Assembly: GCF_049243625.1 (NCBI RefSeq)
Contig: NZ_CP046975.1
Direction: 5' to 3' (one strand)
Source of the DNA: Corynebacterium amycolatum
GTDB lineage: Bacteria; Actinomycetota; Actinomycetes; Mycobacteriales; Mycobacteriaceae
Length of the DNA stretch: 32,000 nt
Shown: in pieces, positions 1 to 32,000 of the stretch
How the letters are laid out: each line of letters starts with the position of its first letter
Numbering within the stretch: position 1 is the stretch's first letter
The notes under the pieces: generated by a model
Told to the model about the DNA's origin: nothing
What the model saw: the letters and a program-made list of their open reading frames with translations, nothing else
Database searches by the model: none
Program-made: the position numbers and the translations under genes

Positions 1-16
1 GATTTCATCACCGCCC

Positions 17-1144
17 ATGTCAGCTGCCCGCAAGCGCGTAACTCCCGGTTCTCTTTTGCCTCAGTTTCCGTGGGATTCTCTCACGCGGGCGAAAGCCACT
101 GTGGCTGCGCATGAAGAGGGCATGGTGAATCTCTCGGTCGGCACACCGGTCGATGAAGTCGCGTCGATAATCCGGCAGGGCCTTTCCGAAGGCGCTGCCG
201 CACCGGGTTATCCTCAGACCGTCGGCACGCCTGAGTTACGCGCGGCGATTGTTGCAGCGATGGCGCGGCGTTACGGCGTGACGGGACTGGAGTCAGCGGT
301 CAACGGCGGCAATGTGCTTCCGGTCATCGGTACCAAGGAAGCGATTGGCTGGCTTCCTTTCCTCCTCGGTGTGGGCGTGGGGCATACCGTCGTCATCCCC
401 GAGCTGGCATATCCCACCTACGAGGTTGGCGTTCGCATCGCAGGCGCTGAGCTGCTGCGTGCGGACTCGCTGACGCAAATCGGCCCCGCCTCGCCGACAC
501 TGATGTTCATCAATTCCCCGGGCAACCCCAACGGCAAGGTCCTCGGTGTTGAACACCTGCGCAAGGTGGTTGAGTGGGCTCGTGCTCGGGACGTCATCGT
601 CGCCTCTGACGAGTGCTATCTGGGGCTCGGTTGGACTGAACAGCCAGTCAGTATTCTCGACCCGCGAGTGTGCGACGGTGATTTCACCAACCTGCTGGCT
701 ATCCACTCACTGTCCAAGACGTCGAACATGGCGTCGTACCGCACCGGCTGGTTCGCCGGCGATGCGGACCTTATTGCCGAGCTGGTTTCCGTGCGCCGTC
801 ACATGGGACTGATGATGCCGGGACCCATCCAGCACGCCACGATCGCCGCGCTTAACGACGACTCCCACGAGGCCGAACAAAAGCAGCGTTACAGTGACCG
901 CCGTGAGATTCTGCGGGATGCACTGGTAGCCGCAGGTTTTCGTGTCGATGACTCCGAGGGCGGGCTCTATCTGTGGGTTACTCGCGGGGAAGACTGCTGG
1001 CAGACGGTTGATTGGCTGGCCGAACGCGGCATCCTGGTCGCGCCGGGTAGCTTCTACGGCCCCAAGGGTGCACAGCACGTGCGGGTGGGGCTCACAGCGA
1101 CGCTCGACGATATCGAAGTGGCCGCGGCGCGCATTCGCGGCTAG
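17..1144 (+). CDS. dapC: Succinyldiaminopimelate aminotransferase (fold-type I PLP aminotransferase)
   Basis: 375-aa ORF. PLP-lysine region IHSLSKTSNMASYRTGW and NSPGNPNG motif. Sits at the head of a dapD/dapE cluster, as in Corynebacterium and Mycobacterium. Confidence 0.8.
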   Translation: MSAARKRVTPGSLLPQFPWDSLTRAKATVAAHEEGMVNLSVGTPVDEVASIIRQGLSEGAAAPGYPQTVGTPELRAAIVAAMARRYGVTGLESAVNGGNVLPVIGTKEAIGWLPFLLGVGVGHTVVIPELAYPTYEVGVRIAGAELLRADSLTQIGPASPTLMFINSPGNPNGKVLGVEHLRKVVEWARARDVIVASDECYLGLGWTEQPVSILDPRVCDGDFTNLLAIHSLSKTSNMASYRTGWFAGDADLIAELVSVRRHMGLMMPGPIQHATIAALNDDSHEAEQKQRYSDRREILRDALVAAGFRVDDSEGGLYLWVTRGEDCWQTVDWLAERGILVAPGSFYGPKGAQHVRVGLTATLDDIEVAAARIRG

Positions 1145-1168
1145 CTCGGCCAGATGTGCTGGCCCGAG
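1145..1168 (+). terminator. Possible stem-loop right after the dapC stop
   Basis: CTCGGCCAG-atgtg-CTGGCCCGAG, a 9-bp stem with one bulged C. No U tract. Confidence 0.3.
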
Positions 1169-1233
1169 TAGGCCGAATGCTGCAAACGGTGCCGACATCG
1201 GCATAGACCAAATCATAAAAAGGGGAGTGTGCC

Positions 1234-2178
1234 GTGGGACGTGCCGCAGGCAATCGCGATGCCTGGTGGGGACTTGAGAAGAACCGTCAGGCAGCGCAAG
1301 TCGATGCCGCCGCTCACGAGCGCGAGGAGTACATCCCCTTTGAGCCGGCAATTGTGGCCGACACTGATGAGTTTTTGGTCGTAGACAAGCCACCTTTTCT
1401 GCCAGCGACCCCCAATGGCCGCATCGTGGCCAATACCGTGCAGGAGCGCCTGCGACGTAGTCTCGGGGAATCGGAGATTGTGGCCGTTCACCGCCTGGAC
1501 CTGCTGACCAGCGGGCTCCTGTTGCTCTCTCGGAATCCGGCTACCCGTGCGCGCTACCAGCAGCTTTTCCAAAACCAGGAAATCACCAAAGAATACGAAT
1601 GCCTCACCGTGATGCCCGATGATTGGCATGCGGGAGAAAGCAGGGAAGTCACACTCCTGCTCGACCCCAACCCGGCAGAGCACGGAGTAAAAGTTGTGGA
1701 GACCAATGATCCCGCACGCGCCGCTGCGAAGAATCCCAAGCTCAAGCTCGCACACACAACAGTGACCTTCCTAGGTCCGGTAGCGGCGGATATCGGCGAT
1801 GTGCTGGCGAGCAGCCGTGGCGGTGGTGCGACCAGCGCCAGCATTCCGCTGCATGCAGTCGGCTGTGGTTGCGGGCATTGCGGCAGCCGCATGCAGGTAG
1901 GGCACTGGCGGCTACAGCCCCATACGGGCCGCACACATCAGCTGCGGGCGACGATGGACTGGCTAGGCTATCCCATTCTCGGTGAGGACACGTATGGCCG
2001 AGAGGTTAGGACGCAGGAGCCGTCGGCAAGCGCGGGCAGCGCGCCAAGGTACACGCCGCAGTTGCGCCTGACGGCGACCGCATTGGCGTTCATCGACCCC
2101 GTCACTGGTGAGCGATGTGCCTACCGGAGCGCGCGGAATATTTCGGCCCCGGCAGACGTGCCGACCACCGTTAGTTAG
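1234..2178 (+). CDS. RluA-family pseudouridine synthase
   Basis: Catalytic-Asp motif [15 protein letters not shown] and HTGRTHQLR motif. GTG start 7 nt after AAGGGGA. Confidence 0.7.
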
Positions 2179-3142
2179 CGTGCAGCTCGGCGCTGAGCTT
2201 CACCTTTTCGGCAGCCCACGGCACAACCTCGACTGCACCAGAGAGTGAATTGCGGCGGAAGAGCATATTCGATCCGCCCGAAAGCTCGCGGGCCTTGAGC
2301 GTCTTCTTCACGCCGTCCAGGGCAACGTGACACTTGGTGCCGGCGGTGATGTAGAGCCCGGCTTCCAGTACGCAGTCATCGCCGAGCGAGATGCCGAGTC
2401 CAGCGTTCGCACCGAGTAGGCATCGCTTGCCGACGGACACAACTTCCTTACCTCCGCCGGATAGTGTGCCCATGATGGACGCTCCACCGCCGATATCGGA
2501 GCCGTCGTCGACGATGACGCCCTGGGAGATACGGCCTTCCACCATGGAGTGTCCAAGCGTGCCTGCGTTGAAGTTGACGAAGCCCTCGTGCATAACTGTG
2601 GTGCCCTCAGCGAGGTGGGCTCCAAGGCGCACGCGGTCAGCGTCACCGATGCGGACTCCGGTGGGAGTGACGTAGTCGACCATGCGGGGGAATTTATCGA
2701 TGGAGTAGACGGTGACAGGCCCGCGGCGTGACAGCTTGGCTCGGGTTACCTCGAAGCCTTCGACAGCACAGGGGCCAAAATTGGTCCACGCCACATTGTT
2801 GAGCTTGCCGAAGATACCGTCCAGGTTGATGCTGTTGGGCACAACCAGGCGGTGGGAGAGCAGATGGAGGCGCAGGTAGGCATCGATGGTGTCGACTGGT
2901 GCGTCATCGAGTGAAGCGATGGTAGCTGTGACCAGACGGCGTGTGGTACCGCGGTCCGCATCGGCTACGGCCAGGTCTGCGAGGTAGGTGAAATCTTCGG
3001 GGAGCGCGTCGGTGTCAATGGTTCCGGTCGTGGTGGAGGTTGCCGTGCCCTCTTCGATGAGCTTGGGGGCGGGGAACCAGACGTCGAGAACAGTATCGTT
3101 GTTAAAAGTGGCAATGCCGGTAGCTTGTGCTCCAAATTTCAT
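2171..3142 (-). CDS. dapD: Tetrahydrodipicolinate N-succinyltransferase
   Basis: 323 aa. N-terminus [28 protein letters not shown] plus a C-terminal left-handed beta-helix hexapeptide region, typical of actinobacterial DapD. dap cluster context. Confidence 0.85.
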
Positions 3143-3258
3143 GGAAAACAGGCTACCGGCATATCCCTATCTATGAAAAGTGTTCCGCAAATGTGTAGTA
3201 AGGAAGTGTTCGGATAGGGGTAGCAGGGCGGTTAGGCCCTGCGATTAGTTGTCATGGG

Positions 3259-4677
3259 CTAGTTGCTATCGCTGGGCTCGAAGGCCTCGCGAGCCGCGGT
3301 GCGGCTCTTCTTAGTCAGTGCAGCGAGCACCGCAAGGAACGCAGTAACACACACTACGGCGATAACCTGCTGGCGAGCACCAGAATCGGTGAGCATGCCA
3401 ACAGCGAGGCCCAGGATCAGGATGACCGCTACCCAGGACAGTGCCGGGTAGGCCCACATGCGAACGGAAAGCTCGTTGTTGGCCTCCATCTGCGGGCGCA
3501 GCTTAATCTCGGACAGGGCAATGACCAGCCAGATCACCAGCAAGCAGCCGCCGACAGCGTTCAGCAGGAAGACCAGGACACTCGAGCCGTCGAAGACAAC
3601 CTGCAGGCCAACAGAGACGAAGGCGAAGACCATCGACATGATGACCGCACGGTTCGGAACTGCGTGCTCATTGGTGTGGGCGAAGAAGCGCGGTGCCTCA
3701 CCGCGGGTGGACATCGAGTAGACCAGGCGAGAGGTGGCGTAAATCTGAGCGTTGAATGCGGACAGCAGCGCCAGAACGATAATGGCCTCCATGAAGCCAA
3801 CCGCACCTGGAATGTTCGCCTGCTTTAGAACCTGGGTGAACGGCGACTCAGCTGCGGAGTCAGCGCCGTCGATCTGGGAGTACGGCAACAGCAGGATGAT
3901 GACGGTCACGCAGCCCAGGTAGAACACAGAGATGCGGAAGATTACCGAGCGGACAGCAGCAGCGATGGAGCGCTGCGGATCCTCGGCCTCAGCAGCGGCA
4001 ATCGTGACAATCTCGATACCGCCGAAGGCGAAGGCCACAGCCAACAGACCAGCGGCAATGCCGGAAACGCCATTCGGGAGGAATCCGGATTCGGCAATAT
4101 GCGTCGTACCGACGAAGCTGGTACCTGGCAGCAGACCGAAGAAAAGAAGGACGCCAATAACCAAGAACGCGATAATCACCGCGACCTTGATGAACGCGAA
4201 CCAGAACTCAAACTCGCCGAAACCGCGCACATTCGCCAAATTCACTACAGCGAAGAAGACAACACAAATCAGGCCTGGAATCCAGCCCGGAATACCGAAC
4301 CACGCACCCATGATGGCACCGGCGCCGGTGATTTCAGCACCGAGCACCATGATGAGCATGAACCAGTAGAGCCAACCGAGGACAAAGCCAGCCGAAGAAC
4401 CAAAGGCCATCTCAGCATAGGTGGAGAAGCTACCCGGTGTCGGGCGGGCAGCGGCCATCTCGCCGAGCATCTGCATGACGAGGACGACAATGAAGCCAGC
4501 GATGACGTAGGAAATGAGAACACCCGGGCCAGCTGCCTTAATGCCGACGCCCGTACCAAGGAAAAGACCGGCACCGATTGCGGAGCCAAGACCCATCATG
4601 GTCAGGTGTCGAACCTGCAGCCCCTTGCCCAGCTGAGTTGTCTCGCCGGAGGTGGAGGTAATTTGCGATTCGGTCAT
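3259..4677 (-). CDS. aroP: APC-family amino acid permease (aromatic amino acid permease-like)
   Basis: 472 aa, about 12 hydrophobic segments. N-terminal signature LQVRHLTMMGLGSAIGAGLFLGTGVGI is typical of the AAT family. The symbol rests on remembered C. glutamicum synteny (permease between dapD and dapD2), not on specificity evidence. Confidence 0.6.
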   Translation of the reverse strand: MTESQITSTSGETTQLGKGLQVRHLTMMGLGSAIGAGLFLGTGVGIKAAGPGVLISYVIAGFIVVLVMQMLGEMAAARPTPGSFSTYAEMAFGSSAGFVLGWLYWFMLIMVLGAEITGAGAIMGAWFGIPGWIPGLICVVFFAVVNLANVRGFGEFEFWFAFIKVAVIIAFLVIGVLLFFGLLPGTSFVGTTHIAESGFLPNGVSGIAAGLLAVAFAFGGIEIVTIAAAEAEDPQRSIAAAVRSVIFRISVFYLGCVTVIILLLPYSQIDGADSAAESPFTQVLKQANIPGAVGFMEAIIVLALLSAFNAQIYATSRLVYSMSTRGEAPRFFAHTNEHAVPNRAVIMSMVFAFVSVGLQVVFDGSSVLVFLLNAVGGCLLVIWLVIALSEIKLRPQMEANNELSVRMWAYPALSWVAVILILGLAVGMLTDSGARQQVIAVVCVTAFLAVLAALTKKSRTAAREAFEPSDSN

Positions 4678-4785
4678 GTCGCAAACATTACCTCGCTGAT
4701 AACAGGGGCAATAACCGTATTACGGGTTTACCCCCATTCACCGTTTCGGGGTCCATTAATGTGCCTTCAAGACACCTAAAGTAGG

Positions 4786-5778
4786 TTATCCGGCCAGCTC
4801 ATCCGGCACGTCGGCAAGCTGAGTGAAAGTAGCGGCACCTTCGTCATTGCCCGGGCGTTCCGTGCGGCGGACGCACACCGCCGAGTGGTCCGGGTGATGG
4901 TAGAAGTGCATATTGTTGCGGCCGGAGATTTCCCATGCCTGAATACGGCGGTTCTCTGCGGGGACATCGATGGGCGTATCGGGGGCAATGAGGATGCTTC
5001 GGTCAATAATGCAGTCATTACCGAGGCTGACGCCGACGGTGCCGGCCGCGATATCGATGTGGCAGCGCTCGCCAACCGTGAGCGGCTTACGCTGACCGGA
5101 ATCGTCGTGAGCGGCAATGATGGAGGCCGACAGCCCCACCTTCGTGTGCGCGCCAATGACAACACCGGAGGATAGACGTCCCTCAATCTTGCATGGGCCC
5201 AGAGTGCCCGAGTTCAGCGAGACAAATCCCTCGCGCAGTACTGACGTACCCGGTGCCAGATAAGCGCCCAACCGCACGCGCTCGGCCTCTGCAATGCGGA
5301 CACCTGCGGGCAGCACATAGTCGACCATGCGCGGCATACGGTCGATGGCGTAGACGTGAATCAGGCCGCGGACGCGCAAGTGGGTACGCAGTTGCTCGAA
5401 GTTGTCCGGCAGGCATGGCCCCTTGTTGGTCCACGCCACGACGTGGAGCAGCTCGTAGAGCCCCTTGGTGTTTAGCTGGTGCGGCTTGACCAGGCGGTGG
5501 GAGAGCAAATGCAGGCGCAGGTAGGCATCGTGCGGGTCGACAGCCGGCTTGGACAAATCCTCAATGGACGTGCGCACTGCCACCTGCTCCACGCGGCGAT
5601 CCTCGTCCAAAATCACCTGACGAAGCAGCTGTGGGGTCAAATCAGCGGCGCCGAGCCGGTGAGTGCTCGACTCTACGACCTCATCGCTTAACTGAGGTGC
5701 GGGAAACCAAGTATCGAGAACTGTACCGTCCATTGCGATGTTGGCGATTCCCGTAGCGACAGCACCAGATGTAATCAT
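4786..5778 (-). CDS. dapD2: DapD paralog (tetrahydrodipicolinate N-succinyltransferase-like)
   Basis: 330 aa, colinear with the dapD product: [42 protein letters not shown], then hexapeptide repeats. Clearly divergent in the C-terminal third. Confidence 0.7.
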   Translation of the reverse strand: MITSGAVATGIANIAMDGTVLDTWFPAPQLSDEVVESSTHRLGAADLTPQLLRQVILDEDRRVEQVAVRTSIEDLSKPAVDPHDAYLRLHLLSHRLVKPHQLNTKGLYELLHVVAWTNKGPCLPDNFEQLRTHLRVRGLIHVYAIDRMPRMVDYVLPAGVRIAEAERVRLGAYLAPGTSVLREGFVSLNSGTLGPCKIEGRLSSGVVIGAHTKVGLSASIIAAHDDSGQRKPLTVGERCHIDIAAGTVGVSLGNDCIIDRSILIAPDTPIDVPAENRRIQAWEISGRNNMHFYHHPDHSAVCVRRTERPGNDEGAATFTQLADVPDELAG

Positions 5779-5828
5779 GATTCTTAATATTAGTATCCCT
5801 TAGAGGAATCTTCGCGGAAGGATGAACT

Positions 5829-6752
5829 ATGCCCCTAGCTGGCCTTGAAAGCACACAGAAAATGAAGCAGTGGTTCTTAGTTAGCCTCATCATTGCTGTC
5901 AGTGTGCTCGGACTCGGCTTCGTCCTGGCCCTGCCGGTGGTCTTCTATGTCGGATTCGCACTGCTGAGTGCTTGGATTCTTGCCGTAGCCAGCTTCTTTG
6001 GTTTCGTTTTGCCACCGCGAGCAATGCCAATTGGGGCAGTCGGCGTGGTGATTGCCGCAGTGGTTGCGCTCATCGCGCCGAACCGTCTTGTGCTGGTTAT
6101 CGCAGTTGCCATCGCAGTGGGGCTCGGTGGTGGCATGATCGCCCGTCTTCTGCTGGAGCGCAAGAACCGCGATCAGCAGGCACGCATCGACGCTCTGCCA
6201 ATGTGGGAGCGCGATGAGCTGGGCGATGTCGCCGAAACGCTTCGTCCTGCTTATCGACGAGACATCGATCCCACTCCAGTGCAGCTGCCACATGCAACGG
6301 CCAAGATTGTCGCGGCCGTCTGCAAGCCGTTGGCCGGTTCTACGGTGATTGTCAGCACGAATGAGCTTCGTCCGGTGATTGCGGTCTATGGCTCCCGTGT
6401 GGCTGTGGTCTATGGACCCGGCGCGGGCGTTGTCGAGGAAGAAAGCGGCAACGGAGAGGTGACCGATTCTGCGGGGGAGGAGCGGGCGCTGGGGTCGTCG
6501 GCAAGCGAAACTCCGGAGGAAATCATTGCCCAAACTCTCCCGGAAGGAGCGAAAACCCTGGTCTTTGAGGTGGCTGATGGGCTTAAGCGTCCGGCGGAGG
6601 GGAGAGTTGGTGTGACCTCCGCCGAACCGCATGAGCTGGCGCTGTTCCTCGGCGGTGGCGCGCCTGCCAATGGGGATGCGATCAATGGTCGTGCGGCGCA
6701 TATTCATCACAAAATTCTGGTTTCGCTGGCGCACAATGGTTTGTACGCTTAA
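5829..6752 (+). CDS. Hypothetical membrane protein (about 4 N-terminal TM helices plus an acidic soluble C-terminal domain)
   Basis: Hydrophobic N-terminal 110 aa. GGAAGGA RBS about 8 nt upstream of the ATG. Its stop lies 5 nt before the dapE start. The opposite-strand ORF 5877-6734 is R/H-rich junk. Confidence 0.6.
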   Translation: MPLAGLESTQKMKQWFLVSLIIAVSVLGLGFVLALPVVFYVGFALLSAWILAVASFFGFVLPPRAMPIGAVGVVIAAVVALIAPNRLVLVIAVAIAVGLGGGMIARLLLERKNRDQQARIDALPMWERDELGDVAETLRPAYRRDIDPTPVQLPHATAKIVAAVCKPLAGSTVIVSTNELRPVIAVYGSRVAVVYGPGAGVVEEESGNGEVTDSAGEERALGSSASETPEEIIAQTLPEGAKTLVFEVADGLKRPAEGRVGVTSAEPHELALFLGGGAPANGDAINGRAAHIHHKILVSLAHNGLYA

Positions 6753-6757
6753 TTGAT

Positions 6758-7894
6758 GTGAAATCGAAGTTAAATCTGCTCCAAGATCCTGTCGACCTCA
6801 CGGCGGCACTGGTTGACATCGAATCGGTGTCCCACAATGAGACCGCGATTGCGGATGCCGTCGAGGTGGCATTGCGTGAGGTAGCGCAGGCAGATAAGTC
6901 GATTGAGGTCCTGCGCATCGATAACAACGTGATTGCGCGGACTCATCGCGGGTTGCCGCAGCGCGTGATTTTGGCAGGGCACCTGGATACGGTGCCGACT
7001 GCGGGCAATGTGCCTTCGACGCGTGGGGTAGACGCGCAGGGGAGAGACACGCTCTTTGGCTGCGGAACTGTGGATATGAAAAGCGGGGACGCGGTCTATC
7101 TGCATGCTTTTGCGACGCTAGCGGCAAACCAGGAGCTGCAGCGCGACCTGACGCTCATCATGTACGAATGCGAAGAAATCGCCGCGGAGTTCAACGGGTT
7201 GCGGCACTTGAGTGAGTCGCATCCGGAGCTTCTGACTGGCGATGTCGCTCTGCTGGGCGAGCCCAGCGGCAATGTCATCGAAGCCGGTTGTCAGGGCTCT
7301 ATTCGCCTGCGTTTGACCGCTCACGGCACACGTGCGCACTCGGCTCGGGCGTGGCTCGGCGACAATGCCGTGCACAAGTTAGCGCCGGTGCTGTCACGCA
7401 TTGCCGCCTATGAACCGCAGACTGTGGACATCGATGGCTTGGCCTACCGCGAAGGGCTCAACGTCGTCTGGCTGGAAGCCGGGGTTGCTACCAATACGCT
7501 TCCCGACGAGGCGGTGCTGCGAGTCAACTTCCGATTCGCGCCCAACCGCAGCGCCGATGAGGCTATGGCACACTTCCGCGAGGTGCTGGGGCTCGACGAG
7601 TTCGCGGCCGAGGACCTCACTGTCGATGTCGAGGATGTGAGCCCTGGGGCGCTGCCTGGACTGCATGCGGCTGCTGCGAAGGAGTTGGTTGCGGTCGCAG
7701 GCGACGTCGTAAAGCCCAAGTTTGGGTGGACCGATGTGGCGCGTTTTTCGGCGCTCGGCATTCCTGCGGTGAACTTTGGCCCGGGTGACCCGGCGTACTG
7801 CCACAAGAAGGATGAGCAGATTCCGGTCGAGTGCATAGCGGCACTGTGGGAGGATTTGCGGCGGTATTTGACCACCGCGCCGGTGGCTGAGTGA
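6758..7894 (+). CDS. dapE: Succinyl-diaminopimelate desuccinylase (M20 peptidase)
   Basis: 378 aa. Metal-binding motifs AGHLDTVP and GCGTVDMKSG plus the GEP motif LLGEPSG. GTG start. Confidence 0.85.
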   Translation: MKSKLNLLQDPVDLTAALVDIESVSHNETAIADAVEVALREVAQADKSIEVLRIDNNVIARTHRGLPQRVILAGHLDTVPTAGNVPSTRGVDAQGRDTLFGCGTVDMKSGDAVYLHAFATLAANQELQRDLTLIMYECEEIAAEFNGLRHLSESHPELLTGDVALLGEPSGNVIEAGCQGSIRLRLTAHGTRAHSARAWLGDNAVHKLAPVLSRIAAYEPQTVDIDGLAYREGLNVVWLEAGVATNTLPDEAVLRVNFRFAPNRSADEAMAHFREVLGLDEFAAEDLTVDVEDVSPGALPGLHAAAAKELVAVAGDVVKPKFGWTDVARFSALGIPAVNFGPGDPAYCHKKDEQIPVECIAALWEDLRRYLTTAPVAE

Positions 7895-7963
7895 GCCTAG
7901 AATCACACCCCGCCCTCGCCGAGCGGGTGCGCGTATGTCATTGCTGGCATACATTGTGAGGTT

Positions 7964-8791
7964 ATGAAACCTGTACGTACTCCGTCCCCAGCTAAGCGCC
8001 GTGCACTCCGCGGCCCAATCGCGATCCGACAGGCAGGCGAACCGCAGGCGTCTACGACCGACCGCAGGCTGTTGTCACACAATCCGAACACGGATTGGCT
8101 GCACAACGATACCTGGCGTGTGCTGCGCATTCAGTCGGAGTTCGTTGACGGCTTTGGTGCGTTGGCGGAAATCCCGCCGGCGGTGACGGTATATGGTTCG
8201 GCACGTCTGCCAGAGGACAGCCCTTACTACCAGTGGGGCTTCGACCTGGGCAAGGCGCTGGCGGAGGCGGGTTACGCGACCATCACTGGTGGCGGCCCGG
8301 GCATCATGGAAGCCGCCAACCGCGGCTGCTACGACGCCGACGGCCTGTCCATTGGGTTGGGCATTGAGCTGCCGCACGAGCAGCACTTGAACGACTGGGT
8401 CGACCTGGGCATGAACTTCCGCTACTTCTTCGTGCGTAAGACCATGTTCCTGAAGTACTCGCAGGCGTTTATTTGCCTGCCGGGTGGTTTCGGCACGCTC
8501 GATGAACTTTTTGAGTCACTGGTGATGGTGCAGACCGAGAAGGTGGAAAATCACCCAATCGTGCTGCTCGGCACTGAGTTCTGGTCGGGGCTGGTTGATT
8601 GGATGCGTGAGAAACTAGTGGCCATGGAGCTAATTTCTCCGACTGATATGGACCTTTTCCTGGTCACCGACTCCATTGAAGAAGCTGTCGAGTACATCGA
8701 GGCCGCGCACGAAAAGCTGATGGAAGACTGTAAGCAGACCTCTGACGTTCGCGAAAAGCTCCGCCGAGTCCGTCGTTTCAGCGAAAGGTAG
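7964..8791 (+). CDS. LOG-family protein (TIGR00730 'lysine decarboxylase-like', cytokinin riboside 5'-monophosphate phosphoribohydrolase family)
   Basis: Motifs TGGGPGIMEAANRG and PGGFGTLDELFE. N-terminal extension as in type-II LOG proteins. GAGG RBS before the ATG. Confidence 0.8.
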   Translation: MKPVRTPSPAKRRALRGPIAIRQAGEPQASTTDRRLLSHNPNTDWLHNDTWRVLRIQSEFVDGFGALAEIPPAVTVYGSARLPEDSPYYQWGFDLGKALAEAGYATITGGGPGIMEAANRGCYDADGLSIGLGIELPHEQHLNDWVDLGMNFRYFFVRKTMFLKYSQAFICLPGGFGTLDELFESLVMVQTEKVENHPIVLLGTEFWSGLVDWMREKLVAMELISPTDMDLFLVTDSIEEAVEYIEAAHEKLMEDCKQTSDVREKLRRVRRFSER

Positions 8792-8797
8792 GACGCT

Positions 8798-9649
8798 GTG
8801 CGGAGCTTTTATCAGGACTCCGCGGTGCCGACGGTGATGGCCATCGTCAATCGCACCCCGGATTCCTTCTATGACCGTGGCGAGACGGCTGCGGAGGAGG
8901 CTGCGCTTGCTCGCGTCGACGAAGTTGTTGCGGCAGGCGCGGGCATTGTCGACATCGGCGGCGTCAAGGCCGGTATCGGTGCAGAAGTAACTGTTGCCGA
9001 GGAAATCGAGCGCGTGGTGCCGACCATCGCGAAGGTTCGCGAGCGCTATCCTGACCTGCACATCAGCGTCGACACCTGGCGCGCAGAAGTCGGAGAGGCC
9101 GCCATCAACGCTGGCGCCAACCTCATTAACGACACTTGGGCGGGCCATGACCCGGAGCTGCTGGAAGTCGCGGGTTCCCACGGGATGGGTTACGTCTGCT
9201 CGCACACCGGTGGGGCTCTGCCACGCACCAATCCGATTCGCGTGCGTTACGACGACATCGTGGACGATGTCATCTCAGAAACCGGCAAACTCGCCCAGAG
9301 GGCAGTGGACGCTGGCGTGCCGGAGGACCGCATCCTCATCGATCCCACCCACGACTTTGGCAAGAACACCTACCACGGCCTCGAACTTCTGCGGCGCTGC
9401 AATGAGCTCGTGGATACAGGCTGGCCGGTGCTTATGGCGCTGTCGAATAAGGACTTCGTCGGTGAGACTCTGGACCGCCCGGTCGAGCAACGTGTGCCCG
9501 GCACCTTGGCCGCGACTGCCCATGCGGCAGCTGCCGGCGTTGCGGTGTTCCGTTCGCATCAGGTGTCCGAAACCCTTGATGTCTGTCGCATGACTCTGGC
9601 TATTTTCGGTGATTTTGCACCACTGCATCCGGTGCGTGGGCTGGTGTAA
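8798..9649 (+). CDS. folP2: Dihydropteroate synthase paralog
   Basis: VMAIVNRTPDSFYDRG, DIGGVKAG and INDTWAG pterin-binding motifs. The LOG gene stop lies 6 nt before the GTG start. The exact start is uncertain (alternative GTG/ATG a few codons in). Confidence 0.8.
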   Translation: MRSFYQDSAVPTVMAIVNRTPDSFYDRGETAAEEAALARVDEVVAAGAGIVDIGGVKAGIGAEVTVAEEIERVVPTIAKVRERYPDLHISVDTWRAEVGEAAINAGANLINDTWAGHDPELLEVAGSHGMGYVCSHTGGALPRTNPIRVRYDDIVDDVISETGKLAQRAVDAGVPEDRILIDPTHDFGKNTYHGLELLRRCNELVDTGWPVLMALSNKDFVGETLDRPVEQRVPGTLAATAHAAAAGVAVFRSHQVSETLDVCRMTLAIFGDFAPLHPVRGLV

Positions 9650-9733
9650 GGGGCGTAGTTTGAGGCGCTTCACCCATGCCGCTGCGTGAAATAAAGGATT
9701 ATGATGAAGAGAAGTAGTCGAAAATGCCGACAG

Positions 9734-9785
9734 GGATTCTAAACCGGAATCTTGAACCGGGGTCTTAGACCGAGGTCTTGAACCG
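9734..9785 (+). repeat. 13-bp tandem repeat x4 (GRRTCTTRRACCG)
   Basis: Units ggattctaaaccg / gaatcttgaaccg / gggtcttagaccg / aggtcttgaaccg read directly. Followed by a decayed fifth unit, gattgtcaatctc. Confidence 0.85.
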
Positions 9786-9802
9786 GATTGTCAATCTCCC
9801 GG

Positions 9803-9825
9803 CTACCACAGCTGAGCTGGGGTAG
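9803..9825. promoter_or_regulatory. Imperfect palindrome CTACCaCAGC-tga-GCTGgGGTAG upstream of the DUF3117 gene
   Basis: 9 of 10 stem positions are complementary, with a 3-nt centre. Lies 47 nt upstream of the ATG at 9872. The operator role is inference only. Confidence 0.3.
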
Positions 9826-9871
9826 CTGGTCGTCTCCTGCATCGACATTGTCTTAGAACGAAGGAGTTCAC

Positions 9872-10039
9872 ATGGCAGCAATGAAGCCGCGTACCGGTGA
9901 TGGTCCGCTGGAGGCAGTTAAAGAGGGCAAGAAGATTGTGATGCGCGTCCCCGCAGATGGTGGTGGGCGCCTGGTGGTGGAACTCTCCCCAGAGGAGGCC
10001 AAGGAGCTCGGCGCAGAGCTCGTAGCAGTAGTGGAGTAG
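9872..10039 (+). CDS. DUF3117-family small conserved actinobacterial protein (55 aa)
   Basis: Hand translation: MAAMKPRTGDGPLEAVKEGKKIVMRVPADGGGRLVVELSPEEAKELGAELVAVVE*. The N-terminus MAAMKPRTGDGPLE and the GGGRLVVEL core are what I remember as the DUF3117 hallmark. AAGGAG RBS 5 nt upstream. A strong terminator follows. Below the ORF-track length cutoff. Confidence 0.7.
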   Translation: MAAMKPRTGDGPLEAVKEGKKIVMRVPADGGGRLVVELSPEEAKELGAELVAVVE

Positions 10040-10091
10040 TGGATACCCGGGTAGCGGGGTAGCGGCCGGGCTTGTCCGGTTTTGCCCCAGG

Positions 10092-10131
10092 GGCGACCTA
10101 CACAAGTGGTGTAGGTCGCCTTTTCTTTTTT
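10092..10131 (+). terminator. Intrinsic terminator of the DUF3117 gene
   Basis: Perfect 12-bp stem GGCGACCTACAC-aagtg-GTGTAGGTCGCC followed by TTTTCTTTTTT. Confidence 0.85.
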
Positions 10132-10175
10132 CAGGTGATAACGGCTCGAATGCGGGTTTATAAACAAAAAGTACG

Positions 10176-10267
10176 GGCTGCACATGTGAAACTGTGCGAG
10201 TTTATGACACTTTGAAGCCGTCTTTCGGACCATTTTTGTCATAAACGCAGTCAGTAACTCGCATTGG
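10176..10267 (+). repeat. Interspersed imperfect-palindromic repeat, copy A
   Basis: ggctgcacATGTGAAACTGTGCGAGTTTATGACA...(28-nt T-rich centre)...TGTCATAAACGCAGTCAGTAACTCGCATTGg. Both arms are identical to copy C. An extra partial arm gagttacttggctgag follows at 10267-10282. Confidence 0.85.
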
Positions 10268-10333
10268 AGTTACTTGGCTGAGCTCGACACGGGCTAAGAT
10301 AGTGAAAATTATTTTTCTAGCTCAGTTTGAGGA

Positions 10334-11218
10334 GTGACCGACGTGCTAGCTGACATCATTGATGTGCTTGCTGACCCCATCGATGGCACTGATTTGAAGT
10401 TTGGTGATGCCGAACGAATGACTCTGAAGTCCGAATCCGGACATAGCTATGATGTCGCCCGCCAGGGTTACGTTACGCTCGCCGGTGGGGCTGGTCTGCG
10501 CTACACCGGCGATGACGCCAAGATGATTACCGCTCGAGAGGAGTTCCTCTCTGGTGGCCACTATGCTCCATTCGTTGAGGCAGTTACAGGTAACGTCCAG
10601 GACGTGCTTGACGACGCCAATGTGTCCGAGGCCGCCAGCCCAGTCATCTGCGAAGTCGGTGCGGGCACTGGTTACTACCTCGCACACACGCTGGACAGCA
10701 TTCCCAATTCTCGTGGCGTAGGCATTGATGTGTCTGTGCCGGCCGCCAAGCATCTGGCCAAGAGTCACCCGCGGCTCGGTGCGGTCGTGGCCGATGCGTG
10801 GGCACGGTTGCCGCTGCGTGATGGCTCCATCGATGCGCTTACGGTTGTCTTCGCACCTCGCAACGCGGAGGAGTTCGCTCGCGTGCTCAAGCCGGGCGGC
10901 CAGGTCGTGGTTCTGACTGCCACTACTGGTCACCTGGGCGAGCTTCGTGAGCCGCTGGGCATCATCGATGTCGAGCGCGGCAAGGTCGAGCGCATGATTT
11001 CCCAGGCGGAGGGGCACCTCGTGCCTGTTGGTGACCCGGAGTTGGTGGAGTTCGGTATGAACCTCAACCAGAGTGCAATTGCCGCTCAGATCGGGATGAG
11101 CCCGTCGGCACGCCATATCCACCCAGAGGTGCTGCAGGAACGTATTGCAGCGCTACCTGCAGAAATGCACGTCACCGCCCGTGCCTATGTCACCCGTCTG
11201 GGGCGCCCGGGAGACTAG
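10334..11218 (+). CDS. RlmA/RrmA-like SAM-dependent 23S rRNA (guanine-N1) methyltransferase
   Basis: Colinear by eye with E. coli RlmA: ...YDVARQGYVTLA..., SAM motif ICEVGAGTGYY, FAPRNAEEFARVLKPGG. GTG at 10343 has better spacing from the GAGGAG RBS than the track start at 10334. Confidence 0.7.
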   Translation: MTDVLADIIDVLADPIDGTDLKFGDAERMTLKSESGHSYDVARQGYVTLAGGAGLRYTGDDAKMITAREEFLSGGHYAPFVEAVTGNVQDVLDDANVSEAASPVICEVGAGTGYYLAHTLDSIPNSRGVGIDVSVPAAKHLAKSHPRLGAVVADAWARLPLRDGSIDALTVVFAPRNAEEFARVLKPGGQVVVLTATTGHLGELREPLGIIDVERGKVERMISQAEGHLVPVGDPELVEFGMNLNQSAIAAQIGMSPSARHIHPEVLQERIAALPAEMHVTARAYVTRLGRPGD

Positions 11219-11221
11219 CGC

Positions 11222-11971
11222 CTACTCCTTGACCTCGGTTTTGTGAATCTGCTCATCCAGGTCATCCGGATCCAGATCAGCATCCGAGAATTCCGCCGTT
11301 AGCGGAAGGCGAAGTTGCAGGTCGGTGCCCGGGCACAACTCGATAGTGCCCGAGCGCAGCTTAAAGTCCAGCACATGCCCGCCGCCGGTGCCGCCTTCCG
11401 CGAGGAAGTGCACGTGACAGCCGGGCACCGAAATTCCCTTCTCATAGACCGGCGTGCGGAAGCCCGCAATCGTGCCCCGTAAGTTCTCAAAATCAACCGA
11501 GGCGTCTTCTTCCGTCGCATCAACCATCTTCTGGTACGGCTTTTCCTGCTTTACGACGGTTCGAGTCTTCACCCACTCAAATTCGCCGGTAATCCGCAGT
11601 GCGTACATAAAGTTTTGGCTCGGCACCAGGGAATCGATGATGGGGCTAATTTCCTTGCGAGTCAGGTTTTCCGGCGCATCCATCACCGTGTGCGGGACGA
11701 AGTTGGTCACCACCGTGTAGGGGCTGCGCTGATCCATGGTGGCCCGGGTTGCGGAGCCGTCGTGACGCACCTGCCAGCAGACCCCGTCGAGGATTACCAT
11801 TTCGCCATCGAGGCCGTCGAAGGTACCGATGCCGAAGTTTCCATGACCAAGGATTTCGCCAATGGTCATCTCGCCGTCGTAGATGCCATCGAGCAGTGCG
11901 GACATCAGTGAGTTTTGGAAAATTGTGTGTCGGACCGTTGGAAAATTCTCGTGAGTGGTCATGGAAGCCAT
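11222..11971 (-). CDS. alsD: Alpha-acetolactate decarboxylase
   Basis: Strong colinearity with AlsD/BudA: IFQNSLMSALLDGIYDGEMTIGEILGHGNFGIGTFDGLDGEMVILDG, VKTRTVVKQEKPY, RGTIAGFRTP and HVHFL..GG.GGHVLDF. The track start at 12055 is rejected because it overlaps the upstream terminator. Start is ATG 11971 or, if leaderless, ATG 11962. Confidence 0.8.
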   Translation of the reverse strand: MASMTTHENFPTVRHTIFQNSLMSALLDGIYDGEMTIGEILGHGNFGIGTFDGLDGEMVILDGVCWQVRHDGSATRATMDQRSPYTVVTNFVPHTVMDAPENLTRKEISPIIDSLVPSQNFMYALRITGEFEWVKTRTVVKQEKPYQKMVDATEEDASVDFENLRGTIAGFRTPVYEKGISVPGCHVHFLAEGGTGGGHVLDFKLRSGTIELCPGTDLQLRLPLTAEFSDADLDPDDLDEQIHKTEVKE

Positions 11972-12055
11972 TATATTCGCGATATTTGTAGCCCAAGCTG
12001 GGGCGGGTCGTCTGTTAGATGTCCGATCGGCTTGTGGGTAAGGAAATCGTGGCAA

Positions 12056-12087
12056 GAAAAACGCCCTGCGGAAAAATCCACAGGGCG
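12056..12087 (-). terminator. Intrinsic terminator of the GH5 gene
   Basis: The minus strand reads CGCCCTG-tggatttttccg-CAGGGCG followed by TTTTTC. Starts 26 nt after the GH5 stop. Confidence 0.7.
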
Positions 12088-12113
12088 CGATTTGGTGAAT
12101 CGAGCGGTTGGTT

Positions 12114-13637
12114 CTACTTCGGCTGGATGGTGACTGTCACTTGGTCAGCAGTGGAGACGATATGAACGGTCTGGCCATCGGCAGCGACAGTGGCGTGGCC
12201 GCCTTCGACATTCACTGTGAACCCATTCGGGAAGTTGATCGAGGGCACAACGAGCTCGCTGGTGGAACCAGGTGCGAAAACTCCGGTGCCATCGACGCGA
12301 CTATTGTTCCAGCTGGCCTCGTAGACCCGGGTGTCTGCGTTCCAGTCAGTAGCCTGCGGGGTGCCCGCGACTGCCCGCAGGTGTGGAGCAGCGAGGATGG
12401 TCATCTTGTCGCGGTTGAAGGCATCGGCACCTACAGGTCCTGGAACAGTCGGGTCGAAGACCATGCCCTGTTCCTTCTGGTTCTGCGTCGTCGGGTCGTT
12501 GCATCCGCAGTAGGACCAGTACTGCCAGCCGACCATGTGGCGGCGGGCAAGCGAAATTACGCCATTGAGGGTATCGGCATCGTCGGTGGCGCCGAACTCG
12601 GAAAGCAGTGTGGCCGAGCCGTTACCGGATGAGACGATTTCCGCATTGTCGAAGACACGACCATCGAAGAAGTCGCAGCCCGTGTAGGTGTTGAACAGGG
12701 CGTTCGTGGTGCAGTAGACATGCCAGCTGAGGGCCGTGCCAGCGGTATCAGGAACCTGCGGGGCGGCCGGATCGGTATTCAATCCGGTGTTCCACATGGA
12801 GTAGGGCTCGTAGTGGACAATAGCGTCCTGGTCCTTGGCGACAATCTGATCGGCAGCCTTCTGGTGCAGTTCATCGAGCTTTGCCTTAGCTGGACCGCAG
12901 TCGCCCTGAGCCAGGTAGCACAGTGGGTACGCAGAACCTGGCCACGGTTCATTTATGATGTCGTAGCCCATCAGGCCCGGCATGTCACCGAGACGTTCTG
13001 CGACATGACCCCACATGGCAGCGTAACGCTCCTGCAGCCCAACGCCACCCGGTCCTTCGCGGTTATTTAGGAAGTTGTCGTATGCCCTAATGAGACCGAT
13101 ATTGAGGGCCTGGTTAGTTGGGAAGCCAACCTTCAGAAGGCTGGGAACGCCGTCGTCAATGACAGCCCAATCCGGGGCAAATTCGCCCTCGAACTTTTCG
13201 TTGTACATGTCCTGGTGGGCATCGACCAAGACCGCGATTCCACGCTCAGTGAGCATAGAGATGGTGCGGGCAATGGAATCCAGGTATTCGTCGTTGTAGA
13301 CGCCGGGCTCTGGCTCTACTGCTTTCCAGATAATGCCGACTCGCATGGAGTCGAAGCCCTGCTGCACGAGCCAGTCAGCGTCGTCCTCGTTAAAGCCTCC
13401 GGCCTCGGGGGTGTAGGGATCGTGCTTGTAGACGATGTTCGACCCCTGAGTGAGGAAAGCTCGGCCATCACCGTCGGTAAACCAGCGACCGGACTGTCCC
13501 AGGGGACCACGCTCGGTGATGGTAGCGGTACTAGGGGATGGTGCTACTTCTGTCGCGAGCGCCTGATGCGGTACTGCCCCCGCTAGCGCTATGGCAATGG
13601 CGGCACCAACTGCTGCCACCTTCTTAGTGAATCTCAT
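12114..13637 (-). CDS. Secreted glycoside hydrolase family 5 (endoglycoceramidase/cellulase-like) with a C-terminal beta-sandwich domain
   Basis: GH5 acid/base motif YDIINEPWPG and nucleophile motif LLSEFGA. Sec signal peptide MRFTKKVAAVGAAIAIALAGAVPHQALA|TE. I prefer the start at 13637 over the track start at 13673. Confidence 0.75.
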   Translation of the reverse strand: MRFTKKVAAVGAAIAIALAGAVPHQALATEVAPSPSTATITERGPLGQSGRWFTDGDGRAFLTQGSNIVYKHDPYTPEAGGFNEDDADWLVQQGFDSMRVGIIWKAVEPEPGVYNDEYLDSIARTISMLTERGIAVLVDAHQDMYNEKFEGEFAPDWAVIDDGVPSLLKVGFPTNQALNIGLIRAYDNFLNNREGPGGVGLQERYAAMWGHVAERLGDMPGLMGYDIINEPWPGSAYPLCYLAQGDCGPAKAKLDELHQKAADQIVAKDQDAIVHYEPYSMWNTGLNTDPAAPQVPDTAGTALSWHVYCTTNALFNTYTGCDFFDGRVFDNAEIVSSGNGSATLLSEFGATDDADTLNGVISLARRHMVGWQYWSYCGCNDPTTQNQKEQGMVFDPTVPGPVGADAFNRDKMTILAAPHLRAVAGTPQATDWNADTRVYEASWNNSRVDGTGVFAPGSTSELVVPSINFPNGFTVNVEGGHATVAADGQTVHIVSTADQVTVTIQPK

Positions 13638-13737
13638 ACTCAATATGCTATTGACCAGTAATGATAAATTCATCCAAAACTCAAATTAGGTTCAGAAAAG
13701 TGGGCAAACGCATAAATAAACGTCCTGAATGGGGTTA

Positions 13738-13787
13738 GCAAAAAGGCTAAAAGGCCCACCGCTTCCTCTTTGGAAGCGATGGGCCTT
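13738..13787 (-). terminator. Terminator of glgA (16-bp stem)
   Basis: AAGGCCCAtCGCTTCC-aaaga-GGAAGCGgTGGGCCTT on the minus strand (one mismatch), followed by TTAGCCTTTTTGC. Starts 50 nt after the glgA stop. Confidence 0.65.
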
Positions 13788-13837
13788 ATGAGGACACACC
13801 GTCCACTGCACAGCCGTAGCGTCTCGCAGGCAGCCTG

Positions 13838-15034
13838 TTACATCAAAGACTTATAGACTTCGACGGTCTGCTCGGCGATGTTCTCCCAGCTAAACACATC
13901 CTCAGCGCGCTTCTTACCCGCCTGGCCAACCTTGGCAGCGTGGTCACGGTCGGCGACCATGTTGTTGACAGCGGCAGCAATGTCGCGTTCGAAGCCCTCC
14001 GGATCGGACTCGTCGTAGTGAACCAGAGTGCCGGTTTCACCGTCGACGACAACCTCCGGAATACCGCCGACATCAGAGGCGACAACGGCGGTGCCACAGG
14101 CCATAGCCTCGAGGTTGACGATGCCCAGCGGCTCGTAGATGGACGGGCAGACGAAGGAATCCGCGGCCGTCAGGATTTCCTGAATCTTTTCCTTCGGTAG
14201 CATGTCCTTCACCCAGAAAATGCCGTCGCGCTTTTCCTGCAGGTCGTGAACGAGCTGCTCGGTCTCCTTAGCGATTTCCGGGGTGTCCGGCGCGCCGGCG
14301 CACAGTACAAGTTGCACACCGTCGTCGAAAAGCGATGCGGCCTTGACCAGGTGAGCGACACCCTTCTGACGGGTGATGCGGCCGACGAACGCAACCATCG
14401 GACGAGACGGGTCAACGCCGAGCTCTTCCAGGACGGACCAGCCGTTCTGCTCCTTGGACTCTTCCCACGTCGGACGCGGGTGCCACAGCTCAGTGTCGAT
14501 GCCGTTCAGAACGACGTGGACCTTGTCGGGGGAGATACGCGGGTAGGCGTCCAAGATGGCGTCCTTCATGCGCGCAGAGACAGCAATGACAGCGTCTGCG
14601 TACTCCATAGCATTGCGCTCGGACCAGCTGGAAACGTCGTAACCGCCACCGAGCTGCTCGCGCTTCCACGGGCGGTGCGGCTCCAACGAGTGCGCGGTAG
14701 CCACGTGTGGAATGCCCTTGAGCAGACCGGTGAGATGGCCACCCAGGCCTGAGTACCAGGTGTGAGAGTGGACGACATCAATGTCGGTTGCCGCAGCGGC
14801 ATCAGCCATGCGCAAACCCGTGGACAGCGTTTTAATCGAGGCGTTGGCATCCTTCAGCTCCGGGTCAACGCCGTGGACATATACATCCGCCTCATCGCGA
14901 GGAGCACCCATGCAGTGCACATCGACGTCAACGCCGTCGAGGCCGCGCATGAAACGAGTCAGTTCAGTTACGTGAACACCTGCTCCGCCGTAAATCTCCG
15001 GAGGGTATTCCTTGGTCATCATGGCAACACGCAT
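13838..15034 (-). CDS. glgA: GT4 glycogen synthase-type glucosyltransferase (GlgA; ortholog family of mycobacterial Rv1212c GlgM)
   Basis: 398 aa. MRVAMMTKEYPPEIYGGAGVHV N-terminus and the GT-B C-terminal E-x7-E region PSIYEPLGIVNLEAMACG. Divergent from glgC. Confidence 0.85.
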   Translation of the reverse strand: MRVAMMTKEYPPEIYGGAGVHVTELTRFMRGLDGVDVDVHCMGAPRDEADVYVHGVDPELKDANASIKTLSTGLRMADAAAATDIDVVHSHTWYSGLGGHLTGLLKGIPHVATAHSLEPHRPWKREQLGGGYDVSSWSERNAMEYADAVIAVSARMKDAILDAYPRISPDKVHVVLNGIDTELWHPRPTWEESKEQNGWSVLEELGVDPSRPMVAFVGRITRQKGVAHLVKAASLFDDGVQLVLCAGAPDTPEIAKETEQLVHDLQEKRDGIFWVKDMLPKEKIQEILTAADSFVCPSIYEPLGIVNLEAMACGTAVVASDVGGIPEVVVDGETGTLVHYDESDPEGFERDIAAAVNNMVADRDHAAKVGQAGKKRAEDVFSWENIAEQTVEVYKSLM

Positions 15035-15137
15035 AGTTCCAGCGTAGCCAGATTTGACAATTTCCGTCGCTTGATATGTCTGGGTGTGGGTAGTGAGGAG
15101 GGGAGACTGGCAGCGAGGAACGTAAATCGCATATAGG

Positions 15138-16364
15138 TTGGTTGGTGTGAGGAGTCAACCACATGTTTTGTCCATTGTCCTTGCCGGTGGCGAAGGCAAG
15201 CGTCTCTTCCCGCTGACGGAAGACCGCGCTAAGCCCGCCGTGCCTTTCGGCGGCAGCTATCGGCTTATCGACTTCGTGCTGTCGAACTTGGTTAACGCAG
15301 GTTTCCTGAAGATCTGTGTGCTGACCCAGTACAAGTCCCACTCGCTCGACCGTCACATTTCGCAGGCGTGGCAGCTGTCCGGCATCACCGGCCAGTACGT
15401 CACTCCGGTGCCGGCTCAGCAGCGTCTGGGTAAGCGCTGGTTCACTGGTTCGGCTGACGCGATTCTGCAGTCGCTGAATTTGGTTTATGACGAGGATCCG
15501 GAGTACGTCATCGTCTTCGGTGCCGACCACGTCTACCGTATGGACCCGCAGCAGATGCTGGAGGCCCACATCGAGTCTGGCGCTGGCGTTACCGTTGCTG
15601 GTATCCGTGTCCCACGCTCCGAGGCCAGCGCATTCGGTGTCATCGATGCGGATGACAACAACCGAATCACCGAGTTCCTGGAGAAGCCGGCTGATCCGCC
15701 TGGCACCCCGGATGACCCGGACTCGACGTTCGCGTCGATGGGTAACTACATCTTCACTACCTCCGCGCTTATCGACGCAATTAAGCGTGACTCGGAAGAT
15801 GAAAACTCCGACCATGACATGGGCGGAGACATCATTCCGATGTTGGTAGAGGAGGGCGAGGCCTTCGTCTGGGACTTCAAGGACAGCTACGTTCCGGGTG
15901 AGACCGAACGTGATAAGGGCTACTGGCGTGACGTCGGTACCATCGATGCCTTCTACGAGGCCAATATGGACCTGATTTCCGTCCACCCGGTGTTTAACCT
16001 CTACAACAAGAAGTGGCCAATCCACACCTTCTCGGAGGAGAACCTGCCTCCGGCGAAGTTTGTCCAGGGTGGTATTGCTCAGGCTTCCATGGTGGGTGCC
16101 GGTTCGATTGTCTCTGGTGGCACAGTTCGCAACTCGGTGATTAGCACCAACGTCGTGGTCGAGGATGGCGCGACGGTGGAGGGCTCGGTTCTCTTCCCAG
16201 GTGTGCGCGTCGGCCGCGGAGCAGTGGTTCGTCACGCGATCTTGGATAAGAACGTTGTTGTCTCCGACGGCGCCATCATTGGTGTCGATCCGGAGAAGGA
16301 CGCAGAGCGCTTCAAGGTCAGCGCTGGTGGCGTTGTGGCCGTCGGTAAGGGCAAGGTTATCTAG
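15138..16364 (+). CDS. glgC: Glucose-1-phosphate adenylyltransferase
   Basis: [33 protein letters not shown] and a C-terminal hexapeptide domain. The start is ambiguous (TTG 15138 or GTG 15147). Confidence 0.9.
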
Positions 16365-16391
16365 CCTGTCAAAGCCGGCTCAGGCTGCAAG

Positions 16392-16427
16392 AAGGCACGT
16401 ACCGTGGGGTACGTGCCTTTTTCTTTT
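16392..16427 (+). terminator. Intrinsic terminator of glgC
   Basis: Perfect 12-bp stem AAGGCACGTACC-gtgg-GGTACGTGCCTT followed by TTTCTTTT. Confidence 0.85.
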
Positions 16428-16483
16428 AAGCTTTTTGCTGCTTAGTTGCTACCTAGCCCCAAAACTGGCAATCCCAAAAATGT

Positions 16484-16654
16484 GGGCTGCACGTGGGGCT
16501 ACGGGCTGCAAAAGTGAAACTGTGCGAGTTTATGACACTTTCAGGCCACTTTTTTGGTTCATTTCTGACATAAACGCGGCCAGTAACTCGCATTGGCCCG
16601 AGGCCGCCAGCCATAAACGCAGTCAGTAACTCGCATTGGCGGGAGGCCGCCAGC
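16484..16654 (+). repeat. Interspersed imperfect-palindromic repeat, copy B, with duplicated ends
   Basis: The canonical unit spans 16503-16611. The left tip gggctgcacgtg is duplicated at 16484-16495. The 43-bp right end is tandemly duplicated (16569-16611 and 16612-16654). Confidence 0.85.
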
Positions 16655-16675
16655 CAGCCGGCCAACAGTAGAAAA

Positions 16676-17350
16676 CTACTTCTTCACCAGCACAGTGGTT
16701 CCGGCTGCTAAGGGGAGCCGCATCACGTAAGCGTCGTCAAGCTGGAGCATGTATTCGTCGGCTTCGCGGGCAGCGACGGTGTCACGGTCAGTGCGTGACG
16801 AGTCAGCAACAGTGCCGTCGAGGAGCGCGCCGGTCAGGACGAGCGCGCCACCGGAGCGAAGCAGCGGCCAGGCCTTTTCCTGGGCGGCGCGGAGGATTGC
16901 CGGGGCGACGTCCAAGTAGACCAAGTCGTAGGAGTCGGCTGCCAGGCGATCCATGACCTCCAGTGGCTGCGAGGGCAGGAAGCGCTGTCGGTTGGGGCGG
17001 ATGCCTGCGGCTCGGAAAGCGGACTTTGCCAGAGACTGGTGCTCGAGCTCAGGGTCGATGCAGGTGAGAACGCCGTCATCGCCGAGACCGGCGGCCAGGT
17101 GCAAACCGACTACGCCTGCTGCAGGCGATGCGATGACAGCGGCGGGGTGGCCGTCGCGGCGGGCACTGGTCAGGGCCATGAGCGAGGTCAAAGCGGCGCC
17201 GGTCATCGTATCGGGGACGGCAACTCCGTATTCGCTAGCGCTCTCTCGGGCGCTTTCAAGGGCCTCGGAGACTACGGTCGTGTTGTTGACGTGCTGTGCA
17301 ATAGCGTCACGTGCGGATAGCGGGGTAGCAGAAGAACTCGTTTCGGACAC
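16676..17350 (-). CDS. Class I SAM-dependent O-methyltransferase (Rv1220c-like)
   Basis: 224 aa. A G-rich region in the SAM-binding position, then acidic DLVYLD. Conserved position divergent from sigE. Confidence 0.65.
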   Translation of the reverse strand: MSETSSSATPLSARDAIAQHVNNTTVVSEALESARESASEYGVAVPDTMTGAALTSLMALTSARRDGHPAAVIASPAAGVVGLHLAAGLGDDGVLTCIDPELEHQSLAKSAFRAAGIRPNRQRFLPSQPLEVMDRLAADSYDLVYLDVAPAILRAAQEKAWPLLRSGGALVLTGALLDGTVADSSRTDRDTVAAREADEYMLQLDDAYVMRLPLAAGTTVLVKK

Positions 17351-17508
17351 GCTCTATAGCGTAGGAAAAAACTCCGTGCAGGGCAGCGGGGCGCGCCGGT
17401 CCGTGCCGGACTAGGCGGGTAAACAAGCCTCAAATTTGTCTGGACTCTCAAACTATTTTCAGGGTAAGGTCACTACAAACCTAAGGTTGGTAAGGAACAC
17501 TGAACCTC

Positions 17509-18162
17509 ATGCCCGAACGAGTCAAGTCCGAACGAGTCAGCGCAGGCGCCAGCCGCGAGGACGCCCCGTCCGCTGACGCAACTGAGCAACTGTCCGGCAC
17601 CGCAGCTTTTGACGCAGGTGTGGGAGAGATGCCGTCGTGGTCGGAACTTGTCCAAGCCCACGCGGATAGTGTTTACGGGCTCGCATATCGGTTGACTGGT
17701 AACCAACAGGACGCGGAAGACCTGACGCAGGAGACATTCATGCGTGTGTTCCGCTCGCTGAAGTCATACCGTCCCGGCACTTTTGAAGGCTGGCTGCATC
17801 GGATTACAACTAACCTGTTTTTGGATATGGTCCGGCATCGGCAGGTGATCCGGATGGAGGCGTTGCCGGAGAACTACGACCGCGTCCCGGGCACGCTGAA
17901 GACGCCGGAGCAGGCCGTCGATGACGCGATGCTCGATCCGGATTTGGAAATCGCGCTGGCTGAGCTGCAGCCGGACTATCGCGCGGTGGTTGTCCTCTGT
18001 GATGTGGTGGGGCTGACCTACGAGGAAATTGCTAACACCCTTGGGCTCAAGATGGGCACCGTGCGTTCGCGCATTCACCGGGCACGTTCCAGCTTGCGGG
18101 CGACGTTGGAGCGTCTGGAGAGGCAGCGGCAGGAGCTGCCGGAGTCGGTCACCGCAGGCTAG
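17509..18162 (+). CDS. sigE: ECF RNA polymerase sigma factor SigE
   Basis: Region 2 ([35 protein letters not shown]) and region 4 ([25 protein letters not shown]). Followed by a ZAS anti-sigma gene and htrA. Confidence 0.85.
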
Positions 18163-18212
18163 TTTTCCCGCACTCAATCCGTGGGAGCGGCTATTGTGGG
18201 GCTAGTTAATAG

Positions 18213-18605
18213 GTGCGATTTCTGGAGGTGCTGCAGTCTGTGATTCAGCAGGGCGATGACAAGCGTTTTTTGTCAACGGAGCATCTCGGCACCGAGGCAA
18301 TTGCCGCTTTTGTTGACGGCGAGTTGTCGGTCGTAGCTGAGCGACGTGCGCAGGCGCACCTGATGGCATGCCCGGAATGTCGCCGGGAGGTCGCGAAGCA
18401 GCGGCAGGCAGCCAAGCGTCTGCGTGATAGCGCGGCCTTGCACATTCCAGCTGAGCTGCGCGCTCGTATTGCTGATTTCGCAGGCAGCTGCGAGGACTCA
18501 GAGCCCCATAGGTCGGCGCGGCATCTCGCGCACCGTCCGCCGGAGTCGCTGAGCGCTGCGTTGGAGCAGATCGTTCGCGGTTTTCGTAAAGGTGGTAGTC
18601 ACTAG
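18213..18605 (+). CDS. cseE: Anti-sigma-E factor (ZAS family, CseE/RseA)
   Basis: HxxxCxxC motif HLMACPEC. Lies immediately downstream of sigE. Its stop overlaps the htrA GTG start (TAGTG). Confidence 0.7.
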   Translation: MRFLEVLQSVIQQGDDKRFLSTEHLGTEAIAAFVDGELSVVAERRAQAHLMACPECRREVAKQRQAAKRLRDSAALHIPAELRARIADFAGSCEDSEPHRSARHLAHRPPESLSAALEQIVRGFRKGGSH

Positions 18606-19924
18606 TGGGCAAACATCGCGATTTCGATGATTCCGCGTTTGCCCCGGACGCCGATCGTGCCGCCGCAACTGGCGGGTTACAGCGTGCGCCAGGGCATAAG
18701 CTTGACGACGACACCAGCGCCACTACTAGAGAGTATTCGCCGTGGCAGGATTCGTCGTCACGCATGACGACGGGGCGTCCAGCCCGCAAACCCGAAGCGA
18801 AGAAGAAACCTCGCCCGAAGATGGCCCCCCGCGTCAGCGCGCGGGAAGTGATTTTTGGCCGTGAGGTGCCGTGGCGTGTGATTGCGGCGTCGTCGGCCGT
18901 GGTGCTGCTGATTGGCGGTGTTGGTGGCTTTGTCGGCGGTTGGGCTGGTAAGACTTTCCGCTCGGACTACCAGCGTGTGGAGTTGCAACAGGTCGAGGGG
19001 CGACCGGGCAACGGCGATTTGACCGAAATCGGCAAGGTGGCGGAGACTCTTCGTCCCGCGGTGGTGTCGATTGCGGTCAGTGCCGGTGAGGTTTCGGGCG
19101 TGGGCTCGGGGTTTGTCATTGATGGTGACGGTCATATTTTGACGAATAACCATGTCGTTTCGGCAGTGGCGGACCGGCAGGATATGCAGGTCTCGGTAAC
19201 GTTTTGGGACGGTGGCAAGCTGAAAGAGGTGCCGGCCAAGATCATTGGCCGCGACCCGAAGACCGACCTCGCCGTAATTAAGGTCGAAGACGTTGCGGGG
19301 CTGACCGTGGCGCAGCTTGGTGATTCCAATGCGGTTGCGGTCGGTGACACGGTGATTGCGATGGGGTCGCCGCAGGGGCTGGGCGGAACGGTGACTTCGG
19401 GCATTGTCTCGGCGCTTAATCGGCCGGTGCGCCTGGCTGCTGAGGGGACTGATACGGATGGCTACGCCGATGCGATTCAGACCGATGCCTCCATCAACCC
19501 GGGTAACTCGGGTGGTCCACTGGTGGATATCCGCGGTGCCATTATTGGTATTAATACAGTGATTTTCAGTAGCTCGGGTGGCTCACAGGGGTTGGGCTTT
19601 GCGATCCCGATCAATTCAGCCGTTGCCATCGCTGAGCAGCTCATTGCCGGTGAGAAGCCGGTTCATCCGGGGATCGGCGTGACAGCGCGCACGGTTTCCA
19701 ATGGCGCACTGACTGGTGCCGAGATTGCCAGCATCCTGCCGGGAGGTGTCGCTGATCGGGAAGGCCTGCAGGAAGGCGACGTGATTACGGCTGTGGGGGA
19801 CCGCGCGGTATCGTCCGCAGATGAGCTCACGGTGGCACTGTGGACTGTTGGCGCTGGTAATGAGGCGGTATTGAAGATCGTTCGCCACGGAGCCGAGCTG
19901 GAGGCGAAGATCACGCCGGAGTAG
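18605..19924 (+). CDS. htrA: HtrA/DegP-family membrane-anchored serine protease with PDZ domain
   Basis: Catalytic motifs TNNHVV, D-LAVIKV and GNSGGPL. A TM segment (VIAASSAVVLLIGGVGGFVGGWAG) and a C-terminal PDZ-like region. Confidence 0.85.
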   Translation: MGKHRDFDDSAFAPDADRAAATGGLQRAPGHKLDDDTSATTREYSPWQDSSSRMTTGRPARKPEAKKKPRPKMAPRVSAREVIFGREVPWRVIAASSAVVLLIGGVGGFVGGWAGKTFRSDYQRVELQQVEGRPGNGDLTEIGKVAETLRPAVVSIAVSAGEVSGVGSGFVIDGDGHILTNNHVVSAVADRQDMQVSVTFWDGGKLKEVPAKIIGRDPKTDLAVIKVEDVAGLTVAQLGDSNAVAVGDTVIAMGSPQGLGGTVTSGIVSALNRPVRLAAEGTDTDGYADAIQTDASINPGNSGGPLVDIRGAIIGINTVIFSSSGGSQGLGFAIPINSAVAIAEQLIAGEKPVHPGIGVTARTVSNGALTGAEIASILPGGVADREGLQEGDVITAVGDRAVSSADELTVALWTVGAGNEAVLKIVRHGAELEAKITPE

Positions 19925-19930
19925 GGTGGC

Positions 19931-19990
19931 GCTGGTTTTGCTTGGACTTGCCTGGGGTTGGCTGGTTTCTGCGGATTTGGCGGATTTGGC
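19931..19990. repeat. About 6 degenerate, helically phased 9-10-bp repeats (SCTGGNNTTG)
   Basis: gctggttttg cttggacttg cctggggttg gctggtttct gcggatttg gcggatttg. The last two units are an exact 9-bp duplication. Confidence 0.6.
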
Positions 19991-20036
19991 CGCGCAATGC
20001 TGCATGCGAGGTGCACTGTAACTAAGGTGGTATAAC

Positions 20037-20621
20037 GTGTTTTCTAATGTTGGCTGGGGCGAGATTCTCGTCCTCTTTATCCTCGGACTAATTCTCATCG
20101 GACCTGAGCGGTTGCCGAAGGTAATTGAGGACATCCGCGCATTGCTTCTGGCTGCGCGCACCGCAATCAATGACGCACGCGATAACCTCTCGGATGAGTT
20201 CGGTGAAGACTTCGACGATCTTCGCAAGCCGCTGCAGGAGCTCAACGATCTCCGTCGTCTCAACCCGAAGACCGCCATCACCAGGACGCTTTTCGACGGC
20301 GATGACACCTACCTGGACATGCTCTCCGGTAAGCCCGCAGCGGGTGGCGGCGGAACTGGTGCAACCGGAGCTGCAGGAGCCGGTGGATCCTCTGGAGTAG
20401 CTGGTGCGGCTGGAGCAACTGGTGCCGCAGGCCAGCAGTACCAGCAATCCAACAAGAGCCAGCCAGTGCAACCGGCTCCGTCGCAGCAGCCGGTCCCGCA
20501 GTCGGCTCAGCAGCCAGGAACGTGGCAGGATCCAGTTGCCCAGGCCCGCCAACAGCAGGCACAGCAAACACCACAGCAGCCCCGTGGGGTGCAGGCCTGG
20601 GTCGACGACGACAACCTATAG
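20037..20621 (+). CDS. tatB: Twin-arginine translocase subunit TatB
   Basis: [29 protein letters not shown]-terminus. G/A/Q-rich low-complexity tail. Confidence 0.85.
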
Positions 20622-20643
20622 AGGTGGCAAACCGTTCCCGACC

Positions 20644-20729
20644 GCAAGTTACTGACCAGGGTTATGACACTTTGAGCACAAATTTTGCCACGAAACTGTC
20701 ATAAACCTAGTCAGTAAGTGCACGCAGCC
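20644..20729 (+). repeat. Interspersed palindromic repeat, divergent symmetric copy D
   Basis: GCAAGTTACTGACCAGGGTTATGACA-(28 nt)-TGTCATAAACCTAGTCAGTAAGTGCAC. The arms pair over about 21 positions with 2 mismatches. Shares TTATGACACTTTGA and TGTCATAAAC..AGTCAGTAA with copies A-C. Confidence 0.7.
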
Positions 20730-20837
20730 GCGTCGGTGGATACACCGCCCGCAAACCCCGGACCACCGACAACACTTACACCGCCGAAAACCCCCAAACC
20801 ACATACGCCCCAGACACTGCAGCCACAATGAGCAAAG

Positions 20838-20874
20838 GCCCCCTTCCCGGCACTGAAAATACCGGGGAGGGGGC
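20838..20874 (-). terminator. Stem-loop downstream of mrp (13-bp stem)
   Basis: GCCCCCTTCCCGG-cactgaaaata-CCGGGGAGGGGGC, 13 bp including one G-U pair. The minus-strand tail CTTTGCTC is weak. Confidence 0.45.
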
Positions 20875-20885
20875 GTCGCTATGAT

Positions 20886-20897
20886 CGTCGTAAAGCG
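20886..20897 (+). repeat. 12-mer CGTCGTAAAGCG, site 1
   Basis: Exact 12-mer 5 nt beyond the mrp stop codon. Flank: ctatgat. Confidence 0.6.
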
Positions 20898-20902
20898 AAG
20901 GA

Positions 20903-22036
20903 CTACTTCGGCGTCACGCCCAAGCCTAGCGACTTGCCTGCGAGCGACTCGCGACGAACAACCAGCTTGTCGGCGATAGCGTTCAGGGCCTCGCCCGCGC
21001 CCGAATCCGGCTTGGATAGGACAATCGGGGTGCCCTTGTCGCCACCCTCGCGGAGTTCGGTGTCCAGTGGCACCTGGCCGAGCAGCTCGACCTTTCCTCC
21101 GGTGATCTGGGTAAGACGACGGGCAACGGTCTCGCCGCCGCCTGTGCCGAAGACTTCCATCTTGGAGCCGTCGGGCATTTCCATCCAGCTCATGTTCTCA
21201 ATGACACCGGCGATCCGCTGGCGGGTCTGCAGCGAGATGGTGCCGGCACGCTCGGCAACTTCGGCGGCGGCCATCTGCGGGGTAGTAACAATCACTAGCT
21301 CAGCGTTCGGCACGAGCTGCGCCACGGAGATGGCGATGTCGCCGGTTCCCGGGGGCAGGTCGAAAAGCAGGACGTCCAAGTCGCCCCAGAACACGTCCGC
21401 GAGGAACTGCTGGATAGCGCGGTGCAGCATTGGCCCACGCCAGACAACCGGTGCGTTGTCGTCGACGAAGTGTCCGATAGAAATCAGCGACACGTCGTGT
21501 GCCTGCGGAGGCATAATCATGTCGTCGACCTGGTGCGGCTTTTCCTCGGAGCCCATCATGTGCGGGATGGAGTGGCCGTAGACATCGGCATCGAGCACAC
21601 CGACAGATAGACCCTTCGCAGCCAGCGCGGCAGCGAGGTTCACGGTCACAGAGGACTTACCAACGCCACCCTTACCGGAGGCGACGGCGAACACGCGGGT
21701 GCGGGAGTCCGGCTGGGCGAATGGGATCACCGGCTCGGAGGCGGTGCCGCGGACGGCGTTGCGGAACTCGCGGCGCTGCTCGTCATTCATCACATCGGTG
21801 GTGACGGTGACGTTGCCAACGCCCTCGATACCGTTGAGCGCATCTTCGGTGCGCTCGATGATGGTGTTTTTCATGGGGCAACCGGCGATGGTGAGGTAAA
21901 TCTCCACGGCCACGTCGTTGTTGTCCGCCACCGAGATGGACTTGACCATGCCAATCTCGGTAATCGGGCGACGTACCTCAGGATCTTCGACCTGCGCCAG
22001 GGCGGTGCGAACTTCAGCTTCAGTAATCGTAGACAT
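20903..22036 (-). CDS. mrp: Mrp/ApbC-family Fe-S cluster carrier ATPase
   Basis: N-terminal DUF59-like domain (ITEIGMV, TIAGCPMK) and deviant Walker A SGKGGVGKSS. The start is set to MSTITEAEV (ATG 22036) rather than the track start at 22087. Confidence 0.85.
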   Translation of the reverse strand: MSTITEAEVRTALAQVEDPEVRRPITEIGMVKSISVADNNDVAVEIYLTIAGCPMKNTIIERTEDALNGIEGVGNVTVTTDVMNDEQRREFRNAVRGTASEPVIPFAQPDSRTRVFAVASGKGGVGKSSVTVNLAAALAAKGLSVGVLDADVYGHSIPHMMGSEEKPHQVDDMIMPPQAHDVSLISIGHFVDDNAPVVWRGPMLHRAIQQFLADVFWGDLDVLLFDLPPGTGDIAISVAQLVPNAELVIVTTPQMAAAEVAERAGTISLQTRQRIAGVIENMSWMEMPDGSKMEVFGTGGGETVARRLTQITGGKVELLGQVPLDTELREGGDKGTPIVLSKPDSGAGEALNAIADKLVVRRESLAGKSLGLGVTPK

Positions 22037-22101
22037 TATGTAGTGAATCTTATCGTGAGACCCCGTAAGACAAAGAACTACTGACAAAATCAGCAGTTTT
22101 C

Positions 22102-22113
22102 CGCTTTACGACG
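22102..22113 (-). repeat. 12-mer CGTCGTAAAGCG, site 2 (inverted)
   Basis: The plus strand reads CGCTTTACGACG. Lies 66 nt upstream of the mrp start, in the divergent gap. Flank on the minus strand: ctgtgac. Confidence 0.6.
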
Positions 22114-22292
22114 GTCACAGCGCCCAACCCTTCCGACAAGCGCGGTGGCGGTGGAATGGGTGGTGGGCCAGACGGTGGAACAATTGGAAACTGTCAGGCG
22201 TTGTCCTTGATAGAACGCTTTTTAGCGATAGTTTTAGCAATATTTTCAGCAACTGAGTCACCAATTGCTGTGACAACAACTGCAAGGGAACG

Positions 22293-22838
22293 GTGAAAGT
22301 ACCGATGGCAAATGGGGAAGCGAACAGCGGTTGGGGGAGCGGCCGGGAACAGAGCATGAAGTCCCGGTTGCCTCAGCGGCAGGTGCCCGAGGGGTGGCCG
22401 GTGGGTAGCTTCACCAACTACGCCGATGCCCAGGCTGCGGTTGATTCGCTCAGTGATCGCGATGAGTTCCCGGTTTCCGACCTCACCATCGTCGGCGTTG
22501 ACCTGATGCAGGTGGAGCGCGTGGTAGGTCGGTTGACCTGGCCGAAAGTGCTCGGTGGTGGCGCGCTGTACGGCCTATGGATGGGCCTGTTCTTCGGCCT
22601 GATTCTGGGGCTTTTCCAGGAAGATTGGGTTAGCCCGTTGATTGTTGGCCTCGGGATGGGCGCCATCTTTGGCATCGTGCTGGCGGCAGTCCCATACGCC
22701 ATGCAAAACGGCAAGCGGGATTTCTCCACCACCACGGAGATTGTTGCTCGTCGCTACGATGTTTTGTGCAATCCCCGCAATGCCGAGCGTGCTCGCGACC
22801 TGTTGGCGCAGCGGGCTCTCGGTGGGAACCGCGGGTAG
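22293..22838 (+). CDS. Membrane protein with a general-stress-protein-17M-like N-terminal domain
   Basis: Soluble N-terminal domain (FTNYADAQAAVDSLSDRDEFPVSDLTIVGVDL) followed by two or three G-rich TM segments. The start is uncertain (22293 GTG, 22305 ATG or 22356 ATG). Confidence 0.6.
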   Translation: MKVPMANGEANSGWGSGREQSMKSRLPQRQVPEGWPVGSFTNYADAQAAVDSLSDRDEFPVSDLTIVGVDLMQVERVVGRLTWPKVLGGGALYGLWMGLFFGLILGLFQEDWVSPLIVGLGMGAIFGIVLAAVPYAMQNGKRDFSTTTEIVARRYDVLCNPRNAERARDLLAQRALGGNRG

Positions 22839-22849
22839 GTTGTTGTACT

Positions 22850-22861
22850 CGTCGTAAAGCG
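22850..22861 (+). repeat. 12-mer CGTCGTAAAGCG, site 3
   Basis: Exact 12-mer 11 nt after the membrane-protein stop and 20 nt from the corA stop. Flank: ttgtact. Confidence 0.6.
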
Positions 22862-22881
22862 TTGCCTGCCAGAAGCGGAAA

Positions 22882-24105
22882 CTACAGCCACTTGTTGCGG
22901 CGCAGGAGCCACACCAAAAACGCCACAATGGCGAACATGATGGCGAGGACGATGAAGTACCCGTACTCCCAGTGCAGTTCGGGCATGCGGTCGAAGTTCA
23001 TGCCGTAGATACCGGCCAGGGCGGTTGGCACGGCGAGAATAGCCGCGTATGCCGAGATAGTACGCATGTCCTGGTTCTGCTGCAGCTGGATCTTCACTGC
23101 GGCGGCGTCGATGAGGGAGGAGAGGCGTTCGTCGAGTCCGGCTACGAGGTCCGCCGCGGCGAGCTGGTGGTCGAGAACATCGGAAAGATAACGGCTGACG
23201 TCCTTCGGCATGATGTCTTCTCGCAGATTCATCAGGGAGCGCAGCGCCGGCGTCAGCGGATCGATTGCGTGGCGCATCTCCAGGATTTCTCGTTTGAGGA
23301 TGTAAATGTCCTCAATATCCGACACCAAATTCGGCTCGAAGACGGCATCTTCCATAATCTCCACGCGATCTTCCAGCTGCAACGCAATGCGCAGGTACGC
23401 ATCGACGAGGTTGTCCGTCAGCGCCCACAGCACGCCCGCGGGACCGTAGTCGATGGCGTCGGTGGTGTTTTCCACACGCGCGCTAATGCGCTGCATATCC
23501 GAGCTCGGCATGCCCATGCGAATGGTGATGACGTACTCCTGGCCGATAACAATCATCAGCTGGCCAGAACGAATGATCTCATTTTCGTCGTCCGCGAGAC
23601 CTTCCGGGGAGTAGTGAATCGAGCGAATCACAAAAACCACGTGATCATCGTGGATTTCAATCTTGGGGCGCTGGCGGTTAGTCAGTGCATCCTCCACCGT
23701 CAGCTCATCCAGCCCGTAAAGCTCAGCGATGGCGTCCATCTGTGTCGCGTTGGGGCGCGACAATGACAGCCACGTGAAGCCCTCGCCAAAATTACGCACC
23801 TCGGACAGACCGGAGAAGTGGTCGTAGGTGCCCGGCAAACGCTTGCCGCCGATGTAGACGCCGCAATCGCGCAGGGCATCGCGCACCGCCTCCGACTGCG
23901 TTTCTCCCACGCTTGACGACGATCCGTTGGTGCGCGTCACCTTCGAGACAGCTGACATTGCTGCGGATTTAGCTGCATTCGTTGCCCGAGCAGTTTTGCC
24001 GGGTTTTGCTGTGGCCGACGGCGTTTGGCTTTTACTGACCGAGTTAGTTCGCGGATTGCGAGCCTTTGACGAAGCGCTGTTGTTGCGGCTTTTCTCATCG
24101 CCCAT
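22882..24105 (-). CDS. corA: CorA-family magnesium/cobalt transporter
   Basis: C-terminal YGMNF motif with two TM helices (AILAVPTALAGIYGMNF...FIVLAIMFAIVAFLVWLL). The start is set at MGDEKSR (ATG 24105, GAGGT RBS). The track ORF runs a further 162 codons upstream across the neighbouring gene. Confidence 0.8.
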   Translation of the reverse strand: MGDEKSRNNSASSKARNPRTNSVSKSQTPSATAKPGKTARATNAAKSAAMSAVSKVTRTNGSSSSVGETQSEAVRDALRDCGVYIGGKRLPGTYDHFSGLSEVRNFGEGFTWLSLSRPNATQMDAIAELYGLDELTVEDALTNRQRPKIEIHDDHVVFVIRSIHYSPEGLADDENEIIRSGQLMIVIGQEYVITIRMGMPSSDMQRISARVENTTDAIDYGPAGVLWALTDNLVDAYLRIALQLEDRVEIMEDAVFEPNLVSDIEDIYILKREILEMRHAIDPLTPALRSLMNLREDIMPKDVSRYLSDVLDHQLAAADLVAGLDERLSSLIDAAAVKIQLQQNQDMRTISAYAAILAVPTALAGIYGMNFDRMPELHWEYGYFIVLAIMFAIVAFLVWLLRRNKWL

Positions 24106-24199
24106 TCTGGGTGACCTCACAATCCGTTCGTAGGTTACGCTGGTGTCGATGATTAATTTTAGACGTGCGAACGCCGGGTTCCACTTTCGCATCCGCTCA

Positions 24200-24904
24200 A
24201 TGGGGTGCAAGGGGAGCTCCAAGGCTACTGCGTGCACTTTTACCGCCCTGGCATTGGTCGCTGGGGCAGCGGGGTTCGGTCTTGCCGCATGTTCTGATTT
24301 AGATCCGCAGATGCCCGTTCCTCCCGAACAGGAGGCGGTAGTGACTGTCGGGGCAGACCTACGCAACCCCGAGCAGGCAGCTCTTGCGTACCTGTATGCG
24401 CAAAGCTTTGAGAGGATAGGGCGGCAAGCGGAGGTCATCGGCATTCGCGATGCTGATGACCGGTTGCGGGCCGTACGCAATGAAGCAGTCCTGGTCTCTT
24501 TCGGATGCACAGGTGAGCTGCTCGGCCTGAGCGATTCCGCGTCCGCGGCTTCGCTGGCTGAGGAGTACGCCGACGACTCCACCCCGCACAAGCAATTCAG
24601 CGGCGAGTGGCGAGACCGTGTTTACGACGCATTTTCGCGGTCGTTGCCGGGTGAAGTTATGGCCACCGACGCGGGCATGGCGCAGGGGTGCACGGATGTG
24701 CCAGCTGACAATGCTGGGGCTGACTTGCCGCAATGGCTTGTGCCTTTCTACGTCAAGCCAGCGTTGGACCGGAGCGATCGAGTCCGAGTGCTCAATGAGA
24801 TTGCTGGTTCGCTGAGCACTGAGGACTTAAAGCTGATGACCCGGGCTGTGGCTGGTGGCGCCAGCCCTGAGTTGGTCGCTCAGGAGTGGCTGGATAAGGC
24901 GTAG
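24200..24904 (+). CDS. Putative secreted lipoprotein of unknown function
   Basis: Signal peptide plus lipobox: MGCKGSSKATACTFTALALVAGAAGFGLAAC|SD. The start is chosen at ATG 24200 so that it does not overlap corA. Confidence 0.5.
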   Translation: MGCKGSSKATACTFTALALVAGAAGFGLAACSDLDPQMPVPPEQEAVVTVGADLRNPEQAALAYLYAQSFERIGRQAEVIGIRDADDRLRAVRNEAVLVSFGCTGELLGLSDSASAASLAEEYADDSTPHKQFSGEWRDRVYDAFSRSLPGEVMATDAGMAQGCTDVPADNAGADLPQWLVPFYVKPALDRSDRVRVLNEIAGSLSTEDLKLMTRAVAGGASPELVAQEWLDKA

Positions 24905-24990
24905 CCGGGGCGGCGGGGCTAGTTGCGGCGGTATCTGACGCGTATCCGCTGTTGGCTGCTGCTGTGTTTGTCTATTCGCCCTTGAATGCC

Positions 24991-25080
24991 GGCTGCAAAT
25001 GTGAAACTGTGCGAGTTTATGACATTTTCATGCCATTTTTCAGGTCATTTTGTCATAAACGCAGTCAGTAACTCGCATTG
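24991..25080 (+). repeat. Interspersed imperfect-palindromic repeat, copy C
   Basis: ggctgcaaATGTGAAACTGTGCGAGTTTATGACA...TGTCATAAACGCAGTCAGTAACTCGCATTG. Arms identical to copy A. The centre differs by several substitutions and indels. Confidence 0.85.
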
Positions 25081-25186
25081 AGGACTAAGTAGTAAATGGT
25101 GCCGACCCGGTAACACGCCGACCGGACACGCATTCTGTCTATTAACCCTTATCTACTGTGCGTCTGACAATTGCTAGACAACGACT

Positions 25187-25218
25187 AAGGGGCTCCAACC
25201 GAGTGGTTGGAGCCCCTT
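25187..25218. terminator. Perfect 14-bp hairpin between the convergent lipoprotein gene and odhA
   Basis: AAGGGGCTCCAACC-gagt-GGTTGGAGCCCCTT. No clear U tract on either strand, so possibly a bidirectional I-shaped terminator. Confidence 0.5.
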
Positions 25219-25230
25219 AGCGTTTGATCA

Positions 25231-25282
25231 CCAGTGAAGACCACCAGTGAAGACCGCCAGTGAAGACCACCTGGTGAAGCGG
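25231..25282. repeat. 13-bp tandem repeat x4 (CCAGTGAAGACCR)
   Basis: ccagtgaagacca / ccagtgaagaccg / ccagtgaagacca / cctggtgaagcgg. Lies 40 nt beyond the odhA stop codon. Confidence 0.85.
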
Positions 25283-25321
25283 TGTTCTCAATCACGCGAC
25301 TTCACCGCGGTCTCGCGAGAC

Positions 25322-28300
25322 CTACTTAAGAGCCTCTTCCAGAAGAGCCTTCTCCTCAATCTGGTGGACCTTGGCCACACCAGTTGCGGTGGAGGACTGC
25401 GCACGGCGGGAAACGCGAGTCAGCTTCGGCATATCCGGCAGAGCCTCTGGGAGGTTCAGTGCCAGGAATGGCCATGGGCCCTGGTTAGCCGGCTCATCCT
25501 GGACCCAGCGGACTTCCTCAAGATCCGGGTAAGACTCGAAGAGGTCGCGGAGACGGTTGTGCGGCAACGGGTGCAGCATCTCCAGGCGAGCGATTGCGAT
25601 GTCGTCGCGCTTGTCCTTCTTGCGCTTCTTCTCCAGCTCCCAGTAGATCTTGCCGGAGCAGAGCAGCAAGGTCTTGATGCCGGACTTGCCCTTAGACTCG
25701 AAGTTCGGGTCATCGATGACCGAGCGGAACTTGTTCGGGTTGGTGAAGTCCTCGACAGCGGACGCTGCCATCTTGTTGCGCAGCATCGACTTCGGAGAGA
25801 ACACAACCAGCGGACGGTGCAGGTCGGACAGGACGTGGCGACGCAGCAGGTGGAAGTAGTTAGCCGGCTCGGACGGCTGAGCAACGGTGTAGGAACCCTC
25901 GGCTGCGAGCTGCAGGAAGCGCTCGATACGTGCCGAAGAGTGGTCCGGGCCCATGCCCTCGTAGCCGTGCGGAAGCAGCAGAATCAGCTTGGAGGTCTGA
26001 CCCCACTTAGCCTCGCCCGAGGAAACGTACTGGTCAATAGTGGTCTGAGCGCCGTTGGCGAAGTCACCGAACTGTGCCTCCCAGAACACTGCTGCATCCG
26101 GGTTACCCAGGGTGTAGCCGTATTCGAAGCCCATGCCTGCGTACTCGGTCAGAGCCGAGTTGTAGATCATGAAGCGGCCACCGTTCTTGGACTTACCGTA
26201 GGCGTCGATCGGGTTGTATTCCGAACCGTCCTCGGAGTCAATCAGAACTGCATGGCGAGAGGTAAAGGTACCGCGGCGGACATCCTCACCTGCGAAGCGG
26301 ACGTCGATGCCAGCACCGGTGAAGGAGCCGATTGCCAGCAGCTCGGCCATACCCCAGTCGATGCCACCTTCCTGAGTCATCTCCGCGCGCTTCTTAGCGA
26401 CCGGCGCAACACGCGGGTGAATCTTGAAGCCCTCAGGGAGGTTGACGTAAGACTGACCAATCTCGACGATTTCAGCCTTCTCGATACCGGTCTTGAGGCC
26501 ATGCGGCAGCGGCTGAGAACCGGCGATACCGGTCTGCTCGCCCGGCTTTGCGTCCTGAGCTGCGCGGACCTCGTTGAAGACAGCTTCCATCTGGTCGTGG
26601 AAGTCTCGGCGTACTGCTTCGTACTCTTCCTCGGAAATATCACCGCGACCGATGAGGTCCTCGGTGTACTGAGCGCGAACGCTTTCCTTCTCGTCGATGA
26701 TCTTGTACATCATCGGCTGAGTCATAGACGGGTCATCGGCCTCGTTGTGGCCGCGCTTGCGGTAGCAGACCAGGTCGATGAAGACGTCCTTGCCATAGCG
26801 GTTACGGTACTCAACAGCCAGCTGGCCGACCCAGACGACAGCCTCCGGGTCGTCACCGTTGACGTGGAAGACCGGGCAGCCGTATGCCTTGGCAATGTCG
26901 GTTGCGTAGTAGGAGGAGCGACCGGAGTCCGGTGAAGTGGTGAAGCCAATCTGGTTGTTCACCACGATGTGGACGGTACCGCCGACCTTGTAACCACGCA
27001 GGGACATGAGGTTCAGGGTCTCCTGGACAATGCCCAGGCCGGCGAAGGAAGCGTCACCGTGCAGCAGCAGCGGCATGACGGAGTAGCCCTCTTCGCCCTT
27101 GTTGATCTTGTCCTGGCGTGCACGAGCAAGACCCTCAACGACCGGGTTGACGGCTTCGAGGTGGGACGGGTTCGCAGTCAGGGTGACGTCGATCTCGCCC
27201 TCGCCGAACATCTGGATGTGACGACCAGTAGTGCCCAGGTGGTACTTGACGTCACCAGAACCGCCGACCTGTGCCGGGTCGATGTTGCCCTCGAACTCGG
27301 TGAAGATCTGGCGCAGTGGCTTGCCGACGATGTTTGCGAGCACATTCAGTCGACCGCGGTGTGGCATACCGATGACGACCTCATCCAGGCCAGCACCAGC
27401 AGCGGTATCGATGGCGGAGTCCATCAGCGGAATCAGCGACTCTGCACCCTCAAGGGAGAAGCGCTTCTGCCCGACGTACTTGGTCTGCAGGAAGTTCTCG
27501 AATGCCTCAGCTGCGTTCAGTTTCTGCAGGATGTACTTCTGCTCAGCGTGGGACGGCTTCGGCTGGCCGCCCTCAAGGCGCTCTTCCAACCACTCGCGCT
27601 CTTCGCGGTCGAGAATGTGAGCGTACTCGGAACCGACCTTGAGGCAGTATGCGTTGCGCAGCCGAGAAAGCACCTCGCGCAGCGTCATCGTCTCCTTGCC
27701 GCCGAAACCACCGACGTTGAAGGTGCGGTCCAGATCCCACAGGGTCAGACCGTGCTCCTCGATATCGAGGTCAGCATGGTTCGGAGCGGAAGTATTCGGC
27801 TGGTCAGAACGCAGCGGGTCGATGTCAGCCAACAGGTGACCGCGGGAGCGGTAGGCCTCAATCAGACGCATAACGCGGGTGTTCTTGTCGATACCCGTGT
27901 TCGGCAGGTCCTGTGCCCAACGGATTGGGGTGTACGGGACGCGCATGGTCTGGAAGATGTGGTCCCAGAACTTGTCGTCGACGAGCAGGTTGCTCATCGT
28001 ACGCAGGAACTCACCGGACTCTGCACCCTGGATGATGCGGTGGTCGTAAGTAGAGGTGATGGTCACCAGCTTGCCGATGCCCATCTCTGCCAGACGGTCA
28101 GCGGAAGCACCGGCGAACTCAGCCGGGTAATCCATGGAACCGACACCGATAATCGCGCCCTGGCCCTTGGTCAGGCGCGGGACGGAGTGGCGGGTACCGA
28201 TGCCGCCCGGGTTGGTCAGGGAAATGGTGACACCCTGGAAGTCCTTGCCGGTCAGCTTGCCGTGGCGAGCACGAACGACGATGTCCTCGTAGGCGTCGAC

Positions 28301-28990
28301 GAACTGCTTGAAGGTCAGGGTCTCACACTCACGGATAGCGGCAACTACGAGAGAACGAGAGCCATCCTTAGCTGGCATATCAATGGCCAGGCCGAGGTTA
28401 ATGTGTTCCGGGGTAACCAGAACTGGCTTGCCGTCAACCACCTTGTAGTTGTTGTTCATGTCCGGGTGGAGCATGACAGCCTTCACCATGGCGTAACCAA
28501 TGATGTGGGTGAAGGAAATCTTGCCGCCGCGGGCGCGTGCCAGATGATTGTTAACCAGAGTGCGGTTTTCAAACATCAGACGTGCCGGCATATCGCGAAC
28601 CGACGTAGCAGTCGGCATCTCCAGGGAGACATCCATGTTCTTAGCGATAGCCCGTGCGACGCCCTTCAGAGGCTCCTCGCCGGATTCAACAGCCGAAACC
28701 TTGGCTGCTGCATCCATCGGGGACTTCTTCGGCTTCGGAGACGACGGCTTGTTCGGGGTCTTGGTTGGTTCGACCCCCTTGGACTCACGACGTCCGGTTG
28801 CCTTTGCTTCCTCCTTCGTGGCTGCTGCGGGCTTTGCCATGTTGGAAAGGTCCTCGCCCTTTTGGGACGGGGTGTGGGTTGCGAAGAATTCGCGCCATTC
28901 CTGACCCACAGACTGTGGATCCTTCTGGAATTGCTGGTACATCTCGTCGACCAGCCATTCGTTCTGGCCGAAGCTCATGTCGCTGCTCAC
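25322..28990 (-). CDS. odhA: 2-oxoglutarate dehydrogenase, fused E1o plus E2-like succinyltransferase domain (OdhA/Kgd type)
   Basis: 1222 aa. N-terminus [23 protein letters not shown]2 catalytic motif [18 protein letters not shown] and a ThDP-dependent E1 body ([23 protein letters not shown]). GTG start with an AAGAGG RBS. Confidence 0.9.
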
Positions 28991-29017
28991 GGCAGGTACT
29001 CGCCTCTTTTCGTCTTA

Positions 29018-29072
29018 GTTTTACTAACTCACGTTTATTCTAATGAGCGCAAGCGTCAAAGTGTCATTCAAG
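29018..29072 (-). repeat. Degenerate copy E of the interspersed repeat (minus orientation)
   Basis: The minus strand reads ccttgAATGACACTTTGAcgc...AATAAACGtgAGTtAGTAAaac. Compare the consensus tTATGACACTTTGAagc...CATAAACGcAGTcAGTAACtc. Sits in the 103-bp gap between the ABC gene stop and the odhA start. Confidence 0.5.
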
Positions 29073-29093
29073 GATAACGAAAATTCTGAATTA

Positions 29094-32000
29094 CTACACC
29101 GTCGCGCTCCCCATATGGTACTTGCTCCAGAGCTCTGCGTATTGGCCACCCGCCGCGAGAAGCTCGTCATGGGAGCCGTCCTCGACAATACGCCCGTGGT
29201 CAAGTACCAAAATCCGGTTGGCCCGAGCAGCCGTAGCCAGGCGGTGGGCCACAATAATTGCCGAGCGTTGACGCGACGCACGGTCAGTGGCTTCGAGGAT
29301 TGCCGACTCTGTTGCAGGGTCGAGTGTCGCGGTGGCCTCGTCGAGAAGCAGCAGTTCAGGACGCATCATTTCGGCACGAGCGAGTGCGATGAGTTGACGC
29401 TGTCCGGAGGAGAGCCCTCGGCCATCTGGGCCGACGGGGTGGTGGAAGCCACCGGGCAGGCTGGCAATGGTGCTGAGAGCGCCGACATTCTTCGCGGCTT
29501 GCTGGATTTCAGCATGACTGCTGTCCGGCAGACCGTAGGAAATATTTGTTGCTACTGTCCCCGAAAATAGGTGTGATTCTTGGGGGACATAGCCGAGGGG
29601 GCGTCGCCAATCGTTAAGAGGGAAGTCGCGGATGTCAGTTTCAGAGGCTCGCACCACACCGTCAACTGGATCGTAAAAACGGGCAAACAACTTAATGATT
29701 GTTGATTTTCCGGCACCGGTGGACCCGACAATTGCGACTGTTTCTCCGGCAGGAATCTGCAAATCGAGAGCATCGAGGACCTGCGGGCGTTCGTGCTCAG
29801 AGTTGGCGGCGGGGTAGGAGAAAGTCACCTTGTCTAAGCGCAGGTCGCCAGCGGCTGCACGGGACGCGCCGTCAGTAGTGCCGTAATCTGGCATGGGGGC
29901 GGTCTGTAGGAGGTCACCAATGCGATTGAGACCGACCTTCGCCTGCTGGTAGCCGTCGAAAACATGGGACAGCTGCTGAATCGGGCCAAAGAGCATTCCC
30001 AGGTATAGCGTGAAGGCGACGAGTACGCCGGGCGTCGTAGTTCCCGCAGCAACCTGTTGGGCGCCGACAGCCAACACCGCAGCTGTTGCCAACTCAGAGA
30101 CGAAGTTGATGCCGGGGAAGAATAAGGCCACGGCCAGCTGTGCTCGCTGACGAATTGCGCGATACTTATCGGATTCCTCGGCAAAGGAAGATTCGATATC
30201 GGCGACGCGGTGGTACATCTGAATCTCGCGAAGCCCACCAATGGTCTCCTGGAAATCAGCGTTGACCAAGGAAAGTTGCTCGCGTGCAGCCTTGTATAGG
30301 CGCGAGGAGATTCGGCGGAATACCAGGGTGGCCGCCACAATGATGGGAAGCGTCGCCAACGCCACCGCGGCGAGTGACACCTGTGTGGCAAGCAACAGCA
30401 CTGAGACACCGAGCAGAGTGAACGTGGCAATCGCGCCCTCTGCCAATCCCGTTTGTAGGAACGACGACAGCGCGTCGATGTCGGTTGTCATCCTCGTCAT
30501 GATGGCACCCGAGCGATTGGCCTCGAAGTAGTTAATGCCAAGCGACTGCAGGTGACGGTAGCAGCGCACACGCAGGGCATAGAGCAGCCGCTCACCAGTA
30601 CGCGCAGTAATAACAGCATTTGTGGCTACGGCAATCCAGCTGATGAGGACTGTCGCCAAACCGCCTGCGGCGCAGGCCCACAACACGGCTTCATTGTGCT
30701 CACGGATGCCGTGGTCAATGGCGTAGCGCACGAGCATGGGGAACGCGAGATCGGCAACGGCAATGAGGGCGAGCAGCGCAATGACGCTTATAAATAGGCC
30801 GCGGACGTAGGAGAGCAGCCGGCGCAGAGAAAAAGGCTCGGAGTTGTCGAGTGCTCGAGCTGGTACACGCGGTTTTTCGCTAGCGGGTGGGAGGTTTCGC
30901 ACACGCTCGAGAAGCTCTGGCGTCGCAGGAGCATTGGCGAGAGCCGCCCCCATGCCGCCACGCCCGCCGCCGCGGCCACCGGGACCACCAGGGCCACCGG
31001 GTCCACCTGGACCGCCTCCGGCTCGGCCAGCCCCGCGGGCCATTTGAGAAGTGGCGCCTCCGGGAAGCCGCGCAGAGGTGTCTGACGTGGAGTCGTCGGA
31101 GGTTGGTGCGGATTCGTCGGGCCAGAGTTCCTCGGGGCTGGGGTCCTCACTGTCGATGGGGTCGAGAACGAGGTTTTCGATTTCGGGGTAGGCACTCTGG
31201 TCGATGTCCATCAGCTCGGTGAAGCGCGGATGAGAAGTAATCAGTTCGGCCTTGGTTCCAATGCCGGTGAGGGCACCGTCTTCGAAAATGGCGATGTGGT
31301 CCGCCTGCTCGAGAGTGGAAGATCGATGCGCCACGATGACGATAGTCGTATCCGCCAGCTGTGAGGTCAGCGCGTTGAAGATTTCCAACTCAGTTGCAGC
31401 ATCGATTGCTGAGGTTGCGTCATCGAGAACCAAAACTCGAGGAAGGGCGAGGAATGCCCGTGCTAATGCCACGCGTTGAGCTTGTCCGCCGGAGAGATTA
31501 TGCCCGCGCTCGCCGATGGCTGTGTCCCACCCCTGAGGCAGGTCGTCGACGAAGTTGACCTGGGCGGCGGTCGCTGCGGCGATAATCTCTTCCTGGGACG
31601 CCGCGGGATTGGCGAATGCAATGTTCTCACGCAACGTGCCCGCAAATAAATAAGGAGTGTCCGGAACGACAGTAATAGCGTCATATACGTCGCTGGAGAG
31701 AGTGCGCGCGGTATCTGTGGATGTGCCGTGGCTGGGCGCATCGATAGTGATAGTTCCCGAATCCGGCAGATAGTGACGGCCGAGTAACTCCGTGGCGATA
31801 GTCTTTCCGGACCCCGGTGGGCCAATCAACGCTAAGGTCGCCCCTGGCGCGACGGAGAATGAGACATCGTCGATAAGCGTGCGTCCGCCACGGCTGTGGG
31901 TGACGTGGTTGAAGCTGATGCCAACGGGGCCGTCGGGGAGAGGAAGCGCGTCGGTGGGTTCGGGGTTGTCTGGTCGGGCGTCGATGACATCGGAAATGCG
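29094..32000 (-). CDS. Fused ABC exporter (TMD-NBD-linker-TMD-NBD), 5' end outside the window
   Basis: Two NBDs: Walker A GPPGSGKT and GSTGAGKST, signatures LSGGQAQR and LSSGQRQL. A six-helix TMD lies between them. The frame stays open upstream of the track start (a TTG/Leu codon) to the window edge, reading ...ISFNHVTHSRGGRTLIDDVSFSVAPGATLALIGPPGSGKT. Confidence 0.85.
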   Translation of the reverse strand, partial: RISDVIDARPDNPEPTDALPLPDGPVGISFNHVTHSRGGRTLIDDVSFSVAPGATLALIGPPGSGKTIATELLGRHYLPDSGTITIDAPSHGTSTDTARTLSSDVYDAITVVPDTPYLFAGTLRENIAFANPAASQEEIIAAATAAQVNFVDDLPQGWDTAIGERGHNLSGGQAQRVALARAFLALPRVLVLDDATSAIDAATELEIFNALTSQLADTTIVIVAHRSSTLEQADHIAIFEDGALTGIGTKAELITSHPRFTELMDIDQSAYPEIENLVLDPIDSEDPSPEELWPDESAPTSDDSTSDTSARLPGGATSQMARGAGRAGGGPGGPGGPGGPGGRGGGRGGMGAALANAPATPELLERVRNLPPASEKPRVPARALDNSEPFSLRRLLSYVRGLFISVIALLALIAVADLAFPMLVRYAIDHGIREHNEAVLWACAAGGLATVLISWIAVATNAVITARTGERLLYALRVRCYRHLQSLGINYFEANRSGAIMTRMTTDIDALSSFLQTGLAEGAIATFTLLGVSVLLLATQVSLAAVALATLPIIVAATLVFRRISSRLYKAAREQLSLVNADFQETIGGLREIQMYHRVADIESSFAEESDKYRAIRQRAQLAVALFFPGINFVSELATAAVLAVGAQQVAAGTTTPGVLVAFTLYLGMLFGPIQQLSHVFDGYQQAKVGLNRIGDLLQTAPMPDYGTTDGASRAAAGDLRLDKVTFSYPAANSEHERPQVLDALDLQIPAGETVAIVGSTGAGKSTIIKLFARFYDPVDGVVRASETDIRDFPLNDWRRPLGYVPQESHLFSGTVATNISYGLPDSSHAEIQQAAKNVGALSTIASLPGGFHHPVGPDGRGLSSGQRQLIALARAEMMRPELLLLDEATATLDPATESAILEATDRASRQRSAIIVAHRLATAARANRILVLDHGRIVEDGSHDELLAAGGQYAELWSKYHMGSATV

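Follow-up and report, generated by a model that had tools for sequence, protein, structure and literature searches.

An intergenic palindromic repeat found in the Corynebacterium amycolatum group is a favored target of an IS30-family insertion sequence

Results

Copies of F1 in the window

The analyzed stretch of Corynebacterium amycolatum DNA (32,000 nucleotides of contig NZ_CP046975.1, here called the window) carries three full, near-identical units of a 91-nt palindromic intergenic repeat, which we named F1 (lengths of 90 to 92 nt). Each unit consists of two conserved, imperfectly inverted arms of ~30 nt each around a 27-nt T-rich center made of two tandem 12-mers. Copy A (positions 10176 to 10266, plus strand; nhmmer E = 2.2e-30) has the left arm GGCTGCACATGTGAAACTGTGCGAGTTTATGACA, the 27-nt T-rich center, and the right arm TGTCATAAACGCAGTCAGTAACTCGCATTG, with exact arm matches; copy B (16504 to 16595, plus strand; E = 2.1e-29) carries the TGACAT variant of the right arm, and copy C lies at 24991 to 25080 on the same strand (E = 7.7e-29). 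The left-arm string GTGAAACTGTGCGAGTTTATGACA matches exactly three times in the window, at 10186, 16514, and 25001, and the right-arm string CATAAACGCAGTCAGTAACTCGCATTG four times with at most two mismatches, at 10240, 16569, 16612, and 25054, compared with no match of either pattern in dinucleotide shuffles. Parts of the arms can be written GTTTATGACA and TGTCATAAAC. A preliminary description of this DNA had reported identical arms in the 10-kb and 25-kb copies and a center differing by substitutions and indels. These arms are indeed 100% identical, the centers of the window copies differ by substitutions and a 1-nt indel, and the left border reaches 8 to 10 nt beyond the end noted earlier (GGCTGCA[A/C]).

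The same description counted five copies in 32 kb. The three full units stand, as does a divergent, near-symmetric D-type copy at 20644 to 20727 (GCAAGTTACTGACCAGGGTTATGACA, center, TGTCATAAACCTAGTCAGTAAGTGCA; E = 6e-6 and 8e-6 on the two strands), but the fifth, a supposedly decayed copy on the minus strand at 29018 to 29072, is not supported (E = 0.54). It holds only two short F1-like stretches, and we treat it as unproven because of this E value and because the stretch, directly upstream of odhA, is nearly invariant among orthologues. Every copy in the window is intergenic, as had been claimed, with no gene overlap in a codon-usage gene model, and the claim that copies A and B lie just after terminators is borne out as well. 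A terminator-like hairpin with a T-run (10089 to 10123, plus strand; 15-bp stem, 8 GC pairs) sits downstream of a 55-aa open reading frame (ORF; 9872 to 10039) and 52 nt upstream of copy A; a second terminator-like hairpin, read from the sequence, precedes copy B at 16388 to 16430. A promoter-like site for the next gene lies ~20 nt downstream of copy A, and no consensus site for an outward promoter or terminator was found in F1 or at its borders.

Neighboring modules and mosaic structure

Copy B is part of an array. On its upstream side (16430 to 16484, plus strand), two half-copies of the end of a second palindromic family, family 2 (GCTTTTTGCTGCTTAG and TTGCTACCTAGCCCC), are followed by the linker AAAACTGGCAATCCCAAAAATGTG, and the order family-2 end, AAAACTGRCAACCCRAAAAAYTWCG, F1 is seen again at independent sites. 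Next comes a tandem left-edge unit, GGCTGCACGTGGGGCTACG (16485 to 16503, plus strand), which partly duplicates the first ~19 nt of F1; at loci L023, L020, L019, and L009, F1 is preceded by one to three units of this kind (ACGGGCTGCACAYRTGAAT). The right arm together with a GC-rich spacer forms a 43-nt tandem repeat of 2.0 copies (16569 to 16656, plus strand; Tandem Repeats Finder [TRF] score of 148, 91% matches), with the extra right arm at 16610 to 16638 (nhmmer E = 3.6e-6), and depending on the strain this unit is present at site B in 1, 2, or 3 copies. Copy C is abutted by a family-2 palindromic repeat of ~66 nt (25083 to 25148, plus strand; GGACTAAGTAGTAAATGGTGCC...GGACACGCATTCTGTCTATTAACCC; iterated nhmmer E = 7.7e-18), one of 30 family-2 matches found by iterated nhmmer in the fetched DNA, most of which abut F1. 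Alignments further revealed an imperfect direct repeat, whose upstream member TTTGTCTATTCGCCCTTGAATGC lies at 24967 to 24989 (plus strand) and whose partner, at 25134 to 25152, is the end of the family-2 unit; the pair flanks a segment that is absent from strain SK46.

The full mosaic thus reads family-2 unit, linker, left-edge units, F1, spacer plus right arm in n copies, and family-2 unit. Palindromic units and short motifs recur in a constant order and in variable number (one to three right arms at site B), as in the bacterial interspersed mosaic elements (BIMEs). F1 sites change in place in several ways. Subunits such as the 43-nt right-arm repeat and the left-edge unit of 19 nt duplicate in tandem, family 2 comes to lie next to F1, and stretches bracketed by repeats are now and then lost by deletion.

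Distribution and gene context

F1 loci were retrieved with patterns drawn from the arms. Among 185,579 species representatives, the strict pattern matched F1 in three C. amycolatum-like genomes only, and the remaining 6 hits were chance matches. The fetched DNA, which includes metagenome contigs that may be chimeric at repeats, yielded 82 full copies representing ~32 independent sites. The strict right-arm pattern finds 7 to 8 matches per genome and catches ~30% of sites, from which we estimate roughly 20 to 30 sites per genome. The expectation that the density of the window is typical and that the genome carries many copies fails accordingly: with 4 sites in 15 kb against ~20 to 30 per genome, the window exceeds the average density ~10-fold.

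No predicted gene overlaps F1 anywhere in the family. The codon-usage gene model placed 12 of the 25 scorable sites between convergent genes, 10 between codirectional genes (6 versus 4 by orientation), and 3 between divergent ones; hence the absence of copies from divergent gaps, noted earlier, holds within the window but not family-wide. Those flanking genes that could be identified by eye are presumably unrelated housekeeping genes. F1 has no GC-skew bias with respect to replication (14 of 29 sites positive), and a parS or replication-polar site was rejected on this ground and because the left arm bears only a half-site resemblance. An integron attC-like site was also discarded on inspection, since the GTT...AAC motifs point inward, not outward, and are not spaced as in cassettes.

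No F1 match was found in the plasmid collection by blastn. In viral contigs the left-arm pattern had 0 hits, and the looser right-arm pattern had 23 chance hits, none of which nhmmer confirmed. The preliminary description had recognized neither an Rfam family nor a described Corynebacterium repeat, and both points stand. Rfam gave 0 hits at the gathering score and chance-level hits only at E up to 5; in the literature searched, neither arm is printed in any paper and no paper on repeats of C. amycolatum or Corynebacterium describes F1. Judged by these searches, F1 is a previously undescribed repeat that appears confined to the C. amycolatum group.

Evolution of F1 sites

The site of copy A is filled in 5 other genomes or metagenome contigs, and that of copy B in SK46, 1285_CVIT, and metagenome contigs L073, L074, and L115 (the nominal site-B cluster also took in a different site, L042/L052/L104, and a chimera, L123). 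Copy C is present in 7 of 8 orthologous loci, SK46 being the only one without it. Orthologous copies are kept across strains with 7 to 17% four-fold-site differences. Pooled arm divergence is 0.34 to 0.46 times the four-fold rate and that of the center 1.39 times; the pooled conservation of the arms is inflated because loci were fetched by arm-derived patterns, and in subsets free of this ascertainment bias the left arm is at ~0.37 and the right arm at ~0.52. Length is nearly invariant (90 to 92 nt in 63 distinct copies).

Site C in SK46 is the only empty site found, and it is better explained as a deletion, since more distant strains are filled; a search for further filled/empty sites turned up length variants only. 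No target-site duplication was detected at the borders of 22 aligned copies with flanks, and the repeat of 22 nt that surrounds site C is part of the adjoining family-2 unit. In nearly all copies, (T/A)ACG stands before the left border. At their outermost 10 to 15 nt the arms lack complementarity (GGCTGCAAATGTGAA versus CAATGCGAGT), and variants that break arm symmetry are common (TGTCAT/TGACAT; CGCAT/CGGAT in 27 of 63 copies).

Fold, RNA, and coding tests

As had been proposed from the inverted complementarity of the arms, the predicted fold of each unit is a long hairpin with bulges (z values of -2.0 to -2.7 for copies A and C; -4.8 and -5.9 for the D-type copy), in which one arm pairs with the other and neither forms a hairpin by itself. 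The plus-strand fold has an energy of -27 to -31 kcal/mol (z of roughly -2 to -2.3) and includes three G-U pairs, where the opposite strand would have A-C mismatches. Covariation, suggested earlier as a check on a structured-RNA role, turned out marginal. One pair shows AU-to-GC double changes in 4 sequences, and as many cells changed on both sides appeared in 1 of 500 shuffles, but the number of pairs changed on both sides (3 versus 1.6 expected) was matched by 103 of 500; the GC compensations may be no more than the mark of one subfamily. Mismatches in the stem are frequent, with A-A in the main stem of 28 of 63 copies and two outer-helix pairs broken in 25 to 27 of 63. A small-peptide gene was rejected: the sole recurrent ORF (20 aa, minus strand) lacks an ATG in 27 of 63 distinct copies, in line with the earlier observation that no ORF is conserved.

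An IS30-family insertion sequence in F1 centers

A 1.43-kb (1,432-bp) insertion sequence (IS) sits in the F1 center at no fewer than 12 different sites, flanked by duplications of 3 to 4 bp. Of the 19 IS ends in the fetched DNA, 17 abut the center of an F1 or D-type unit, and two IS copies that were fetched through the protein alone also lie within F1 centers, with the duplications ACC and GGCC (recorded duplications are ACC, GGCC, GGC, and GTG). The IS enters at the GGYC of either center 12-mer (TTTCRGGYC/ATTTT) in both orientations. Sites known from the window are among those occupied: site B in GCA_900461385.1, site C in locus L129, and the D-type site (20644 to 20727) in L002/L014, L031, and L073, with an IS-end remnant in SK46. 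The T-rich center of F1 is therefore a preferred landing site of this IS. The IS has 26-bp terminal inverted repeats of its own (GGTAGG(G/T)TCAGGCGGT(C/G)A(T/A)TGCATCA) and duplicates 3 to 4 bp of an otherwise intact center, indicating that it inserted into preexisting F1 units.

The transposase (458 to 468 aa) contains HTH_38 (7e-15) and rve (1e-10) Pfam domains and extra N-terminal helix-turn-helix (HTH) hits, and its homologues or cluster members are named as IS30 family, e.g., WP_258867012.1, "IS30 family transposase [Corynebacterium amycolatum]." The two domains, the 26-bp inverted repeats, the short duplications, and the near-palindromic targets all place the element in the IS30 family; IS30 itself prefers nearly palindromic hot spots, according to the summary of Olasz et al. 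(1998) given in PMC9333248. Relatives of the transposase (at 86%, 61%, and ~45% identity, plus the 484-aa P0112) likewise sit in the centers of long palindromes. The 484-aa homologues led to IS copies in unrelated organisms of 70% GC.

Discussion

What kind of element is F1? The reading we favor, with a confidence somewhat above even, is a clade-specific, noncoding palindromic repeat of the REP/REPIN/BIME type that was formerly amplified and now serves as a hot spot for an IS; leftover selfish DNA is its likeliest nature. F1 would have been amplified by some agent in the ancestor of the C. amycolatum complex, and nearly all present copies would be vertically inherited at fixed intergenic sites. 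It seems to favor gaps that hold gene 3' ends, since insertions do least harm there. The transposase probably recognizes the palindromic arms, and their slow divergence may reflect binding of some protein or homogenization among copies. The one molecular role of F1 that can be demonstrated is that of a specific target of the 1.43-kb IS30-family IS. The argument for past mobility comes solely from the dispersed, near-identical copies, because no mobilizing enzyme was found and the copies show neither a target-site duplication nor a clean filled/empty polymorphism. A number of ~20 to 30 copies is low for REP/REPIN-type families, which counts against the favored reading.

The evolution of the arms leaves room for a function in the host, because a rate below half the synonymous one in situ is unexpected for dead selfish DNA. 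F1 could be a DNA site whose arms are bound sequence-specifically by a protein of the host (a regulator or nucleoid-associated protein, for example), with the center as a fixed-length spacer and the IS as an incidental guest. Arms that diverge among orthologues at ~0.4 to 0.5 times the four-fold rate around a center at 1.4 times, an almost constant length in the 63 distinct copies, the stable retention of sites across the species complex, and the position of copy A ~20 nt upstream of the promoter-like site of the next gene all fit such a site. However, about half of the sites lie between convergent genes and so have no promoter to regulate, the common variants TGTCAT/TGACAT and CGCAT/CGGAT (27 of 63) upset the symmetry of the arms, natural strains lose a copy (SK46) or have copies split by the IS, and the flanking genes recognized by eye are unrelated and share no theme. 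We regard a host-functional site as unlikely. Selection of the hairpin as RNA, in a small RNA, a 3'-UTR stabilizer, or a processing site, has much less to recommend it and is quite improbable: the favorable plus-strand fold with its three G-U pairs and the one pair with double changes, rarely equaled in shuffles, are set against covariation that is otherwise absent, frequent stem mismatches, borders with neither promoter nor terminator, copies A and B that come after terminators, an unbiased orientation relative to neighboring genes, and the lack of an Rfam match.

Two further possibilities concern the agent of dispersal. F1 might be a REPIN proper, in which case a RAYT (Y1/HUH) transposase, present as a single gene elsewhere in the genome, would mobilize it in the form of a single-stranded hairpin. 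IS200/IS605-type enzymes use short target motifs, of which the near-constant (T/A)ACG before the left border is reminiscent. F1 also shares with REPINs (PMC3116915) its inverted conserved ends, a variable spacer of constant length, the long hairpin, a location outside genes, vertical persistence, and the lack of target-site duplications. On the other hand, the arms pair with each other and have no short REP-type palindrome of their own, and the copy number is low; phmmer of all ORFs in the ~1 Mb of fetched loci found no Y1-transposase-like ORF, a weak test given an approximate IS200 TnpA query and genomes that were only sampled. This origin strikes us as improbable. A classical miniature inverted-repeat transposable element (MITE), a deletion derivative of the guest IS or of another DDE insertion sequence, is more doubtful by far, even though F1 is small, multicopy, and intergenic, has inverted arms, and is physically tied to an IS. 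Its borders lack target-site duplications and its outermost 10 to 15 nt are not complementary, and descent from the guest is already contradicted, since the best local alignment of F1 with the 1,432-bp IS scores 16, below the mean of 18.9 for shuffled sequences, and the IS, bounded by 26-bp inverted repeats of its own, entered F1 units that already existed.

F1 units make up a defined small-repeat family in a genus for which none was found described in the literature searched, in a host that is an emerging opportunistic pathogen. In assemblies of C. amycolatum, F1 accounts for contig breaks and for differing intergenic lengths, and the copy number of the 43-nt unit together with the IS occupancy of known sites provides markers for strain typing. 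F1 and its IS are also a natural system for how an IS30-family transposase picks a harmless target, with many near-identical targets per genome, two insertion points in each, and strain-polymorphic insertions. Should recognition turn out to reside in the arms, site-directed integration in corynebacteria would be conceivable.

Comparison with known systems

ERIC/IRU, Correia (CREE), BOX, and RUP elements are small (~100 to 150 nt), noncoding, imperfectly palindromic or modular intergenic repeats, each of a single bacterial group. F1 resembles them in all these general features, and the preliminary assignment to ERIC-, Correia-, BOX-, or MITE-type elements is therefore right as regards an interspersed, imperfectly palindromic, noncoding intergenic family and wrong as regards a strict MITE, given that target-site duplications, inverted outer ends, and similarity to the associated IS are lacking. 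F1 is not known to resemble any of these families in sequence and matches no Rfam family, and it occurs in other hosts; it also differs from Correia elements in having neither a TA duplication nor a 26-bp terminal repeat. The BIMEs of Escherichia coli are mosaics of palindromic units and short motifs, whose guests, the IS3-family elements IS1397 and ISKpn1, insert in the central part. F1 shares with them the recurrent order of the mosaic and the specific entry of an IS into the central part of a palindromic repeat, but its guest belongs to the IS30 rather than the IS3 family, no sequence relation is known, and its unit is longer (91 nt, with a 27-nt center).

In REPINs, the ends are conserved, the spacer between them is less conserved but constant in length, and the whole forms a hairpin (Bertels & Rainey 2011, PMC3116915). 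F1 is like the REPIN/REP elements of Pseudomonas and Enterobacteria in its inverted conserved ends, variable fixed-length spacer, and long hairpin, as well as in being extragenic, vertically inherited, persistent in its lineage, free of target-site duplications, and part of higher-order arrangements. It is unlike them in that its arms lack a short REP palindrome, no RAYT was found in a weak screen of ~1 Mb of loci, its copies number ~20 to 30 per genome instead of hundreds, and its host is an actinobacterium.

The hot spot of IS30 is 24 bp long, and its insertion duplicates 2 bp. The IS30 target is thus short and near-palindromic, whereas F1 is a 91-nt dispersed repeat with ~30-nt arms, and the guest of F1 differs from IS30 in its longer transposase (458 to 468 aa, with an extra N-terminal HTH) and its duplication of 3 to 4 bp. 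Closer to F1 may be the target of ISCg2, an IS30-family element of another Corynebacterium, C. glutamicum, as mentioned in PMC8715038, which "prefers conserved target sequences" in the words of the title of Quast et al. 1999 (cited in PMC13577085). The strict arm pattern of F1 matched no C. glutamicum genome. The ISCg2 target is reportedly conserved over ~90 bp around a 3-bp duplication, and it would then equal F1 in size and geometry. We tentatively suggest, as a possibility short of a probable one, that a clade of long (458 to 485 aa) actinobacterial IS30-family transposases, including that of the IS in F1 and perhaps that of ISCg2, reads the two arms of long dispersed palindromes and integrates at a fixed central place. 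F1-like families would then be genome-wide "safe landing pads," with arms conserved by protein recognition and coevolving with the IS.

A clade-restricted palindromic repeat in the window

The repeat family F1 is a 91-nt palindromic intergenic unit composed of a left arm, a T-rich 27-nt centre, and a right arm. The window contains full copies A (10176-10266), B (16504-16595), and C (24991-25080), with profile E values of 1e-29 to 1e-30, a second right arm near B (16610-16638; E = 4e-6), and a divergent symmetric copy, D (20644-20727; E = 6e-6). The left arm has three exact matches in the window and the right arm four at ≤2 mismatches, compared to none in shuffled sequences. These matches and the E values of the unit profile confirm the interspersed palindromic repeat proposed in the preliminary description. 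The fifth copy claimed there, at 29018-29072, reaches a profile E value of only 0.54 and is not counted; this stretch is near-invariant among orthologues and has only two short stretches in common with F1.

The 91-nt consensus of 63 distinct copies (length, 90 to 92 nt; mean column identity, 91%) is GGCTGCAAATGTGAAACTGTGCGAGTTTATGACA - CTTTCAGGCCATTTTTCGGGCCATTTT - TGTCATAAACGCAGTCAGTAACTCGCATTG. Its arms are imperfectly inverted over their whole length (ATGTGA/TCGCAT, ACTG/CAGT, and GTTTATGACA/TGTCATAAAC), and two 12-mers in tandem, CAGGCCATTTTT and CGGGCCATTTTT, make up the centre. Both strands are predicted to fold as a long bulged hairpin, in agreement with the folding first proposed for each unit. 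In copy D both arms are of the "long" form, and this copy is the better palindrome (fold z = -4.8 / -5.9).

One genome from each of 185,579 species was scanned with a strict right-arm pattern, which matched 8 times in Corynebacterium amycolatum SK46, 7 times in the assembly labelled Corynebacterium vitaeruminis strain 1285_CVIT, and 7 times in an uncultured Corynebacterium metagenome-assembled genome. Six other matches were unrelated and at chance level; nhmmer detected no F1 copy there, with one marginal partial match (E = 8e-4). A metagenome collection was searched with a left-arm pattern, and the loci from genomes and metagenomes were pooled. Among the matches listed, the pooled loci hold at least 82 full copies; grouped by flanking sequence, these represent at least about 32 independent genomic sites. 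The strict right-arm pattern catches only about 30% of the sites ascertained by the left arm, so 7 strict loci per genome correspond to roughly 20 to 30 F1 sites in a genome of about 2.5 Mb. Further copies thus exist genome-wide as predicted, but not in the large numbers expected: the window packs three full copies plus the divergent copy D into 15 kb, about ten times the average density, and extrapolating its density to the genome fails. No F1 was found in the plasmid collection or in viral contigs. Overall, F1 is restricted to one clade, noncoding, palindromic, modular, intergenic, and stably inherited.

Genomic context and mosaic modules

The window is a chromosomal core region of Corynebacterium (GC, 59.6%). 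Genes recognized by Pfam include two dapD-like genes, a dapE-like M20 peptidase, a pterin-binding folP-like gene, a GT4 glycosyltransferase, glgC, an O-methyltransferase, an ECF sigma factor with its anti-sigma factor, an HtrA-like protease, a Mrp/ParA-type ATPase, corA, odhA (E1/E2 fused), and an ABC transporter. SK46 is collinear with the window at 92 to 96% identity. The 1285_CVIT assembly (L002, L004, L011, L012, L014, L025, and L026; NZ_JVVM01...) is also collinear, carries the same repeats, and is about 90 to 93% identical, and its species label looks doubtful.

Two minus-strand tetrahydrodipicolinate N-succinyltransferase-like paralogues (2171-3142 and 4786-5778) flank an amino-acid permease and show 72% identity over a common 116-nt stretch. 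Between the odhA stop codon and the gene's terminator hairpin (25187-25219) lie 3.3 copies of a 13-nt tandem repeat, CACCAGTGAAGAC (25229-25271), an array that is shorter in SK46 and 1285_CVIT. The ORF at 20037-20621, whose product has a Q-rich tail and no Pfam hit, contains about 7 copies of a 9-nt tandem repeat, CTGGAGCAG (20356-20422), and near its 3' end SK46 and 1285_CVIT have an extra 27 nt (CAGCAGCCGCAACAACCGCAACAACCT).

F1 usually lies in a mosaic with other modules. A further palindromic repeat, family 2 (about 66 nt), has arms GGGYTAAGTAGCAAA / TTTGCTACTTARCCC and the pattern GGGYTAAGTAGCAAA...GGTGCC...GGACACRCTTTTTGCTACTTAACCC; it is found directly to the right of F1 or upstream of it, usually abutting on one or both sides. 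It occurs at 25083-25148 in the window and gave 30 hits in the fetched loci (e.g., L020:2438-2499, L027:4942-5006, and L087:937-1002), in places truncating F1 (L039 and L095). A linker, AAAACTGRCAACCCRAAAAAYTWCG, connects the upstream family-2 unit with F1. Many copies are preceded by a tandem run of one to three "left-edge units" of 19 nt, ACGGGCTGCACAYRTGAAT (window 16485-16503; L023:3330-3380; L020; L019; L009:1030-1050), which correspond to the first ~19 nt of F1 and include the palindrome CACATGTG. The right arm and a GC-rich spacer form a 43-nt tandem unit (16569-16656). Site B has one such unit in SK46 and 1285_CVIT, two in the window, and three in L115; the variable unit number may serve as a typing marker. 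Metagenome contig L123 (764-846) links the sequence left of another F1 site (L042/L052/L104) to that right of site B, a junction that reflects either recombination between two F1 copies or chimeric assembly across the repeat.

Nature of the repeat

Several candidate natures of F1 were tested. For a coding role, one ORF alone recurs (20 aa, minus strand); 27 of 63 copies have lost its ATG and others carry frameshifts, which upholds the early claim that no ORF is conserved. For a structured RNA, an Rfam search with F1 gave no match, as had been supposed. In the 24-pair hairpin, repeated double changes are seen in a single pair (AU to GC, 4 sequences), which is an A-A mismatch in 28/63 copies; two outer pairs are broken in 25 to 27 of the 63, and the count of pairs changed on both sides does not differ from that in shuffles. 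No promoter or terminator consensus was found at the F1 borders, and orientation is unrelated to GC skew (14/29 sites positive) and, in codirectional gaps, to neighbouring gene direction (6 versus 4). A classical MITE is not supported: F1 has no target-site duplication, its outermost ends are not complementary, and it bears no similarity to the associated insertion sequence (IS).

Observed differences relative to those expected from four-fold divergence of the same strain pairs, which are not phylogenetically independent, are 0.34 for the left arm, 0.46 for the right arm, and 1.39 for the centre. Because arm patterns had served to retrieve the loci, the ratio was recomputed on the arm not used for fetching, giving 8 differences versus 21.7 expected (left) and 21 versus 40.2 expected (right). 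The arms thus still diverge at no more than about half the synonymous rate; the centre matches or exceeds that rate. Arm conservation could reflect protein recognition or homogenization among copies, and it favors the main rival explanation, in which F1 is a putative host protein-binding site. Against that explanation, the contexts share no common theme, and loss or disruption of copies is tolerated.

No predicted gene overlaps F1 at any of the 32 sites, and the 25 scorable gaps include 12 convergent and only 3 divergent ones; this convergent-rich, divergent-poor siting is usual for tolerated selfish repeats. Orthologous copies are kept in strains 7 to 17% divergent from the window at four-fold degenerate sites. 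The only empty site is C in SK46, where 168 nt (F1 and a family-2 unit) are absent; an imperfect 22-nt direct repeat, itself belonging to family 2, flanks the missing segment. We read this empty site as a deletion because more distant strains are filled there.

An IS30-family element targets F1 centres

Many partial F1 hits end in the centre and run into a 26-bp terminal repeat, GGTAGG(G/T)TCAGGCGGT(C/G)A(T/A)TGCATCA. It belongs to a 1,432-bp IS (L129:533-1964) encoding a 468-aa transposase with HTH_38 and rve domains, whose homologues and cluster members, including WP_258867012.1 (C. amycolatum), are named IS30 family transposase. In the fetched DNA, 17 of 19 IS ends abut an F1 or D-type centre. 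The element inserts after GGYC of the first or second 12-mer in either orientation, with 3- to 4-bp duplications, and occupies at least 12 different F1 sites in some sample, with strain-variable occupancy (junctions in L036, L043, L054, L056, L067, L077, L079, L108, L125 to L127, L148, and L149). Five occupied sites are intact in other samples, namely, B (L149), C (L129), and D (L002/L014, L031, and L073) of the window and the L024 and L010 sites, which indicates repeated insertions after strain divergence. Since these loci were preselected for F1, IS copies were also fetched through the transposase protein alone; both copies so obtained lie inside F1 centres, with duplications ACC (TTTTTCGGGT|IS|GGTCATTTTT on the F1 strand) and GGCC. 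F1 is thus the preferred insertion site of this element. In L100 (around 4928-5020), an otherwise intact F1 has in its centre GGTAGGTTCAGGC, the 13 nt with which the IS terminal repeat begins; this fragment may be the scar of a since-lost IS.

Relatives of the IS occur in comparable settings. One with an 86% identical transposase (L174) lies within a diverged D-type F1 of another lineage, one with 61% identity (L173) between two perfect 12-bp arms that enclose a centre of about 27 nt, one with a 484-aa transposase from an organism with 70% GC (L147:2900-4586) between perfect 24-bp arms, and one from Actinomyces (L175:240-1960) between inverted GAGATCGGGACATCCTGAC arms. Across the relatives with 86%, 61%, and about 45% identity and the 484-aa one, arms are 12 to 24 bp and duplications are GGC, GTG, CAG, and GGC(C). 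This suggests that landing in the centres of long palindromes is a general habit of this IS30 subgroup.

Comparison with known elements

No description of the F1 family was found in the sources searched. The REPIN model appears to be the best match to its architecture. F1 was probably amplified at some past time by some agent, and the IS transposase may recognize its arms. IS targeting of F1 is the most useful lead. The conserved target of ISCg2 in a 1999 study reportedly covers about 90 bp around the 3-bp duplication. ISCg2 is an IS30-family element of C. glutamicum (PMC8715038), and the title of a 1999 paper reads "ISCg2 prefers conserved target sequences..." (cited in PMC13577085); IS30 itself has a preference for nearly palindromic hot spots (PMC9333248). 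F1 is the same in kind as REP/REPIN/BIME/ERIC-type repeats, and its relation to the IS parallels that of IS1397 in BIMEs and probably that of ISCg2 in C. glutamicum.
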